Assembly: GCA_963835065.1 (NCBI GenBank) | Contig: CAWIEK010000044.1 | Coordinates: 448,001-512,000 of the forward strand | Reading direction: 5' to 3' | DNA length: 64,000 nucleotides | Origin: an uncultured Chthonomonadaceae bacterium | GTDB taxonomy: Bacteria; Armatimonadota; Chthonomonadetes; Chthonomonadales; Chthonomonadaceae | Shown here: positions 1 through 64,000 of the stretch, piece by piece | Layout: each line of letters opens with the position of its first letter | Numbering within the stretch: position 1 is the first letter of the stretch | Made by a program: the position numbers and the translations under genes | Notes under the pieces: generated by a model | Database searches by the model: none | What the model was told of the DNA's origin: nothing | The model's input: only the letters and a program-made list of their open reading frames with translations

Positions 1-227
1 CCGGGGAACGCTTGCGGCTGCCGCAATTGGTTGAGATTGCGCCACGCGACAACAAACGCTTCTTGCGCGGCATCCTCGGCAAGCTGAAAATCGCCCAGCA
101 CGGCATACGCGCAGCCAAAGGCAAGGTCCTGAAACTCCCGGACGATCTCACCAAAGGCGCGCTGCTTTTCTTTGTCGGCGCAGCGCGAAGCCGTCGCCCG
201 CGCAATAAGCGTTTCAATCTCGTGCAT
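1..227 (-). CDS. ECF-type sigma-70 factor, N-terminal part (runs off window start)
   Basis: Manual minus-strand translation: MHEIETLIARA...AFGEIVREFQDLAFGCAYAVLGDFQLAEDAAQEAFVVAWRNLNQLRQPQAFP, a sigma region 2 signature. Not listed in the ORF track. Confidence 0.85.
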   Translation of the reverse strand, partial: MHEIETLIARATASRCADKEKQRAFGEIVREFQDLAFGCAYAVLGDFQLAEDAAQEAFVVAWRNLNQLRQPQAFP

Positions 228-490
228 GTCGCGTCCACACTCCAACCGCAGGGCAAAACCGCAGGGTAAAAAGATGGCAAGGTACTCTGCTACTACACAG
301 AGCCGATCAAAGCGGAAAAGGATACCAACATTTTTGGTGATGTCAGAATTTTACTTCATGCGGCTGACAAATGTGGACTGTTCCCCAACTCCGGCATAGA
401 GAAGCGTAAACGAGTATAATAGTAGAGAACCCTGCCGCACAAGTCAATACGGTTGGAAATAGGTTGAGAAAAGGACTGTTGAGGAAACCG

Positions 491-871
491 ATGATTGTTT
501 TGGATGAGATTACGCGCGACGAGCAGGTCGCGATTTTGGAAGTGTTTGACAACCCGCGCCCGGAGCGGGACTACCGCATTGTGCATACCTGCCCGGAATT
601 TACGTCCGTGTGTCCCAAGACGGGACAGCCGGACTTTGCGACGATTACCATTGATTACGTAGCCGACCGTGTTTGTCTGGAACTGAAGTCGCTGAAAATG
701 TACTTTTTTGCTTTCCGGCAACAGGGCATATTTTATGAGGCGGTTATCAACCGGATACTGGACGATCTGGTAGCCGTCTGCCGCCCGCGCCAGATGACCG
801 TGACAGGCGATTTTGCCGTTCGCGGCGGTTTTTCCTCTGTGATTACGGCAGATTACCGACAGCGCGAATAA
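491..871 (+). CDS. queF: NADPH-dependent 7-cyano-7-deazaguanine reductase (preQ1 synthase)
   Basis: [15 protein letters not shown] and [10 protein letters not shown] motifs; ATG at 491 follows GAGGA. Confidence 0.95.
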
Positions 872-1045
872 TTGCCGTATCCAGCGGCTAACTTGCGCCC
901 GTTTACCGGCACACAACGTTTTCTGTTCAGCCCCTGTTGAAATTTCCAACTTGAAATTTCAACAGGGGTTTGGCTTGCCGATGGCGAAACAAGGGGTCAG
1001 GGAAACCATGACAACAAAATTTGAAGAAAAAACAAGGAGAAAGCA

Positions 1046-2071
1046 ATGGCAAAAACATACCGGGTGGGCGTGGCCTGCATGTCGCACGACCATGTGTGGG
1101 GCGAACTGGCGAACTGGAGCGCGCTGAAAAACGTGGAACTGGTGGCGGGCGGGGATGATGAGCCGCACCTGCTGGAAGAACTCAAACAAAAGCATGGCGT
1201 CGCGCGCCTGTACAACACCTTTGAAGAAATGATTGCCAACGAAGAACTCGACATCGTGCAGGCGGCGGGCGGCAACAGCGAGGGCGCGGCCATTGTGGAA
1301 GCGGCGGCGGCAAAGGGTCTGCATGTCATCAGCGAAAAACCGATGGCCGCGACATTGGAGCAGGCAGACCGGATGCTTCAGGCGGCGCAAAAGGCGGGCG
1401 TACTGCTGCTCATCAACTGGCCCAACGCCTGGTCTGCCGCGTGGCAGGAATTGGCGCGGCGCGCGCTTGCCGGCGACATCGGCGAAATTCGCTACACGCG
1501 CTATCGCAGCGCCCACAACGGCCCGGTTGCCATCGGCTGCGCGCCCAGTTTCGTGCGCGACCTGACCACGCCGGAAATCAACGGCGCGGGCGCGTTAATG
1601 GATTACTGCTGTTATGGGGCCAATCTTGCCGCGCTTTTGCTCGGCTCGCCGCAGTCCGTGACGGGAATGAGGGGCGTGTTCGGCAATGAACCCGCGTATG
1701 CCGCTTCGGACGACAACGCGCTCATCATGGCGAAATACGCCCATGCGTTCGGCGTGTGCGAGGCAAGCTGGACGCAAACCGTCGGCTACGCGGGAACCAA
1801 CCCGGTCGTGTACGGCAGCGAAGGTTCGTTGGGCATCCATCACGGCAAAATTCTGGTACAGCGTCCCGGCAAGAATGAGCAGATCGTCACGCCGCCCGAT
1901 ACGGAGTACCCGCGCCGCAGCGCGCCGGAGTACCTGCTCCACTGCCTGGAAAACAATCTGCCGATAGAAGGCTTCTGCTCGCCCGCCGTGAGCCGCATGG
2001 CGCAGGAGATATTGGAGGCCGGACTGCGCGCGTCCGACACGGGCCAAACACAAACCCTGCCACTTAAATAA
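1046..2071 (+). CDS. Gfo/Idh/MocA family oxidoreductase
   Basis: N-terminal Rossmann fold, HVISEKPMA motif, GALMDYCCY; SD AAGGAG. Confidence 0.9.
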   Translation: MAKTYRVGVACMSHDHVWGELANWSALKNVELVAGGDDEPHLLEELKQKHGVARLYNTFEEMIANEELDIVQAAGGNSEGAAIVEAAAAKGLHVISEKPMAATLEQADRMLQAAQKAGVLLLINWPNAWSAAWQELARRALAGDIGEIRYTRYRSAHNGPVAIGCAPSFVRDLTTPEINGAGALMDYCCYGANLAALLLGSPQSVTGMRGVFGNEPAYAASDDNALIMAKYAHAFGVCEASWTQTVGYAGTNPVVYGSEGSLGIHHGKILVQRPGKNEQIVTPPDTEYPRRSAPEYLLHCLENNLPIEGFCSPAVSRMAQEILEAGLRASDTGQTQTLPLK

Positions 2072-2109
2072 AAACGCATTTAGCCGCAAATACACGCAAA
2101 TACACGCGA

Positions 2110-3853
2110 ATGACAAACATAAAACTACCGGAGACTATGACGGGCTGGAACCTGTATGGGGAAGGCTTTGAGCGGTTGGGGCGGGAAGGCAGGCCGGAAA
2201 CGCTGCCGGTTCCCGCGTTTGGGGCGAACGAACTTTTGGCGCGTTCGGATGCCTGCGGGCTGTGCTTTTCCGATACCAAAGTGATCGCGCTTGGCGGCAA
2301 TCATCCGCGCCTTGTAGGGCGTGATTTAGCCGCGCAGCCGGTCACTTTGGGGCATGAAGTGGCGGTTACGATTGTAGGCGTGGGGGAAGCGCTGCAGGGC
2401 AAGTACCTTGTCGGGGAACGGTACGTGGTGCAGCCGGACGTGTTTTATGGGGGCAGGGGTGTAGCGTATGGGTATGCGATTGCGGGCGGATTGTCCGAGT
2501 ACAGCGTGATTCCCGAAGCGATTCTCAACGGTGATGAGGGCTGTTACTTGCTGCCCGTTCGCGCCCAAACCGGCTATGTGGAGGCCGCGCTGACGGAACC
2601 CTGGGCGTGTGTCACCGCCGCCTACAATCAGGCGCACCGGGACGGCATCAAACCCGGCGGGCAGATGCTGATTGTGGGAAGTGAAGACGCGGAGGAACGG
2701 GAGTACGACTGGCGCGATGTGTTTGCCCCCAACCAATTGCCCGCCTCTATCCATTTATGGCGCGCGTCGGGCAAAACTAGAGCATCATTAGAATCATTGA
2801 TAGGACAAACGGCGGAAGCGAGACTTGCGCAAAGTGTTGTTTCGATTACGGATGCAACCGAAGCGGGCAATTTGGCGCAGCAGTTCGCGGATGTTCGCTT
2901 CGACGACATTCTGATTGTGGGTAACGCCGCGCCGGAAATTATCGAACAAGCCGCCACGCTTTTAGCCGATCACGGCATCCTGAATCTGGTTTGTGACCGT
3001 TCGGTTTCGCGTCCTCTTGCGCTGGACATCGGGCGTATCCATTACAACTGGCATCACTACATCGGCACGAACACGAACCGGCCTGCTGAAGTCCTACCGC
3101 GAAACCCGAACGGCGGAACTGGCGGCAGGCGGCGTCTGCTGGTTTGTGGGCGCGGGCGGGCCGATGGGACAAATGCACGTACAACGCGCCCTACAGCATC
3201 CCAACCCGCCCCGCCGCATTGTGGCGACGGATGTAGACGCGGCCCGTTTGCAAAGCGTTCTGGACCGCTTCGGCGCAATGGCGCACAAACGGGACATTGA
3301 ACTGTTTGCGCTGAACCCCGCCATAATGGATGCAACGGCGTTTGACGCAGAACTGCGCCGACTTTCGGACACAGGCAATCGGCAGGGCTTTGACGACATT
3401 GTTTCCCTCGTTCCGTCCGCCGATGTGACCGCACACGCGGCGCAATTTCTTGCCAATGGCGGCTGGCTCAACATTTTTGCGGGCGTGGCGCGGGGAACGA
3501 TGGCAAATATGGATGTAAACCGCCTTGCGCAAAACCGTTGCCGGGTGGTGGGCAGTACGGGTTCGTCGTTGGCGGACATGCGCGAAACCCTGAACCGCGT
3601 GGAGCGGGGCGAACTGGCAACGAACACCTCTCTGGCGGCAATCGGCGGACTGGAAGCGGCTTTGGAAGGCTTGCAGGCCGTGAAAACAGGCCGCTTCGCA
3701 GGCAAAACCCTGATATTCCCGCAAATCCACGACCTGCCCCTGACGCCGCTTGCGGAACTCGAAACCACGCTCCCAACCGTATACGCCAAATTAAAAGACG
3801 GCCAATTCTGGACAAATGAAGCCGAAGCCGAATTGCTGCGTCTAAAGATGTAA
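2110..3853 (+). CDS. Zinc-binding (MDR) dehydrogenase, L-sorbose-1-phosphate reductase-like; apparent +1 frameshift near 3090
   Basis: ACGLCFSD, LGHE and TEPWACV motifs in ORF 2110..3300. The GAGGPMG Rossmann motif is in ORF 2993..3853. Removing one base at GCTGAAGTCC joins the two (RPAESYRETR). Confidence 0.8.
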
Positions 3854-3857
3854 ACAC

Positions 3858-4731
3858 ATGGCAGAGACGACCACAACCGATCTTGAACTATCTGCTGAAC
3901 GCGCTCGACAGCAAGGACGAACAAACGCGCGCCGATGCCATGCGGCAGGCGCGTAGTCTATCGCCGGACGCACTGCTAACCTTGTCTGGTTTGGAAGCGC
4001 AGCATTTCCGTAGTCACCATCGTTCTCAGCGGTATAGGATAGGACTACTGCTAACGATCTTTATGAGTTTGTTCGGCGCTTTCTTCTATCTGATGGGCGC
4101 AAAACTAAATTTTGTCTTCATGGTCATTCTGCTTGCTGTCCCTTATACCTTCCTAATACCGCTCATCGCTAAGTATTTGAACGGAGGCTTATATCCGTCA
4201 CGCGCAAGACGCAGTTTGACCGCCGCTCTGGAAGAAGCAGAGGATGTGTCCTTTGTGCCTGTTGCGCTCACATTGTTACAGACTAAAACGGCGGAAATCA
4301 CGCCTGCTATCCTCAGCCTGTTGAAACGCCTGCTGCCACAGTTACATGCGGGCGATGCGCAAACATGGACGCCGGAGCAGTATCAGGCTTTGCTGAAATT
4401 GCTGTCTGCGCCGCCGAAAGATAAAGAGTTAAAAGATACGGAGTTGGCGTTGAGCGTGTTGAAAGCGCTGGAGCAGATCGGGGATGCGCGGGCGATTCCC
4501 GCAGTGGAGGTGCTTGCTTACTCGTCGCCTCACTCCGTATCCCGGCAAGTGCAGCAGGCGGCGGCGGAGTGTTTGCCGTATTTGCGGCAGCGGGCGGGGG
4601 AACAGCAACAGGCGCAAACCCTGCTTCGCCCCACGCAGCCAAATACAACCGGAGAAAACCTGCTGCGGCCTGCCGCGCAAACCACGCCGCAAACGCCCGA
4701 CGAGCAACTGCTGCGGCCACAACAACATTAA
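3858..4731 (+). CDS. HEAT-repeat-like membrane protein with triple LLRP C-terminal tail; apparent +1 frameshift near 3883
   Basis: Two hydrophobic helices, LKALEQIGDARAIPAVEVL HEAT-like helix pair, tail LLRP-x-LLRP-x-LLRP. ATG 3858 joins frame 3883 if one T is removed. Confidence 0.7.
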
Positions 4732-4736
4732 CGCCC

Positions 4737-5795
4737 ATGCGCAAACCAAAAGCATTGCCAAAATCATTGCTTGAATTGCGGAAACGCCTGAACAGCCGCG
4801 AGGAAGCGGTACGCGAACAAGCCTATCAGGAAGCGCTTGCCCTGCCCGCCGAAACGCTGCTGCTTCTTGCCACATCGGAGGCGAAACGCGCGCACAACGG
4901 CATGAAAATACAGGGTGCAGTCGGTGGCTCTTGCTGCGTCTGGCTGCTGGCGGGTATCGCGACCATTGTGGCCCAATTTGCGCTGCATACCGCATTTACA
5001 GAATGGGACGCGCTGCTGTGTTTGTGGCTGGTTTTGTCCATTGGGACACCGATCAAGGTCGAATCGCGCAGCCGTTTGTACAGCCTGTACAGCCGCATGA
5101 TTCTGGCCCAAACCGATGCTCGGTTTGTCGCCCCGGCCCTGCTGTTCTACCTTAATATGGACTCACGCGCTTATCCCGACTTGTATAAAGACCTGCGCCA
5201 AAGCCTGATGCGCCTGATGCCTTTGCTGACGCCCGCCGAGTTGGAAGCGTGGACACCCGCGCATAAAACGGCCTTGCGACAGCATGCTTATGGAGACGGC
5301 AATGAAATTGGACGCTGGTACGATCTGGAATTGATGTGCTGCGTCCTGCAAACGCTGGCGTGTGTAGGCACTGTAGAAGACATTCCGGCGGCGCGAAGAT
5401 TGGCAAACCTGACGCCGGAGCAAATTCACGCGAATATCGAGCCTTCCGCGCATAACGAGGACCGCAAGGAACTGTTCCAGGCAATTATCGCGTCAACTGT
5501 GGTTGCTCCTCATGAGTGGGGTCAATGGGAAGCGGAATCGCAGGCCGTGAGGCAGGACGCGCGGTACAAGCAATGGTGTTGGGAACGGGCGCAGGAGATA
5601 CACAAGTTGGCAAACCAATGTCTTGCCGCGCTGACGGAACGAACCGGCCAACAGCAGCAATCCGACGCACTCTTACGCGCCTCGCTGGAAACAACCGCCA
5701 ACCAATCCCAAATCCTGCTGCGCCCGCAATACACTACGCAATCGGAAACGCCGCCGGAAGAATTGCTGAGGCCGGGGGTGATAGTTGATAGTTGA
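4737..5795 (+). CDS. Paralogous HEAT-repeat-like membrane protein with LLRA/LLRP/LLRP tail
   Basis: Same layout as the upstream gene: TM pair, LLPLL..WTP.HK.AL, LQTLACVG..DIPA, LLR tail. ATG lies 5 nt after the upstream stop. Confidence 0.7.
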   Translation: MRKPKALPKSLLELRKRLNSREEAVREQAYQEALALPAETLLLLATSEAKRAHNGMKIQGAVGGSCCVWLLAGIATIVAQFALHTAFTEWDALLCLWLVLSIGTPIKVESRSRLYSLYSRMILAQTDARFVAPALLFYLNMDSRAYPDLYKDLRQSLMRLMPLLTPAELEAWTPAHKTALRQHAYGDGNEIGRWYDLELMCCVLQTLACVGTVEDIPAARRLANLTPEQIHANIEPSAHNEDRKELFQAIIASTVVAPHEWGQWEAESQAVRQDARYKQWCWERAQEIHKLANQCLAALTERTGQQQQSDALLRASLETTANQSQILLRPQYTTQSETPPEELLRPGVIVDS

Positions 5796-5811
5796 GGGGC
5801 AGACAATGATC

Positions 5812-5883
5812 GAGTGCTGAATGATGAATGATGAGTGATGAATAACACGATGCAGTTTACTCATCATTCATCATTCAGCACTC
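5812..5883. repeat. Perfect 25-bp inverted repeat built from ATGATGA-type heptamers
   Basis: GAGTGCTGAATGATGAATGATGAGT (5812-5836) pairs with ACTCATCATTCATCATTCAGCACTC (5859-5883), between convergent genes. Confidence 0.9.
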
Positions 5884-5899
5884 ATCACTTCAAGAACCC

Positions 5900-6649
5900 T
5901 CAACCTGTTCTAATATCCCGCAGGTACTTCACGTGGCCGTCGAGGAGCAGGCGATTGCGCCCGCCCGTATGGACGGAAACGCCTTTGAGGTCGGCGGGAA
6001 CGGTGGGAATGGTGCGCGGAAAGTAGGGGTCAACGGCCATTTCCACGTCGGCGGGGCCGTCCGGGATACCGGCTTGCGGGTTGTTCGCCTGCTTCAAATC
6101 CTCAACAGCCTGCGTTTCAGTTTTGCCCCAAAACTCGTCTAAGGGCGTGGGCACGTCGGGACGGTCGAAGCGCCACAGCCAGTAGCGCACAATGGGCGCG
6201 TCGGGCGTAGCGTCGAGCGCCTGCGCCACTTGCGGCGTTTTGCTCATAACGCTGCCCGCCACGCTCGGACAGTTCCAGATAGCCTGATTATGGGTATAGG
6301 GCTGAAGCGTCAGCGCGGCCCATCCACTGCGCGGGTCGGAAGTCGGCCACGTCGTCCAGGGCTTGTACCCGCCCGGAAAAGCCGTTTTCAGGTCGCGGCG
6401 ATCCGGCATCAGTTCGTCATAATCCTGTATGTACATCGCAAACGCGGTTCCAATTTGGCGCAAATTGGACAGACACGCCGCCTGCCGCGCCTTTTCGCGC
6501 GCCTGCGCAAAGACCGGAAACAGAATGGCGGCGAGAATCGCAATTATGGCGATCACGACGAGCAATTCGATTAAGGTGAAGGCGGTATTGAGTGTTGGGT
6601 GTTGGGTGTTAGTATTTTCGATTTTCGATTTTCGATTTTCGAGTGGCAT
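5900..6649 (-). CDS. Prepilin-type N-terminal cleavage/methylation (DUF1559-like, H-X9-DG) protein
   Basis: [46 protein letters not shown]-terminal [15 protein letters not shown]. Confidence 0.92.
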
Positions 6650-6955
6650 GGTGTTGCATTTGTCCGGCTTGGCAGCGATATTTTGCTGTTTGTTGGTTCT
6701 ACCGTTGCGGGAAGGGCAGAGTTCCCAATCGTCGGAAAGTATCTAATGGGCGGATTTCAAATTTAGGGCGTTCATCTTATTCGGGGTTGCCGGGGATTTT
6801 CAATACCCGGCCAGTAGTTCACAGCAAGCGTTTGAATTGTCCGCAAGCGCGCAATTTATTGGAACGGTACTGCGTGTTATGGAAAAATGAGAACTTTTCA
6901 CCGTTCATATCTGTTATTAGTATGTCCGCTTCTGAACAAGCGACTTTAACAAGAC

Positions 6956-7016
6956 AGCCGTTCCAGTCCGCGCAGGCGGGCTTCGTTATCACAGCCGAGG
7001 AATTTATTCCCCGGAC
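6956..7016. repeat. REP-like palindromic element; second copy at 12581-12622
   Basis: AGCCGTTCCAGTCCGCGCAGGCGGGCTTCGTTATCACAGCCG matches 12581-12622 with 3 mismatches in 42 nt. Confidence 0.75.
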
Positions 7017-7109
7017 TCTGTCGTTGCACGGACGCCGCTGATGTACTTATGCACTCCGTGTTGTACAGATAGGCGGCATGTTCCGGCAACCATAGGAGAA
7101 CCGCAAACC

Positions 7110-7763
7110 ATGAACACACTATACACGCGCAGAACACTTCTTACCGGGGCGCTGACGGCGATTTTAACGGGCGCGTTAGCCCCGACGCTTTTGGCCGCGC
7201 CCAAACCGCCGGCTTCGGGGATGCCCGCCGGCAAGGAAGTGGCGACGTTTGCCGCCGGATGCTTCTGGAGCATGGAAGCGATTTTCAATCAGCTGAAGGG
7301 CGTGGAAAAAGCCGAATCAGGCTACGCGGGCGGCAAAACGGCCAAGCCCACGTATGAGCAGGTAGAAACCGGCACGACGGGCCACGCCGAAACGCTCAAC
7401 ATCACCTTCGACCCAAAGGTCATCACGTACCGCGATCTGCTGGAAGTGCTGCTGACCGTGCGCGATCCAACCAGCGTGAACCGGCAGGGCAACGACGAGG
7501 GACCGCAGTACCGCTCCATCATCTTCTACCGGACGCCGGCGCAGAAGCAGGCGGCGGAAGAGATGATTGCGCAGTTCACGCAGAAAAAGGTGTGGCCGAA
7601 TCCCATTGTGGTCAAGGTGCAGCCCTTCACCACCTTCTACCGCGCCGAAGATTACCACACCAACTTTTACAACCTGCACCCGGATCAAGGCTACTGCAAA
7701 AACGTAATCGCGCCCGAAATCGCAGAGTTCCGCCAGAAATTCAAATCCAAGCTGAAGAAGTAA
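7110..7763 (+). CDS. msrA: Peptide-methionine (S)-S-oxide reductase with putative Tat signal
   Basis: FAAGCFW, GHAE, GPQYRS and AEDYH motifs; N-terminal TRRTLL followed by a hydrophobic stretch. Confidence 0.95.
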   Translation: MNTLYTRRTLLTGALTAILTGALAPTLLAAPKPPASGMPAGKEVATFAAGCFWSMEAIFNQLKGVEKAESGYAGGKTAKPTYEQVETGTTGHAETLNITFDPKVITYRDLLEVLLTVRDPTSVNRQGNDEGPQYRSIIFYRTPAQKQAAEEMIAQFTQKKVWPNPIVVKVQPFTTFYRAEDYHTNFYNLHPDQGYCKNVIAPEIAEFRQKFKSKLKK

Positions 7764-7794
7764 CCGACAGGGTTGCTTTTCTGCACAGAAGTCA

Positions 7795-7829
7795 GGAGCA
7801 GGCGGCAAGGTACACTTGCCGCCTGCTCC
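7795..7829. terminator. 15-bp GC-rich hairpin between convergent genes (probable terminator)
   Basis: GGAGCAGGCGGCAAG-GTACA-CTTGCCGCCTGCTCC; no strong U-tract. Confidence 0.55.
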
Positions 7830-7837
7830 TATAGTTG

Positions 7838-8170
7838 TTAAGCGGCAACGGTAATACGCCCTTGCTGCCCTGATTCCTGTGGTGGGCTTGCCGTAACTGT
7901 GATTTCCACGTCACAGCCCAACGCCCTCAACATACGTACCAGATGATCGTAAGTGACGGCGGATAATTTGCCGCGCTGCAAGTGACTGATTTTCGCTCGG
8001 TCGGTTCCGACTAGCGCGGCAACCTCCATTTGTGTTAAGCCACGCGACTCAATGCGCCGTAGAATAGCAAGCGCCAGTTTCGCTTTCGCCATTTCTTCGT
8101 CGGCATTGGGCAGTCCTAAGTCGGCAAACACATTGCCCGAACTGCGAATAATTTGATCTGTGTCGCTCAC
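7838..8170 (-). CDS. XRE-family HTH protein (HigA-like antitoxin)
   Basis: SSGNVFADLGLPNA N-terminal motif and LTQMEVAALVGTDRAKIS HTH. Confidence 0.85.
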   Translation of the reverse strand: MSDTDQIIRSSGNVFADLGLPNADEEMAKAKLALAILRRIESRGLTQMEVAALVGTDRAKISHLQRGKLSAVTYDHLVRMLRALGCDVEITVTASPPQESGQQGRITVAA

Positions 8171-8183
8171 GGCTTGACTGTCC

Positions 8184-9308
8184 TCAGTTCAGAATCCGCT
8201 TGACCACATCAATTACGTTACCGGCATCGCCGGTTTCCTGCGCGGCTTGCAGTTTGTCTTTCACCTGATAGATTTTCAGCGCTTTTTTCATGGCGTTGGC
8301 GAACAGTTCTTTGGATAGCGACATGGCTTTGACCGGCTCCATGCGGTACGTGAACTGATCTTCGCCGAACCAGCCCTCATAGCCCGTGTCTATCGCCGCG
8401 TAGCAGAATTCGGCAAGCCGCCAGATGTCGTCCGTGCCCGTCACGCGGTCTTCGTCGTTGCTGTTGTACTTGGCCGCGTTGATGTGGAAGTTGGCAATCG
8501 GAACGCGCATCCGCTTGAGCAGATACAGGCTGTCGGCAGGCTGATTGCCCACCATTTGCTCATGTCCATAGTCAATCACGACGCCCATGACCGTTGCGCC
8601 AACGGTTTCATTGACAGTCTTGGCGACAAGAGCGGCTTTGGCGGTCGTGTTCAAAATCATGTTGCCTTCGCGGGGTTCTTTCTGCTTGGCCTCCGTGCCG
8701 AACTTCAAGCCCAGGCTTTGCGCTTTGCGGGCGATTTCCACGCAGCCGTCAATAAACCAGTCCAACTGCTGCCCGTAGTTCACCTCAAAATGGTAGTCCC
8801 ACCCGTCCGAACCGGGCCACAATTGCGCGCTCGGACAGTTCAGGCGTTTGGCAAGCTCCACGGTTTGCAGGCAGTATTCCAGTCCCATCTGCCGCCGTCC
8901 CGCGTCCGGGTTGGTAATGCCGCCCATGCGGTAATACGCCCGCGTCCAGATGTTGGTGTTCATGTTCGTGGGAACCAGGTTGTAATGGGCCAGCGCGTCC
9001 TGCACTTCGCGGATTTTGGCCTCGTCAATGGTCAGCGTATTGCCGTTTTCGCTCAAAAACATCTCGTTATTGAGTTCCACGCCTTTAATGCCCGCCTGCG
9101 CCACGCGGGAAATCTGCCCCACCGCGCTTTCATCCAGGGGTTCTTCCAGATAGGAGCGGCAAAAGCGGTCGCTGAACCCGCCCGCGCACCAGTGCCCGGC
9201 GGAAAAGTTGATGCCATACGTGTCGAAAAAAGCGTTCACAGCGTCTTCTTCCAAATAGCCGTTAAAAGTCGTGTCCAGTTGTTTCAGATTGTCGTCGGTG
9301 ACGTGCAT
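8184..9308 (-). CDS. Xylose/L-rhamnose isomerase-like TIM-barrel sugar isomerase
   Basis: LWPGSDG, TEAKQKEPR, VIDYGHE and NDED metal-binding motifs. Confidence 0.8.
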   Translation of the reverse strand: MHVTDDNLKQLDTTFNGYLEEDAVNAFFDTYGINFSAGHWCAGGFSDRFCRSYLEEPLDESAVGQISRVAQAGIKGVELNNEMFLSENGNTLTIDEAKIREVQDALAHYNLVPTNMNTNIWTRAYYRMGGITNPDAGRRQMGLEYCLQTVELAKRLNCPSAQLWPGSDGWDYHFEVNYGQQLDWFIDGCVEIARKAQSLGLKFGTEAKQKEPREGNMILNTTAKAALVAKTVNETVGATVMGVVIDYGHEQMVGNQPADSLYLLKRMRVPIANFHINAAKYNSNDEDRVTGTDDIWRLAEFCYAAIDTGYEGWFGEDQFTYRMEPVKAMSLSKELFANAMKKALKIYQVKDKLQAAQETGDAGNVIDVVKRILN

Positions 9309-9423
9309 GAGCGTCCAGTCTCCTTGTAGAAATCCCTTTCAGTAGAAACTAGGGAAATTGCAGATGTGGTTTGACGCTCTTATAATTCGTGATGGGGGCG
9401 GGGGGTTCCTGCTGAAATGTTGT

Positions 9424-9547
9424 TAGTTGATAGTTGATAGTTGATAGTAGCTTCCCGCGTACCAGGGATATCTTCGTGCAAACGTTACGCTCGAAAGACG
9501 AATCTACAGCAGGACACTATCAACTATCAACTATCAACTATCAACTA
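9424..9547. repeat. Paired heptamer arrays TTGATAG(n) ... CTATCAA(n)
   Basis: TAGTTGA x3 at 9424-9447 and CTATCAA x4 at 9517-9546, inverted around a unique spacer. Confidence 0.9.
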
Positions 9548-10963
9548 CCTCAACACGCCGCCATTCCACCAACCGCACAGGAAGTTGCTGTTGATGGCGG
9601 CGACCGTATTGTTCAGCGTACACAGGGATACGCCGGACGGCAGCGCGGCGGTATCGCCCAGGACGCCGTTTGCCAGGTAAAGCACCTGCGCGACGGTATA
9701 GCCGGACAGGGGCCCGCACGTTACCTGCAAATCCGCCAGGCCGCAGCGGGTTGCGCCCGCGTCGGAAATGTCCACGTTCAATTGCAGCGCAGTCACTTCC
9801 CCGGCCAGGCTGCCCGCTTCGATCCCACACGTCGGATTGACATAACTGCGCGTCAGTTTGCCGGGCATGCCACACTGCGGCAGGAAGTTCACGATGTCAC
9901 ACGCTTTTTTGTACGTGATCGTTTTTCCTCGGCCCACTGTCAGGCCGTTGGGATACAGACAGGTGTAAAACTTGTCTATCCAGGCAGTCAGGCACGAGCA
10001 GTTGATAGGCGTTCCGTACTCGCACTGCGTAAACGTGATGAACGGCGCGCAATTTTTCGCCAGGCAAAGCAAAAAGTTTTCGTTTACATAATTGGTTCCT
10101 CCCGTAGTCGCCGCCACTTTCAGGGACACGCAATTGAGCAGGGTCGCCGCCGTACCCGGCAGAGCGTTGTCCGCGCTCAGGCCGCAGGGAACGATTTCCC
10201 GGACCGTGTACGCGCCTGCCGACTCGTTCATAAAGCAATAGCTGCCGTTAATGTCGCTTGCCGTCGTGTCCACCACATTGCCGCTGCCGTCCATGAGTTG
10301 CAGGCAAACATCGCTCAGTCCCGGCTCGCCCGCTTGCAGGGTTCCATTGCAATTGATGTCGCGGTACACCACGCCGCAGATATTGACCGGCTGAACAACA
10401 GGCGGCGGCGGTGGCGGAGCCTGTTGCGTAATCAGAAAGTCGTTGGGCGTATAGCTGTCGCCCTCCGTCAGCGCGGGAATTTGAATAGTGGTATTGCTGA
10501 CCTTCACGCCAACAGGGTTAGCGCTCACGATGACAAACCCGCTTGCTTCCATGCCCGGAAGCGCGTTTGTCGCCGTGTAGCCTGTCGGTATCGTTGCCAG
10601 CTTGACCGTGTAGGTTCCCGGCGTCAGGCTGCCGAATGTATAGCTGTGATCTCCTCCCGGTCCCGTATATGCCGAGGCCACCAGGGTATTAGTAGTGTCG
10701 TACAAGTTGACCTGTACGCCGGCAAGGGGAGTTTCCCCCGCGTCCAAAACCCCGTTTCCGTTCGCGTCGTTATACACATGCCCGGCAATACTGGTGCCGC
10801 CAACGTCCGCCTTTGCCCAGGTGGGCGTAAGCAGCGTCAGCCCTGCAGCAAGCGCCAGGGAAAGCATCGCGCGTAAACCAACACGCCTCGCGCTTCCGCT
10901 TCGCCCGTTGCCCCGCCCCGTCGTCCGAATACATGCGCTGTTAAAGAATGTGCTGTTAAAAAT
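9545..10963 (-). CDS. Secreted surface protein with two SdrD B-like domains, poly-Pro linker and Cys-rich C-terminal domain
   Basis: GHVYNDANGNGVLDAGE and GVVYRDINCNGTLQAGE repeats; signal peptide ending AKA. Start is uncertain: ATT 10963 after GAGGAA, or ATG 10867. Confidence 0.8.
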   Translation of the reverse strand: MFNSTFFNSACIRTTGRGNGRSGSARRVGLRAMLSLALAAGLTLLTPTWAKADVGGTSIAGHVYNDANGNGVLDAGETPLAGVQVNLYDTTNTLVASAYTGPGGDHSYTFGSLTPGTYTVKLATIPTGYTATNALPGMEASGFVIVSANPVGVKVSNTTIQIPALTEGDSYTPNDFLITQQAPPPPPPVVQPVNICGVVYRDINCNGTLQAGEPGLSDVCLQLMDGSGNVVDTTASDINGSYCFMNESAGAYTVREIVPCGLSADNALPGTAATLLNCVSLKVAATTGGTNYVNENFLLCLAKNCAPFITFTQCEYGTPINCSCLTAWIDKFYTCLYPNGLTVGRGKTITYKKACDIVNFLPQCGMPGKLTRSYVNPTCGIEAGSLAGEVTALQLNVDISDAGATRCGLADLQVTCGPLSGYTVAQVLYLANGVLGDTAALPSGVSLCTLNNTVAAINSNFLCGWWNGGVLR

Positions 10964-11020
10964 GGCTCTTTCCTCGATGCCGCCACAGCCAATTACTGCG
11001 GCAGCAGGGTAACGGTCCTT

Positions 11021-11225
11021 TCGGCAGTTCGGCGACCGTAAGGTAAAGCGCTGAACGATGAGTGATGAGTGATGAATAAGGAGAACTTGTGTTGAGCGCG
11101 TTGTTCGTGAGAACATAGACGGCGCAACACAAGTTCACTCATCATTCAGCATTCATCATTCAGCACTCCCCCTGTTAGGTCCGTAACTTTGCGCCACCGG
11201 CTTTCACCGGGTTTGCCCGTTCGGT
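11021..11225 (-). ncRNA. c-di-GMP-I (GEMM) riboswitch with long P3 insertion, copy 1
   Basis: Minus strand GGGCAAACCCGGT-GAAA-GCCGGTGGCGCAAAGTTACGGACCTAA...TACGGTCGCCGAACTGCCGA matches the GEMM layout: GCAAA, GNRA P2 loop, GCAAAG junction, CCUAA/UACGG receptor. Confidence 0.85.
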
Positions 11226-11301
11226 TGGAGCCTCTGATTTACGATGTGAGTACGGTGTCTTCTATCTACTGTCTTCTGCCTTCTGCTTCTATCTTTTCCC
11301 C

Positions 11302-12031
11302 TTACGCCTTGCGGCGGCGAATGGCGAACGCGCTCAGGCCGACCAGGCCGGAAATCATCAGGCTGACCGCGCCCGGTTCGGGCACGTTGGCCGGGCCAAT
11401 CAGAACTCTGGCCGGTTGTGGACGTGGGATGAACCGCATCCAGGAACGTCGCCGTGCCGGCGAAAGTGGTTGGCAAGTGGTCAAGATAGCCGGTATTGCT
11501 GCTATTGGTTATAAACCCTTTGATGGTGTTGTAATTGTCATTGCTTGCGTCATCGCCAAGCACGCTGGTAAATTGGAAGTTTCCGGCATTTAGGTTGATG
11601 CCCTGAACGCCGTAATCATATTCCACTTCCCAGATAGCGATTTGAAGCGCGGCTCCTTTCGCTGCGCTGCCGCCCACGCCTGCCGCAAAGGTATCGTACA
11701 GGTAAGCGATCTGGGCGCCGCTTGTTGGAAATGCCGTCTTGATGTCCTTCGGGTTAAGCGTCTCCGTCGGCTGAAGGAAATGCCCCAGATCGACACAATA
11801 CGAGTCAAAGTTGGTGAACGCGATTCCCGGTCCGACGACGTTTGTAGCGAACGGACCGGCATACGACGTGTTCCCATTGACCGGTGTGCCTCCATTGACG
11901 CTGCTGTACGAAAAGCTAATTCCGTACCCGGGAATGATGCGATCTGTGGTCGTCATCGTAATCTGCGCCTGCGCGCTGACGGCTGCCCCGGACAAAGCAA
12001 GAACGGCAAACAGAGAGTGTAGTTTTCGCAC
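11302..12031 (-). CDS. PEP-CTERM sorting-domain surface protein; apparent +1 frameshift near 11404
   Basis: GTG start after AAGGAG, signal peptide ending AQA, SYCVD and ALQIAIWE motifs. VPEPGAVSLMISGLVGLSAFAIRRRKA lies in the shifted frame. Confidence 0.88.
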
Positions 12032-12060
12032 GGTTTGGCTCCTTACTGACATGCTCCGAC

Positions 12061-12265
12061 TCGGCAGTTCGGCGACCGTAAGGTAAAGCGCTGAACGATG
12101 AGTGATGAGTGATGAATAAGGAGAACTTGTGTTGAGCGCGTTGTTCGTGAGAACATAGACGGCGCAACACAAGTTCACTCATCATTCAGCATTCATCATT
12201 CAGCACTCCCCCTGTTAGGTCCGTAACTTTGCGCCACCGGCTTTCACCGGGTTTGCCCGTTCGGT
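12061..12265 (-). ncRNA. c-di-GMP-I (GEMM) riboswitch with long P3 insertion, copy 2
   Basis: Base-for-base identical to 11021-11225; lies 30 nt upstream of the PEP-CTERM start codon. Confidence 0.85.
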
Positions 12266-12716
12266 GGGAACCGTTTAGATGCGAATTCTAACCGCGCTTG
12301 GTTTATGCGCGGCTGAACGATGCTAATTCTGGCTGGATAGGAGCGGGACATTCCCCGCAAAGCTAGGGGAATCAAGATGCAGGGCGATACGTAACGCGCA
12401 AACCGGCAAAGGAACGAGGGAACGCGGGAAATTAGGGTGAATTGGATGCAGTATCGGCATTGCGGCAGGGGCGGAACGTGCTATAATGAAGGCGAAACGT
12501 CCGCGCTGTCAGTGTTGGGCTTGCGCAGCGGCGAAGCGGGAAAGATTCCTGTTTTTTCTGTTAGTGACTTTCAACAAAATAGCTGTTCCAGTCCGCGAAG
12601 GCAGGCTTCGTTATCACAGCCGCGAGAAGAAATTTAGATTAGGTACTCACGGCATGGCATAGAATACTTGCGGATAATGGGGAGCAGGTTCGCGGCGTGG
12701 CGGAGCGAGGCATGAG

Positions 12717-13274
12717 GTGAGGCTATTTGTCGGCAATTCCAGACGGCAATTCGAGCAGCAGGCGCAAACAGTTTTTGCCCCGCTGTATCAGGCCGCTTTG
12801 CGCCTGACGCGGCAGGTCGAATGGGCGGAAGACCTGACGCAGGACACGCTGATCCGCGCCTACGAGCGCTACGATTCGTTTACGCCGGGAACCAACTTCC
12901 GCGCGTGGCTGTTTACTATACTGACGCACACGTATTTGAATGACTGCGAACGCGCCAAGCGCCGTCCCATCACGGCCAGTTACGCAGCAACCGCCGGCAG
13001 TCCCGAATGGGAATACGCCGACCAGGACGCGGAACACGACCCTGTGACCGCCCTGATGACGCAGGTATTGGATGAGCGCCTGCAATCGGCGCTGGACACG
13101 CTGCCGGAAGAATTTCGATTGGCGATCATTCTGGTGGATTTGGAAGAGTTACCCTATCAGCAGGCGGCGGAAGCCCTGCATGTGCCCATTGGAACCGTGC
13201 GCTCCCGCGTCTTTCGCGGGCGTTCGCACCTGCGCGCCGCGTTGGAACCCCAGCCCGCCGCGCAGCGTCCATAA
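12717..13274 (+). CDS. ECF sigma factor (SigH/RpoE-like)
   Basis: AEDLTQDT, FTPGTNFRAWLFTI and PIGTVRSRVFRGR motifs. Confidence 0.93.
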   Translation: MRLFVGNSRRQFEQQAQTVFAPLYQAALRLTRQVEWAEDLTQDTLIRAYERYDSFTPGTNFRAWLFTILTHTYLNDCERAKRRPITASYAATAGSPEWEYADQDAEHDPVTALMTQVLDERLQSALDTLPEEFRLAIILVDLEELPYQQAAEALHVPIGTVRSRVFRGRSHLRAALEPQPAAQRP

Positions 13275-13343
13275 ACAATACACTTCCATAAGCGCGGCCT
13301 ACCCATACCTCCCGCGCCCAACCACCCTAATAACCAAATACCC

Positions 13344-13393
13344 GAACACCTGAATACCGACTGCACCTGAACACCTGAACACCTGAACACCAA
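13344..13393. repeat. CACCTGAA-type octamer tandem array
   Basis: GAACACCT/GAATACC units; same family at about 23772-23830, 35603-35660, 36888-36993, 48301-48325 and 50441-50485. Confidence 0.85.
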
Positions 13394-13437
13394 CACCGCC
13401 GCTTTCAACGAAGAATACAGCAGATAAGGACAGCCGA

Positions 13438-14235
13438 TTGAATTCCGCGTGTCAGCAAGTCGAAACACTTCTTGAGGATTTTGTTACCGGACAGGGTGAC
13501 GCGAAAACGCGCCGCATGGTGCAAGCGCACCTGGACACCTGTTCCGCGTGCCGCGCCCGGATGCGCGAACAAACGGCCATTCGCCACCAACTGCGCCTGC
13601 TTGCAAAGCGGGATGTCGGCGTGAAGCCGCCCGCTCACCTGTGGGAACGCGCCGCCCGGACATGGGATGCCCGCGATGCGCAGAAACGCCGTGTCGGCAA
13701 AATGCGCTGGGCGCTGGCGGGAAGCTGTATGCTCTTGTTTCTCCTCAGCGCGGTCTGGGCCAACCTGACGGTCAGCCATGAGTTTCCTGTGGAAGCCGCG
13801 CTGCGCAATTTCCGGGAGGTGAAAACGCATCTTCCCATTCCGATGTGCGCCACCGCCGACGCCGACAAGGCTGCGCACTGGCTGCGCGATAATCTCAACG
13901 CCGAATTGCCGCCCATCAACCTTTCACTTTCGCGTGGCGAGTTGTTGGGCGCAGATGTGATTGCCACCCCGGACCGCCCCCTCGGACGCCTGCTGTATCG
14001 CACTCCCCAGGGAATTGCCGCCGTATACCTGGCTCCGAACAGCGGGCATTTCGCCCGAACAACGCAACTGCCCATCGGAAACCAAATGTTCCAGGTAAGA
14101 AACACGGTGGATGTGGGAATGTATGGGTGGGAAGCAAACACGGTAGGTTTCGGCCTGCTTTTAGACCAACCCATCAGCGCAGGACGCGCCACCGCCACCA
14201 ATGCGGCGCAGGCGACGGCGGAGAAGGAGCAGTAG
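13438..14235 (+). CDS. Zinc-binding (zf-HC2/ZAS) transmembrane anti-sigma factor
   Basis: HLDTCSAC motif, one TM helix and an extracytoplasmic domain; directly downstream of the ECF sigma gene. Confidence 0.88.
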   Translation: MNSACQQVETLLEDFVTGQGDAKTRRMVQAHLDTCSACRARMREQTAIRHQLRLLAKRDVGVKPPAHLWERAARTWDARDAQKRRVGKMRWALAGSCMLLFLLSAVWANLTVSHEFPVEAALRNFREVKTHLPIPMCATADADKAAHWLRDNLNAELPPINLSLSRGELLGADVIATPDRPLGRLLYRTPQGIAAVYLAPNSGHFARTTQLPIGNQMFQVRNTVDVGMYGWEANTVGFGLLLDQPISAGRATATNAAQATAEKEQ

Positions 14236-14240
14236 GTGTA

Positions 14241-14345
14241 GGCATTAGGCATTAGGCATTAGTGCCTGTTTAAGCAGACTACTTTCGTCTAAAGGCACAT
14301 CGCGTTCAAGCCGACAATGAGCAGCCTAATGCCTAATGCCTAATA
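14241..14345. repeat. Paired heptamer arrays AGGCATT(n) ... TGCCTAA(n)
   Basis: Inverted arrays around a spacer; the same pair occurs at 54154-54270. Confidence 0.85.
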
Positions 14346-14351
14346 TCTTCC

Positions 14352-15101
14352 TCAAAACGCCACATCCTCATCGCGGTACTGGAGGGGAACGGACGCGGCG
14401 GAGGGGGACCAGTGCAGATCGGGGCCGGGGCCGTAGCGGGCGTTGGTGGTGTTGGCGAGGCGTATCCAGGCGGCATGGTTGTCCACGAAAACCATGTTCA
14501 TTTCGGCACGGCGGTCGTATTCTGAAAAACTCGTATCGGAATGAAACGCCCATTGTTCCCAGAGCAGGGCTGTGGATGTCAGGGAATGGACTTGCGCCAG
14601 GGGCAGGCCGGTCGCCAGCAGCATTTTGAATTCATAGGAGGTCAGGGCGGCGCCCCGGTCATTGTCGGCGGGGCAATGGTACACATCCTGGCCGCTGAGA
14701 GTGGAGGACTGTAAGGCGCGTGAGCGCGACTCGGCGTAGGGACGCGACAGGGAAACCCAGGAAATCTGGTTAGGCTGCGCTCCCAGCGCCCGGCAGAACC
14801 GGTCATGCCATCCCAATGGCGCTTCATCAGGGTCGGAAAAGCGCGAAGCAACCTTGTAGGACGGGTACACGTTGTCGTAATCTTCGATATACATGCTGAC
14901 GGCGAGAGCACTTTGGTGCATGTTGTTGAAACACGTCGAGCGGTTCGCATCCCGTCGCGCCCGCCCCAAAACCGGCATCAGCGCCACGATAATCAGCGCC
15001 ACGACAGCCACAACTATCAGCAGTTCCAGCAGCGTAAAAGCGCGTGAAACGCCTGCCTGCGTCCTGAGTTTCGCCTGATTGTGCCGCGCGTTCCTGTTCA
15101 C
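14352..15101 (-). CDS. Prepilin-type N-terminal cleavage/methylation protein (DUF1559-like)
   Basis: AFTLLELLIVVAVVALII..., CFNNMHQ, HCPAD; degenerate C-terminal NMVFVDNH. Confidence 0.85.
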   Translation of the reverse strand: MNRNARHNQAKLRTQAGVSRAFTLLELLIVVAVVALIIVALMPVLGRARRDANRSTCFNNMHQSALAVSMYIEDYDNVYPSYKVASRFSDPDEAPLGWHDRFCRALGAQPNQISWVSLSRPYAESRSRALQSSTLSGQDVYHCPADNDRGAALTSYEFKMLLATGLPLAQVHSLTSTALLWEQWAFHSDTSFSEYDRRAEMNMVFVDNHAAWIRLANTTNARYGPGPDLHWSPSAASVPLQYRDEDVAF

Positions 15102-15306
15102 CGTTTTCTCGCCCTCACACCCGTTGCTTCATGTTCTGCCGTCCAGCCATTGCGCGTATTCGACGGGTGAATAGCAAACGCCCTGAATGAGCAATCACAG
15201 CAAATACGTAGTTCCTGTCCCTCTATCAACTATCAACTATCAACTATCAACTTCTAAGCGGAACCTCTCGCGCCCCTATTGTCTATTGTGAGTGTACCAC
15301 ACGCCT

Positions 15307-17616
15307 ATGGCTTATTCATCTTCCCCTGCGAACAACAACGAACACAATCCGCTACCCACGCCGCCTGAGCCGCGCGCTTCACAAAGACTGCGCCGTATGG
15401 GTGCGGAGATCGGCGTCCTGTTGTTGTGCCTGTTTCTGTTTTTCTGGCAGTTGGGCAATGCGCCCCTGCTCGATCTTGATGAAGCCCTATACGTGACTTG
15501 CGCGCAGCAAATGGTGGTTTCCGGCGATTGGGTCACGCCGCGCCTGAATACGCGCCAACCCGAACGTCCGGGCGTTACGGCCATCCCTTTTTTTGAAAAA
15601 CCTATTCTGGTGTACTGGGCGTCCGCCGGTTCCATGCGGTTGTTCGGACGCAATTTATGGGCCGCGCGCCTGCCCACCGCCCTGGCTTCCCTGCTCACAA
15701 CGCTTGCGATTGTCGTTTTTGGCCGCCGTTGGTTCACGCGCCGCGCCGGGTTGCTTGCCGGCCTTGTGTACGCCACCGCGCCCATGACGCTTGTTGACGC
15801 CCGCCAGATGACAACCGACGCCCTGCTCGTCCTCTGGTTCACCATCGCGCTCTTTTGTTTCTGGCATATTCAGGCACAAGATAAAAGAGTTAAGATAAAA
15901 GATATAAGTGAGGAGATGAAAAATGCGCGTACCAGGTCACAAGCCGATCAGTTACCAACGGACAACTCCTATCTAATATCTAATATCTTATATCTTATAT
16001 CTTGTGCCTTCTTCTGGCTGATGTGCGCCCTGTCCGTGCTGACCAAAGGGATTGTCGGGCTGTTGCTGCCGTTGCTGATTATCGGCGTGTACGCGCTGCT
16101 TGATCGCGTTTTGCTGCGGGTACGGCTGAAAACTCCGCTCGGTCCGCGCCTGCGGTTTGCCCTGAAGCTGCGCCCGCCAACGGCAGTATGGGTACAATTC
16201 AAGCGCCTGCGCCCCGTACTCGGCCTGCTGCTGTTTCTGGCGGTTGCCGCGCCCTGGCATTTGCGCATTGTGGGCAGCCCGGAACGAGACGCGCAGGGAC
16301 GCACCTGGGTCATGGAATACATTCAGCGCCAGCACATCGGGCGCTTTAAGGGTCTGGACACCGTTCACAACCAACCCCTGCCCACTTATTTCGTCTATTT
16401 CCTCCTGTTCTTCTTCCCCTGGGCCGGTTTCGCCCCGGCTGCGTTTCGCCTGTCTAGGGAAGAAAAGGAGAAGAGGAGAAAAGGAGAAAAGGAGACAGAA
16501 GAGGAGGGAAAAGGGAACAGGGAACAGGGAACAGAAAAGAAGGCAGAAGACAGAAGACAGAAGACAGAAGACGAGGCTGCCCTATCAACTATCAACTATC
16601 AACTATCAACTCCTACCCCCTCAACCTTCCTCCTCGTCTGGTTCTGGACATTGTTTGTGTTCTTCAGTATAGGCGCGGCCAAATTGCCGACGTATATTGC
16701 GCCCGCTTACCCGGCGGCGGCATTGCTGACGGGGCGTTGGCTGGACAGTGTTTTATTTGCAATGTCGCAGAACGAACGGGGGCAAGATGAAATCGGCATT
16801 GCAAGAGCGAGTGCGGGATATTCGGTGGCTGCGGCGCGGCGCGTTGTGCGCGTTGGGCATCGGGTTGCTGCTGCTGTGCATCCTGCCGTTTGCGCCGCGT
16901 TTTGCGCCGCCCCAAGCGCCACTGCCGGTCGGTGTCGTGCCCCTCGCATGGCATCTCGCCCTGACGCTGACATTGGGAAGCGCCATCGCCTGGTTCTGCT
17001 TTCGTGGGATAAGCGTTGAGCGTCAAGCGTTGAGCGTTGAGCAGGAAGCGTTAAGCATTGAGCGTCAAGCGTCAAGCATTCGGAGTGAACTGCCAACCGC
17101 CAACACCAACCAACAATTACCAATCACCAATCGAAAATCGGAGTTGGCGCTCTGGTCGCTATGATGACCGTTGTGGTTGGAATTTTGGGCGGGGAAGGCT
17201 ATGGGGTTTTACATAGCAGCGTGTTGGGGCCGTATCAGGAAGTGGCGGCTGCCGCGTGCCTGGATGCCACTCAGGGCATCCCGGTGGTGTATTACAACGT
17301 GGTTCCGCGCCGTCCAAGCATGAACTTTTATGCGGGATATGCTCCTTTTGAACACAAGGAGGTTCCCCTGCTGCCGTTTTTGGCGCGTTGTCTGCCGCCG
17401 GGAAGACGCACTGCGGATGTGGTTCTCACGCAGGATGCGTATACGCGCCTGCTGACGCCGGAAATCAAAGCCACACCGGGCGCGTCCCTGCAATTGCTAT
17501 TGCGGCGTGGTCCGAACGGCGAGTGGGTCTTGGCGCGGGTGTCTTTGTCCGCAAACTACAATCCGCCACACGACAATCCTCCAAACGATAATCTTCCGGC
17601 GGCAATATCGCCATAG
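15307..17616 (+). CDS. ArnT/PMT-like (GT-C) membrane glycosyltransferase with repeat-derived insertions; two apparent frameshifts (about 16750-16815 and about 17103)
   Basis: DLDEALY, FEKPILVYW, AARLP, VLTKG, APWH and AKLPTYIAPAYP motifs. The remaining TM helices and periplasmic tail lie in ORFs 16748..17164 and 17161..17616. Confidence 0.85.
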
Positions 17617-17647
17617 CATCCTTCAAGGCAACGCCTGTAGATACGTT

Positions 17648-17696
17648 GTAGGGGTTCCGCTTGCTGAACCCTCCTCCGCTTGCTGAACCCGCCTCC
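17648..17696. repeat. Partial GTAG-type REP element
   Basis: GTAGGGGTTCCGCTTGCTGAACCC; related to 46887-46967 and 51653-51735. Confidence 0.75.
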
Positions 17697-17726
17697 TATT
17701 ATTCTGAGAAAAAGTTTGCGTTGCCC

Positions 17727-17755
17727 TTGACTATTCTCAAAAATGGGAATATAAT
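17727..17755 (+). promoter_or_regulatory. Near-consensus sigma-70 promoter with a palindromic operator in the spacer
   Basis: TTGACT-17 nt-TATAAT; TATTCTCA-AAAA-TGGGAATA palindrome at 17732-17751. Confidence 0.75.
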
Positions 17756-17797
17756 CAGTAGTGAGATTAAAGTGATGTGGAAAGGAGGTATTCGCCA

Positions 17798-18352
17798 TTG
17801 ACAGCATCCGATTCCGATACGCCTGGTTCCCACACCAAAGCGGCTGATCTGCTGCATCCCGCGCGTATGCGTATTTTGATGACGCTGACCGGGCGGGAAA
17901 TGACGCCGCAGCAAATGGGAAATTGCCTGCCGGATGTGCCCAAAGCCTCGCTTTATCGGCACCTTCAAGTGTTGCTGGCGCTCGGCGTCGTCCGCATTGT
18001 CAAAGAAACGCCTGTACGCGGCACTCTGGAAAAAGTGTATGCCGTCGAGGAGCATAACGCAAGCCTGACGGCTCAGGAATTGGCGGACGAGACGCCGGAA
18101 GCGAACTTCCGCTACTTCGCGGCCTATGTCGCGTCACTGCTGGCGCAGTTCCGCAACTACACCGAACATAATCCCGCGCATCTGAGGCCGGGGGATTTCG
18201 CGTATAACACGTCTCCCTATCATCTGACGGACGAAGAGTTTGGGCAGATGGCGGAAGAGTTGAGCGTCGTTCTGCGGAAGTGGCTGGCGCTTCCGCCCGA
18301 AGAAGGCCGCAAAAGACGCTTGCTGAGTCTGGTTGTAATGCCGGGCGAGTAG
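17798..18352 (+). CDS. ArsR-like winged-HTH transcriptional regulator
   Basis: LLHPARMRIL, ASLYRHL and RGTLEKVY motifs; TTG start after AAAGGAGGT. Confidence 0.88.
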   Translation: MTASDSDTPGSHTKAADLLHPARMRILMTLTGREMTPQQMGNCLPDVPKASLYRHLQVLLALGVVRIVKETPVRGTLEKVYAVEEHNASLTAQELADETPEANFRYFAAYVASLLAQFRNYTEHNPAHLRPGDFAYNTSPYHLTDEEFGQMAEELSVVLRKWLALPPEEGRKRRLLSLVVMPGE

Positions 18353-18426
18353 GCATTGAACACTGCTCACTACCAGGACACTAAGAACACCAGGCAACAC
18401 GAGAAGAAAGACGAGGACATGCACAC

Positions 18427-20889
18427 ATGGAATTTTTACGTATCATGCGCGGCGCGAAGACTCTGCTGCCGCTTTGCCTACTTGCCCTGCCCGACGTTGG
18501 CGCACAGGCAATGGACAAGATTGCGCCCGACGCAGGCAAGTTTATCGTGACATATCAGGAAAACGAGATTATCACGGAAACCTTCAAGAGTGATGCGGAC
18601 GGCGGTTCTGAAACAGAAGCGGAAGCCAAATCGGGCGGCGTCACGCAGAAGTTTCATATCTCCTTGAAGGCCAGGCAGGGGCGCGTGTCGAAGATTGTTA
18701 CGGAAGCCAAACCGGGCGGGAAATTCACGCTGGAGGTCAACGGCGCGATTGGCAAATTGACAACCGATCTTGCGCCCAAAGCAAAGGAGGTGAAACTGCC
18801 CGCCAACCTTTACCCGTTTGCCACTATCGCCGCGCCGCATTTACTCGCCAATGTCGTGGCCGCGTATGACAAGGGCAAGGGTGGCGCGCAGACATTCGAT
18901 TTCGTGTACGCCAATGTACTCGGCCCGCAGGGAGTAATTCAGGGCAAACTGACGCTCACCAGCCAGGGAGCCAAACCCCGGCAGATTGGCGGCAAAACCG
19001 TGCCTGTTGTCCGCTACGTTGTCGGCCTGCCCACCCCTGTCGGCGAACAGGAAATGGAACTGGCGACGGACACGAATGGGCGCGTACTGATGTTAAGCAT
19101 GGCGACGCAAAAGATATATGCCGCGCGAGACGGCTATCAGGAACTGACGCAGCCCGATACGCCCACCGACCCGACGCTTTCCAAACCCACGCACGAAGTA
19201 AAAAAAGAAACCGTCAAGATCGCCATGCGCGATGGGGTGAAACTGACGGCAGACGTGTATCGTCCTGCTGAAGACGGCAAATACCCCGTGATTTTGCAGC
19301 GCTCGTGCTACGGGCGGACCAAAGCGCTGGAAGCCACGAGTTACGCCAAACGCGGTTATGTGTTCGTGTCGCAGGATGTGCGCGGCAAGTTCGATTCCGA
19401 AGGCGCGTGGAAGCCGTTCGTCAACGAAGCCCGTGACGGCTATGATTCCGTGGAGTGGTGCGCTTCGCAGCCCTGGTCAACGGGGAATGTCGGCATGATC
19501 GGCGGATCGTACCTGGGGTTTGTGCAATGGGCAGCCGCCCGTGAAAACCCGCCGCACCTCAAATGCCTGATCCCCATTGTGTCGCCGCCCGACCCGTTTT
19601 TCAACGTTCCCTACGCTTTCGGCGCGTTCCTGCTGCAATCCGATACGTGGTGGACGGCGATTGTGGAGGGCAAGGGCATGAACAGCATACCCACCTACAG
19701 CAGTCTCGCGCCGTTCAAAACCCTGCCCGTTTCCGATGTGGACAAAGCCGTGTTCGGACACCACGTTGACTTTTTCCAGGAGTGGCTGCGGCATCCCACC
19801 AATGACGCTTACTGGCAGCAGGTGAATTTCAATGACCGCATGAAAACCATGCCGGATATTCCCGCCCTGCATGTTTCGGGCTGGTTCGATGGCGACGGCA
19901 TCGGCACGAAACGCAATTATGCGGCGATGGCGGCGGCGCACCCCAATCAGCGCTTGATTTACGGCCCCTGGTCCCACGCGGTCAACACAAGCACCAAAAT
20001 CGGGACGTTGAACTTCGGACCGCAGTCCGCGCGCGATCTGGACACGCTATACCTGCGCTGGTTCGACCACTGGCTCAAGGGCGTAGACAACGGCGTGGAC
20101 AGGGAAAAGCCGGTGGAAGCGTTTCTCATGGGACACAACGAGTGGCGGCAGTTTACCGCCTGGCCGCCCAAAGAAGCGACCGAAACACGCTGGTACTTCC
20201 ACTCGGCAGGCCACGCCAATGCCGACAAAAGCGACGGCAAATTGTCCCTGAGCAAGCCTTCCGCAGAGGAAAAGCCCGATCATTTCACTTATGACCCCGC
20301 CCACCCCTACATCCCCGGCGACGAGGAAACAGCCGTTAAGGCAGACGCAAACGCTAAAAACGTCAAGAACATTCAAAACGCCAAAACCAGCCAAAAGGAC
20401 AGTACCACCCGAAAGGATGAAGCCACAACGGGAGATAGTGACGCGCACATTCTGACGTACACAACCGATGCGCTTGAAAAGGAAGTGATCGTCGCCGGGC
20501 CGATTGAGGTACATCTCGCCGCTTCCACTTCCGCCAGAGATACGGACTGGTTCGCCATGCTCCAGGACATCGGGCCGGACGGCAAGGCGCTGAACTTATG
20601 CCAGGGCATTATTCGCGCCCGCTTCCGCAATGGCTTCGAAAAGGCCGTGCTGCTCACTCCCGGTGAAATCGCGGATTACACCCTTGACCTGTGGGCCTTG
20701 GGTAACGTGTTCCAAAAAGGACACAAAATCCGGGTGATTGCCAGTTCGTCCTGCTTCCCGCTCTATGACCGCAATCTCAACACGGGCGACAACAATGGCA
20801 CAACAACGAAAATGGTCATCGCCCATCAAACCGTTCTGCACGACGACGCGCATTTGTCGTACCTGTCGCTGCCGACGCTGGCAGAGTAG
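18427..20889 (+). CDS. Secreted CocE/NonD-family serine hydrolase (peptidase S15) with N-terminal extension
   Basis: MRDGVKL, QDVRG, GGSYLG nucleophile, GWFD, GPWSH and a PepX-C-like tail; signal peptide. Confidence 0.92.
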   Translation: MEFLRIMRGAKTLLPLCLLALPDVGAQAMDKIAPDAGKFIVTYQENEIITETFKSDADGGSETEAEAKSGGVTQKFHISLKARQGRVSKIVTEAKPGGKFTLEVNGAIGKLTTDLAPKAKEVKLPANLYPFATIAAPHLLANVVAAYDKGKGGAQTFDFVYANVLGPQGVIQGKLTLTSQGAKPRQIGGKTVPVVRYVVGLPTPVGEQEMELATDTNGRVLMLSMATQKIYAARDGYQELTQPDTPTDPTLSKPTHEVKKETVKIAMRDGVKLTADVYRPAEDGKYPVILQRSCYGRTKALEATSYAKRGYVFVSQDVRGKFDSEGAWKPFVNEARDGYDSVEWCASQPWSTGNVGMIGGSYLGFVQWAAARENPPHLKCLIPIVSPPDPFFNVPYAFGAFLLQSDTWWTAIVEGKGMNSIPTYSSLAPFKTLPVSDVDKAVFGHHVDFFQEWLRHPTNDAYWQQVNFNDRMKTMPDIPALHVSGWFDGDGIGTKRNYAAMAAAHPNQRLIYGPWSHAVNTSTKIGTLNFGPQSARDLDTLYLRWFDHWLKGVDNGVDREKPVEAFLMGHNEWRQFTAWPPKEATETRWYFHSAGHANADKSDGKLSLSKPSAEEKPDHFTYDPAHPYIPGDEETAVKADANAKNVKNIQNAKTSQKDSTTRKDEATTGDSDAHILTYTTDALEKEVIVAGPIEVHLAASTSARDTDWFAMLQDIGPDGKALNLCQGIIRARFRNGFEKAVLLTPGEIADYTLDLWALGNVFQKGHKIRVIASSSCFPLYDRNLNTGDNNGTTTKMVIAHQTVLHDDAHLSYLSLPTLAE

Positions 20890-21012
20890 GGAGTAGAGGG
20901 TAGGGAGTGGGGAGTAGGGAAATACGCTGTCTGCCACTTTCCTGCTGCATAAGAGAAGTAGCCACAGGCTTTTCCTACTCCCCACTCCCTACCCTCTACT
21001 CCCTACCCCTAC
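20883..21012. repeat. Paired heptamer arrays GGGAGTA(n) ... TACTCCC(n)
   Basis: AGAGTAGGGAGTAGAGGGTAGGGAGTGGGGAGTAGG is mirrored by CCTACTCCCCACTCCCTACCCTCTACTCCCTACCC. Confidence 0.88.
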
Positions 21013-21017
21013 TTCCG

Positions 21018-21044
21018 GGAACATCTTCAAGCGAGCAACGTCTA
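21018..21044 (+). promoter_or_regulatory. Putative ECF-sigma promoter
   Basis: GGAAC-N16-CGTCTA upstream of the lipoprotein gene at 21173. Confidence 0.5.
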
Positions 21045-21172
21045 TGTAGCGGCGCAAGTGGAGGCCGTTACTCTCATTTTGGAACAAATTCAACCTCTGC
21101 AAGGACCCTTTCCAGACGACAGAGCCATCGGCAACAGGCTTCGGGAAGACAGCAGAAGGGGAGAACAAGGTT

Positions 21173-21691
21173 ATGATGACGATGTTGGACAAGAAGCGCG
21201 CGTATCGCCCGACCGCGCTGCTGGTGGCGGCTTCAATGGCGTTCCCGGTCTGTTTTATGGGCTGTGGCGGCAAGGGCGGGGGCAACAATGCAAGCGTCCC
21301 GCCGCCTGTAGATGATACGCGCAGCGCCGGCGGCAGAATGGCTCCCCCCTCTTCCACGATGTCTCCGCAGCAGCCCAAACAAGGCATGTCTACCGGCAAG
21401 AAGGCCGTGATTGTTCTGGCAGGCGCGGCGCTGCTGTACTACCTTTACAAGCATCACGAAAAAGCCAAAGAAATGGCGCAGGGCAAGGAAGTCCAGTATT
21501 ACCAGTCCAAGAACGGTCGTATCTACTACCGTGACCCGCAGACGCATCAGGCGCACTGGGTAACGCCGCCCTCCGTGGAACTGTCCGATCAGGAAGCCCA
21601 GGAGATGAGCCGGTACAAAGGCTATAACAACAGCACGACCGGGGAAGATTACGCGGGCGCAGCCCAGGATAATGGAGCGGAACCGCAATAG
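21173..21691 (+). CDS. Hypothetical lipoprotein with internal TM helix
   Basis: Lipobox-like FMGC-GG; KKAVIVLAGAALLYYLYK; YYQSKNGRIYYRD. Confidence 0.7.
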   Translation: MMTMLDKKRAYRPTALLVAASMAFPVCFMGCGGKGGGNNASVPPPVDDTRSAGGRMAPPSSTMSPQQPKQGMSTGKKAVIVLAGAALLYYLYKHHEKAKEMAQGKEVQYYQSKNGRIYYRDPQTHQAHWVTPPSVELSDQEAQEMSRYKGYNNSTTGEDYAGAAQDNGAEPQ

Positions 21692-21771
21692 ACTAAAAGC
21701 CATTCTCGCCGTAAGCAATTTATGCGGGAATGAAGGCGAACGATTTGCAGGTTGGAAGGAGAGTTGAACGC

Positions 21772-22092
21772 ATGGGATTAGACGCTTTGTTGCAGCAGGT
21801 GAAAAACGCTGTCTTCAACGATAGCCAGACACAATATCAGCAGGGTGACACGCACGGGCTTATCGGGCAGCTTGAAGGGCTGTTCGCCAGCCATCAGCAG
21901 AATCAGGCGCAAAGCCAGCCGTCCGGCATGGACCCCTACGGCGGCGTACCCAACGAAGCGGGCCGCTTCCCGAATGTCCGCCCCGCCAGCGAAGACCAGT
22001 ACGGCGATCCCGCCGACCAGCAGGCCGGACGCTTCAACAACGTCCGCCCCGCCAGCGAAGACCCGTATGGCGACCCTGCCGACCAGAGATAA
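21772..22092 (+). CDS. Small acidic protein with NVRPASEDxYGDPADQ repeats
   Basis: Two tandem copies of the motif; ATG after GAAGGAGAG. Confidence 0.75.
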   Translation: MGLDALLQQVKNAVFNDSQTQYQQGDTHGLIGQLEGLFASHQQNQAQSQPSGMDPYGGVPNEAGRFPNVRPASEDQYGDPADQQAGRFNNVRPASEDPYGDPADQR

Positions 22093-22099
22093 GATAATT

Positions 22100-22293
22100 A
22101 ACCACCCGCCTGCGGCTAGAGACACAGAGGCACAGAGGAAAAGCCAATACGAGAAAAGACAAAGAGATCAAGGAGAGGAAAAGGAACCGCAAAGAGGCAA
22201 AGCAGGCAAAGTGGTTTATTCTCTTCTCTTCTTCTTTTCTTCCTCTGTGTTCCCTCTCTGTGTCTCTGTGTCTCTAGCCGCAGGCGGGTGGTT
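22100..22293. repeat. Long inverted repeat with CACAGAG-type units and purine/pyrimidine-rich inner arms
   Basis: AACCACCCGCCTGCGGCTAGAGACACAGAG pairs with CTCTGTGTCTCTAGCCGCAGGCGGGTGGTT between convergent genes. Confidence 0.88.
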
Positions 22294-23757
22294 TATTCAT
22301 CTATGCCGGGAACGGGGAAGGCTCCACTGGCGCAAACGTCACGGACTTCGCTGCGGATTTGTTTCAGGACGGCAGGATCGAAGCGGTATTCGATGCCGCC
22401 TTTTTCTTTGCCGGCGAGGTAAGTGCCGTTGGGCGTGTGCGCTTGGGCGACGCGATCCATCCAGTCGGCGATTTGAACCATTTGCGGTTCCTTAAAGCCG
22501 CGCGTGGTGACGGCGGGTGTCCCGATGCGCAGGCCGGACGGAGAAAACGGCTTGCGCGGGTCGTTGGGAACCGCGTTGAAGTTGGTTTCCAGACCGGCCT
22601 GATACAGCGCGTGGGCATAGGGCTTGCCGGGAATGTGGCGGGACTTCATCACGTCCACCAGAATCAAGTGGTTGTCCGTGCCGCCTGTTACGAGTGAAAA
22701 ACCCCGTTCCAGCAAAGCCTGCGCAAGCGCTTTGGCATTGGCGACGATTTGAGCGGCGTACTGCCGGAACTCGATTGTGGACGCTTCCTTGAAGCACACG
22801 GCAAGCGCGGCGATGGTGTTGTTGTGCGGGCCGCCTTGCAGCGCGGGAATAATGGCTTTATCAATGCGATCCGGCAGGGTTTGGTCGGGGTTGTCCTTCA
22901 TCGGGCGGTTTTTGCACAGGATGAAGCCGCCGCGCGGCCCGCGAATGGCTTTGTGACTGGTGGACGTGACCACATCCGCATAAGGAACCGGGTCAGGATG
23001 GACGCCACCGACAATCAGGGCGTTGATGTGCGCAATGTCGGCAATCAGGTACGCGCCAACCGCGTCGGCGATTTCGCGGAAGCGGGCAAAGTCCCACTCG
23101 CGCGGATAGGCCGTACCGCCCGCAAAAATCACGTTCGGACGCTCCCGCAGGGCAATCGCCATCAATTCGTCATAATCCAGCATTTGCGTATCGGGGTTCA
23201 TGCCCGTCACGCCCTGCTCGACATGGTAGCCATACGCGATGGACTGGTAGTACGTGCCGCTGAAGTTCAGGTTGTAGCCGTGCGTCAGGTGTCCGCCGCT
23301 TTGCAGGTGCATCCCCATGATCTTTTCGCCCGGTTTCATCAGCGCGAAACACGCGGCAAGGTTGGCGGGCGAGCCGCTGTACGGCTGCACGTTGGCATGG
23401 TCGGCCCCGAACAGTTTTTTGGCGCGTTCTCGTGCCAGATTCCTCGATTTGATCTACCAGTTCGTTGCCTTCGTAATAGCGCTTGCCGGGATAGCCTTCC
23501 GAATACTTGTTGGCGAACACGGTCGCCATCGCCTGCATAACAGCGGACGAAGTATAATTTTCGGAGGGGATCAGGCGTATGTATTCCGTTTGGCGGCGCG
23601 TTTCCGCAACCGTGATGTCGTACACTTCCGGGTCAATCGCCCGCAGTTTGTCGAAATTGGAAGCGGCGGACACAAACGGCGCGTCGTCCAGCATGGCTTC
23701 TAAGGAGGTGACTCCTCTGGAAGCGGTTTGAGGCTCCAGCATATCTATGGGCGGCAT
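22293..23757 (-). CDS. glyA: Serine hydroxymethyltransferase; apparent +1 frameshift near 23442
   Basis: [49 protein letters not shown] and SGLRIGTP motifs. One extra G splits [11 protein letters not shown]. Confidence 0.95.
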
Positions 23758-23996
23758 GGCAAAAAGGCTCCTGTTCAGGGTGGGTGTTCGGTGTTCGGTA
23801 TTCGGGTGTTCAGGTATTCGGTATTGGGCTTTTGACTAATATCTAATGCCTAATATCTTCTTATCCCTTATAGTATAGGTTGCGGAGCGGGGGAAAGTCA
23901 ACCAGGAATTGACACGTAAGGCCGGAAAAGAAACAACGGTTTCTTTTCCGGCCTTGATTGCGCGTGATACAATCACGCGCTTTAGAGACAAAACTG

Positions 23997-24491
23997 TCAG
24001 GAGCGGCGCGAACCGGCGTATAGAACCTGTGGCGCGGCAGGCGTTTGCGCAACGGTTTGTACGCGCTTGACAGTATTCGGGTCGTAACTTTCCACGTCAA
24101 GGGCGGTGTCGGCGGTATGGACAGGCTGCCCGGTGACACGCTCGGTGTAAATCGCGTCCACTAAGGCGTGGGGCGCGACATGCGCAATCAAGATCGCCAT
24201 CAGCAGCACGGGCAAGGCGACGAGTTCCAGGCCGTCAATGGCAAAATCCAATGGCAGCAGAATGGGAGCCAGGAAGGTGGCGACCGCTTCAATCGGCACC
24301 TGCAAGGCGACCAGTAAGACTACCAATCCGATGCCCATTCCGAGCGACAGCAGTTTCGCTTTGAACGGGATACGCCGATCCCGCAGCAGCGCGATACCGA
24401 ATTTTATATCAAGCGGGCTGCGCCCGGTTTTCGTGTTGATGGCCTTGTGAAAAGCGCGTTCGCCAAACAAACGCAGCATTAATCGTAACAT
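23997..24491 (-). CDS. YkvA/DUF1232-like membrane protein
   Basis: LLRDRRIPFKAKLL motif followed by hydrophobic helices; ATG after GGAGG. Confidence 0.6.
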   Translation of the reverse strand: MLRLMLRLFGERAFHKAINTKTGRSPLDIKFGIALLRDRRIPFKAKLLSLGMGIGLVVLLVALQVPIEAVATFLAPILLPLDFAIDGLELVALPVLLMAILIAHVAPHALVDAIYTERVTGQPVHTADTALDVESYDPNTVKRVQTVAQTPAAPQVLYAGSRRS

Positions 24492-24922
24492 GGTTGGTTC
24501 CTCCGAATTTCGGCGGCTTTGGGTGCAAAAACAATTTGGATTGACCGCAGGAAACGCTCCGCTGATGCCCCGTTGTTGATATGGAGCGAACAACTGCCTG
24601 CGTTCCGTCGTCCAACAAACGGACGTGTCAGACCGGCAACACGTTTCAATATCTGGCTGCCTGTCCTCGCTTACGTCTGATGTATTGTACCAAACGCGGC
24701 GTTCATCGGCAAATATATTTATTCCCTTCCCCGTCTCGTAAATTTACTTGCGCCGCCTGCAGGAATAAAGCAGGAGACGCCCGCATCCTGCCGAATATAG
24801 GTAAACGCCTCGTTATTTCTACCGGCGCTTGTCGCCCGCTTTTCTCATGCATCCTTTCTCTATTCAGGACTGTTTGGCGAACAGCCCAGGGAGCAGAACT
24901 TGACACGCTGTAAACGTTCCTA

Positions 24923-27784
24923 TTGCCTCATCATCTCTTCTCGGTTCCTCGTTTACCCATTCACGAAGCGGCAGGACGCGGAAAGTCCATTCTGATCCCT
25001 GTCACTATCAACTCAACTATTTTACTGCTTCTTCGCGTTCCTTTTTTCGGCGTGGGGTTGCTGTGGGTTGGATTGTGCGGTTTATTGTTCGGCCTTGCCG
25101 CGCCCGTTGACGCGCAATCGCAGGAACCCCGCGCGTTTACCTACACCTTTGAAACCCTGCCGCCCTCTCTGGTTCTGGAACGCGGCGACATGCTGCGCTT
25201 TGAGGGCGTGGGTCCGCGTACGGGCCTGCCGCAGACGTTTGCCATACAGGTCGGAGATCAGGTTCGGATGCGGCAGACGTTTCAGGGGCGCTGGCATCTG
25301 CAGTACAACTCGCAGCCGGAGCATTTCGCGGCCTGTATGCTTTCCGTTTCGCAGGAGGTCAACGGGGAATGGCAGATGCGGGCGCAAACCAAATTGCGTA
25401 TCATCAACGCGCCCCTGTTCCGTATCACTCCGCCCGCTCCCGACTCGCGCATTACCGAACCCGTAAGCCTGCATGTCGAAGCGCTGAACACGGATAAAAT
25501 TGACCGCATCGGGTACACGTTGGACGGCAAGCCCATAGGATTGTTCGCCAACCACGAGGAGGATGTGATCTGGAACCCTGCGGGGATTGCGCGGGGAACG
25601 CATCAGTTGGGCGCGGTTGCCCGCCTGACGGACGGCAGCCTGTATACGCTCGACGCCATTACAGTCAACGTGGCGACGAAACTGCGCGTCCTGCCCTTTG
25701 CGACTGGGGAAACGCTGGATTTATCGGCCATCAACGGCAAAGTGAGCGTTCGAGCGGACATTGATCCCGCGATTCAGCCCCGCGCCGTCACGTTTACGGT
25801 TGACGGCAAGCCTGTCATCGAACGCCGCGAAGCCCCGTTTCAGCAGGCATGGTGGAACCCCAACAGCCTGCCGAGCGGAAGTCATGCGCTGGGCGTGGAT
25901 GTGGAAACCGAAGCGGGACAGCACATCGTTGCCGCGCCGCTTGCGTTCGCTATTTACCGCCGTCCGGGCAGGCATAAGTCTACCGAAGAGCCGTTTGTCA
26001 GTTCGCGGGTCGCGCAGGGCAAGGAAGAAGACGTCGTTTATCCCACTGTTGAAAGCGCGCTGCTGGCCCGTAAGAAGGTCACGATAGCCATTGCGCGGCT
26101 GCCGGAACGCCTGTCGGTTTCCATAGGAACCGACGTGGTACTAACAGGCGTTTCCGAAACCGCCAACGATACGGAAGTGGCCGCGTATGTGGACGGGCAG
26201 CGGCAGTCGGGCTTTAATGGCAGGGGCAAGTTCGCGCTTGCCGTATCCACGCGCATTTTGCCGCCGGGATTGCACACGCTGAAAGTGCGGCAGAACCTGA
26301 CAAGCGGCGTCACGCGCCCCGTCGGGCAAAGCCGCCTGCTGGTCTTTGAAGGCGCTCCGGTTCAGATGCAGCCGCTGAATGAAGGCGCGAGTTTGTTTGC
26401 CCCCGTCACGCTGCACACGCAGATCGGGCCGGGGTTTGCGCCCCAATCGCTGCTGTATTTCGCGGATGGACGCCCGCTTCCCACCGACCCCGCCGACCCT
26501 ATGACGGCGCAATGGGACCCGCGCAGCCGCCAGCCCGGCGTTCACGCGCTGTGGGTGGTTGGCACGGACGCAGACGGGGTTTCGTTTCGCTCGCAGCCGA
26601 TTTCAGTCACAATTCCGGTTCGGGTTCGCATGGCATCCCTTCCCAAAAGCATTGCCGTCACGAAAACAAGCCATACCCTGTCCTTAACGGCGGCGGTTAC
26701 GCCCGGACTTGCGCCGGTTCAGGTCAGTTACCTCGTGGACGACACGCCAGTTGCTGCGCAGGCGGGACCGGGTTTTGGCGTATTTTCCTACGACACCACG
26801 AACCTGCCTCCCGGCGCGCACAATCTGGCAATCGAAGCCCGTGACGCCAACGACGCGGTGTACGTCAGCGCGGCCACGCGCATCGAAGTGCAGAACGCGC
26901 CCTGGGCCACGAAACGCGCGCAGGAAGACGCGCAGCTACAGCGCAAATTCAAACGGGCAGGGGCGCAGAACAGCCAGCGCGCGGCATCGGCCTTGCGCCA
27001 TCCCGTTGTGCTTGCCGGGGGTGAAAAGCAGGAAGCGCGGGAGGGCGTAATCGGCAAAACGCGCGGCATTGCGGTGATCTTTTTGGGCAAAACGCCTGTG
27101 ATTGGCCGCCTGATTCCCATTGAAGCCGACATCCATCCGGGCGAAGGCAAATTCACGTTCGAGGCGGCGGCGGAAACGGACACGCAGGGCGCGGCGCAAA
27201 AAGCGTTCGATTTTGCGCGGCAGAAAGCGACGCAGGCGGGGCAGGGGCTGGATTGGGCGCGTACCAATGTCCTGCTGCGCCATCCCGACGACCGGGCGCG
27301 AACGCAGGGCAAATCGTCGGGCGTGGCGGATGCCGTCGCGCTGGTTTCCGCCTGCCTGCAAATGCCCGTAGACCGTTCGGTCGTCGTGACCGGTGCGTTG
27401 GGAACAAACGGGCAGATCGAGCCGGTGGGCGGGCTGGTGCAGAAAATGGACGCCGTGTTCAACGATTCCAGCGTTCGCACCCTGATTTTGCCCGCCGGCA
27501 GCCTGTCCGAGTCCGAGTTGGTCGCCCTGTACCTGCAGCGTCCCGACCAACTGGCGCATCGCCGCATCATCTTCGCGCACACGATGGAGGAGGTTCTGCG
27601 CCAGGCGCTCATCGGCTACAGCGACGCCTACGATTACGCCGAAGAACTGGCGCAGGAGGGGCTTTCCTTCTACCGCAGCAAAGACACCCCGCGCGCCCTC
27701 GAAGCCCTGCGCCAGGCCCGCGAACTCACCCCCGAAAACGCCACCCTTTCCGTCTGGATGAACCTCATCCAGAGCAGGCGTTAG
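24923..27784 (+). CDS. Secreted multi-Ig-domain protein with a C-terminal Lon (S16) protease domain and TPR-like tail
   Basis: Repeated V.Y.VDG...W....L..G.H.L Ig-like units; QGKSSG...VTG...PVGGLVQK with Ser-Lys 43 residues apart; no AAA module. Start codon uncertain. Confidence 0.8.
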   Translation: MPHHLFSVPRLPIHEAAGRGKSILIPVTINSTILLLLRVPFFGVGLLWVGLCGLLFGLAAPVDAQSQEPRAFTYTFETLPPSLVLERGDMLRFEGVGPRTGLPQTFAIQVGDQVRMRQTFQGRWHLQYNSQPEHFAACMLSVSQEVNGEWQMRAQTKLRIINAPLFRITPPAPDSRITEPVSLHVEALNTDKIDRIGYTLDGKPIGLFANHEEDVIWNPAGIARGTHQLGAVARLTDGSLYTLDAITVNVATKLRVLPFATGETLDLSAINGKVSVRADIDPAIQPRAVTFTVDGKPVIERREAPFQQAWWNPNSLPSGSHALGVDVETEAGQHIVAAPLAFAIYRRPGRHKSTEEPFVSSRVAQGKEEDVVYPTVESALLARKKVTIAIARLPERLSVSIGTDVVLTGVSETANDTEVAAYVDGQRQSGFNGRGKFALAVSTRILPPGLHTLKVRQNLTSGVTRPVGQSRLLVFEGAPVQMQPLNEGASLFAPVTLHTQIGPGFAPQSLLYFADGRPLPTDPADPMTAQWDPRSRQPGVHALWVVGTDADGVSFRSQPISVTIPVRVRMASLPKSIAVTKTSHTLSLTAAVTPGLAPVQVSYLVDDTPVAAQAGPGFGVFSYDTTNLPPGAHNLAIEARDANDAVYVSAATRIEVQNAPWATKRAQEDAQLQRKFKRAGAQNSQRAASALRHPVVLAGGEKQEAREGVIGKTRGIAVIFLGKTPVIGRLIPIEADIHPGEGKFTFEAAAETDTQGAAQKAFDFARQKATQAGQGLDWARTNVLLRHPDDRARTQGKSSGVADAVALVSACLQMPVDRSVVVTGALGTNGQIEPVGGLVQKMDAVFNDSSVRTLILPAGSLSESELVALYLQRPDQLAHRRIIFAHTMEEVLRQALIGYSDAYDYAEELAQEGLSFYRSKDTPRALEALRQARELTPENATLSVWMNLIQSRR

Positions 27785-27956
27785 GATAAAGAAGGGGAAA
27801 GGCAAAAGGAAAAAGCAGGCTGCAAGCAAAAAAGGTATTTCGATGGAAAACTATAAATACCTGCAAGGAAGGTACACTTTATCACAGAGTAGCGTATAAT
27901 GTTGGCGTACATCCGCTTATAATCGTTTGTTCGTATAGGCGCTTACTACAAGGGGT

Positions 27957-28181
27957 ATGAGAATGACAGTGGAAGTTAAACCGGAAGACATGACTTTGCC
28001 CGCTGAGGCAAGGAAGCGACTGGCAAAGCGCAGGCGCGAACTTATCCGCCGCTTTGCAGATCAATTTGCGAACGCCCCTGTTGAGATCACTCCAAGATGG
28101 CAAAAAGCGATAGACAACTACAGGCGCAACAAAGGGATTGAGGTCGCTGAAGTTGAGGAGGTAGGTCAGCCAGATGAGTGA
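27957..28181 (+). CDS. Small basic protein, putative antitoxin of a GNAT toxin-antitoxin pair
   Basis: 74 aa; overlaps the downstream GNAT-toxin-like ORF (ATGAGTGA); TATAAT upstream. Confidence 0.5.
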   Translation: MRMTVEVKPEDMTLPAEARKRLAKRRRELIRRFADQFANAPVEITPRWQKAIDNYRRNKGIEVAEVEEVGQPDE

Positions 28182-28473
28182 CAGTCGAAAGTACCGGCTG
28201 GAAGTTCTCAGCAGCCAAGACTCCATAGCCCATTTTACCTGCGAAGATGAGGAAATCAACGAGTACATCCGGGAAGACGCGCTTGCGGATATGGCGCGGA
28301 GTGTCGCGCGCACTTTTGTAGAAATTGATACTTCAAAGCCTGCGGACAATAATGTCGCAGGCTATTTCACGTTACGCGCCCATGCGCTCCGCCAGCAAAG
28401 ACGTACAATGATAACGCCCCTGTTCCACAGCGCGCGGCGCGAGTCCTGCCGCCAACATTTATTCCGCTCTTGA
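28174..28473 (+). pseudogene. Truncated GNAT toxin (AtaT/TacT-like N-terminal half)
   Basis: FTCEDEEINEYIREDA...ARTFV...VAGYFTL matches the N-half of GNAT toxins. The acetyl-CoA-binding motif A is absent and similarity ends after AHAL. Confidence 0.65.
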
Positions 28474-28624
28474 TCAAGAACCGGCGCGGATTGACTCGTT
28501 GAATTGCAGGGCCAAGCGGAAAAACGCGGCTTTCTGCGTAACTATGCTCAACACCCTGCGTCTGATGGTGTATACCCGCGCCTGAACATTGCAGGCATGG
28601 AAACTGCCGAAGGAGTCAATCTTA

Positions 28625-29449
28625 ATGGGGCAAACTCGCCGCCGCGCTTTTACTCTGATTGAACTGCTCGTCGTGATAGCGATCATAGCAATCCTTGCCG
28701 CTATCCTCTTTCCCGTCTTTGCCCAGGCCCGCGCTGCCGCCCGCAAAGCCGCCTGTATGAGCAATGAAAAGCAAATTGCCACCGCCATCCTGATGTACTT
28801 TCAGGACTACGATGAACGTACGCCACGCGCCGTCAACAACGCTTCCGCCAGCCCCCATCTTGCCATTCCGCTTACACCCGCTCTGATTGGCGATAACGCC
28901 TTTTCCAGCGGCGATGCGAATGCAGGGCGTCCAGAGGGGTTTCTCTATGCCTACATCAAGAACGATGCATTGTGGCGCTGTCCGCAAGACCCTGTAATCT
29001 ATAACGCCAAAACGCTCAATACCAACAACTCGCTCGGTATTGCCAACGCCACCAGTTATCATCTCAGCCTTTATCTGACCGGCTCACAAGTAGACGGCGT
29101 GAACGAAACCACGTCGGGGGATGGAACCACGATTGCCGCCATTCCGCGCGTTGCCGAAACTATTTTGGCCCGCGATGGAGATGCCAATGACGGCACGAAC
29201 ATCGAGAACAACACAGCCATTGGCGGCGCCTTGGTTGGCGAACAACTCTATACTCGCCACAGTGACCACACGCAGGCTATTCGGCACAGCGGCAAAGGCA
29301 ACTACATCATGCTCGATGGACACATCAAGACACTTGTTCCCGATGCGGTCAGCCCGATGGAGACTGACGACAACCCTGACAAGCCCTGCCCCGGCTGCCC
29401 GGATCAGGTCAACCCCAATGCGCAGGCGTTTTGGAACATTGTTCAGTAG
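28625..29449 (+). CDS. Prepilin-type cleavage/methylation DUF1559 (H-X9-DG) protein
   Basis: [47 protein letters not shown]. Confidence 0.93.
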
Positions 29450-29813
29450 AGCAAACAGTTGGTACACGTTGCCGCAGGAGGCTGTGATTTCTTCCTCTGC
29501 CTCCTGCCTGCTCGCCGGTACGCTTGTTTCTTCCGCTATGACTGTCATTTTTGCGTTGCCTTATCCTTGCAGCAGGCAGATAACAAACAGCCCGGCGAAC
29601 TGGCCGGGTTGATTAGAGGTTACGTATATCGTCCAAAATCGTCAAAGCCCAATCTTCTGCATCCAGCCAATTCTGTTCCCAATCCGCATAGGCGGGGTTT
29701 ACAGGAGGAAATTGGTAGTCTGCCACGTTGCGCAAGGTTCTCAGGTTCTTGTACACCATTCCTAATGCGGGGTTTTCTCACGCTCTTGAAGCATGTCTGC
29801 TGATGGCAACGCG

Positions 29814-30309
29814 CTATCCGCCAGCGAAACTACGCTGGTACACCACATCCACGTAGGCTTTGTCACCTCTGGCATGGCGAACAGTCAGGGTGTTGCGGGA
29901 CAAGTCTGCCACGCCGCTAAAAGTCTGACAGGCCGCCTTCAAATTACCGGGAGGGCAGTGACCCGCCTCAAATTCAGTCGTACCCGCAGTCACGCCGGCT
30001 TTTGTGCTATAGGAGAAGAATGGATCACTGCCGTCTACTCGGCACTTGCCATCCTTATAGAACACGAACGTTTCTGTGCCGGCGCAGTTCACCTGCCCGT
30101 ACAGCGGCGTGGCTCCCGGAGGATCGGTGAAGGTGGCGGGGCAAACCTGAAGTCGTTGTACCATCGGTGATGGAGCGGGCTGTCCATGTTCCTACAAGGC
30201 TGCTTCGGTCGTTAGTAGGGATGCCGCTATCGGCGTTGCCGCCGCAGCCCGTAAGGGCGCAGCCGAGCAAAAGAAGCAGGAACAAAGAAGAGCGTAAGGA
30301 TTGAGACAC
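29814..30309 (-). CDS. Lipocalin-like lipoprotein; apparent +1 frameshift near 30150
   Basis: Lipobox LTGC, LVGTW motif. Removing one T joins ORF 30055..30309 to ORF 29814..30164. Confidence 0.65.
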
Positions 30310-30543
30310 GATGACCTTCTCCTCTACAAAGGGAATGTGCCGCTGAAACCAAGCGGTATGGCAGGGGAGTAAGAAGGGGGGTGCTCTTAGTTCACCATGA
30401 CCGAGCCATCTTCCTGCGAAATTTTGGAATTCTCAGAATTATTTTATATCTGGCTTGATGATGTCCGTAATCGCCAGCCCATCCCGCCAAAACAATCCCG
30501 CACAAAAAAGAGACAGAAAAAAGTGTTAGACAACACGGAAAAG

Positions 30544-30572
30544 TGAACCTTTTGCCGCATACAGTCGTCTAA
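30544..30572 (+). promoter_or_regulatory. Putative ECF-sigma promoter
   Basis: TGAAC-N17-CGTCTAA. Confidence 0.45.
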
Positions 30573-30675
30573 ACAGTGATACAAACGTCTAGTATAGAGA
30601 GACGAAGGTTCAACGTTAGAGTTCCTATCAACTATCAACTATCAACGACTTACTCAGGAAAGGAGGTACAGGCCC

Positions 30676-30702
30676 ATGTCCCACCCCTCCCGCTCGCCCT
30701 GA
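30676..30702 (+). other. 8-codon micro-ORF (MSHPSRSP) with a perfect Shine-Dalgarno
   Basis: AAAGGAGGT at 30659-30667, 8 nt before the ATG. Confidence 0.35.
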
Positions 30703-30951
30703 CGCTTGCGAGGCCACGACGCCTCTCTCCTACAATTTGACACAACGAGACATCGGGCTGGAAGCGCTGCATTGCCAAGATTTCGACGCTGCCTCTACAT
30801 ATTCTCTTTTTTCCTAATTCTTTTCTCTGCCTGCCGCTTTCCTGGCGCTTTCATCCTTCATCCTTTGCTTGACTTGGCTCCCTGTTTCGTGTAAGTTGCC
30901 GGGTATAATTCACACTGCGCAGCGTCACTCGGAATTCAGGGAAAGAAGGAC

Positions 30952-31887
30952 ATGGCAGGAATGGTTTACAAGATTTGCCACACTACATCGGGGAACAGGG
31001 AACAGGGAACAGAAGCCGCATTCCCAATCGAAAATCGAACATCGAAAATCGGCAATCCCGCCCCTCAACTTGGGCGTCCGCTTGCGGACTACAACCGGGC
31101 GTTCACCCTGATCGAACTGCTCGTCGTTATCGCAATCATCTCCATACTGGCGGCGATCTTATTTCCCGTCTTTGCGCAGGCGCGGGAGTCGGCGAGGCAG
31201 GCGTCGTGCGCCAGCAACATGAAGCAGATCGGGTACGCGGCGCGGATGTACAGTCAGGATTACGACGAATTTTGGGTTCCCGCGTATTCGCAGGGACCGG
31301 GGCCGAACGGCTCCAACATCCAGCCCTGGATCGGGTTTGACAACAACAACGCGGTCAGCAACTCGCCCATCGGCGGCGACATGACCCAGCCCGCCACGCA
31401 TGAACCGCATCCCGGCCTGCTCGATCCCTACATCAAAAACGCGCAAATAAAAAAATGCCCGGACGTGCCCGGTTCGTGGCAAATGGCGCTCGCCCTCAAC
31501 ATCTTCAACGTGTATCTCGATTCGGATTACTACACTGCCAATCCTGCCGCGAAAGGCAATGAGTTCGGACCTTCCTATCGTTCCAGTCAGACTGACCCCG
31601 TAACCGGGCAGGAAATGCCATTGGCCGCGCATGATTCGGAGATTGATCAGCCGTCCACGACCCTTGTCGCCTGGGAACACCAAAATCCCGCCCCCGAATG
31701 TAACTTCCTCCAATCTCCCAACTGGCTCATCTCCCCGCCGGAAGGCCCGTACCGCGAGCATTTCCATCTGCTGCACCGCAGCGGCGCAACCTGCTTGTGG
31801 TGCGACAGCCATGTCAAGCACGTCATTTACGACACGCTCAAGCGCCCCTGGTTCTCCTGCCGCAAAGACATCTATCCCGGTGGGTAG
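30952..31887 (+). CDS. Prepilin-type cleavage/methylation DUF1559 protein with a long repeat-derived leader
   Basis: [59 protein letters not shown]. Confidence 0.9.
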
Positions 31888-31913
31888 TTTTCACAGTTTA
31901 AGGTTGTGGAATG

Positions 31914-32068
31914 GTAACTCTTCACCACCAAGACACCAAGAACACCAAGTAAAGCAGGCAATACGAACGGATTAGAACGCGCGAAACTTTCAATAGCTCC
32001 TGCAATCTTACAACGTCCTTCTTTTCGTTCTTCTTGGTGTTCTTGGTGTCTTGGTGGTGAAGAGTTAC
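31914..32068. repeat. Perfect 36-bp inverted repeat of CACCAAG(A)A-type units
   Basis: GTAACTCTTCACCACCAAGACACCAAGAACACCAAG (31914-31949) and its exact reverse complement (32033-32068). Confidence 0.92.
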
Positions 32069-32244
32069 GCGGAATGTTGATAAAGAGCGGATTCAGCCGT
32101 GTGCGATTAGTGCAACCTGAAGGGCATTTTAGCTGTCATGCAAACGGGTGTGTTTTTCCGAAACTCCGGGCGCGTTCGGAGTGATAATAGAGAAAGAACC
32201 GTTTTGCGGAAGGACGCCCGACAGGGAGCGAGTAGCCAACAACC

Positions 32245-33327
32245 ATGCTGAACACCACGCCGATTACACCCGGAAAATTGTACGATTGCCTGCACACGCT
32301 GTATCAACTGCGACTGCCCGCGTATCTGGCCGGGCCTCCCGGTATCGGCAAATCCGCCGTAATCCGCCAGTACGCGCAGGAAAACGGCCTGCAATTGGTC
32401 ACGCTGATGCTGTCGCAGATCGAGCCTTCGGACGTGCGCGGCCTGCCGTTTCTGGACAAAGAGGCGGGACGAACGCGCTGGCTGATCCCCGAATTCTATC
32501 CCGACAGCGACTCGAACTCGCGCGGCATTTTGTTCCTGGACGAACTGGCGAATGCCGAACCCCGCGTACAGGTAGCCGCGTACCAACTGCTGCTGGACCG
32601 CAAGGTGGGCGAGTACACGCTGCCGTCTGGTTGGGTGTGCTTTGCGGCGGGCAACCGTCTGGAAGACAACGCCAACGTCTACGAAATGTCGTCCGCCCTT
32701 GCGGACCGGCTCGTCTTTTTTAATGTTTCCTGCGAAGCCCGCGACTGGCTGGCCTGGGCGCAAAACAACGACATCGCGCCCGAAGTCCTCGCCTTCATTC
32801 AGGTAAAGCCGGACTTTTTGAACGGCAATCAGATGCAGCAATCCGCGGATCAGGTGATTGTTCCCACGCCCCGCAGTTGGGAGCGCGTGTCGCAAATCGT
32901 CAAAGCGGAAAACAACCCGGAAGTGCGACAATTCCTGCTTTCGGGTGTGATTGGGGAAGCGGCAACCGTAGAGTTTGTTCACGTTCTGGAAGAGATACGG
33001 GAACTGCCGCCGATGGAAAAACTGTTTCGCCAATCCCCCGAAGAAGCGCGGCGCTTGTTTCCCAAAAGCGTGGCGGGTTTGTACGGCTTGGCCTACAGCG
33101 TGACCGCGTATTGCAATGACATGGAAACGTTCCAAAAAGGCATCTTGATTTTCAATGAACTCGATCAGATAAGCCGTGAACTGCCCGGCGCGGAAATCCA
33201 AACGCTGGCAATGGAACTCCTCATGGAGAAGGCCCATAAACTCAGCCTGGATCGAAAACTAACGTTTTCGCCGGAGTACAGCGCGTACCGCAAAAAGGGG
33301 CAGCAGGTATCCCACCTGGAATTGTAG
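32245..33327 (+). CDS. MoxR-like AAA+ ATPase
   Basis: Walker A GPPGIGKS, Walker B ILFLDE, AAGNR, SALADR and TPRSWE motifs. Confidence 0.93.
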   Translation: MLNTTPITPGKLYDCLHTLYQLRLPAYLAGPPGIGKSAVIRQYAQENGLQLVTLMLSQIEPSDVRGLPFLDKEAGRTRWLIPEFYPDSDSNSRGILFLDELANAEPRVQVAAYQLLLDRKVGEYTLPSGWVCFAAGNRLEDNANVYEMSSALADRLVFFNVSCEARDWLAWAQNNDIAPEVLAFIQVKPDFLNGNQMQQSADQVIVPTPRSWERVSQIVKAENNPEVRQFLLSGVIGEAATVEFVHVLEEIRELPPMEKLFRQSPEEARRLFPKSVAGLYGLAYSVTAYCNDMETFQKGILIFNELDQISRELPGAEIQTLAMELLMEKAHKLSLDRKLTFSPEYSAYRKKGQQVSHLEL

Positions 33328-33330
33328 GCA

Positions 33331-34542
33331 GTGTACAACATGGAATCCATGAACATTCTGGAACAAGAAGATACCGTGAAAAGGATACTGCGCTACGCCG
33401 TATCGCAAAGTCCCGGTTTTGCGGCGATTGCCTTTTGGTGTCCCTGGACAATTGACAACAAGGCGTCGTGGGTTGCCTGCACCAATGGCAAGACCATTCG
33501 CTTCGGACAGCGTTTTTTCACCGATTACAGCCCCAAAGAGCAGGTGGCGATTCTGGTGCATGAGATACTTCATGTAGCGCTGCGCCATATTCCCCGCATG
33601 AAAAAAGGCCATTTTGACGGCCTGGTATGGAATCTGGCGACGGATGCGATTATCAATGAAGCCGTCAGTAAGATGGTATGGCTGACACTGCCTACGGATG
33701 GCGTTCGACTGGACAAACTGCTGACCCCGCAGGAACTGCAGACGACGCCCGCGCACCAGTGGACAAGCGAAAGCCTGTACGCGCACCTGATTGAAGACAA
33801 GGAGCGCCTGCTGGAACTGCTTGCCGATTATTTTGGCGACCTGATTCTGGTTCCCGACAAGGACGGTTTGTTCAGCAGCGCGGACTTGCCACTGGAAGAT
33901 AAAGTGTGGAAGGAGCGGCTGACGCGGGCGCAGGCAGGGGATCGTCCCGGCGGCCTGATGCGCGAAGTCAGCCATGATTTTCCCGAAGAAAAAGTGTCGT
34001 GGGAGAAACTGCTGCGCCGCCTGATGACACAGCCGCTTTTGCCGCAAACCCGGCCCAACTGGAACCGTCCGAGTCGGCGCACTCTGGCGCTTGGCGGCGA
34101 TTATTGGGAACCGGGCAACCGCCCCCGCGAAGGGCTGCAAATGGCGGGCGTCGTGGTGGACACGTCGGGCAGTATCGGCGATGCCCTGCTGACGCGCTTC
34201 GCGGCGGAAATTCAGGGCATCCAGCAGCGGACGGGCTGCCACATCTATCTTATCAGCGCGGACGCCGCCGTTCAATCGGAGCAGGTGATCCGCAACGACG
34301 GCAAATCGTTCAAAGAAAAGGTAAAGCAGGGCAAAGTACAGTTCAAAGGCGGCGGCGGCACGGACTTTTACCCGGCCTTGCAGCGCATGAAGGAGAAAAA
34401 AGTCCGCGTGTGCGTATACTTGACGGACCTGATGGGGAATTTCGGAGACGAAACCAATTACCCGTTCCCGATCCTCTGGGCCAGCACGATGAAAAACATG
34501 CAAGCGCCGTTCGGCAAAACCATCTACATTGACGAGGAATAG
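33331..34542 (+). CDS. DUF2201-type protein: zincin metallopeptidase-like domain plus vWA domain
   Basis: HEILH, WNLATDAIIN, MIDAS VDTSGS, GGGGTDF and YLTD motifs. Confidence 0.92.
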   Translation: MYNMESMNILEQEDTVKRILRYAVSQSPGFAAIAFWCPWTIDNKASWVACTNGKTIRFGQRFFTDYSPKEQVAILVHEILHVALRHIPRMKKGHFDGLVWNLATDAIINEAVSKMVWLTLPTDGVRLDKLLTPQELQTTPAHQWTSESLYAHLIEDKERLLELLADYFGDLILVPDKDGLFSSADLPLEDKVWKERLTRAQAGDRPGGLMREVSHDFPEEKVSWEKLLRRLMTQPLLPQTRPNWNRPSRRTLALGGDYWEPGNRPREGLQMAGVVVDTSGSIGDALLTRFAAEIQGIQQRTGCHIYLISADAAVQSEQVIRNDGKSFKEKVKQGKVQFKGGGGTDFYPALQRMKEKKVRVCVYLTDLMGNFGDETNYPFPILWASTMKNMQAPFGKTIYIDEE

Positions 34543-34558
34543 GCGACAGGAGCAAACC

Positions 34559-35602
34559 ATGAGATTTTTTCGCAAACCTAAGCCTGAACCGCCGCCCCCG
34601 GCTCCACCGTCCCTGTACTTTGCCGGGTGGGGCTTTGACGACCGCGAGGATGAGAATGTCTATCGGGATGAGGGAGCGGATGTGCTTGTCGTGGAAGCGG
34701 CAGGGCAGCCGTTCGTTTTGCGAAAGATGAACACGTGTGTTTGCTTCCGGCGGCGCGAGGACAAAGACGAGCGCGCGTGTTTATTTTTGCTGAACAAGAC
34801 GCTGCACAAATGGCGGGATGAAATCAAGAAGTTTGCGCCCGAAGAGTTTGTGGAAGAATATGCAAAGCAGGCGTATGGACGGCTTTTCGTGCATGTGGCG
34901 GATTGTATGCGGGAACATCAGTGCGTGTATTTGGGCTTTGCGCCCGATGGAACCGGCTTCAGCCTCGACTATACCGAGGAGCGGCTGGTAGATTTTCGCT
35001 GGCAAGGCGTGACGGCAATGACATGGCCGGAACTACTTGCCGCCGACCCCGAAGCCGCGCGGCCTTTCTGCAAAACCGTTTTCGATACGCTGGTACACCC
35101 GCGCCTGACCAATTCGTACATTGACCCCGCAGCGCTGAAGGAAATACCGCATGAGTTTGTCTGCGGTTCCGAAGCGCAATTGTGCCGCCTGACAACGCTC
35201 ATTGTACAAACGGAGCCGGGTCTATTCGATGATAATGAGGAACCTGTCACCGTCACCTACCGGGCGCAAACACCAACCAAGCGGGCGTACATGATGAAGG
35301 TGGAACGAGAAAGCGCCCAAAACTATTACAGCGAACGTATTACGGAAAATTTAGGACGGCTGCAATCGTTGTGCGATCTCGCTTTGCGCTTAAACACCTT
35401 TACAGGCGTGAAATGGAAAACATGGATGGAGAAGCCCAACCGTTTAGGCCATTTTATGAAGCAAGTTCAGCAGGTGCAGATTAAGGTACACCCGCCATCC
35501 GCCCACGAACGCGCCGAGTCGCTGTTGGGTCTGGCGGATTGGCTGGAAGGCAAGGTGCGCGAGGAAAAGCGGTTGCGGCTGTTGGGCGTGGAGGAGGAGT
35601 AG
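34559..35602 (+). CDS. Hypothetical protein, PSAHER paralog 1
   Basis: ATG after AGGAG; ends PPSAHERAESLLGLADWLEGKVRE; aligns with the two downstream genes. Confidence 0.8.
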   Translation: MRFFRKPKPEPPPPAPPSLYFAGWGFDDREDENVYRDEGADVLVVEAAGQPFVLRKMNTCVCFRRREDKDERACLFLLNKTLHKWRDEIKKFAPEEFVEEYAKQAYGRLFVHVADCMREHQCVYLGFAPDGTGFSLDYTEERLVDFRWQGVTAMTWPELLAADPEAARPFCKTVFDTLVHPRLTNSYIDPAALKEIPHEFVCGSEAQLCRLTTLIVQTEPGLFDDNEEPVTVTYRAQTPTKRAYMMKVERESAQNYYSERITENLGRLQSLCDLALRLNTFTGVKWKTWMEKPNRLGHFMKQVQQVQIKVHPPSAHERAESLLGLADWLEGKVREEKRLRLLGVEEE

Positions 35603-35675
35603 GTATTCGGGTGTTCAGTGTCAGGTGTTCGGTATTGGGTGTTTGGCGTTTGGTGTTGGGCAGGAGAGGACAGCG

Positions 35676-36884
35676 ATGTCGGATTGGAATTTATGGAAAC
35701 GTATTCGAGGCTTGTTGAGCGGGAAAACGGCTGTGCCCGCTGCGCAGCCACGCAAGACGCAAGCGGAAATCACACCTCGAAGGAAGTGGAAACGCCGCCA
35801 ACTGAGAGAACAGCAATACAGGAAGCAGCAAAAGCGGAAACCGTGCCGCGTTCCCATGCGGAAACGGCGGGCAGGCAACAGAAGCCGACGCAATTTACAT
35901 TTGCCAAACCGTCCCTGTACTTTTCCGGGTGGGGCTATGATGAGCGCAATGGCAAGAACCCCTATTGCAGTGAGAAGGGCAAGAATGCTGCGCTGATGAC
36001 CGTGAGTGATCAAACCTTTGTGGCGCGTATAATAAATCGGCATGTGGTGTTCCGTGAAAGTGGGGACAGGGACGAGCGTTCCGCTCTGTTTATTTCCCAG
36101 ATTACGGAACGTGGATGGCCTTACAAAGTGACCGATATACCGGAAGCGGAGTTTGCCCGCATTGTAAGACAGTGGGAGTACGGACGCTGCCTGCTGTATG
36201 TTGCCGACTTCATGCAGCCAGGGCAGTGCGCGTATCTTGGCTTTGCCCCGGACGGCAGAGGCTTCGCATCGGATGAGTATCACATCAGTATAGCGTGGTT
36301 CCAGTGGCGGGAGGCGACAACGCAGCCCTGGGCGGAACTCCTGACTGCCGATCCCGAACAACTGCGGCCTTTGTGCCAGACCCTGTTCGATACGCAAATC
36401 AATCCCCGCAGTGGAAACCCGTACATTGATCCCGCCAGCCTGACGGACATTCCGCACCGGTTTCTGAGCGGTTCCGAGGACGAACTGCGCCGCCTGACCC
36501 TTGCCATCGTGCAGACGGACCCTGATGTATTTGCGAACAGCCTGGAACCCGTCACCATCACGTACCGGGCGCAAACGCCGACCAAACGCGCCGGCACGAC
36601 CCGGATGCTGCAAGGCAAACAGCAATTGGCCGGGCGGACGCATACCCTCGCTATGTGACCTGGCGTTGCGCCTGAACACGTTTGTCGGCCTCGCCTGGAA
36701 GCCGCGCCCGCCCTATACACAGCCGAACCGCCTGGGTCATTTCGACAAGCAGATACACCGGATAATCGTCACCGCGCAGCCACCCTCCGCCCACGAACGC
36801 GCCGAATCGCTTCTCATCCTTGCCGATTGGCTGGAAGGCAAAGTGCGCGAACCGAAACGCTTGCGCTGGCTTGGGATAGATTAG
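35676..36884 (+). CDS. Hypothetical protein, PSAHER paralog 2; apparent frameshifts near 35777 and 36632
   Basis: Shares PSLYF.GWG.D, YLGFAPDG, TYRAQTPTKRA, SLCDLALRLNTF and PPSAHERAE with paralog 1. Pieces lie in ORFs 35625, 35618 and 36501. Confidence 0.75.
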
Positions 36885-37010
36885 GGGTTGGTGTTCAGGT
36901 GTTCGGTATTCGGGTGTTCAGGCAGGAGTATTAGGACACGATTACTGCCAATGTATTGTCTGAATACCTGAACACCGAACACCTGAATACCCGATTTTGA
37001 AGGAATGAGA

Positions 37011-38140
37011 ATGAGCGTTAAGCAAGCGTATGACTTTCCGTTGCCGGGGTTCTGGTCCAATCATGCCGTCGCGGAACACGTCTGCGACATAGACGGACGG
37101 CGGTATTTGCTGCGGCAACTGGATGAATTTATGCTTTTCCGAATGGCAGAGCGCAACTGCGTGGAGCATACGTTTTTTGTGCCTTATCGCCGTTCGGCTC
37201 ATGCGCAGGGGCGACGCTCTTGCCAAACCGGGCGTGAGTATTCGGGACGGCAGCAGCGTACCCCCGCTTCGACAGGCATTGACGCCGCCCGTTTACTCGC
37301 AAAAGATGTTTGCCGAGCAAATAGCCAGTGGCGAACACGGACGAGTGGCGCTGTACTCCTGCCCCGAAGCGCGCGATTGCAGCCCGCTCCTGTTCTTCCG
37401 GCAGGATGGCACGGGCTTTTTCCCGGACTTCCATACGGCCAACGGCTACAGCGCTCACGAGCCGACAGAGCAAGTGGATTTTGTGTGGCATGAAAACGCG
37501 CAGGGCATTGCGAATGGCGCGGACATTCTCAGGGCGGACTGGCCGCAAATGGAAGCCTTGTGCCACGAGGTTTTCATTGGTCAGGTCTGGCCGCGCATGA
37601 AAGACCCCTTTGTGAGTTTCGCCGACACGCCCGACGCGCCGCTCACATGGAAATGTGGCTCGCAGCAGGAATTGTTTCGCCTCACGCCTTGCATCTTTCA
37701 CACGCATCCCGGCGAGTGGGCGGAGTTGGAGGCGCATTTCGGCTCGTCCGTGGTTGAATGGAAACCACAGCATCCCCGTACATTATCAAGCGGAAATGGC
37801 AGAGCATCGGGCGGAACCTTAGAGAAATGGCCGAAGCGCATACATAATCTCTGCGCAATTGCCTTGGGGCAGAATAGCGAGAGGCCAATGGCCCAAACGG
37901 ATACACGCCCTGTGCCTGCTGGCCTTTCAGCACAACATGTTTACGGGGTACAAATGGGAGTACCATCGCTATCATGGCAGAACGCGCCGACAGGGTTATA
38001 AAGCAAACCGGCTCATACAAAGTTGCATTGTCGCGCCCCCCTCCGCCCACGAACGCGCCGAAGCCCTGCTCACGCTCTGGGACTGGCTGGAAGATAAAGT
38101 AACAGAGGAGCAGCGGCGGGCCTACTTGGGAGTAAACTAA
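37011..38140 (+). CDS. Hypothetical protein, divergent PSAHER paralog 3; apparent frameshifts near 37175 and 37884
   Basis: DGTGF, CGSQQELFRLT, HNMFTGYKW and PPSAHERAEALLTLWDWLEDKV. Pieces lie in ORFs 37005, 37123 and 37859. Confidence 0.7.
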
Positions 38141-38222
38141 GCAGCGGGACGCTGCAAGTTCGTAGTTCTTGTATCCCTATCAACTACGAACTATCAACTA
38201 TCAACTATTTAGAGATTATAGG

Positions 38223-38960
38223 TCAGGGGAACAGCAGGCGGCGGAGTTCGGCGGGGGTGTCGCATAAGTGGGTGGGAGATTCGGCTTGCAGGCGGGCGCG
38301 TCCGGCGGCTCCCCACGTAACCCCGATGGATTGAACCCCGGCGGCATGAGCGGCCTGCATGTCGTGAACCGTGTCGCCGATGTACACGGCAGTGGCGGCA
38401 TGTTCGGCGGGGATGTTCAAGCGGGACAGGGCGAGGCGCATGCCTTCCGGGTCGGGCTTGGGATGCGTTACATCGTCGGCGGTGATAGCGAAGTCTACAT
38501 ATTCGGCGATGTGCAGGCGCGGAAGCGTGTTGTCGAGTTCTTCCTGATTTTTGGAGGTGACAAGCGCGGTGGGCAGTCCGCGCTGCTTGCCTTCGATAAG
38601 AATAGCGGTCACGTCTTCCAGAATACGCTCTTGGTTGCGGTTGGCCTCATAGAAGGCGATAAAATCCGCCATAATCGCCCGCTCGTCCACGCCAAACGCT
38701 TCCAATTCCCCGAACACGCGGATTTGCTTATACAGCGGCGTTCCAATCAGGGCGCGAATGTCCTCCGGGGGCAATGTGCGCCCAAAGTAGCGCTTGTACA
38801 CAAAATCCAGCGAAGCCACAATCAGCGCAGTGGTGTCAATCAGCGTACCGTCAATGTCCCAGAGGAGGGTAGACGGTAGACGGTAGACGGTAGACGGTAG
38901 CGCCAACCCGGTTGCCTTCTCGATATTCTGGCTCTTCTTATTGTTCACAGGCATACTCAT
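38223..38960 (-). CDS. HAD-family hydrolase (PpaX/phosphoglycolate phosphatase-like)
   Basis: WDIDGTLIDT, VTSK, KPDP and YIGDTVHD motifs. Confidence 0.9.
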   Translation of the reverse strand: MSMPVNNKKSQNIEKATGLALPSTVYRLPSTLLWDIDGTLIDTTALIVASLDFVYKRYFGRTLPPEDIRALIGTPLYKQIRVFGELEAFGVDERAIMADFIAFYEANRNQERILEDVTAILIEGKQRGLPTALVTSKNQEELDNTLPRLHIAEYVDFAITADDVTHPKPDPEGMRLALSRLNIPAEHAATAVYIGDTVHDMQAAHAAGVQSIGVTWGAAGRARLQAESPTHLCDTPAELRRLLFP

Positions 38961-39051
38961 TAGTAGATGTTGCTGCCGTCTACCGTCTACAGCGCGGGCA
39001 GTGTACAACCGGAGCAATGTAAAAGTTGCTGTCTACCGTCTACCGTCTACC
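38868..39051. repeat. Paired heptamer arrays GGTAGAC(n) ... GTCTACC(n)
   Basis: GGTAGAC x4+ at 38868-38900 (inside the HAD gene) and GTCTACC units at about 38975-38990 and 39030-39051; same family at 63361-63475. Confidence 0.88.
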
Positions 39052-39054
39052 TTC

Positions 39055-40098
39055 CTACGGTATATTCACCTCATGCCCGCCCCGCGTCACGTCGCCGATG
39101 ATGTAGGCAGACTCGCCTAGAGCGTTCAGGCGGTGCGCGAGGAGGGGGGCCTGTTCGGGCGGGACGATCAGCACGAAGCCGATGCCCATGTTGAACGTGC
39201 GGTACATTTCGGGTTCCGGCACGTTGCCGCGCTCTTGAATCAGCGAAAAGATCGGCGGAACCGGCCAGTTGGGGCGCTCAATGGTGACGCTGCAATCGGA
39301 AGGCAGGATGCGCGGAATGTTTTCATAAAAGCCGCCGCCTGTCAAATGCGCCATGCCGTTGATGTCGAATTCATCTAAAAGGGAAAGGACGGCGGGCGCG
39401 TAGCAGCGGTGCGGGGCCAGCAGTTCCTCGCCCAATGTGCGTCCGAGTACGGGAAGGAATTCGTCAAGGGGCAAGGGGTGGTCGTTGTCCAGCAGAACGT
39501 GGCGGGCAAGCGAGTAGCCGTTGGTGTGCAGGCCGCTCGATGCCAGGCCGACAAGGGTATCTCCCACCTGTACGCCGGAACCGTCAATGATGCGGTCCCG
39601 CTCCAAAATGCCCACGATGCACCCGGCCAGATCGTAGTCGCCCTCCGCGTACAATCCGGGCATTTCCGCCGTTTCGCCGCCGATCAATGCGCAGCCCACT
39701 TCGCGGCAGCCCTCCGCCAATCCCTTGACCACATCCTCCACAATTGCGGGCGATAATTTGCCGGTCGCAAAGTAATCCAGAAAGAACAACGCCCGCGCGC
39801 CCTGTACGAGAATGTCGTTGACGCAATGGTTCACCAGGTCGCGCCCGATGGTGTCATGCTTGCCGACGGCAATCGCCACTTTCAGTTTCGTGCCCACGCC
39901 GTCAATGCTCGACACCAGAACGGGATTCTGGTACTGCGGCAGCGCCGACAGCGAGAACATGCCGCTGAAACTGCCGATGTCGGTCAAAACGCCGGGCGTA
40001 AACGTGCTGCGCACATGTTGCTTGATGCGCTGCATGGCGTCATTGGCGGCGTCAATATCCACGCCTGCGTCTCGGTAAGTGATTCGTTGGTCACTCAT
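39055..40098 (-). CDS. purM: Phosphoribosylformylglycinamidine cyclo-ligase
   Basis: TYRDAGVDI, DGVGTK, GGETAEMPG, SSGLHTNGYS and TFNMGIG motifs. Confidence 0.97.
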   Translation of the reverse strand: MSDQRITYRDAGVDIDAANDAMQRIKQHVRSTFTPGVLTDIGSFSGMFSLSALPQYQNPVLVSSIDGVGTKLKVAIAVGKHDTIGRDLVNHCVNDILVQGARALFFLDYFATGKLSPAIVEDVVKGLAEGCREVGCALIGGETAEMPGLYAEGDYDLAGCIVGILERDRIIDGSGVQVGDTLVGLASSGLHTNGYSLARHVLLDNDHPLPLDEFLPVLGRTLGEELLAPHRCYAPAVLSLLDEFDINGMAHLTGGGFYENIPRILPSDCSVTIERPNWPVPPIFSLIQERGNVPEPEMYRTFNMGIGFVLIVPPEQAPLLAHRLNALGESAYIIGDVTRGGHEVNIP

Positions 40099-40160
40099 AA
40101 GCACATGAAAACCTTCTTCGCTGTTAATGTTTCTGACTTGCGCTTGAGCAGAGTCCGTTC

Positions 40161-41037
40161 TTAATCGCTGCTCGGCGCGTCCGGCGCGGGAGTGGGATCA
40201 ATGGTTGGTCCATTATCGGGCGTGGCTGTGCCGGAAGCGCTGCTGTCTGCCGCGTCTGTGGCTTCCGATGTGGCTATCAGACGGCGTTGCTGCGTCGGCG
40301 GGCGGCAGGTCGTATTGGCGGAAGGTGACGCCCGTAGACACTTTGCCCTCGAACCGCCCGACAACGCGTGCTTCGCGGGTAATGGTTCCCGTTACCGTGC
40401 CGTCGAAGCCGATGTTGATGCGCCCGACATTGCCTTTATTGTCGCGCAGTGTGGCTGAACCGAACAGGCGCGTGTGTCCCATCAGCAGATAGTCGGCGAT
40501 CTCGAATTCGGTTTCCATTTGCGCCGTGTAGTCGTGCGTGAGCGAGACTTGTACCGTGTCAGGCGCGGGGCGGGCGGGCGAAAGGCCGGTGACGCGCAAC
40601 GCCCCCACGCGCCGCGTGCCGCGCACTTCGCCGATTTCCGGCAGTGTCACGGCATACGTCAGCAAATGGTCGGGCGCATGGGACTCGGTCAGCACGGTGG
40701 TTACGGCGTGGGTATACGGGTGGCGATGGGTGCGGCTGTGTCCAATCGGGTCTTCCGTAACCCCGGCAAGGCTCTGGCCTTCCGCCGCGCGATAAGCCAC
40801 GCCAACCACATACGCGGCACACGCCGCCAAAACCGTTTCGGACGCTTCCGGCAGGCTGCGCTGCGCCTCATTCAGTTTTTCCGTATCCAGCAGGGCTTCC
40901 GCCAGCCGTTCCGCGCCATTGATCTTCCGCGCCGACAGCAGGCGCAGTCCCACCACGCCCGCAACCGATACGGCAATCAGCGCGGCGACCTGCCCCCGCG
41001 TGGGCTTCTTGGCAAAGGGATCAACCATTTCCAGCAT
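40161..41037 (-). CDS. Hypothetical membrane-anchored protein between purF and purM
   Basis: ATG after AGGAGG, N-terminal TM helix, beta-rich C-half. As sequenced it stops at 40213; a probable +1 shift near 40280 would extend it to 40161. Confidence 0.65.
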
Positions 41038-41099
41038 ATTCGTGTCCTCCTGCCTCCTCTGACGAACCGTTTCCGCCAAAGGCTTCAGGAAATTGAGAC

Positions 41100-42767
41100 T
41101 TACTCGTGCGTATCCGGGGAGCCGTCGTCGGGGCCACCTTCTTCGTGTTCGGGTTCTTCCGTATTGCGGCGCTGCTCCAGCATCAGTTTGCTGTTGCGCA
41201 CATCGTTTGGCACGGGGATGGGGTACTTGCCGTCGAAACAAGCGCGGCAGAACTTGTCCTTGTGCATACCGACCGCGCGGACAACGCCATCGAGAGAGAG
41301 ATAGCCCAAACTTGTCGCGCCGATGAGTTCGCAGATTTGCTTGACGGACAGGCGGGCGGCGACGAGTTCTTCCTGGTTTGCCATGTCTATGCCGTAGTAG
41401 CAGGGATGGCGCACGGGCGGGGCCGTAATGCGGACATGCACTTCGACGGCCCCGGCCTCAAACAGCATTTTTACGAGTTTGCCGGTTGTCGTGCCGCGCA
41501 CGATGCTGTCGTCCACCATCACCACTTTTTTGCCGGCAAGCGTTTCTTTGAGCGGCGAGTATTTCATCCGCGCGCCCATTTCGCGCATGTGCTGCGAGGG
41601 CTGAATGAACGTGCGCTGAATATAGCGGTTTTTAATCACGCCTTCGCCATACGGGATGCGCGAGGCTTCCGCGTAGCCGATAGCGGCGGGGATGCTGGTA
41701 TCCGGCACGGGAATCACGACATGCGCGCCGGGCACGGGATGTTCACGGGCGAGTTCCTGTCCCATCCGCTGCCGCGCCTGATGCAGCGAGCGGCCATACA
41801 ACATGCTGTCGGGGCGGGCAAAGTAGATAAACTCGAACAGGCACGTCGCGTGTCGCTGCGTGGGGATAGCCTGAATTTCGCGCAGGCCGTCGTGGTCAAT
41901 GACCACCACTTCGCCGGGTTCGATTTCGCGGATGTATTTCGCGCCAACGGGGATCAGGGCGCAGGACTCGGAGGCCAGTACATAATGTTTGTTGTCAATC
42001 AGTCCCAAACAGAGAGGGCGGACGCCGTAGCTGTCGCGGACGCCGATGAGTTTATCCGGCGTTAAAATCACGAGGGAGTACGCGCCCTGCAAGCGCTGCA
42101 TGGCGGCTTTCACGGTTTCCTCAATGCAGCCGTGATGCAGGTGAGCGAGCAATTGCGCGATCACTTCGCTGTCGTTGGAGGTTTGAAAGTGGCAGCCTTC
42201 CGCAATGAGTTCCTGCCGCAAAGATTGTGTGTTGACCAGATTTCCATTGTGCGCAATGGCAATTTCGCCCACGCGGGACGTGCCGGAAATGGGCTGCGCG
42301 TTGCACAGAATGCTCGATCCCGTCGTGGAATAGCGCGTATGCCCGATGGCGCTGAAACCCTGTAGTTCCGCGATGGCTTTTTCGTCAAACACCTGCGTGA
42401 CCAATCCCATTTCTTTATGGGTTTTGAGGTGGCGTCCATTGGAAACGGTGATTCCCGCGCTTTCCTGACCCCGATGCTGCAAGGCGAACAGGCCGAAGAA
42501 CGTGATACGCGCCACTTCCTGACCGGGCGCGTAAATACCGAACACGCCGCACTCTTCTTTCGGGTTGTCGCGCTCCCAATCGTCTTCCTCCGCCGAGGGC
42601 TGGATCAGGGGCTGAACGGCTTCAAGGCCGGATTGATGAAGTTGAGTAGTAAGAGCAGGATTGCTTGCGGGGGTATGCGCCGGCAGGGGCGTAAGTCCGC
42701 ACACAGGTTCCCGCCGGAGTAAGGGCAGGAACGGGCGTTCGAGTGGGCCAGTCAAAACGGGTGTCAT
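41100..42767 (-). CDS. purF: Amidophosphoribosyltransferase
   Basis: EECGVFG, LQHRGQES, GHTRYST, CLFEFIYFARPDS and VDDSIVRGTT motifs. Confidence 0.97.
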   Translation of the reverse strand: MTPVLTGPLERPFLPLLRREPVCGLTPLPAHTPASNPALTTQLHQSGLEAVQPLIQPSAEEDDWERDNPKEECGVFGIYAPGQEVARITFFGLFALQHRGQESAGITVSNGRHLKTHKEMGLVTQVFDEKAIAELQGFSAIGHTRYSTTGSSILCNAQPISGTSRVGEIAIAHNGNLVNTQSLRQELIAEGCHFQTSNDSEVIAQLLAHLHHGCIEETVKAAMQRLQGAYSLVILTPDKLIGVRDSYGVRPLCLGLIDNKHYVLASESCALIPVGAKYIREIEPGEVVVIDHDGLREIQAIPTQRHATCLFEFIYFARPDSMLYGRSLHQARQRMGQELAREHPVPGAHVVIPVPDTSIPAAIGYAEASRIPYGEGVIKNRYIQRTFIQPSQHMREMGARMKYSPLKETLAGKKVVMVDDSIVRGTTTGKLVKMLFEAGAVEVHVRITAPPVRHPCYYGIDMANQEELVAARLSVKQICELIGATSLGYLSLDGVVRAVGMHKDKFCRACFDGKYPIPVPNDVRNSKLMLEQRRNTEEPEHEEGGPDDGSPDTHE

Positions 42768-42928
42768 TGCATCGGCTCCTTCGCGCGGCGCGCCGGGGAC
42801 TCTTCACGCGCGTCAGATCACAAACAGCAGGCGTGTGCGGCTCAGGCCGCATCTGTTGATGGATGGACAGAAAAGCACTACAGGGACGGTTGATTCTTAC
42901 GCGGCAGGCGTACGGAAAGTTTCTGCTG

Positions 42929-45389
42929 TCAGGTTGTCTCACCTTCGGGTGAAGCCGTTGCAGCCATGCGGCGCGGAATGGCGTTCTGGTAAACTTCGGT
43001 TAATTGTGTCACGGGTATGTCAATAACATCTTGCGGACCGAGCGCGATACGCAGGTTTTCGCCGCCGACTGTGCCGATCCAATCGGCGCGGATGCCTAAT
43101 TGTTCCGCCCGGGTTTTGAGTTTGGCAAACTGCTTTTCGGTGCGAATGGAAACAACGGCGCGGCCCTGCGCTTCGCCGAAGAGGGTGGCGGAAAGCGGCA
43201 GCGCGTTCTCGTCCTCGTTTTTCTTCAGCAATACCAGTGCGCCCTGCTTGCTCAACATGCACTTTTCGGCAAGGCATACGGCCAGCCCGCCATCCGAAAC
43301 ATCGTGGCAGCTTGCGAACATGCCCTCGCCGATGCACTCCAGCAGCAGGGTATGCAGCCGTTTTTCGCCTTCCAGATCAATGTGGGGTGGGATACCCGCT
43401 TCGACGCCGTGAATAACGCTCAGGTACTCACTGCCGCCCAAGCCGCCGTTCGGGTCGTCATAGGCGGTCAGGAGAACAATCGTGTCGCCCTCAGCGTCCG
43501 GGCGAAACGCGGCCTGGGTCCGCTTGTTCACATCATCGAGAATGCCTAACATGCCGATGGTCGGGGTCGGGAAGATGGGGCCGTAATCGGGCGTTTCATT
43601 GTAAAAGCTGACGTTGCCGGACACGACGGGCGTACCGAAAACTTCCGTTGCCTTTGCGATGCCTTCCACGCTGCGCCGGAACTGCCAGAAGCCGGTCGGT
43701 TTTTCGGGATTGGCGAAATTGAGGTTGTCCGTCACCGCTGCGGGACGCGCCCCCACGCAGGCCACATTGCGCGCGGCTTCGGCAACCGCGATCTGCCCGC
43801 CGACATAGGGATCAAGGTAGCCATACCGCCCGTTGCCGTCAATCTTGACCGCAATGCCCTTCTGACTGCCCCGTATGCGCAAAATCGCCGCGTCCGAACC
43901 CGGCATAGCAACCGTCAGCGTCTGCACCATGCTGTCGTACTGCTCGGTCACATAGTTCTTGCTGGCGATATTCGGCGCATCAAGTAGTAATCGAAGTACA
44001 TCATCGTAATCCATGATGCCGACAAGCGCGTTTCGGTCTGTATTGGTAAGTTTCGGCCAATCATATGCCATCAGCATGTAAATTAGCATCCGCAATCGGA
44101 TCATGAGGAGGCAAAATACCTTCACTAGTCATCTTCTCTGTCAACTCTCGTATTTCCGCTTTGCGCTCGTCTGTCGTCTCTGCCCGAAGTTGACGAATGG
44201 TTTGTCCTGGTTCCGGCAGAGTAGAAAAGTTGAACGCCTGCACCTGCTTGATGTAGTCCGGCTCTTCGGTTTCGAGGTAGTAGGTGGGACATTCGTTGGT
44301 AAGCGCGTTGGCGGGCACTTCCGCAACCACTACGCCGTTGTCTTTGACGCGAACCAGTTTGTCATCCGTCACAAAGCCGATAACCGCCGCGTTCAAGCCC
44401 CATTTTTTGAACACGTCCATCACGCGGTTTTCGGTTCCCGCCTGCGCGATGCACAACATGCGCTCCTGCGACTCGGACAGCATGATTTCATACGGCGTCA
44501 TATCGGCTTCGCGGAGCGGCACTTTGCGCACATCTATTTCCATGCCGTTGCCCGCTTTGGAAGCCGTTTCGCACGTGGAGCAGGTCAGACCCGCCGCGCC
44601 CATGTCCTGTATGCCGACCACAAAGCCGGTATCGAGCGCTTCCAATGTGGCTTCGATGAGCAGTTTTTCCATGAATGGATCGCCCATCTGCACATTGGGG
44701 CGCTTGCTTTCGCTGTCCGGGCCGAGTTCCACAGCTGCGAACGTCGCGCCGTGGATGCCGTCCTTGCCCGTGCTGCTGCCGACATAGATAACCGGATTGC
44801 CCACGCCCTTCGCCGCCGCGCTCGCCACTTTGCCTAATTCCACGACGCCCACCGACATAGCGTTGACAAGCGGGTTGCCGCTATAGCACGGATGAAAGTT
44901 GATTTCGCCCGCCACCGTGGGAACGCCAACGGAATTACCATAACTGCTGATACCGGCGACGGCGTGTTCAAACAGGTAGCGGTTGCGGGGATCGTCAAGG
45001 GGACCGAAGCGGAGGGAGTTGAGGTTGGCGATTGGACGCGCGCCCATCGTGAAGATGTCGCGCAGGATGCCGCCCACGCCGGTTGCCGCGCCCTGAAACG
45101 GCTCTACGGCGCTTGGGTGGTTGTGCGATTCGATTTTGAAGCAGATGCCGAGTTTGTCATCAAGCGGAATCACGCCCGCGTTTTCCAGCGCGCCCTGCTC
45201 CTGCGCTTCCTTGTAGTTCTTGAACAGGGCCAGCACGGGGCGGGAATACTTGTAGCCGCAGTGTTCCGACCACATCACGCTGAACATGCCCAGTTCCGTG
45301 ATTGTCGGCTCGCGCTTCAGCGTGTCCAGCACCTGTTGGTACTCCCGCTCGTTCAAGCCCATTTCGCGCGCCATCTCGGGTGTAATCAA
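42929..45389 (-). CDS. purL: Phosphoribosylformylglycinamidine synthase subunit PurL with internal insertion; apparent +1 frameshift near 44083
   Basis: MWSEHC, KIESHNHPS, QDMGAAG, LSESQERM, VVSGNVSFYNE and HDVSDGG motifs; TTG start after GGAG. Confidence 0.95.
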
Positions 45390-45404
45390 AAGTCGCTCCG
45401 GGAA

Positions 45405-45533
45405 GTAGTCAGTAGCCAGTAGCCAGTAGTCAGTAGTCAGTAGGTCGAAGCCGAAAGTTTGCAGCATACTCTGCAATTTTTGTAGAAAAGAAGAGGGGTT
45501 TCTACTGACTACTGACTACTGGCTACTGACTAC
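45405..45533. repeat. Paired heptamer arrays AGTAGTC/AGTAGCC(n) ... GACTACT(n)
   Basis: Inverted arrays in the purL leader region. Confidence 0.88.
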
Positions 45534-45583
45534 TTTCCAATAGTATAGCCTTTGGGAGCGCGTATGGTCAACCCGGTGACGTG

Positions 45584-45925
45584 TTACAGCTTCAGTAAAG
45601 CGCGTAACTTCGCTTCCACGTCCTGCCAGACGGCAGGAGAGACAACACCAATGTACCGCTGAAAACTGGCTGCATGAAGTGTCGCCATTTTATGTAGGCG
45701 CAAAAGCGATGTTGCTTTCAAGCGTGTGGAAGCGTGTTCCGGTTGTGTAGGATTGAGGAGAATATCACTGTTCAGAAGGCGGGAAGGAACCACAGAAGAG
45801 ATATAAGCGACCAGAAATTCAGGCACATTGCCGACAGGGGGCGTGAGAACCAGCACCGGACGCAGTTTCACTGTCGCTGTGTCGCCAAACGGAAAGGAGG
45901 CCAGATAAATTTCACCGCGCTGCAT
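45584..45925 (-). CDS. PemK/MazF family toxin
   Basis: MQRGEIYLASFPFGD...KLRPVLVL motif. Confidence 0.9.
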   Translation of the reverse strand: MQRGEIYLASFPFGDTATVKLRPVLVLTPPVGNVPEFLVAYISSVVPSRLLNSDILLNPTQPEHASTRLKATSLLRLHKMATLHAASFQRYIGVVSPAVWQDVEAKLRALLKL

Positions 45926-46151
45926 TTATCGGCTCCCCATCCTCTAAGGTGTAAATGTCTTCTCGCGCATCCGCCAATTCTGCCGCCCATTCGCGCGCAA
46001 TGCCCTGACTCCAAAACTTCCCTGCGTCATCTTCTTCGGCTTCGGGAAGCAAAATCAGGACACGCGCAGGGCCGGGCGTCGCTGAGATCGGAAGCGTGAT
46101 ATGCAGGTGGCGCTGCGCGTCAATTTCTCCTACAATCTCAAATGCTTTCAT
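45912..46151 (-). CDS. Putative antitoxin partner of the PemK/MazF toxin
   Basis: Small acidic ORF overlapping the toxin start; C-terminal EWAAELADAREDIY. Confidence 0.75.
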   Translation of the reverse strand: MKAFEIVGEIDAQRHLHITLPISATPGPARVLILLPEAEEDDAGKFWSQGIAREWAAELADAREDIYTLEDGEPINAAR

Positions 46152-46307
46152 AATTTTATCTTTCTGTCGAATCTGCAAAAGGTTTCGGTGAACGCTGGAT
46201 TAGGCACAAATTTGGCAGCATATCAGCCTCCACGAAACAGAGCCTTGAAAACCTCAATCTCTATTCTGCCCCGTCGCTTTGGATTCCTGCCGCGCCTGAA
46301 AAATCCT

Positions 46308-46818
46308 TTAGATAGTCGTTTCGCTTATCGGGACAAGTCTCTTTTCATAACACAAACTCACGCCGTCTTCGGCATACTCTCCGAAGGCCGCGCATCTTGA
46401 AAAACCTACGCGCTCATACAGCCTGATTGCCTCCTGCTGATGAACCCCGGTTTCCAGACGCAGGAGACGAAAACCCATTTTGCTGCGACAGCCGCTCCAG
46501 ATGCTGGAGCAGGGCTTGCGCGATTGCCTGCCCACGCCATTGCGGTGTCACATACATCCGCTTGACTTCGGCGTACCCGCTTTTGCCTGCGGTAGTCTCT
46601 TCCTTGAAAAATTTGATCGCGCCGCAGCCGACAGCGCCCCCATTCACCCGCGCCACCAGAAAAATCACGGACGCATCCTGCAAGGCGGCAATCGAAAGTC
46701 CATGACGGTTTTCCGGGGCATACAACGGGTTGAGGCAAGCGTCAAGCGCCCCAATGAGCGCTTTTGCCTCTGCCGTATCCGGTGGTTCCGGCTGAATAGA
46801 TAGAGCCGCGTTCACCAT
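46308..46818 (-). CDS. GNAT N-acetyltransferase; apparent +1 frameshift near 46470
   Basis: AEVKRMYVTPQWRGQAIA, then LRLETGVHQQEAIRLYER in the shifted frame. Confidence 0.88.
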
Positions 46819-46886
46819 CTTCCTCCCCCGCCTGATCCACAATCCTGTTTCAGTACGCCATCAAGGGTAAGCATAGGCATAATAAG

Positions 46887-46967
46887 GTAGGGGTTCTGCT
46901 TGCTGAACCCTCCTCAGACGGGGGCTGAACCCTCCTCAAACGAAGGCGCAGCAAGCAGCGCCCCTAC
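46887..46967. repeat. GTAG-type REP doublet (REPIN-like)
   Basis: GTAGGGGTTCTGCTTGCTGAACCC...GGCGCAGCAAGCAGCGCCCCTAC; near-identical inverted copy at 51653-51735. Confidence 0.85.
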
Positions 46968-46991
46968 CCCTACAATCTACCTTGATGGAAT

Positions 46992-47795
46992 CTAGTTGAC
47001 TGATTTCGCGCAGCGAAATCCGGTGTCGCGTCACGTGGCTTCCGCGCCCTCGATGGCATGGTTGTAGGTGCGCAGGTCGCGCTCCCCGTAGCCGACCGCC
47101 CCGCCCCGCAAAAGGCGCTGATCGGGGTTGCCGTGATAAAAGCCCTGCACCCATTCCCACGCGTTGCCGGACATATCCACGCAGCCGTAGGGACTGACGC
47201 CGCCCGGCGCGCTGCCGGTGGGACGCACCCGCGACGCGCCAATCGCGCACTGCCCCGGCTTTTTCACCATAGAAGGCCGCGCAGTCAGCGTTTTGCCGGG
47301 ATGAGCGCGGGATGCCACGCGCTTTTCGTCATAGTCATTGCCCCAGGGATAGCGCCTGCCGTCCGTGCCCCGCGCCGCTTTTTCCCATTCGGCCTCAGTC
47401 GGCAGACGCTTGCCGACCGCTTTGGCATACGCGGCGGCTTCCGCATAAACCACATTCGTAACGGGCAGGTTTTCCTCGCCCTTGGGAAACTGGTGGTCGG
47501 GAACAACCTTCTTGTACGCCGCATTGGTCACTTCCGTTTTGTCCATGTAGAAGGACGGCACGAACTCGCGGTGCAGGGGCGCAACGTCGTCGTCCTTGTC
47601 CGCGTCGTTGCTGCCCGTGAGAAAATCACCCCCCGCCACGTACACCATTCCCGGCGGCGTTTGCGCTTGTTCCTTTGCCATTTGCGATTGGGTGGGCGCG
47701 CTCGGCAGGCGCAGCCGAACTATCGCGCCGGTAGTCAGAACAGCGATGCCCAGTGTCACCGCCATCTGAGTTTTGCTAAGTTTGGTTTTGCGCAT
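46992..47795 (-). CDS. FGE-sulfatase (SUMF1/EgtB/PvdO) family exported protein with in-frame TGA at 47031-47033 (candidate selenocysteine)
   Basis: EVTN, RLPTEAEWEKAARG, YPWG, DMSGNAWEW and LRGG motifs. After the TGA the same frame continues RDTGFRCAKSVN to TAG at 46992. Confidence 0.85.
47002..47020 (-). promoter_or_regulatory. Putative bacterial SECIS hairpin
   Basis: UGA-CGCGACACCG-GAUUUCGC-UGC-GCGAAAUC: perfect 8-bp stem starting 10 nt after the UGA, with G at loop position 2. Confidence 0.6.
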
Positions 47796-47914
47796 AATGC
47801 TGACTTTCCCGCCCTTTCCTGCCCGCTTACACCCGCCTAAATACCTGTGTGCGGCTGTTGTTAATCGCTTCTCTTATACAACAACTATTCGGCTGATAAA
47901 GTTCATTTATTTTG

Positions 47915-48268
47915 TTACGGGGCGTTGCCGGGCGTGGTTTCTGTTGTGAGAGACGCGGTGATTTCAAACAGGCCGATGCCGACAAGGGCTGCCGTTGTTG
48001 CCTGCTCTTCCTTTAAGAACAGGAACGGAGCCGCCGCAATCGCCACCCCGCTCATGCCATCCAGCGCGAGATGCGTTTTCATCGGCAGGGTTTTCACCGC
48101 GCCCCACTCATAATCGGTCAGCAGGCTGTAAACGAGCGTTCCTACCGCAGAAGCCGTCAGCAAATTCGTCGTCGGCTTGCTCCATTTCAGCAGGCGCGGC
48201 AGCGCGATTAATGCGCCTACCGAAAGGTAATCCAATGCGCCGTGCGTTTTGGTCGAAAACAGTTTCAT
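47915..48268 (-). CDS. Small membrane protein (SPW-repeat-like)
   Basis: THGALDY, YSLLTDYEWG and PMKTHLALD motifs; four hydrophobic segments. Confidence 0.7.
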   Translation of the reverse strand: MKLFSTKTHGALDYLSVGALIALPRLLKWSKPTTNLLTASAVGTLVYSLLTDYEWGAVKTLPMKTHLALDGMSGVAIAAAPFLFLKEEQATTAALVGIGLFEITASLTTETTPGNAP

Positions 48269-48514
48269 TTTGTGTATCCCCTTCGAGCCTTTGAACCAGG
48301 CGGTATTCAGGTGTTCGGGTGTTCAGGCTTGTCCCTAATGCCTGATGCCTGATGCTTATTTGACGGCAAAACACCGCCGACAGCCGTGTAACGGCTCCCA
48401 ACGGTGTTTTGTTTCCCAAAGCGCACAGACAGCAGCGGATTATGTGTGTTGCTGCGGGTTTCCCGGTTATTGAACTGGCAATGTTAGGGGTAACGAGGTG
48501 AATGTAAGAAGCGC

Positions 48515-49105
48515 CTACGCGACGGGCTGCGCGGCCTCCTGCTTGGCCTGTTGCCGCTCCTGTGGCGATTGGATGCGGCGTATCAGCCGCGCCGGGACTC
48601 CGCCGACAAGGGTATAGGGTTCCACATCTCGCGTCACCACAGCGCCCGCCGCAACCACCGCGCCCCGCCCAATCGTCACGCCCTTCAAAACGGTCACACG
48701 AACGGCCAGCCAAACATCTTCCTCGATACGCACGGGGCGGGCGTCCGGCATTTGCGCGTGGTCGCCAACATCGTGAAAATCCGTATCCATAATCAGCGTG
48801 TAGTTCCCAATCAGGCAGTTGGCTCCGATGGTAACGGACTCCTGCGCGCAAATGGACGTGCCGCCGTTGATGAACACGTTGTCGCCAATGGTCAAAACGC
48901 CTTTCGGCAGCGACACCAACTCGACAGGCACATGCAGGCCCTTCAAGCGCACACGATTGCCCAGATACATCTTGCCATGATTTTCAACCCGGATGCGCCC
49001 GTATATCTGCACCAGTTTGCCCAATGAGGTACACCCGCGCAGCGCGTATCTGGCCCGCACAACGGCCTTTACTTTGTGGTACTTGTCGCGTATTGTTGCC
49101 AGCAT
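48515..49105 (-). CDS. Hexapeptide-repeat acyltransferase (maltose/galactoside O-acetyltransferase-like)
   Basis: IGDNVFI, DTDFH, VTIGRGAVVAAGAVV and GGVPAR motifs. Confidence 0.9.
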   Translation of the reverse strand: MLATIRDKYHKVKAVVRARYALRGCTSLGKLVQIYGRIRVENHGKMYLGNRVRLKGLHVPVELVSLPKGVLTIGDNVFINGGTSICAQESVTIGANCLIGNYTLIMDTDFHDVGDHAQMPDARPVRIEEDVWLAVRVTVLKGVTIGRGAVVAAGAVVTRDVEPYTLVGGVPARLIRRIQSPQERQQAKQEAAQPVA

Positions 49106-49235
49106 ATTGTCTTAAATCTGCATCAAATCAAACAAGAGAATCTCAAGAGCGTACCGCGAAAATGGGCACAGGAATTAGATGTTATTTGCGTCCATTCGCG
49201 TCCATTTGCGGCTGAATTTCTTCCAACGGTATCCG

Positions 49236-50339
49236 TTACGCGGCCTTCAATGCGGCAAGCACGGCGTCTCCCATCGCCTGCGTACTCAGCGCAGCCGTTC
49301 CGGGTGGCGTAATGTCGGCGGTTCGATGCCCCGCATCCAGCGTGTCCGCAACCGCTTTTTCAATTTGAGCGGCTGCCGCTTCCTGTCCGAGCGAATGGCG
49401 CAGCAGCAGGGCGACAGACAAAATTGTTGCCAATGGATTGGCGATGCCCTGCCCCGCAATGGTCGGCGCGGAACCGTGTATGGGTTCGTACAGGCCGAAT
49501 ATACCCGCCCCGTCCGCCGTTAGCCGCGTACCCAGACTGGCGGACGGCAGCATGCCCAAACTGCCCGTCAGCATGGCCGCTTCGTCGCTCAGAATATCGC
49601 CGAACATATTTTCCGTGACGATCACATCGAACTGGCGTGGGTCGCGCACAAGCTGCATGGCGCACGTATCTACCAACATGTGCGACAATTCCACGTCCGC
49701 GTACTCGCCACTGATTTCCGTACACACTTCGCGCCACAATCGTGACGTTTCCAGCACGTTCGCTTTGTCTACGGAACACAGCCGCTTATTCCGCTTACGC
49801 GCCGCCTCGAAGCCTATTCGTACAATGCGCTCGATTTCCGGGCGCGTGTACACGCACGTATCTATGGCTTTGTTACCCCCGTCCTCGCGGCCTTTGGGCT
49901 GTCCAAAATAAATTCCCCCGGTCAGTTCCCGCACGACCAGAATATCCAGTCCCTCGCTCACCAAATCCGCGCGCAGGGAAGACACATTCGCCAGCGCGGG
50001 AAACAGGGTCGCGGGGCGCAGGTTGGCGAACAAACCCAACTCTTTGCGCAAGGGCAGCAATGCGCCCACTTCCGGGCGCAGGGTCGGAGGCTGAATCGTG
50101 TCGTACTTCGGCCCGCCAACCGCGCCCAACAACACCGCGTCGCTTTCCCGGCACAAGGCAAGGGTTTCGGGCGGCAGGGGATGTCCCGTCGCATCGTAAG
50201 CCGCGCCGCCAATCAGCGCGTCCGTCAATTGCAGCGCAAACCCACGCTGTTCCGCAACCGCTTGCAGAACTCGTACCGCTTCCCGAACGATTTCCGGTCC
50301 AATGCCGTCCCCGGCCAATACCGCAATCCGATAGGTCAT
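49236..50339 (-). CDS. leuB: 3-isopropylmalate dehydrogenase
   Basis: [38 protein letters not shown] and EPIHGSAP motifs. Confidence 0.97.
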
Positions 50340-50488
50340 GTTCGCATCTCTTCTCAATGTTGTATTATCGGCGTTTCAACACGCGCTTCGCAGTATACTG
50401 GAAAATTCCTGTGAACGGCAGTCACAAAGCTGTATGAAAACACCTGAACACCTGAATACCCGAACACCTGAATACCGAACACCTGATG

Positions 50489-50968
50489 CTATAAGTCCAG
50501 ATGCACCAGCTTCAGGAAAGGCATCAAGCCCATCGCCTGCCAGAACGCAAGGGCGGCGGGGTTGTTTTCGGCAACATAGAGTTCAATCGCCGTCGCTTTG
50601 CGCCCCACGCACCACAAACGCAATTCTTCAAACAGCGCGCTGCCCACGCCCTGCTGCCGCCACTGTTCGCGGACGTACACATCGGAAATAAACGCATACA
50701 ATCCCGGCTTCACTTTGGGCGAGCGCATTTGCAGTTCCCCTAAAATATACCCCACAAGAGCGCCGGACGCGGTTTCTTCCGCAACCAGTACGAGATTGTC
50801 CCGCGAACGCAGGATTTCCTGTACATGCCGGGCGTACTTTTTCTGTCCCTCCTCGGCAATGGAAAAGCGCGAATCAAGGGACTGGTGCAGACTCATCAGT
50901 TCACACCATAACTCAGCAACGGCAAACCGATCCGCAAGGCGCGCGTTTCGGATGATAAAGCCGCTCAT
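50489..50968 (-). CDS. GNAT N-acetyltransferase
   Basis: ISDVYVREQWRQQGVG and NPAALAFW motifs; ATG after GGAGG. Confidence 0.88.
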   Translation of the reverse strand: MSGFIIRNARLADRFAVAELWCELMSLHQSLDSRFSIAEEGQKKYARHVQEILRSRDNLVLVAEETASGALVGYILGELQMRSPKVKPGLYAFISDVYVREQWRQQGVGSALFEELRLWCVGRKATAIELYVAENNPAALAFWQAMGLMPFLKLVHLDL

Positions 50969-51268
50969 TTCCGCCTCCACGCCGTTCCCATAGTTACAGA
51001 ACGACTCATCCCTCCCACTATACGACAGCCTGACTTTGGCTTGCAGGCAAATGTTCCGTTTCCTGCCCCTTTCCTCCTGCGCGAAATTCCTGCACCGGGC
51101 CAATACAAACATGCGGAACCTTTCTCACAGGTTGTTACGTCCATTACGTAATAGCCGCCTGCCATTCTCATTTGGTGAGGCTCTCGCAATTGGCAACGCA
51201 GTCAGCGGCAGAGGAAGAACACCAGAACGAACGCGAGAAAGCACAAACGCAATTACGGGAGAATAATC

Positions 51269-51562
51269 ATGTTACGCACAAGCAACGGTATCCAGAAAAT
51301 AGCGCTTACATTCGGAGCGGTCTTCGCTATGGGCGGCGTCCTGCCGCTTGCCGCAAGCGCGCAAACGCATCACAGCTTCCTGCATCGCCACTCCAAAGCG
51401 GCGGGCGCGGTCGGCGGGTATGCGGCCTACAGAGCGGCCAAGCGCACCGGGCGCAACCGAACGGCTTCCGGCCGGCATCGCAACTTCATGCAGCGCCATC
51501 CGGTCGCTACGGGCGTCGGCGCGGCGGTCTTGACGCATCACTTTGCCAAAAAGCATCAGTAA
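51269..51562 (+). CDS. Small secreted His/Arg-rich protein with two Gly/Ala-zipper-like repeats
   Basis: Signal peptide ending ASA; HSFLHRH..AAGAVGG and RNFMQRHP..TGVGAA repeats. Confidence 0.65.
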   Translation: MLRTSNGIQKIALTFGAVFAMGGVLPLAASAQTHHSFLHRHSKAAGAVGGYAAYRAAKRTGRNRTASGRHRNFMQRHPVATGVGAAVLTHHFAKKHQ

Positions 51563-51652
51563 GGCTTTAACCTAACCCCAGCCCCTCTCCTGGCCGCTCC
51601 TGCGTTGCTAGGGGAGGGGTTATTTTGTTACTATTCCGTCAACGTAGATAAG

Positions 51653-51735
51653 GTAGGGCGCTGCTTGCTGCGCCCTCGTCTGCTGAGGAGGGTTCAGCCC
51701 TCGTCTGAGGAGGGTTCAGCAAGCAGAACCCCTAC
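51653..51735. repeat. GTAG-type REP doublet (REPIN-like)
   Basis: Reverse-complement near-copy of 46887-46967. Confidence 0.85.
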
Positions 51736-51796
51736 AACGTACCCTATTCTTCTCAACGCGAAGATACAGAGAGTTTGCAGGCATCGCCAAATTGTT

Positions 51797-51830
51797 AAAA
51801 AGCCGCTCACTTGATAGTGAGCGGCTTTTT
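51797..51830. terminator. Bidirectional intrinsic terminator
   Basis: AAAAAGCCGCTCAC-TTGATA-GTGAGCGGCTTTTT between convergent genes. Confidence 0.85.
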
Positions 51831-51855
51831 CTTATTGTCTAACCCTTGAGGGCGA

Positions 51856-52374
51856 TCAGTCAAGCGGCGAACCGAACATGGTTCTTACAGCGGTACGGTA
51901 GCCGACGGCATTGGCGCTGTCGGGCATTTCCACCTTGAAGGGCGCGGCCTGACCGGAAGGCAGCGGATCGAAAGCAATCAGCGCGGACTCGACCTGTACG
52001 GTGCGGTTGTGGCTGTCAAGGAGTTCTACCACCGCTTCGACATTGGACAGTTTTTGATGGCTGCGGTTAAAGACGTTTCCGGTCACGGTGACGAAACCCA
52101 AACGACGCTCCACACTGGCATTGGTGAGCAGGACGCGGCCCGTGGCGCTTGGCGTGGACACAAGGCGCAGGCTTGACGCAGACGCCGCGTTCGCTCTGCC
52201 GATCCGAACGCCCAGCGCGGTACAGGCGCTCATGGCAAGGCAAAGGGCGCTCAGAATGGTAATCACGCGCAAAGGCTGCGTACGGCGGCGGGCGCGGCGG
52301 CGCGGCGCAAGGACGGGAGACGGAATCGGCTCCTGAAAATCTGCAGGGTCTTGCCAACGTAATGGAACGCTCAT
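51856..52374 (-). CDS. Membrane-anchored FxLYD-like domain protein
   Basis: TM helix, then VTGNVFN...VELLD...LPSGQAAPF. Confidence 0.7.
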   Translation of the reverse strand: MSVPLRWQDPADFQEPIPSPVLAPRRRARRRTQPLRVITILSALCLAMSACTALGVRIGRANAASASSLRLVSTPSATGRVLLTNASVERRLGFVTVTGNVFNRSHQKLSNVEAVVELLDSHNRTVQVESALIAFDPLPSGQAAPFKVEMPDSANAVGYRTAVRTMFGSPLD

Positions 52375-52454
52375 GCTTGTTACCTCATCCTCCAAGTAGT
52401 CGCGGAAGCGGCGTCAACTGCAACACAGCCTACAAGAACCCCGGTTGCTAAGAT

Positions 52455-52484
52455 AGTGTATCAAATAACACGCATACTTGTCAA
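52455..52484 (-). promoter_or_regulatory. Putative sigma-70 promoter
   Basis: TTGACA-18 nt-TACACT on the minus strand upstream of the FxLYD gene. Confidence 0.55.
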
Positions 52485-52957
52485 CCTATTTTTGAACTCT
52501 GCGCCTACTTATTATTCAGCAGACGCGCGAGAATTCTTTAGAGTTCCAGCATATCTAGGAGAGATACTCTATCCCTAGCGCCAAAAGCGGAAAGCGGTCA
52601 TACAATTAGTATGGCATTTTTAAGTTTGTCGAGTCTCGTTTTACGAAATAGAATCGCAAATAGATTCTCAGCCGCCAAATTCCACTCCCACCCCAAAGAG
52701 AATTTATACTAAAGATTGGCGCTCTACCTGTCAATACTTTCAGTGTGCCATGCAGCGCCATCGCGCCGCACTGTAACATCCGCGTATCATACGCGAACAT
52801 CTGTGTACCAGGCAGGTGTGTACCAGGCAGTGTCAGCCGCGCGCCGCGTTTGAACCAACAAACGCCATTTCGTTTTCGCATTCTGCGCCCTTTTCGCATC
52901 CCACGATTTGCAGCAACAGCCCACACGCGCCTTGCGCTGCAAACAAAGGCTTCCACC

Positions 52958-54151
52958 ATGCCGTCCACTCTTGAACATTCTTCCCAACGCTCTGCCCGCG
53001 CCACTTTCCTGCCGTTTTCTCCGCCCTTGATCGGAGATGAAGAAGTCTGCGAAGTGATTGACACGCTGCGCTCGGACTGGATTACAACAGGACCGAAAAC
53101 CCGCGCCTTCGAGTCTCAATTCGCCGCGTATGCGCAGGCTCCGGGCGCGCTCGCCTTGAGTTCCTGTACCGCCGGCCTGCATCTTGCGCTTGCCGCCCTG
53201 GGCATCGGGCCGGGCGACGAGGTGATTACTACCGCCCTTACCTTTTGCGCAACCGTGAATGTCATCGAACATGTCGGCGCGCGTCCCGTTCTCGTAGACG
53301 TGGAACCCGACACGCTCAACATCAACCCGGCTGCCATTGAAGCCGCCATCACGCCGCGTACCAAAGCCATCATTCCCGTCCATTACGCGGGACATCCTGT
53401 TGAACTGGACACCATCCAGGCCATCGCCAACGCCCACAACCTGCATGTCATTGAAGACGCGGCGCACGGCGTATCCGGCAAATACAAAGGCCGTCCTATC
53501 GGTTCGGGCGCGAACTTCGCCGCGTTCAGCTTTTACGCCACCAAAAACCTGACAACGGGCGAGGGCGGGATGCTGACCGGCGACCCGGAATTGATCGCCA
53601 AAGCGCGCGTCCTGTCCCTGCATGGCATGAACAAGGACGCCTGGAAACGCTTCGACAAAGCCGGAAGCTGGTACTACGAAGTGACCGCGCCGGGTTTTAA
53701 GTGCAACATGACCGACATCGAAGCCAGCCTGGGAATGTGGCAACTGCGCAAACTGGCGGGCTTTCAGGAGCGGCGGCGCGAAATCGTTGCCATGTACCAG
53801 AGCGCTTTCGGCAATGAAGAAATGCTGGAATGTCCGGTTGAGCGCGAAGACGTCGAGCATACCTGGCATCTCTACGTTCTGCGCCTGAATCCCGAAAAAT
53901 GGCGCATTGACCGCAATCAGGTGATTGAAGAACTCAAAGCCCGCAACATCGGCACATCGGTACACTACATTCCCATTCACCTGCACCCGTATTACCGCGA
54001 CAAATACGGCTACCGTCCCGAAGATTTTCCCGTCACGTATGCCAACTACGAGCGCATGTTAAGCCTGCCGCTCGCACCGCGCCTGACAAACGAAGACGTT
54101 CAGGACGTGATTGCCGCCGTTCAATCGCTTGTCGGGCAGTACCGACGGTAG
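52958..54151 (+). CDS. DegT/DnrJ/EryC1/StrS family sugar aminotransferase (ArnB-like)
   Basis: WITTGP, SCTAGLH, IEDAAH and FSFYATKNLTTGEGG motifs. Confidence 0.93.
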   Translation: MPSTLEHSSQRSARATFLPFSPPLIGDEEVCEVIDTLRSDWITTGPKTRAFESQFAAYAQAPGALALSSCTAGLHLALAALGIGPGDEVITTALTFCATVNVIEHVGARPVLVDVEPDTLNINPAAIEAAITPRTKAIIPVHYAGHPVELDTIQAIANAHNLHVIEDAAHGVSGKYKGRPIGSGANFAAFSFYATKNLTTGEGGMLTGDPELIAKARVLSLHGMNKDAWKRFDKAGSWYYEVTAPGFKCNMTDIEASLGMWQLRKLAGFQERRREIVAMYQSAFGNEEMLECPVEREDVEHTWHLYVLRLNPEKWRIDRNQVIEELKARNIGTSVHYIPIHLHPYYRDKYGYRPEDFPVTYANYERMLSLPLAPRLTNEDVQDVIAAVQSLVGQYRR

Positions 54152-54289
54152 GAGGCATTAGGCATCAGGCATTAGGCATTAGGCATTAGCTCATGCCTTG
54201 CCCTATGTTCCCAAACAGAGGTTTCCAACGGACGACCTCTAGTGCCTAATGCCTGATGCCTAATGCCTTCCTAAGAAGGAGTTTCCATC

Positions 54290-55909
54290 GTGCAAAACCA
54301 ACGTCTTGCCCGCAATCTTGTTTTGGAGCGCAGCGTTCGCATGGGCGCGGACGGTATTCTGGTCAACGCCGCGCTTGGTTTGGCGCTGCTGACGCGCTAC
54401 TTGTGGCAGGTATCCGCAACGCCCGCTTCTGCTGCATCGTCGGCTTCCGGCGGAGTTTCGCTTGGCGCGTACTATGTCGCGGCGTATGCGCAGAACGCCG
54501 GATTGATTACCCTCCTGAGCCTGATGGTCTTTTATGCCAGCGGCTTTTATACGCGGGGGCGCAGTTATCGGGGCCGTTATAAAGCGATTATCGTTGCGCA
54601 GGCGGTTTGTCTGGTATATTTAGGGGTAGCCGCGCTGAATTCGCTGCTGCCGAGCGTTGTCACCCTTTCGCGGAGCGTGGAAGCGCAGGCGTGGGCGTGG
54701 ACGCTATGCTTTGTGGTCGGCGGGCGCGCATGGTCGCATCTGGCGCGTTCCTGGCAGCGCAACGAGGCCGAACCCAACAACGCGCCCGCTTCTCCTGTCG
54801 CCATGCAGGTTCCGTCCAAGTCGCGCGTCCTGGTAATCGGCGGCGCGGGTTACATCGGTTCCGCCCTGATACCGCAATTGTTGAAAGCCGGGTATCGCGT
54901 CCGTATTCTGGATTTGTTTCTGTTCGGAGAGGAACCGCTTGCCGACGTGCTGCATCATCCCGACCTGGAATTAATCAAAGGGGATTTCCGGCAGGTGCAT
55001 AAAGTGGTAGAGTCTATGCAGGACGTAGATTCTGTTGTCCACCTGGGCGCGATTGTGGGCGACCCCGCCTGCGCCCTGGACGAAAACCTGACGCTTGAAA
55101 TCAACCTGATGGCGGCGCGGATGATTGCCGAGATCGCCAAAGGCTGTCAGGTGAAGCGGTTCGTGTTTGCAAGCACGTGTTCCGTGTACGGCGCGAGTGA
55201 CGAGGTGCTGAATGAAAATTCCAGCCTGAACCCCCTGTCGCTGTACGCCCGCAGCAAAATCGCTTCGGAGCGCGTCCTACAGGAAATGGCGGACGCGCAC
55301 TTCAAGCCCGTGATTCTGCGCTTCGGAACCATTTTCGGGTTCAGCGGGCGAACCCGCTTCGATCTCGTTGTCAATCTTCTGGCGGCCAAAGCGGTTGTGG
55401 AAGATCAGATCACGCTGTTCGGCGGCGATCAGTGGCGGCCTTTCGTGCATGTGCAGGACGCGGCCCGCGCCGTGTGCCTTGCGGTGGAAGCGCCTGCCGA
55501 CTGCGTAGAAAACCAGATACTCAACGTGGGCGCGGACGACCAGAACTATACCCTGCTGCAAGTGGGCGAACTGATCCGCAAACTGGTTCCCACCGCGCAA
55601 ATCAGCGACGCGGACGGCGGCAGCGACCATCGGAATTACCGCGTCAGTTTCGCCCGCATCCGCCGGCAACTGAACTTTCAGCCGGAATGGACGCTGGAGC
55701 GCGGCGTGACGCAGGTGATTTCCGCCATCAACAGCGGGCTGGTGCAGGATTACCGGGACGCCCGCTACAGCAACGTAAAATTCCTGCGCGAAGAGTGCCT
55801 CGCCCTGCTCAACGAAGAACGCACCTCGTTCAACGCCTTGCAGCAGGACCGGTTCCTCAACGTGGAGCCGGAACTGGCAACCGTGCGACAGCTTGCGAAA
55901 GCGGCTTGA
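54290..55909 (+). CDS. NAD-dependent epimerase/dehydratase fused to an N-terminal 4-TM domain
   Basis: GGAGYIG, ASTCSVYG, YARSK and RFDLVVN motifs; hydrophobic N-terminal ~150 aa. Confidence 0.88.
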   Translation: MQNQRLARNLVLERSVRMGADGILVNAALGLALLTRYLWQVSATPASAASSASGGVSLGAYYVAAYAQNAGLITLLSLMVFYASGFYTRGRSYRGRYKAIIVAQAVCLVYLGVAALNSLLPSVVTLSRSVEAQAWAWTLCFVVGGRAWSHLARSWQRNEAEPNNAPASPVAMQVPSKSRVLVIGGAGYIGSALIPQLLKAGYRVRILDLFLFGEEPLADVLHHPDLELIKGDFRQVHKVVESMQDVDSVVHLGAIVGDPACALDENLTLEINLMAARMIAEIAKGCQVKRFVFASTCSVYGASDEVLNENSSLNPLSLYARSKIASERVLQEMADAHFKPVILRFGTIFGFSGRTRFDLVVNLLAAKAVVEDQITLFGGDQWRPFVHVQDAARAVCLAVEAPADCVENQILNVGADDQNYTLLQVGELIRKLVPTAQISDADGGSDHRNYRVSFARIRRQLNFQPEWTLERGVTQVISAINSGLVQDYRDARYSNVKFLREECLALLNEERTSFNALQQDRFLNVEPELATVRQLAKAA

Positions 55910-55912
55910 GGA

Positions 55913-56033
55913 AGTTGATAGTTGATAGTTGATAGTAGTCTGCTTGCGAACGCGCGCTCTGCCATGTTCAGCAATCAGAACACTCAACACGAGGTACTAT
56001 CAACTATCAACTATCAACTATCAACTATCAACT
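55913..56033. repeat. Paired heptamer arrays TTGATAG(n) ... CTATCAA(n)
   Basis: Same family as 9424-9547, 15223-15252, 16582-16611, 30625-30646 and 38177-38207. Confidence 0.9.
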
Positions 56034-56035
56034 CC

Positions 56036-57232
56036 ATGAAAACACACACCCTCATCATCGGCGGCGGCATTGTCGGATTAGCGACCGCCTATGAACTGTC
56101 GCTTCGCTGCCCGGAGCAGTGCATCACGGTTCTGGAAAAAGAAGCGGGACTGGCGCAGCATCAAACGGGGCGCAATTCCGGCGTCCTCCATTCCGGCATC
56201 TATTATAAGCCCGGTTCATTAAAGGCTCTGGCCTGCCGCGAAGGCAAGGCGCGTATGGAAGCCTTTTGCGAACAGGAAAACGTTCCCTTCGAGCGGTGCG
56301 GCAAGGTGATTGTCGCCACGCGGGAGGACGAACTGCCCCGCTTGCAGGAAATTTATGCGCGAGGGCAGGCCAACGGGGTACAATGTGAAATGATCGGCCC
56401 GGAGCGGCTGCGCGAACTGGAACCCCACTGCGCGGGCATCGCGGCCCTGCATGTCCCGGAAGCGGGCATTGTAGATTACATGGCCGTGTGCCGGCAACTG
56501 GCGCGGCGCATACAGGAGGGCGGCAATCGCATCCTGTTGGGCACAAAGGTGCTGGACATGCGCGCCGGGGAACGGGGCGTGGTTGTGCAAAGCACGGCAG
56601 GCGATTTTGAAACCGAATTGGTTATCAACTGCGCCGGCCTGCACTCCGACCGCGTAGCCGGTATGGACGGCGGCAAGCCCGGCGCCCAAATCGTGCCGTT
56701 TCGGGGCGAGTATTTCGAATTAAAGCCCCATGCTGAACACCTGTGCCGCGCCCTCATCTATCCCGTGCCCGACCCCCGTTTTCCGTTTCTGGGCGTTCAT
56801 TTTACGCGCATGGTTGCGGGCGGCGTGGAGTGCGGCCCCAACGCCGTCCTCGCGTTTGCCCGCGAAGGCTACGCCAAAACGAATGTGAACCTGCGCGATA
56901 CGTGGCAGACTCTGACTTACAGCGGCTTTCTGCATCTGGCGCGGCGGTACGGCAAAATAGGCATGGGCGAGTTCTGGCGCTCGGTCAGCAAGGCCGCGTT
57001 CGTCCGCGCCTTGCAGCGTCTCATCCCCGAAATCGAAGCGCAGCATCTCGTGCCCGCGCCCGCCGGAGTGCGCGCGCAGGCGGTTGCGCCGGATGGCAAG
57101 TTGGTGGACGATTTCGCCATTGTGGAGCGCCCGCATATTCTGGACGTGATTAACGCGCCCTCCCCGGCGGCAACCGCTTCCCTCAGCGTGGCGCGAACCA
57201 TCGTGGAACGAGCCGCTACAATGAATGGCTGA
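56036..57232 (+). CDS. lhgO: L-2-hydroxyglutarate oxidase
   Basis: [38 protein letters not shown] and [10 protein letters not shown] motifs. Confidence 0.88.
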
Positions 57233-57387
57233 CCGCGTAGCAAGGTGGGGAATACGCTCACCACAGAGGCACAGAGACACAGAGGTTTCACAGAGAGTAG
57301 CAGAGAAAAGAAGAAGAGAAGAAGAGAAGACAAAGAAGAGAATAAAAAGAAGGGCAATTGTTGTCTTCTTTGAGGGAGGGAAAGAAC

Positions 57388-57969
57388 ATGGACGCTAAAC
57401 ATTTCATTTGCAGTTATTTGACGGACGCGCAGAAGCTCATTGAAGAGATTGAGCCTGCGGAGGTGGAGCAGGTTGTGGACGTTTTGCTGACGGCGTGGAA
57501 GGACGGCAAGCGGGTGTTGTTGATGGGCAATGGGGGGAGCAGCAGCAGCGTTTCCCACATCGTCAACGACATGCAGAAGAACATCTTCCTCGAAGCCGGC
57601 AAGCCGCTGCGGACAATCTGCCTTTCCGATTGTACCCCGCTGATGATGGCATGGGCCAATGACACGAGTTGGGACAACGTATTTGCCCCACAGGTGCAAT
57701 GCTGGGCGGAACCCGGCGATGTCGTGATCGGCGTCAGTGGCAGCGGCAACAGCATGAATATCATCAACGGCATCCAGGTCGCCAATGAAGCCGGAGCGCA
57801 TACATTCGGGCTGGCAGGCTTTAGCGGCGGCAAACTCAAGGACGCCGCGCAGCACTGTATCGTCGTCCGCTCCGACAACATGCAGCGCATCGAAGACGTT
57901 CACATGATCCTCCTGCACCTCATCTTCTCCACCCTCCAGGAACGCGCCAAACAAGAGACACAGAAGTAA
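57388..57969 (+). CDS. gmhA: SIS-domain phosphoheptose isomerase-like protein
   Basis: GNGGS, AND, SGSGNS and IEDVH motifs. Confidence 0.75.
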   Translation: MDAKHFICSYLTDAQKLIEEIEPAEVEQVVDVLLTAWKDGKRVLLMGNGGSSSSVSHIVNDMQKNIFLEAGKPLRTICLSDCTPLMMAWANDTSWDNVFAPQVQCWAEPGDVVIGVSGSGNSMNIINGIQVANEAGAHTFGLAGFSGGKLKDAAQHCIVVRSDNMQRIEDVHMILLHLIFSTLQERAKQETQK

Positions 57970-58098
57970 ACTACGGAGAACACGGAGGAGACGGAGGCAG
58001 GAGAAATGGGTTCCTTTTCGTTTATTTCGCGTGTTTCGCGGTTCCTAACTCTCCTCTTCTCTTCTTCTCTTCTTCTTTTCTTCACATCGGGGGTAGCT

Positions 58099-58674
58099 GT
58101 GAGCGAGTCAGGGCGGACGGTGTTTGTGGATCGGGATGGGGTACTCAATCGCGAGTTGGGCGAGTACGTCACGCGCCCAGAAGATTTGGCCTTACTACCG
58201 GGTGTCGCTGAAGCGGTGGCGCGGCTGAATCGCGCGGGATGGCCGGTGATTGTATTTACCAATCAAGCGGCTGTGGGACGGGGGCGCTTGACGGCAGAGG
58301 GGTTGGACGCCATCCATGCGAAGCTGCGGGCGGAAATTGCAGCAGAGGGCGGGGAACTGCAAGCGATTTATGTCTGCCCCCATCATCCCGACGCCCGGTG
58401 TGAGTGCCGCAAGCCCCTGCCCGGTATGCTGCTCCAAGCGGCGCGGGAACAGCATTTGGATTTGACGCAGTGTTACGCGATTGGCGACACGCTCCGCGAC
58501 ATTCAAGCCGGAAATGCGGCGGGCTGCCATACCATTCTGGTGTTGACAGGCCATACCCAAACGTTTGACGCTTCCAATTTCCCCCTGCCGCATCCTGATT
58601 ATGTATTTCCTGATCTGGCGGCGGCTGTAGAGAGGATTCTCCAATTTGATGCGTTGGCTTGTGTCGGGTGTTGA
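58099..58674 (+). CDS. gmhB: D-glycero-D-manno-heptose 1,7-bisphosphate phosphatase (HAD-IIIA)
   Basis: VDRDGVLN, TNQ, CPH...CECRKP and IGD motifs. Confidence 0.85.
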   Translation: MSESGRTVFVDRDGVLNRELGEYVTRPEDLALLPGVAEAVARLNRAGWPVIVFTNQAAVGRGRLTAEGLDAIHAKLRAEIAAEGGELQAIYVCPHHPDARCECRKPLPGMLLQAAREQHLDLTQCYAIGDTLRDIQAGNAAGCHTILVLTGHTQTFDASNFPLPHPDYVFPDLAAAVERILQFDALACVGC

Positions 58675-58847
58675 AAACGCTGGTTGTAAAAGCCGGCGCC
58701 GGGGATTGAAAAGCCCTGGCAGGAGTTCCGGGTACTGAAAATCCCCGGCAGGAAAATGTAAGCGTCCCTCAGACGCGGGAAAGCTTGATAGAGAGTTGCG
58801 TCCGCAGGATTCTTGTTTTGTGCAGCCAGGGGTTTTCAATCCCTGGC
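58663..58847. repeat. Cluster of REP-like GCCGGGGATTGAAAA..CCCTGGC hairpins
   Basis: Copies at about 58663, 58698-58720 and 58728-58748, an inverted copy at 58825-58847, and a related copy at 6789-6811. Confidence 0.75.
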
Positions 58848-59042
58848 ATTTTGATTCGTACCTTGATAATGCAATCCCGGCAGGAATTCGCGCGGACAGT
58901 GGCGAAATGGCGCGCAATCGAAGCAAGTATTTGTCTGAGGAAGCATTTGGATCACGGAGAAACAGGCGCGAACTAATCTTGATGCTCACTTGTTTCTTGA
59001 ACCGGGCGTCCGCTGATTTTGTCTGCAAAGGTGAGCCTCTTC

Positions 59043-60174
59043 ACTCACGTTACGCAGCGAGGTGGTGAGAAGTCGGTTCTGACGGTATACTGTCGTCATG
59101 GACAAACAACTTCTGGACCTCTACTCGGACTATCTGATTTGTTCGTTCGGCTTGACCACCGCCACCGGCCTTTCAACCCTACTTGACGGAGCCATTAGCC
59201 ACGACAAGATTACCCGGTTCTTGTCGGGCAGCGACTTTACTGCTTCGGACCTGTGGCATCTGGTCAAACCGCTCGTGCGGCAGGAGCAATGCGAAGACGC
59301 CGTGCTGGTCTTCGATGACAGCATTGAAGAAAAACTCTATACCGATGAAAGCGCCCTCATTAGCTGGCATTGGGATCATTGCTTTAACCGCAATGTTAAA
59401 GGCATCAACTTCCTGACCTGTTTGGATCGCGCCCCCACCGCCGCCCTACCCGTCGCGTTCGAGTTAATCCAGAAGTCGGCGTGGGAAACCGACAAGAAGA
59501 CGGGCAAGCCCAAGCGGGTGTGCCCCAAGACTAAGAACGAGTATCTGCGCGAGATGGTGGCGCAGTGTCAGAAGAACCTCCTGCCCTTCCGCTAGGTGTT
59601 AGCGGACGCCTGGTTCAGTGCCGCGGAAACGATGGTGTATCTCAAAGGAGAACGTGAAACCGACTTTATCTTTCCCCTCAAGGCCAACCGCAAAGTGGCT
59701 TTGTCGCAAGAAGACAAGTTGGCAGGCCGCTATATGTCCGTATCCTCGCTTCCTCTCGAAGCGAACGCCACCCAAGAAATCTGGCTGGCGGGAGTAGACT
59801 TCCCCTTCTGTTGTGCAAGCAGGTCTTTACAAACAAGGACGGCAGCCAGGGCGTTCTCTATCTGGTGACGAGTGACACGACGTTGCACGGTTGCGACATC
59901 CAAGCAATCTACCAAAAACGGTGGAAAGTGGAAGAGTACCACAAATCGGTCAAGAGCAATGCCAGTTTCGCCAAGTCGCCGACCAAAACCATTCGCATAC
60001 AGAGCAACCATATCTTCGCCTGCTTATGGGCGTATGTGAAATTGGAAAGTCTGCGTTTGCAGACCCGGTTAAACCACTTTGCCATGAAAGGCAGAATTTA
60101 CAAGGCCGCTCTCGCTAGTGCGTACCGGGAACTCCAAGTTCTCAAAGGCCAGACTGCGCCTGCGTAAGGTGAGT
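59043..60174 (+). mobile_element. IS701-like insertion sequence (defective)
   Basis: Terminal inverted repeats ACTCACGTTACGCAG and CTGCGTAAGGTGAGT (14/15 match) flank a DDE transposase; no clear target duplication seen. Confidence 0.85.
59098..60167 (+). pseudogene. IS701-family transposase pseudogene (in-frame TAG at 59593-59595, frameshift near 59807)
   Basis: LDLYSDYL, SHDKITRFL, VFDDS, ADAWF and YQKRWKVEEYHKSVK motifs. Confidence 0.85.
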
Positions 60175-60427
60175 TATTCATGGCTTCAGGAAGGTCAAGG
60201 ATGATAGAGGTTACGAATGGTATGTTGGCCCGGAAGCCTTGACGCTGCTAAAACAGAAGGTTCGTCTCGTCACAACCACATGGGAACCCTTGCGTATGCC
60301 GGATACCCTGTAGAGAATACGTTAGGCTGACACGAAGAGCGACTTGCAGAACGCCAACTGATCATTCAATATTCGCTTACTTTCTGGAACAGCGATTGGA
60401 AAGTTCGTAATCTGGAAGCATGACTTG

Positions 60428-61024
60428 ATGAATACATCAGAATATATTCAATACTGCGGAGCGCAGAATCTGATGCAGTATGACGCTGCGATGGTCAGCA
60501 GCCTGTCAATTTCTGCTGAATCAAAGCAGTTCCTCGTTGAGGTTGGACTGCCTTGTAACGGAAAATACTATTTTCCTCTGGATGCAACCGACCCAACCCT
60601 GCCCTATATTCAATCGGTCTGCTTCAATCCCGAACGTATTCCCTCCGAATACCGCTATTTGCGTTTTTTAGGAACCCGGTGTCTGTGGCCGAATCGCCCG
60701 GTGCATTATGGCATCTGTGAAGAAGAGGGAGGAACAGTGTATGCAATCCATGATGACATGCAAAACGAGATAGAGATTTGTTTCGTGAGTTCCAGTGTTG
60801 AGCAGTATGCGGCCTTCGTAGTTCATTTAGAACGGTGGCAAGATTGGCAAAATGAAGCGTATGCAGCGCGTATAGATGTAGATGCGATGGAGGCTGCGTG
60901 GGGGTTAGTTCGCACATTGCGCGAGATTGATCCGTCGGCTTGCGAACCGGATGCCCCTTCCGGTTTAGAGACAGAATTGGGCGGGCTAATCACGCATATT
61001 GAGTTTACGGGATGTACCGGGTAA
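60428..61024 (+). CDS. SUKH-4-like immunity protein
   Basis: SKQFLVEVGLP, FVSSSVEQY and LREIDPSA motifs. Confidence 0.7.
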   Translation: MNTSEYIQYCGAQNLMQYDAAMVSSLSISAESKQFLVEVGLPCNGKYYFPLDATDPTLPYIQSVCFNPERIPSEYRYLRFLGTRCLWPNRPVHYGICEEEGGTVYAIHDDMQNEIEICFVSSSVEQYAAFVVHLERWQDWQNEAYAARIDVDAMEAAWGLVRTLREIDPSACEPDAPSGLETELGGLITHIEFTGCTG

Positions 61025-61120
61025 GCTACTGGTATGTGAGAAGACGTTGATGCAGTAGAGCAGGTCGCGCTTGACCGCAGCCATTTCTTTACTAATCCCC
61101 AATGTAGAAAGGATAATCTG

Positions 61121-61393
61121 ATGGGACGTTCGCAAATGAGCAGTATGGAGGTTGGACGGTTGGGTAAGGCAATGTATGCGCAAAGCATTCGAGACAAAGT
61201 GGAAACGGAAGAAAACATCGGCAAGATGGTGATTATTGATGTAGAAACAGGTGAGTATGAGATTGACGACCTGGGCTTGGAAGCATCGCGCCATCTCCAT
61301 GCCAAACACCCGGATGCCGCGCTTTATGGTATTCGTATCGGCTACAACGTGGCCGAAACTCTTGGCGGTCTGATGGAGCGTGTCGCCCGATGA
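61121..61393 (+). CDS. Small hypothetical protein (DUF5678-like) coupled to the aspartic protease gene
   Basis: GKMVIIDVETGEYE...HPDA...RIG; ATGA overlap with the next gene. Confidence 0.7.
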   Translation: MGRSQMSSMEVGRLGKAMYAQSIRDKVETEENIGKMVIIDVETGEYEIDDLGLEASRHLHAKHPDAALYGIRIGYNVAETLGGLMERVAR

Positions 61394-61752
61394 ATGGCAG
61401 CGTCTTTAATCGTCAATTGCTTGTTACCATTGTTTTCCGCCGCCCCGGACAGCCCGACATCGGCATTGAGTTCGTTGTGGATACCGGGTTTGTGGGCTTC
61501 CTCACACTGCCTTTGTCCGCTGTATTGGCGTTGGGATTGTCTTACGAGTTTGATATGCCTGCCAACCTTGCAGATGGCAGCGAAGTGGAAGTGCCGGTTT
61601 ACAGCGCCACAATTGTTTGGAATGGCGTTGAGCGCTTCGTTCGCGTATTGGCAATGGGCCAGCGCCCTCTGCTTGGAACCGCGTTGTTGGATGGCAGCGA
61701 AATGCTGTCTCAATTCAAAGATGGCGGCCTGCTTACGATTCATGACCTGTAA
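61390..61752 (+). CDS. Clan AA (retropepsin-like) aspartic protease, AF_0612-like
   Basis: VVDTGF, LADG and PLLGTALL motifs. Confidence 0.88.
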   Translation: MNGSVFNRQLLVTIVFRRPGQPDIGIEFVVDTGFVGFLTLPLSAVLALGLSYEFDMPANLADGSEVEVPVYSATIVWNGVERFVRVLAMGQRPLLGTALLDGSEMLSQFKDGGLLTIHDL

Positions 61753-61936
61753 AGAATGAAAAAGGAAAACACCCTCGCGTTGGTGAATACTCCCGGCAAC
61801 AACCGCACAGCAGCGCCAACAAAGGCTTTTCCACGAGCAACACTCTGGTTCTTTTTCTCTCCGTGTCCTCCGTGTTCTCCGTGGTTCCCCTTGCTTTTGC
61901 GGTTAATTCTTTCCTTGCGAGGTTGCAAATACCACC

Positions 61937-63364
61937 ATGCCCGATACCCGGCCCAATATCGTTTTGTTCGGCATTGATTCCCTGCTTGCCGACCATGTAA
62001 GTTCTTATGGCTATCCGCGCCTGACTACGCCGCACATTGACAAATTCGCGCAAGGCGGGACGCTGTTCGAGCGTACGTACAGCGCCCATATCCCGACGAC
62101 GAGCGCGTATTCTTCTATGCTGACCGGTATGGACTGCTTTACCACACAGGTTGTCGCGCTGCGGCATCGGGGCGGCCTGCGCCCTGAAGTTTCCACGCTG
62201 CCCGAAATCCTGCGTAACACGGGTTATAACACCACCTGCGTCGGCTTTACGGGCAATCCGGCCTCGCGGGGCTTTGACAAGTATCTGGACTATTTGGGCT
62301 GGGGAAGCTGGAACGAGGGCCGCAGTCCCAAAGCGCAGAACCTCAACGATGTGGCCCTGCCGGAACTGGATCGGCTTGTGGGTGAGCAGAAATCCGAGGG
62401 GAAACCGTTTTTTCTGTTCCTGCGCCACATGGACCCCCATGCGCCCTATCTGCCGCCCGCGCCTTACGAGCGCATGTTCTATCACGGGAACGAAACCGAC
62501 CCGGCCAACAAAAGCATGGAACCCGTGATGGCGTTCAAGCCGTTTCGGGACTTTTTCGCAAGCTGGATGCCGCCCGGAATTTCGGACAAAGATTACGTGA
62601 TTGCGCAGTACGACGGCGCGATTGCCTACATGGACGCCTGCATCCAATCCATTTTCACGGCTCTGGACGCGCATGGCATTGTGGATGAAACCATTGTTGT
62701 GCTGAACGGCGATCATGGCGAAACCCTGTACGACCATGAGTGCTGGTTCGACCATCACGGCATGTACGACAACACGCTCCACGTTCCTCTCATCATCCGC
62801 TATCCCGGCAAAGTTCCGGCAGGCAAGCGCGTTGCCGAATACAATCAGCACAAAGACCTTGTGCCGACTATTCTGGAACTGATCGGAATCAGCCCGGAAG
62901 ACATTTTTGGAGCCGGCACGGACATTGACTTCGACGGCAAGAGCCTGATGCCTCTTGTACGCGGCGAACAGGGCGAACGCGAAACCGAGTTTTATATCAC
63001 GGAATGTACGTGGATGCGCAAGCATGGCTGGCGCACCCCGGATTACAAACTCATCCTCGCGCTCGAACCCGATTTTCACTTCAAGCCCGCCGTAGAACTC
63101 TACGACCTGAAAGGCGATCCGCAGGAAAACAACAACATCGCGGAACAGCAGCCCGAAATCGTGGCCGACCTGCGCGCCCGCATGGAAGCGCATATCGCCA
63201 AACGCACTCAGGAAACCGACCTGCCCAACCCCATGCTGACGCAGGGCGACTGGCACGGCCACGAGGGCGTCGGCGCGTTCACCAGTTCGCAGCAAGCCTA
63301 CGACACCATGCACATCGGCGACCCCAATCAGGCGGCGAGTTTGCAGGCGAAGAGCAGGGAGTAG
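61937..63364 (+). CDS. Sulfatase-like hydrolase (alkaline phosphatase superfamily)
   Basis: RPNIVLFGIDSL, TTPHID, DPHAPY, GDHGE, HVPLII and ELYDLKGDP motifs. Confidence 0.9.
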   Translation: MPDTRPNIVLFGIDSLLADHVSSYGYPRLTTPHIDKFAQGGTLFERTYSAHIPTTSAYSSMLTGMDCFTTQVVALRHRGGLRPEVSTLPEILRNTGYNTTCVGFTGNPASRGFDKYLDYLGWGSWNEGRSPKAQNLNDVALPELDRLVGEQKSEGKPFFLFLRHMDPHAPYLPPAPYERMFYHGNETDPANKSMEPVMAFKPFRDFFASWMPPGISDKDYVIAQYDGAIAYMDACIQSIFTALDAHGIVDETIVVLNGDHGETLYDHECWFDHHGMYDNTLHVPLIIRYPGKVPAGKRVAEYNQHKDLVPTILELIGISPEDIFGAGTDIDFDGKSLMPLVRGEQGERETEFYITECTWMRKHGWRTPDYKLILALEPDFHFKPAVELYDLKGDPQENNNIAEQQPEIVADLRARMEAHIAKRTQETDLPNPMLTQGDWHGHEGVGAFTSSQQAYDTMHIGDPNQAASLQAKSRE

Positions 63365-63496
63365 ACGGTAGACAGTAGACGGTAGACGGTAGAAATGCCT
63401 GTTGACTTAAAGCTGTACATGGCATGATAGCTTACAGGAACAAGTTCGTCTACTGTCTACTGTCTACCGTCTACCCTCTACCCTCCCGGAGTTTCC

Positions 63497-64000
63497 ATGT
63501 CCGACAAAGTGTTCACGCTTGCCTTTTGGATAGAGTTCTGGCACGAGACGGCCAAAGACATCATTCACGGCGCGATACGGATTATTGGTATCTTTATTGC
63601 GTATTTGGTGATACGCGCCTTGATGTACCGGCTGATTGATGGATTGCTGGCGCGGGTGATGGCGCATGATTCGCGTATCGGCCTGACGGCGGAGCGGGCG
63701 GGGCGGGTGCAGACGCTGCAAGGCTTGAGCAAAAGCGTGGTCGGGTACGCGCTGTTTTTCGTGCTTGGTATATTACTGCTCGGCGCGGTGGGCATTCCCA
63801 TTCTGCCGTTTATCACCTCGGCCAGCGTGGTGGGAATTGCCGTCGGTTTGGGCGCGCAAAAATTGTTTAAGGACGTGATTTCCGGCTTTTTCATCGTGGT
63901 GGACAACCTGTACGCGGTGGGCGAAACGGTCAACATCGGCGCGATTACGGGGGAAGTGCAGGAACTGGGGATGCGCGTTACGCGCCTGCTCGACAGCAAC
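63497..64000 (+). CDS. MscS-family mechanosensitive channel, N-terminal part (runs off window end)
   Basis: Manual translation: ...ASVVGIAVGLGAQKLFKDVISGFFIVVDNLYAVGETV...GEVQELGMRVTRL. Confidence 0.92.
   Translation, partial: MSDKVFTLAFWIEFWHETAKDIIHGAIRIIGIFIAYLVIRALMYRLIDGLLARVMAHDSRIGLTAERAGRVQTLQGLSKSVVGYALFFVLGILLLGAVGIPILPFITSASVVGIAVGLGAQKLFKDVISGFFIVVDNLYAVGETVNIGAITGEVQELGMRVTRLLDSN

Follow-up and report, generated by a model that had tools for sequence, protein, structure and literature searches.

The c-di-GMP-I (GEMM-I) riboswitches (RF01051 and RF03167, clan CL00126; type, Vc2 of Vibrio cholerae) are the closest described relatives of the two RNA elements analysed here. The likeness covers the two-stem aptamer, G at position 20 and the location before genes of predicted exported or surface proteins, and also the motifs GGGCAAACC, GAAA loop, GCAAAG, receptor-like CCUAA/ACGG and 3′ CUGCCGA, all of which are present on the minus strand as listed in an initial annotation of this DNA. 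Unlike in the type, however, the distal part of P3 is here a 133-nt heptamer hairpin, and the element occurs as two exact copies 1,040 nt apart, one per gene. As for heptamers in structured RNA, STRR heptamers were reportedly described by Vioque in 1997 (NAR 25:3471) in the RNase P RNA gene of heterocyst-forming cyanobacteria. Here too the heptamers belong to a dispersed family and sit inside structured RNA, and the source genome's own RNase P has such a hairpin in P12, the helix in which the cyanobacterial repeats lie, but the genomes are Chthonomonadaceae-related, dozens of heptamer words are in use, and riboswitches and rRNA carry them too. With its paired period-7 arms of a dispersed genomic family the insert may be called STRR-like, as a likeness of working rather than a shown kinship. 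The 23S rRNA IVS with a PF05635 gene are comparable in that the PF05635 genes of the source genome lie within repeat arms and heptamer hairpins occur in its 16S and 23S rRNA, whereas the riboswitch insert is 133 nt long and without a gene, the three PF05635 genes lying elsewhere and using other words. Gene conversion between neighbouring bacterial paralogues leaves the copies within a species more alike than orthologues, with the identity stopping where homology stops; in contrast to the ordinary case, the tract here is a non-coding RNA element with a repeat insert and the downstream genes are unrelated. P6b of the Nostoc tRNA-Leu(UAA) group I intron has degenerate heptanucleotide repeats of two classes, which pair into a hairpin whose length follows the repeat number (PMC3488679). 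Both cases have a heptamer hairpin at a variable helix and two repeat classes at one site, but the host is there an intron and here a ligand-sensing mRNA leader, and no paralogous pair under conversion is described there. Our literature search, which covered few subscription papers and no Rfam-era supplements, returned no report of heptamer inserts in riboswitches or of riboswitch gene conversion; a search likewise covering few subscription papers returned nothing on Rickettsia elements in tmRNA and RNase P. What is new at this locus is the replacement series together with the homogenisation, the precedents being STRR heptamers in RNase P RNA and trnL P6b; riboswitch class, regulated gene types and gene conversion are each ordinary. 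Our preferred reading, to which we assign a probability of roughly 0.62, is that these are two neighbouring and likely functional c-di-GMP-I aptamers whose P3 tip carries a 133-nt hairpin as a tolerated passenger, one that would have been replaced more than once and copied between the aptamers by gene conversion.

Two identical aptamers with a long P3

The window (the whole stretch of 64,000 nucleotides that was analysed) belongs to a source assembly of 8.0 Mb in 71 contigs (91.9% complete), and its features of interest are as follows, the sister species being a same-genus genome that is described below.

12061–12265, minus strand: copy 1 of the c-di-GMP-I (GEMM-I) aptamer, its P3 extended, ahead of the PEP-CTERM gene (RF03167/RF01051 alignment)
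12257 in copy 1 (11217 in copy 2), minus strand: G20-equivalent (RF03167 alignment)
12081–12213, minus strand: heptamer-repeat hairpin with TGATGAR-type arms and a unique inner spacer, distal P3 of copy 1 (RF03167 alignment, array scan, folding)
12039–12044, minus strand: AAGGAG resembling a Shine-Dalgarno site, 16 nt past the end of copy 1, with the likely GTG start (12031) following after 7 nt; conserved in the sister species
11302–12031, minus strand: PEP-CTERM protein gene, with one extra base near 11404 in the source assembly
11021–11225, minus strand: copy 2 of the c-di-GMP-I aptamer, with the same sequence as copy 1; begins about 75 nt past the PEP-CTERM stop, ahead of the SdrD-B gene
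11041–11173, minus strand: identical heptamer hairpin in copy 2 (RF03167 alignment, array scan)
10978–11006, minus strand: hairpin of 11 bp separating copy 2 from the GAGG of the following gene; conserved in the sister species, with changes on both arms
9545–10963, minus strand: gene of a protein with two SdrD B-like domains (PF17210) and a signal-peptide-like N-terminus; start codon uncertain
5810–5891, no strand assigned: free-standing hairpin of the same heptamer word family with another inner spacer (array scan)

The two 205-nt copies reported in the initial annotation agree at 205 of 205 letters, and the identity extends by 0 letters on either side. The genome-wide BLAST search of the 205-mer that it had proposed was run with blastn on the source assembly and gave no third full copy. 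A pattern search for the GEMM core in the same assembly gave 6 matches, of which only these two have the 3′ motif; it missed the aptamer before the flgM-like gene (see below) and is therefore non-exhaustive, and RF01051 scoring for further copies covered 150 of the 942 candidates. Against RF03167 (c-di-GMP-I-GGC) both copies align over the full model (positions 1-80 of 80) with one local insertion of 137 nt at the P3 loop, scoring 40.2 and 39.7 bits (E 1.4e-07 and 1.9e-07) where the gathering score is 59, while the RF01051 scores are 34.9 and 34.5 bits against a cut-off of 35, and Rfam at gathering thresholds gives 0 matches over the whole 64-kb window. The Infernal check against RF01051 suggested earlier, with the insert kept, is thus borne out only in part, since all consensus positions align (in RF03167) but the scores stay below the cut-offs. 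The copies of the sister species score 35.0 (copy 1) and 33.3 (copy 2), and 3 of the 4 copies in the two species miss the RF01051 cut-off; a natural short-P3 relative from the family (L026/L043), taken as a stand-in for an aptamer without the insert, scores 63.6 bits. The 133-nt heptamer hairpin in the place of the distal P3 would lower the score below the curated thresholds; the size of the shortfall follows the length of the insert, and the predicted aptamer has every other sequence feature tested. Two other matches, to MIR862 (E 0.17) and SNORD83 (E 8.1), were rejected as chance matches to a long hairpin.

In the predicted fold of the element a short P2 stands beside a single, very long P3; the folding energy is −91.8 kcal/mol (z −8.6), a value that none of 200 shuffled sequences reached. 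The added helix of about 133 nt runs from just past the receptor strand up to just ahead of its partner and is longer than the aptamer that carries it. Its repeat arms had been recognised in the initial annotation, with a P3 extension of roughly 125 nt that falls short of our value, and the perfect 12-bp inner stem reported there was found again (11083-11094/11125-11136 in copy 2). The free relative placed there at 5812-5883 does have the repeat arms in common with the insert (about 5810-5891) but differs in the inner spacer. It may be noted that the P2 stem under the GAAA loop has five pairs and a C-U mismatch, the latter at the first P2 pair in the source genome, and that the P3 tetraloop receptor, a predicted tertiary contact, is a variant (CCUAAC/ACGG). 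Together with the scores under the Rfam cut-offs, the mismatch and the variant receptor are among the points against our preferred reading; departures like these two also occur in natural short-P3 relatives.

Ligand, leaders and downstream genes

The positions aligned in RF03167 to the ligand contacts G20, A47 and C92 are G, A and C, with the Vc2 numbering mapped by motif. The G at the position-20 equivalent that had been called from the outset is confirmed by the alignment in both copies, and as both of its neighbours are also G, the call would stand under a one-base register shift. The A at position 20 that characterises GEMM-Ib (3′,3′-cGAMP) riboswitches is accordingly absent, G being found there and at both neighbours. 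G20 of Vc2 reads G-alpha of the ligand and C92 pairs with G-beta (PMC6140456), A47 is a ligand contact (PMC5888326), and the affinity of wild-type Vc2, which has G20, is picomolar for c-di-GMP and 10 uM for cGAMP (PMC6140456). A third GEMM-I aptamer of the source genome (65.5 bits) lies before a flgM-like gene, the orthologue of which in another genome (G001) matches TIGR03824, and all three have G at position 20. G20 favours c-di-GMP over cGAMP as the predicted ligand of both aptamers. That the aptamers are dead, or sense 3′,3′-cGAMP instead of c-di-GMP, is in our view highly improbable. Besides the mismatch at the base of P2, such a reading could draw on a GGDEF domain in the same genome (C53:312788-313261) that has Ser at the Hypr position of the cGAMP-synthase signature (PMC6456294) and whose best solved match is 6D9M, with the serine aligned, so that cGAMP may exist in the cell. 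Of the 19 GGDEF matches in the genome 15 were examined, and at least 13 of these have the canonical Asp (1 other was unparsed and 1 is the Ser at the Hypr position), in favour of our preferred reading. Against the dead or cGAMP-sensing alternative, the aptamer halves are 94-95% conserved between the two species where the upstream spacer is much more diverged, and both the G in all three genomic aptamers and the Vc2 affinities cited above speak for c-di-GMP.

Both copies lie in 5′ leaders on the coding (minus) strand, before the PEP-CTERM and SdrD-B genes, and the arrangement is the same in the sister species, which supports the earlier view of two unrelated surface-protein genes downstream. 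The sister orthologue of the SdrD-B protein is 81% identical, and that of the PEP-CTERM protein is intact and passes TIGR02595 (17.6 bits, cut-off 16). The extra base near 11404 shifts the PEP-CTERM frame in the window, past which the gene closes with a PEP-CTERM tail; since the base is missing from sequencing runs X1 and X3 and from the intact sister orthologue, the frameshift is probably an assembly error or private to the strain. Two open reading frames that run through the aptamers (9545-11116 and 11204-12178) were rejected as true N-termini. On scanning for promoters and terminators, 3 of each were found against 1.9 and 4.6 expected, respectively, none of them tied to the aptamers. With close ribosome-binding sites and no terminator-like site near, between or after the aptamers, we infer that the switches would control how the two exported proteins are translated, probably from one transcript. 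Constrained folding gave changes in ribosome-site accessibility of −0.15 and −0.19 in the source genome and of +0.01 and −0.05 in the sister species, so that the two species disagree. Control of both surface-protein genes by c-di-GMP is likewise predicted from sequence.

Probable homogenisation of the copies and exchange of the inserts

The worry that the duplication might be an assembly artefact, raised in the initial annotation, was addressed with other strains, although no record among the contigs of the runs examined spans both copies. In X1, an independent strain that is 1-4% different in the flanks, one 206-nt contig lies exactly on 12061-12265 with a depth of 14.3, whereas three flanking contigs have depths of 5.3, 7.7 and 8.5 and reach 30 letters into the element. 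A piece with the exact element ends at about double the flank depth in an independent strain argues that the duplication is real. Between the same contig and the window there are 6 substitutions and 1 gap, and from the mean flank depth one would predict 14.4 for two identical copies and 10.3 if these differences were on one copy only, although the predictions overlap over the flank range (10.7-17.0 against 7.7-12.2) and X1 contigs drop variants. An X4 contig matches 11064-11232 with 0 differences, copy-2-specific flank letters included. In X2 the two flank contigs cease to match at equivalent points of the two copies (11043 and 12083), 7 letters before the contig ends, which suggests one shared variant in both copies; the middle of the element is uncovered in X2, a gap to which we attach no evidential weight. 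It is nonetheless conceivable, if very unlikely, that the duplication is real and that the letter-for-letter identity arose in assembly or polishing, where one copy would have been written over the other. Nearby there is at least one probable single-base assembly error (the extra base at 11404), no record joins the copies, and at the P3 base the window resembles copy 1 of the sister species while X1 resembles its copy 2, as if the genomes held two variants. Yet the X1 depth fits two identical copies better, the X4 match and the common X2 stop point the same way, and even slightly different copies would have one insert family in common, unlike those of the sister species.

In the sister species (G002) both riboswitches are found ahead of the same two genes, each copy with its own orthologous flanks. 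The 78-nt aptamer cores show 0 differences within the source genome and 1 within the sister species but 4-5 between species, and the species-specific letters are common to both copies. As two sites with distinct flanks are conserved in the sister species, the duplication is old and the identity recent, and of the two options in the initial annotation (copied or homogenised) the data favour the latter. A recent tandem duplication of a riboswitch-gene unit was rejected since the genes are unrelated and both sites are present in the sister species. It is therefore likely that the copies were made identical by gene conversion. One event in the line of the source genome, over the whole 205 nt, is the minimum, and the X1 result points to at least one more; from the few letters at the P3 base it appears as if conversion had run in opposite directions in the two strains.

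The inserts themselves differ in the sister species, where copy 1 has a GGGAAAA-type hairpin (82 nt between the motifs) and copy 2 a GGATGAR-type one (163 nt), as against 143 nt in the source genome. When the 509 heptamer hairpins of the source genome are ranked by likeness to its riboswitch insert, these two would come only 144th and 110th. The word of the source genome's insert has 115 matches in that genome, 4 in the sister species and 0 in each of two further genomes (G001 and G016), and the word GGATGAA has 163 matches in the source genome and 163 in the sister species, so each insert is built from a word that its own genome uses often. Since the two sites hold other repeat hairpins in the sister species, the hairpin is likely to be a replaceable passenger. 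Among 42 family genomes searched with the SdrD-B protein the locus is in two species only (two others gave partial matches), and replacement thus rests on three inserts; moreover, the copy-2 word of the sister species is one letter from that of the source genome, so both could be one old insert with a drifted unit. In the relative L026/L043 a PEP-CTERM gene is preceded by a near-identical aptamer whose P3 is short. In two collection scans the P3 was short in 15 of 17 loci, the other 2 being the locus as in the sister species, and in about 29 further family aptamers the P3 spacers measure 22-87 nt, inspection by eye showing no heptamer array (3 were mis-ended and 6 loci were unparsed). For the TGATGAR-type word family, neither a target-site duplication nor a mobilising enzyme was found.

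On our preferred reading an ancestor would have carried two aptamers, a short-P3 one ahead of a PEP-CTERM gene and its duplicate ahead of the SdrD-B gene. The P3 tip may then have been entered or replaced by hairpins of the repeat words that were expanding in the lineage at the time; from there they would project outward, clear of the ligand pocket. Conversion would have used the identical aptamer halves, which lie 1,040 nt apart, as anchors, the tract taking the insert along and stopping where homology stops.

Heptamer hairpins across the genome

The source genome has 2,307 period-7 arrays against 17 after local shuffling, and 110-578 arrays for periods 5, 6 and 8-11. Arm pairs form 509 hairpins, in 506 of which the G-rich arm comes first, and the word family of the riboswitch insert is on the first arm of 56. 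Their inner spacers are mostly unique, an identical twin being found for 15 of 487 hairpins (at least 80 nt). Hundreds of the hairpins are located in ordinary spacers, and reading frames contain some as well. Others lie inside structured RNAs, namely the RNase P P12, a cobalamin aptamer, the 16S rRNA (two, one of which is of the riboswitch's own word family) and the 23S rRNA (three), while in the TPP, SAM, tmRNA and flgM GEMM-I sequences of the genome no heptamer array was detected. A search for an FMN riboswitch found none, and ARAGORN calls of intron-containing tRNAs that overlap arrays were judged spurious. Over nine structured RNAs there are 12 arrays against 5.4 expected at the non-coding density (about 2.2-fold), for which the nominal p=0.009 overstates the enrichment because arms come in pairs. 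Across the family, 30 of 38 RNase P loci could be parsed, with a P12 of 20-34 nt in 20 and a long one in 10, and in 7 of the 30 the P12 has period-7 hairpins of differing words; heptamer hairpins are also found in 4 of 11 cobalamin matches, these 11 having been chosen for length from 45. All three PF05635 (23S rRNA IVP) genes of the source genome are bracketed by G-rich and C-rich repeat arms and its three PF13366 genes by longer-period arms, but the riboswitch word is used by none of these elements. The repeat element that had been proposed to have invaded the aptamer thus does come from a dispersed family of heptamer hairpins, but the invasion was no one-off event, as the same kind of hairpin is present in RNase P RNA, the cobalamin riboswitch and both rRNAs, and other hairpins take its place in the sister species.

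The presence of a hairpin in 4 of 4 copies of two species and the roughly twofold array density in structured RNAs are more than pure chance would give. One could take the hairpin for a working part whose sequence is free and whose shape is selected, either as an RNase III substrate that processes or destabilises the leader and uncouples the cistrons, or as a stabiliser of the P3 fold. RNase III excises IVS hairpins from rRNA. The unrelated sequences of the long hairpins in these four copies, the density in structured RNAs, the G-rich arm coming first in nearly all cases and the bracketing of every PF05635 gene would all suit such a role. We consider it unlikely all the same, as a near-identical family aptamer before a PEP-CTERM gene does with a short P3, two thirds of the parsed P12 helices (20/30) are short, and hundreds of such hairpins lie in ordinary spacers or, for some, in reading frames. 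Somewhat more doubtful still is growth in place, by which replication slippage and hairpin-templated repair would expand heptamers in both arms of a pre-existing long P3. The uniqueness of the spacers and the lack of an observed target-site duplication would be expected of it, and as flgM riboswitches of the family have P3 spacers of up to 87 nt without evident repeats, a long helix could precede the repeats. However, each riboswitch's word is abundant as free elements in the same genome, period 7 dominates over all other periods counted, the polarity is fixed, and IVP genes lie within the same kind of arms. A tentative extension, which we regard as improbable though worth stating, is that a mobile element centred on the IVS four-helix-bundle gene gave rise to the hairpins, which would have lost the gene and would home to, or swap at, RNA helix tips (RNase P P12, rRNA, cobalamin and c-di-GMP riboswitches); three hairpins at one P3 tip in two sister species, and copying between the paralogues in opposite directions in two strains, would be its traces here.

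If the preferred reading of a tolerated and replaceable passenger holds, an aptamer that senses a ligand can accommodate an insert exceeding its own length and, it appears, trade it for another, and such inserts hide riboswitches from standard annotation. The locus and its relatives form a natural series in which almost one and the same aptamer bears either a short P3 or one of three unrelated inserts; this series is suited to asking by what route heptamer hairpins move and whether they are neutral, have a regulatory role or serve as RNase III substrates. Were RNase III to cut these hairpins, the riboswitches would be split, two-piece aptamers and at the same time mRNA processing sites.

Hairpins within structured RNAs

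Besides the hairpin inserted in the two c-di-GMP-I (GEMM-I) aptamers, hairpins were found within the following structured RNAs of G000, the genome assembly to which the window belongs (C, contig; L, extracted locus):

C46:28064-28509 (L057): RNase P RNA whose P12 carries a heptamer hairpin of AGGCATT type
C49:773319-773528 (L058): cobalamin riboswitch whose variable region carries a GACGATT/AATCGAA hairpin
C51:114802-121114 (L127): rRNA locus with two heptamer hairpins in the 16S rRNA and three in the 23S rRNA
C50:219797-219970 (L126): SAM-I riboswitch whose P3 holds a non-repetitive hairpin of 61 nt

Among 30 parsed RNase P sequences of the family, 7 carry P12 hairpins with differing heptamer words (repeat units), and inserts resembling that of the cobalamin riboswitch occur at three further loci (L108, L109 and L115). 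The hairpin close to the 16S rRNA 3′ end shares its word family with the riboswitch insert.

GEMM-I aptamers and a candidate cGAMP synthase

Family genomes hold up to 10 GEMM-I aptamers each, and in three of them (G019, G021 and G006) pairs stand in tandem about 200 nt apart. P3 spacers of 60-87 nt with no evident repeats are present in the aptamers at G000:C43:51207-51334, L017, L034, L010 and L031; flgM-like genes follow the long-spacer aptamers of G000 and of G001, another family genome. One membrane protein was also noted:

G000:C53:312788-313261 (L130:1157-3859): membrane HD-GYP/GAF-like/GGDEF protein, the first two labels, unlike GGDEF, having been assigned by eye

A serine occupies the Hypr position of its GGDEF domain, for which 6D9M is the best match, and from its sequence the protein is a candidate cGAMP synthase.

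The probable riboswitch operon and its upstream spacer

On the minus strand at window 10961-10975, a GAGG is followed 8-9 nt on by an in-frame ATT, both in G000 and in the same-genus sister species G002, with an indel immediately upstream of this ATT; AUU is a possible start codon of the SdrD-B gene. The PEP-CTERM gene is frameshifted by one extra base at window 11404, which is missing from G002 and from sequencing runs X1 and X3. Upstream lie:

Window 12567-12627: REP-like dispersed repeat, distinct from the heptamers, in the spacer that precedes the divergently oriented ECF sigma gene
Window 12717-14235: divergent gene pair for an ECF sigma factor and a zf-HC2 anti-sigma factor, with synteny kept in G002

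The REP-like repeat has 31 blastn matches in the genome, along with many metagenome contigs, and none was seen at the corresponding place in G002. The sigma/anti-sigma pair is a possible driver of the riboswitch operon.

Layout of repeats in the genome

In 506 of the 509 heptamer hairpins of the whole G000 genome the G-rich arm comes first, the opposite order being nearly missing, and hairpins are rare where neighbouring genes diverge (22 of 276, compared with 713 of 3,445 gaps). Repeat arms also flank genes, and heptamer arrays seem to be translated in frame, within or at the start of proteins:

G000:C25:14102-14416, C8:32017-32325 and C33:57207-57524: PF05635 four-helix-bundle genes, each flanked by one G/A-rich and one C/T-rich arm
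L033:732-2861: PMT-family glycosyltransferase orthologue in G002, with heptamer array
Window 5900-6649: DUF1559 protein, with heptamer array

Three PF13366 (GxxExxY-type) genes have flanking arms of longer period. Exact twins of at least 100 nt with partners at most 3 kb apart occur at 11 places in G000, ten besides the riboswitch pair, and some of those ten include heptamer hairpins. Given these ten, short-range identity is therefore not peculiar to the riboswitch locus.

Follow-up and report, generated by a model that had tools for sequence, protein, structure and literature searches.

We estimate at roughly one half the probability that the AAA+ ATPase, the zincin-vWA protein and the PSAHER family encoded at positions 32245 to 38140 of the window (the whole 64,000-nt stretch of DNA that was analyzed, to which all coordinates refer) make up a linked set of three parts, with the PSAHER proteins as exchangeable adaptors that would dock on the ATPase via their C-terminal domain and bring targets. 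The link between the PSAHER family and one ATPase clade is strong. The family itself is undescribed, with no match in Pfam, NCBIfam, PHROGs, PADLOC or the PDB.

Table 1. Features of the locus (window positions)
Feature	Position	Strand	Basis
AAA+ ATPase, MoxR/N4 gp24-like, 360 aa, with a clade-conserved C-terminal helical region	32245..33327	+	Pfam, PHROGs, motif alignment
Zincin-like HExxH domain fused to a vWA domain with complete MIDAS (DUF2201_N + DUF2201), about 400 aa	33331..34542	+	Pfam, PHROGs, alignment
PSAHER-family paralog 1, intact, 347 aa, two predicted alpha/beta domains	34559..35602	+	Open frame
GGTRTTC-type short tandem array, intergenic repeat found genome-wide	35602..35657	.	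Repeat listing
PSAHER-family paralog 2, two frameshifts in the assembly (near 35735-35786 and near 36634), spread over three frames	35676..36884	+	Alignment of intact homologue
Inverted pair of short tandem arrays, GGTGTTCA / GAACACC, intergenic repeat found genome-wide	36890..36991	.	Arrays 36890-36922 and 36962-36991
PSAHER-family paralog 3, two frameshifts in the assembly, spread over three frames	37005..38140	+	Three-frame alignment of intact homologue P0060

The ATPase and zincin-vWA genes

The ATPase and zincin-vWA genes are adjacent, 3 bases apart, and both are intact; a MoxR-like ATPase and a DUF2201 protein with HEILH and DTSGS motifs had originally been noted here. The ATPase matched the Pfam families AAA (35.2 bits) and AAA_5 (32.9 bits) above their cut-offs as well as phrog_1297 (E value of 2e-80, profile 7-343/356). 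Its Walker A, Walker B, sensor 1 and arginine finger are all intact, and the Walker A sequence GPPGIGKS, the Walker B DE, N137 and R155 are invariant in an alignment of 28 homologues. The second protein contains DUF2201_N and DUF2201 with both predicted motifs, matching PF13203 (E value of 6e-33) and PF09967 (E value of 5e-25), both above the cut-off, and phrog_1314 (E value of 9e-58). Residues H74, H78, H83, D102 and D274-T-S-G-S278 are invariant among its 27 homologues, and E75, T341 and D363 are present in at least 90% of them. The HExxH domain, with its conserved motif, is a putative metalloprotease. The vWA domain (Pfam span 274-401 of 403) forms the end of the protein in 14 of 14 aligned close homologues.

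Co-occurrence and gene neighborhood

The close ATPase clade was found in 13 of 401 genomes of the phylum (at least 380 bits; next best, 201), and the close vWA clade was found in the same 13 genomes, whole in 12 and split in two at the end of a contig in one. Independence of the PSAHER family from AAA/DUF2201 loci had been set beforehand as a refutation of the original prediction, which in large part withstood it. The family was present in all 13 genomes with the ATPase clade compared to 1 of 45 genomes with other ATPase clades only, but 6 of the 19 family-positive genomes lack the clade. Four of these six (G101, G143, G043 and G058) are 95 to 97% complete and carry one detected family copy each, and the family can therefore persist without the ATPase clade. 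The large scans scored only four to five candidates per genome, and weakly matching copies may have gone unnoticed. All genomes with more than two family matches have the ATPase clade. G139, which is 93% complete, lacks all three parts; among its sampled congeners, the ATPase was found in 11 of 12 and the family in 12 of 12. The sampled lineages number only three, and kin are not independent.

In a distant genus (g88), a family gene directly adjoins the ATPase gene in 11 of 11 clade-bearing genomes, lying downstream, upstream or divergent, at a rough chance of 0.02 or less per genome. This adjacency holds in genomes with only one or two matches and also where the vWA gene is distant. At least four subfamilies are represented among the ATPase-adjacent copies in a FastTree tree with long branches, from which the subfamilies were read directly and for which the group table omits ungrouped rows. 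The order ATPase, vWA, family gene occurs in G000, G001, G002 and metagenome locus L034, and several other orders occur in g88. The numbers of family matches in 13 g88 genomes were 42, 41, 37, 35, 33, 21, 19, 18, 7, 2, 2, 1 and 0. One ATPase/vWA pair of the clade thus stands against 1 to about 40 diverged family partners per genome. Most copies are remote from the operon, with six such copies in the genome of the window, and short ones occur within cassettes of small variable genes. No PSAHER-family gene was found near the second AAA/DUF2201 pair of the window's genome (C57 and C58) or within the 1.5-kb flanks of 17 loci of other DUF2201 matches.

The original prediction of an undescribed three-part system held in large part. 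Co-occurrence with one clade, adjacency to the ATPase through rearrangements and the lack of a characterized match agree with it, but most copies are located off the operon and single orphans exist.

Conservation and predicted structure of the PSAHER family

Homology within the family spans the full length, which comprises two folded domains. The C-terminal helices are the most conserved part, with a commonest-residue frequency of 0.52 at residues 311 to 342 versus 0.22 to 0.28 elsewhere and with H316 present in 86% and E320 in 91% of 86 rows, figures that are inflated at the C terminus because locus-derived rows were picked via a C-terminal profile. This agrees with the shared C-terminal helix of the original prediction; the N termini, described there as variable, are not unrelated, as paralogs 1 and 2 are 47 to 48% identical across residues 5 to 248. 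Short natural copies consist of the C-terminal domain only, with near-constant ends and a variable middle. None of 86 members contained a hydrophobic 19-mer of at least 1.6 as a membrane segment. The dN values were 0.23 to 0.37 for the family and 0.07 for the ATPase, with dN/dS ratios of 0.15 to 0.32; the family is under purifying selection and changes faster than the ATPase. Paralog 1 has an orthologue in G002 at 68% identity, a dN/dS ratio of 0.15 and an AlphaFold2 model with a pLDDT of 91. The family also includes a divergent subgroup with unusual composition (P0081, P0104, P0106, P0109 and P0120).

The idea that the PSAHER helix is a free docking tag was not supported, as the helix lies within a folded domain and, in 3 of 11 genomes (G118, G163 and G171), the family member encoded closest to the ATPase has a degenerate C-terminal box. 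S314-x-x-E317 is a textbook helix N-cap, and part of the motif may therefore be structural.

Complex prediction for the ATPase with paralog 1 gave a score of 0.50, compared to 0.00 for the best of three controls, with the runs agreeing in at least 78% of contacts and a partner pLDDT of at least 73. Of 157 solved complexes, 116 reached the mark used, as did 2 of 215 mismatches; 18 of the 157 complexes and both mismatches did so at scores of 0.60 or below, and 0.50 lies in a score band that is oftener wrong than right unless contact is likely beforehand. Direct contact between the ATPase and PSAHER proteins is thus weakly predicted. Gene linkage favors docking on the ATPase rather than on the vWA protein.

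Searches for characterized relatives

Pfam searches with 35 and 86 family members returned stray matches only (E value of 0.003 or worse), NCBIfam and PHROGs gave no match, and among PDB sequences there was none beyond one at an E value of 0.18. The anti-phage function originally suggested was not supported, as PADLOC 2.0 (2023 library) matched none of its families to eight frames at E values up to 0.1. No family copy was found in viral contigs (alignment A1), beside 17 distant viral ATPase loci, in phage records or in plasmids (query P0106). The ESM Atlas yielded no usable match in a search with low recognition, and a word-index search with a wide profile added one further named protein only. 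In the literature, we found no paper on the PSAHER family or a DUF2201 three-part system, a result on which supplements (e.g., the source data of PMC7159879) could bear.

Fold searches used the whole model and the isolated C-terminal domain, for which weak scores do not establish a new fold. Foldseek found nothing at an E value of 0.001 among viral and PDB structures. The best Z score in the VIA wide fold search was 5.0 with the whole model, compared to 5.7 with the C-terminal domain; Z scores below 8 may reflect only a common arrangement. The best fold for the C-terminal domain was EsaG (Z score of 5.7, rmsd of 5.5, 89 residues aligned). BH3703 (Z score of 4.1, rmsd of 5.1, 88 aligned) and human ZFYVE9 (Z score of 5.4, rmsd of 3.0, 78 aligned) were also matched, the last being tied with the EsaG and BH3703 matches.

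Comparison with known systems

AAA + DUF2201 pairs are widespread in phages and bacteria. The pair in the window belongs to the same two families as the phage N4 gp24/gp25-type pair (phrog_1297 and phrog_1314; PF13203 and PF09967), which is likewise adjacent. Table 3 of PMC6992544 lists N4 gp24, as hypothetical, beside gp25 (pfam13203). With tblastn, the ATPase matched 855 of 50,697 phage records; among the ten matches listed, identity reached about 35%. In contrast to the N4 pair, the pair described here is chromosomal, belongs to a distinct clade and is tied to a third family that is absent from the phage records and viral contigs. Our literature search found no functional study of a gp24/gp25-type AAA + DUF2201 pair. 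DUF3150, as in the AAA/DUF3150/DUF2201 cassette, was absent from the Pfam matches of the 35 and 86 members.

CbbQ/CbbO and NorQ/NorD are cellular MoxR-vWA pairs. Section 8 of PMC7159879 describes RavA/ViaA, CoxD/CoxE and midasin as remodeling pairs of this kind. A ring ATPase and a MIDAS adaptor acting on a partner are a likely shared mode of action. However, the cellular pairs serve one enzyme complex, whereas the pair in the window has a fused protease-like domain and a large family of paralogs as its partner.

That the locus is one of the published ternary conflict systems was not supported, as gene order and vWA architecture differ. In those systems, as described by Kaur et al. (2020, PMC7159879), MoxR-vWA pairs have VMAP, iSTAND, FtsH or beta-propeller third components. 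The locus resembles them in having an AAA+ protein, a MIDAS-intact vWA protein and a third part that evolves faster and that in both cases is most conserved in a C-terminal alpha+beta domain of unassigned fold with conserved polar residues. By the same account, VMAP systems have the strict order VMAP, MoxR, vWA, in contrast to ATPase, vWA, third part here and the other orders in g88. Their vWA protein carries 1 to 11 variable C-terminal effector domains, whereas that of the window has none and has an N-terminal zincin domain. Their MoxR protein has an N-terminal extension with WxhapG and PsWRxa motifs that the ATPase of the window lacks; its P-loop starts at residue 30, with no tryptophan before it. 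The account further gives one cognate set per locus, compared to one machine with many partners here, and third parts with effector-associated N-terminal domains, which the PSAHER proteins lack. The Pfam models for VMAP-C, iSTAND, FtsH and beta-propeller had no match in the 35 and 86 members.

Proposed role and alternative explanations

In the reading that we prefer, PSAHER proteins would be exchangeable cytoplasmic adaptors of an N4 gp24/gp25-type ATP-driven remodeling or proteolysis machine. By analogy with known MoxR-vWA pairs, the ATPase would form a hexameric ring, the vWA partner would grip a peptide through its MIDAS, and the ATP cycle would remodel the bound protein. The conserved C-terminal domain would dock on the ATPase, and different copies would deliver different targets to the remodeling and cutting machine. 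With the PSAHER family, the AAA + DUF2201 pair gains a partner that is clade-specific and heavily multiplied, that is modeled with confidence and that occurs naturally in a small, minimal version, and whether one ATP-driven protease draws its specificity from a swappable partner set is now directly testable. If true, this would be a new bacterial design for targeted remodeling or degradation that might constitute an immune repertoire and would be a candidate for a programmable tool. A bolder version is speculative and rather unlikely: up to about 40 interchangeable receptors with a common C-terminal docking box would program one protease machine to destroy diverse foreign or self proteins, in an F-box/SOCS-box-like logic without ubiquitin, and the gp24/gp25-type pair would be a general programmable proteolysis platform.

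The same linkage data and weak predicted contact also fit PSAHER proteins as clients that would become active or assembled only once the ATPase-vWA pair has remodeled or cleaved them and that would then act as sensor or effector. We regard this as possible but doubtful. Section 8 of PMC7159879 proposes that a MoxR-vWA pair restructures the third component, and the conserved acidic E320 could be a MIDAS ligand. However, no effector, enzyme or signaling domain was fused in any member scanned (Pfam, 35 and 86 members), the family has no conserved catalytic set beyond H316/E317/E320, and orphan copies are retained in genomes that lack the machine.

Highly diverged cytoplasmic paralogs in long tandem arrays, short copies within variable cassettes and the existence of orphans would suit an immunity or decoy repertoire that itself binds foreign toxins or phage proteins, with the ATPase-protease pair at most clearing the complexes. 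DUF600 immunity proteins, which include EsaG and BH3703, also form tandem paralog arrays, and these two are the best folds of the C-terminal domain, though tied with ZFYVE9. Their likeness is weak (rmsd above 5), and at such Z scores it may be a mere common arrangement. Unlike DUF600 proteins, to which they have no sequence match, PSAHER proteins have an extra N-terminal domain and C-terminal helices and are linked to an ATPase rather than a toxin. The operon contains no toxin gene, no Pfam immunity family was matched in the 86 and 35 members, and the tree shows subfamilies retained as orthologues across species rather than rapidly replaced, which makes such a repertoire improbable. We consider it very improbable that there is no functional link at all and that a lineage-specific expanding gene simply left a single ancestral island together with the ATPase-vWA pair. 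The restriction to three lineages, the mostly dispersed copies, the six clade-lacking genomes and the two copies broken here are in its favor, but it accounts poorly for adjacency that is kept in all 11 genomes, across three orientations and different subfamilies and even where the vWA gene has moved, for the joint absence in G139, or for the presence of the clade in all genomes with more than two matches.

Frameshifted paralogs and intergenic arrays

The three paralogs are homologous and co-directional and share the C-terminal motif PPSAHERAE.LL.L.DWLE.KV, as originally described, but only paralog 1 is an open frame; paralogs 2 and 3 are broken here and intact in relatives. Paralog 2 aligned with the intact homologue P0017 in three segments (frames 1/3/1) at 76 to 94% identity. 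Paralog 3 has an extra base near 37201 and 58 to 61 extra bases near 37860-37922; the base at 37201 is missing from contigs of runs X1 and X2, which at the second site are shorter by 61 and 58 bases, respectively. The four lesions fall within 2.5 kb, compared to one doubtful case in 26 other open reading frame matches, many of which are antisense shadows of the same genes. No sequencing run contained more than 0.29 of the words, and no RNA dataset was listed among those containing them. The breaks may be real lesions or assembly errors. Programmed frameshifting is not favored because the relatives have open frames. Elsewhere in the window, purL is also split.

The octamer arrays originally noted between the paralogs are present, but they are genome-wide intergenic repeats, and in G002 three of five paralogs overlap a neighboring gene without an intervening array. 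They were therefore rejected as components of the system. Short tandem arrays between genes made up 115 rows across the whole window, and genome-wide one array 15-mer occurred 150 times and another 49 times.

Gene pair and window paralogs

The ATPase and DUF2201 genes claimed for the window are both present and intact, with Pfam and PHROG matches (see the table), and the HExxH and MIDAS residues of the zincin-vWA protein are kept across 27 homologues. Together they form a pair of the N4 gp24/gp25 type. It is followed, as proposed, by three homologous genes of the PSAHER family, named for its C-terminal motif, but only paralog 1 is unbroken in this assembly; paralogs 2 and 3 are each spread across three frames. 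Intact versions of the broken paralogs were found as database proteins P0017 and P0060. In related contigs from two sequencing runs (about 93 to 95% alike to the window), the surplus base at 37201 is absent, as are 58 to 61 bases near 37860-37922. A segment of paralog 3 varies in length and sequence among X1 and X2 (runs with related contigs) and the window, and matches the variable middle of short PSAHER copies. The housekeeping gene purL is split, probably by a frameshift or through an assembly error.

Coordinates of features in the window and related loci
Feature	Position	Remarks
AAA+ ATPase gene	32245-33327	intact; Pfam AAA/AAA_5; phrog_1297
Zincin-vWA gene	33331-34542	intact; Pfam DUF2201_N + DUF2201; phrog_1314
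PSAHER paralog 1	34559-35602	single open frame
Paralog 3 variable segment	37737-37922	between two C-domain helices
Prepilin-type N-terminal methylation genes	28589-29449, 30952-31887 (+)	5' of operon; second, N_methyl and DUF1559 matches
purL	42929-44125, 44061-45476 (-)	two overlapping frames, AIRS domains in each
7-8-mer tandem arrays (examples)	20884-21013, 38868-39051, 45404-45534, 55913-56033	intergenic; many different units
Distant AAA/DUF2201 pair, same genome	C57 18311-21393, C58 17944-21016	L029, L030
Secreted-protein genes, g88	L097 4394-5914, L100 11316-14520, L101 9654-11141, L106 3383-5080, L107 9884-11467, L099 11118-12650	YFTGHGS + VMVQC
Two-unit PSAHER fusions	P0037, P0038, L108 7791-9731	699, 726, 647 aa
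Second small-gene family	L025 6759-7247, L026 6771-7808, L027 7638-9814, L023 8668-10164	clustered with ankyrin genes

The octamer arrays between paralogs do not mark the paralog array, as the same kind of repeat is intergenic throughout the genome. Such 7-8-mer arrays occur window-wide, often as inverted pairs 50 to 100 bases apart, and single 15-mers from them have 41 to 241 occurrences in the genome. The upstream prepilin-type genes are common in the lineage, and their linkage to the operon was not seen in relatives. The genome also has a second AAA/DUF2201 pair (35% and 27% identity to the window pair; vWA partner of about 670 aa) in two near-identical copies on two contigs, with no PSAHER genes nearby. 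ATPase P0142, 51% identical to the window ATPase, may stem from outside the phylum.

Linkage of the family to the ATPase clade

Intact paralogs also lie behind the pair in other genomes (five in G002, two in G001), and metagenome locus L034 has one there and a second 5 kb off. The close clade of the window's ATPase was found in 13 of 401 phylum genomes and is sharply set off (at least 380 bits, next 201). All 13 also carry the close vWA clade, and all 13 carry the PSAHER family, compared to 1 of 45 genomes with only other ATPase clades. Thirteen genomes of g88, a distant genus in another family of the phylum, gave 42, 41, 37, 35, 33, 21, 19, 18, 7, 2, 2, 1, and 0 family matches, counts that only approximate copy number. 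The ATPase clade, too, is absent from the genome without a match, which is 93% complete. The direct ATPase neighbor was a family gene in 11/11 g88 clade genomes, whether downstream, upstream, or divergent. This adjacency holds in G118 and G163 though the vWA gene is megabases distant, and the relocated vWA gene of G118 and G171 likewise abuts a family copy. ATPase-adjacent copies represent at least four subfamilies, which are kept as orthologues between species.

Against the predicted co-occurrence, the clade is missing from 6 of the 19 genomes in which the family was found (four of these are 95 to 97% complete with one copy found in each; two are fragmented). The linkage was also seen in only three lineages, most family copies are dispersed, and the copy nearest the ATPase has a degenerate box in three genomes. 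We put the probability of a genuine functional link between the pair and the family at about 0.85 to 0.9.

At several g88 loci, the ATPase and vWA genes have a further gene between them or next to them, whose product looks secreted and, by motif reading, may be caspase/legumain-like. A metallophosphoesterase-like gene often comes after this gene.

Sequence, structure, and evolution of the family

Pfam, PADLOC, NCBIfam, PHROGs, PDB sequences, and the ESM Atlas gave no assignment, so that no match to a characterized unrelated family was found in the libraries searched, and no description was found in the literature searched. A phmmer search of 1.84 billion representatives gave 96 matches, 2 of them repetitive and discarded as spurious. 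Searches of viral contigs and phage records found no viral member of the family. With clade co-occurrence and ATPase adjacency, the absence of a library match in large part supports the predicted undescribed third part: we regard the family as a real, undescribed component of an ATPase-protease pair that is itself known, but for which no functional study was found. The VMAP ternary system described in PMC7159879 probably works in a similar way, but it differs in gene order, in the architecture of the vWA protein, and at the N-terminus of the ATPase, which rules out identity with that system.

The AlphaFold2 model has two alpha/beta domains (pLDDT 91; C-terminal domain alone, 95). The motif opens helix 315-329 of the folded C-terminal domain and is therefore not a free tail, so that a free-standing docking tag is not supported; its initial Ser-x-x-Glu is a usual helix cap, and part of the motif may be structural. 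Conservation peaks C-terminally (residues 311-342), but the N-termini are homologous too, as the relationship among the window paralogs runs the whole length. Fold searches gave no clear match; the best rows (EsaG, Z 5.7, rmsd 5.5, 89 aligned; ZFYVE9, Z 5.4, rmsd 3.0, 78 aligned) score, for the predicted C-terminal domain, within the range of common arrangements. A membrane-like segment was found in 0 of 86 members. Compared to G002, paralog dN/dS was 0.15 and 0.32, indicating purifying selection, and amino-acid sites change 3 to 5 times faster than in the ATPase, with dS near saturation.

Elsewhere in the genome, five short copies consist of the C-terminal domain alone; their ends are almost constant, and the middle cannot be aligned. 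Around short copies lies a second small-gene family whose members are constant at both ends (MEPKTGKRIVSK at the start, PLTRANTADLP...LVRAS at the end) and variable in the hydrophobic stretch between; the C-terminal part of this second family has 17 tblastn matches in the genome. Head-to-tail fusions of two PSAHER units may point to members working as dimers. Five proteins of odd amino-acid composition (P0081, P0104, P0106, P0109, and P0120) form one tree branch and may originate outside the phylum.

Possible roles

The ATPase and paralog 1 were chosen for complex modeling because the linkage favors that pair. The prediction scored 0.50 (best control, 0.00), with runs agreeing in at least 78% of contacts and partner pLDDT of at least 73, a verdict of weak support. 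The mark was reached by 116/157 solved complexes and 2/215 mismatches; at 0.60 or below, it was reached by only 18/157 solved complexes and by both mismatches. The predicted complex thus shifts the odds of ATPase-paralog binding a little.

In known MoxR-vWA pairs, according to section 8 of PMC7159879, the MIDAS is the site through which the vWA protein grips a peptide, and remodeling of the bound protein is the task of the ring. Here, the vWA is fused to a protease-like domain, and a single pair is set against many diverged partners with a common C-terminal domain. We infer a mechanism in which PSAHER proteins would be adaptors of the ATPase/zincin-vWA machine, to which we give an even chance if the functional link is genuine. 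That they are instead its clients, as originally suggested, seems unlikely, and an immunity repertoire more unlikely still; adaptors rank over both because no effector domain was seen in the members scanned and the loops vary around a constant core. The repertoire is unusually large, and family expansion and divergence make a conflict role plausible at the sequence level. For a MoxR-vWA pathway of actinobacteria, 10.64898/2026.09.08.750141 reports a connection with the sensing of epibionts.
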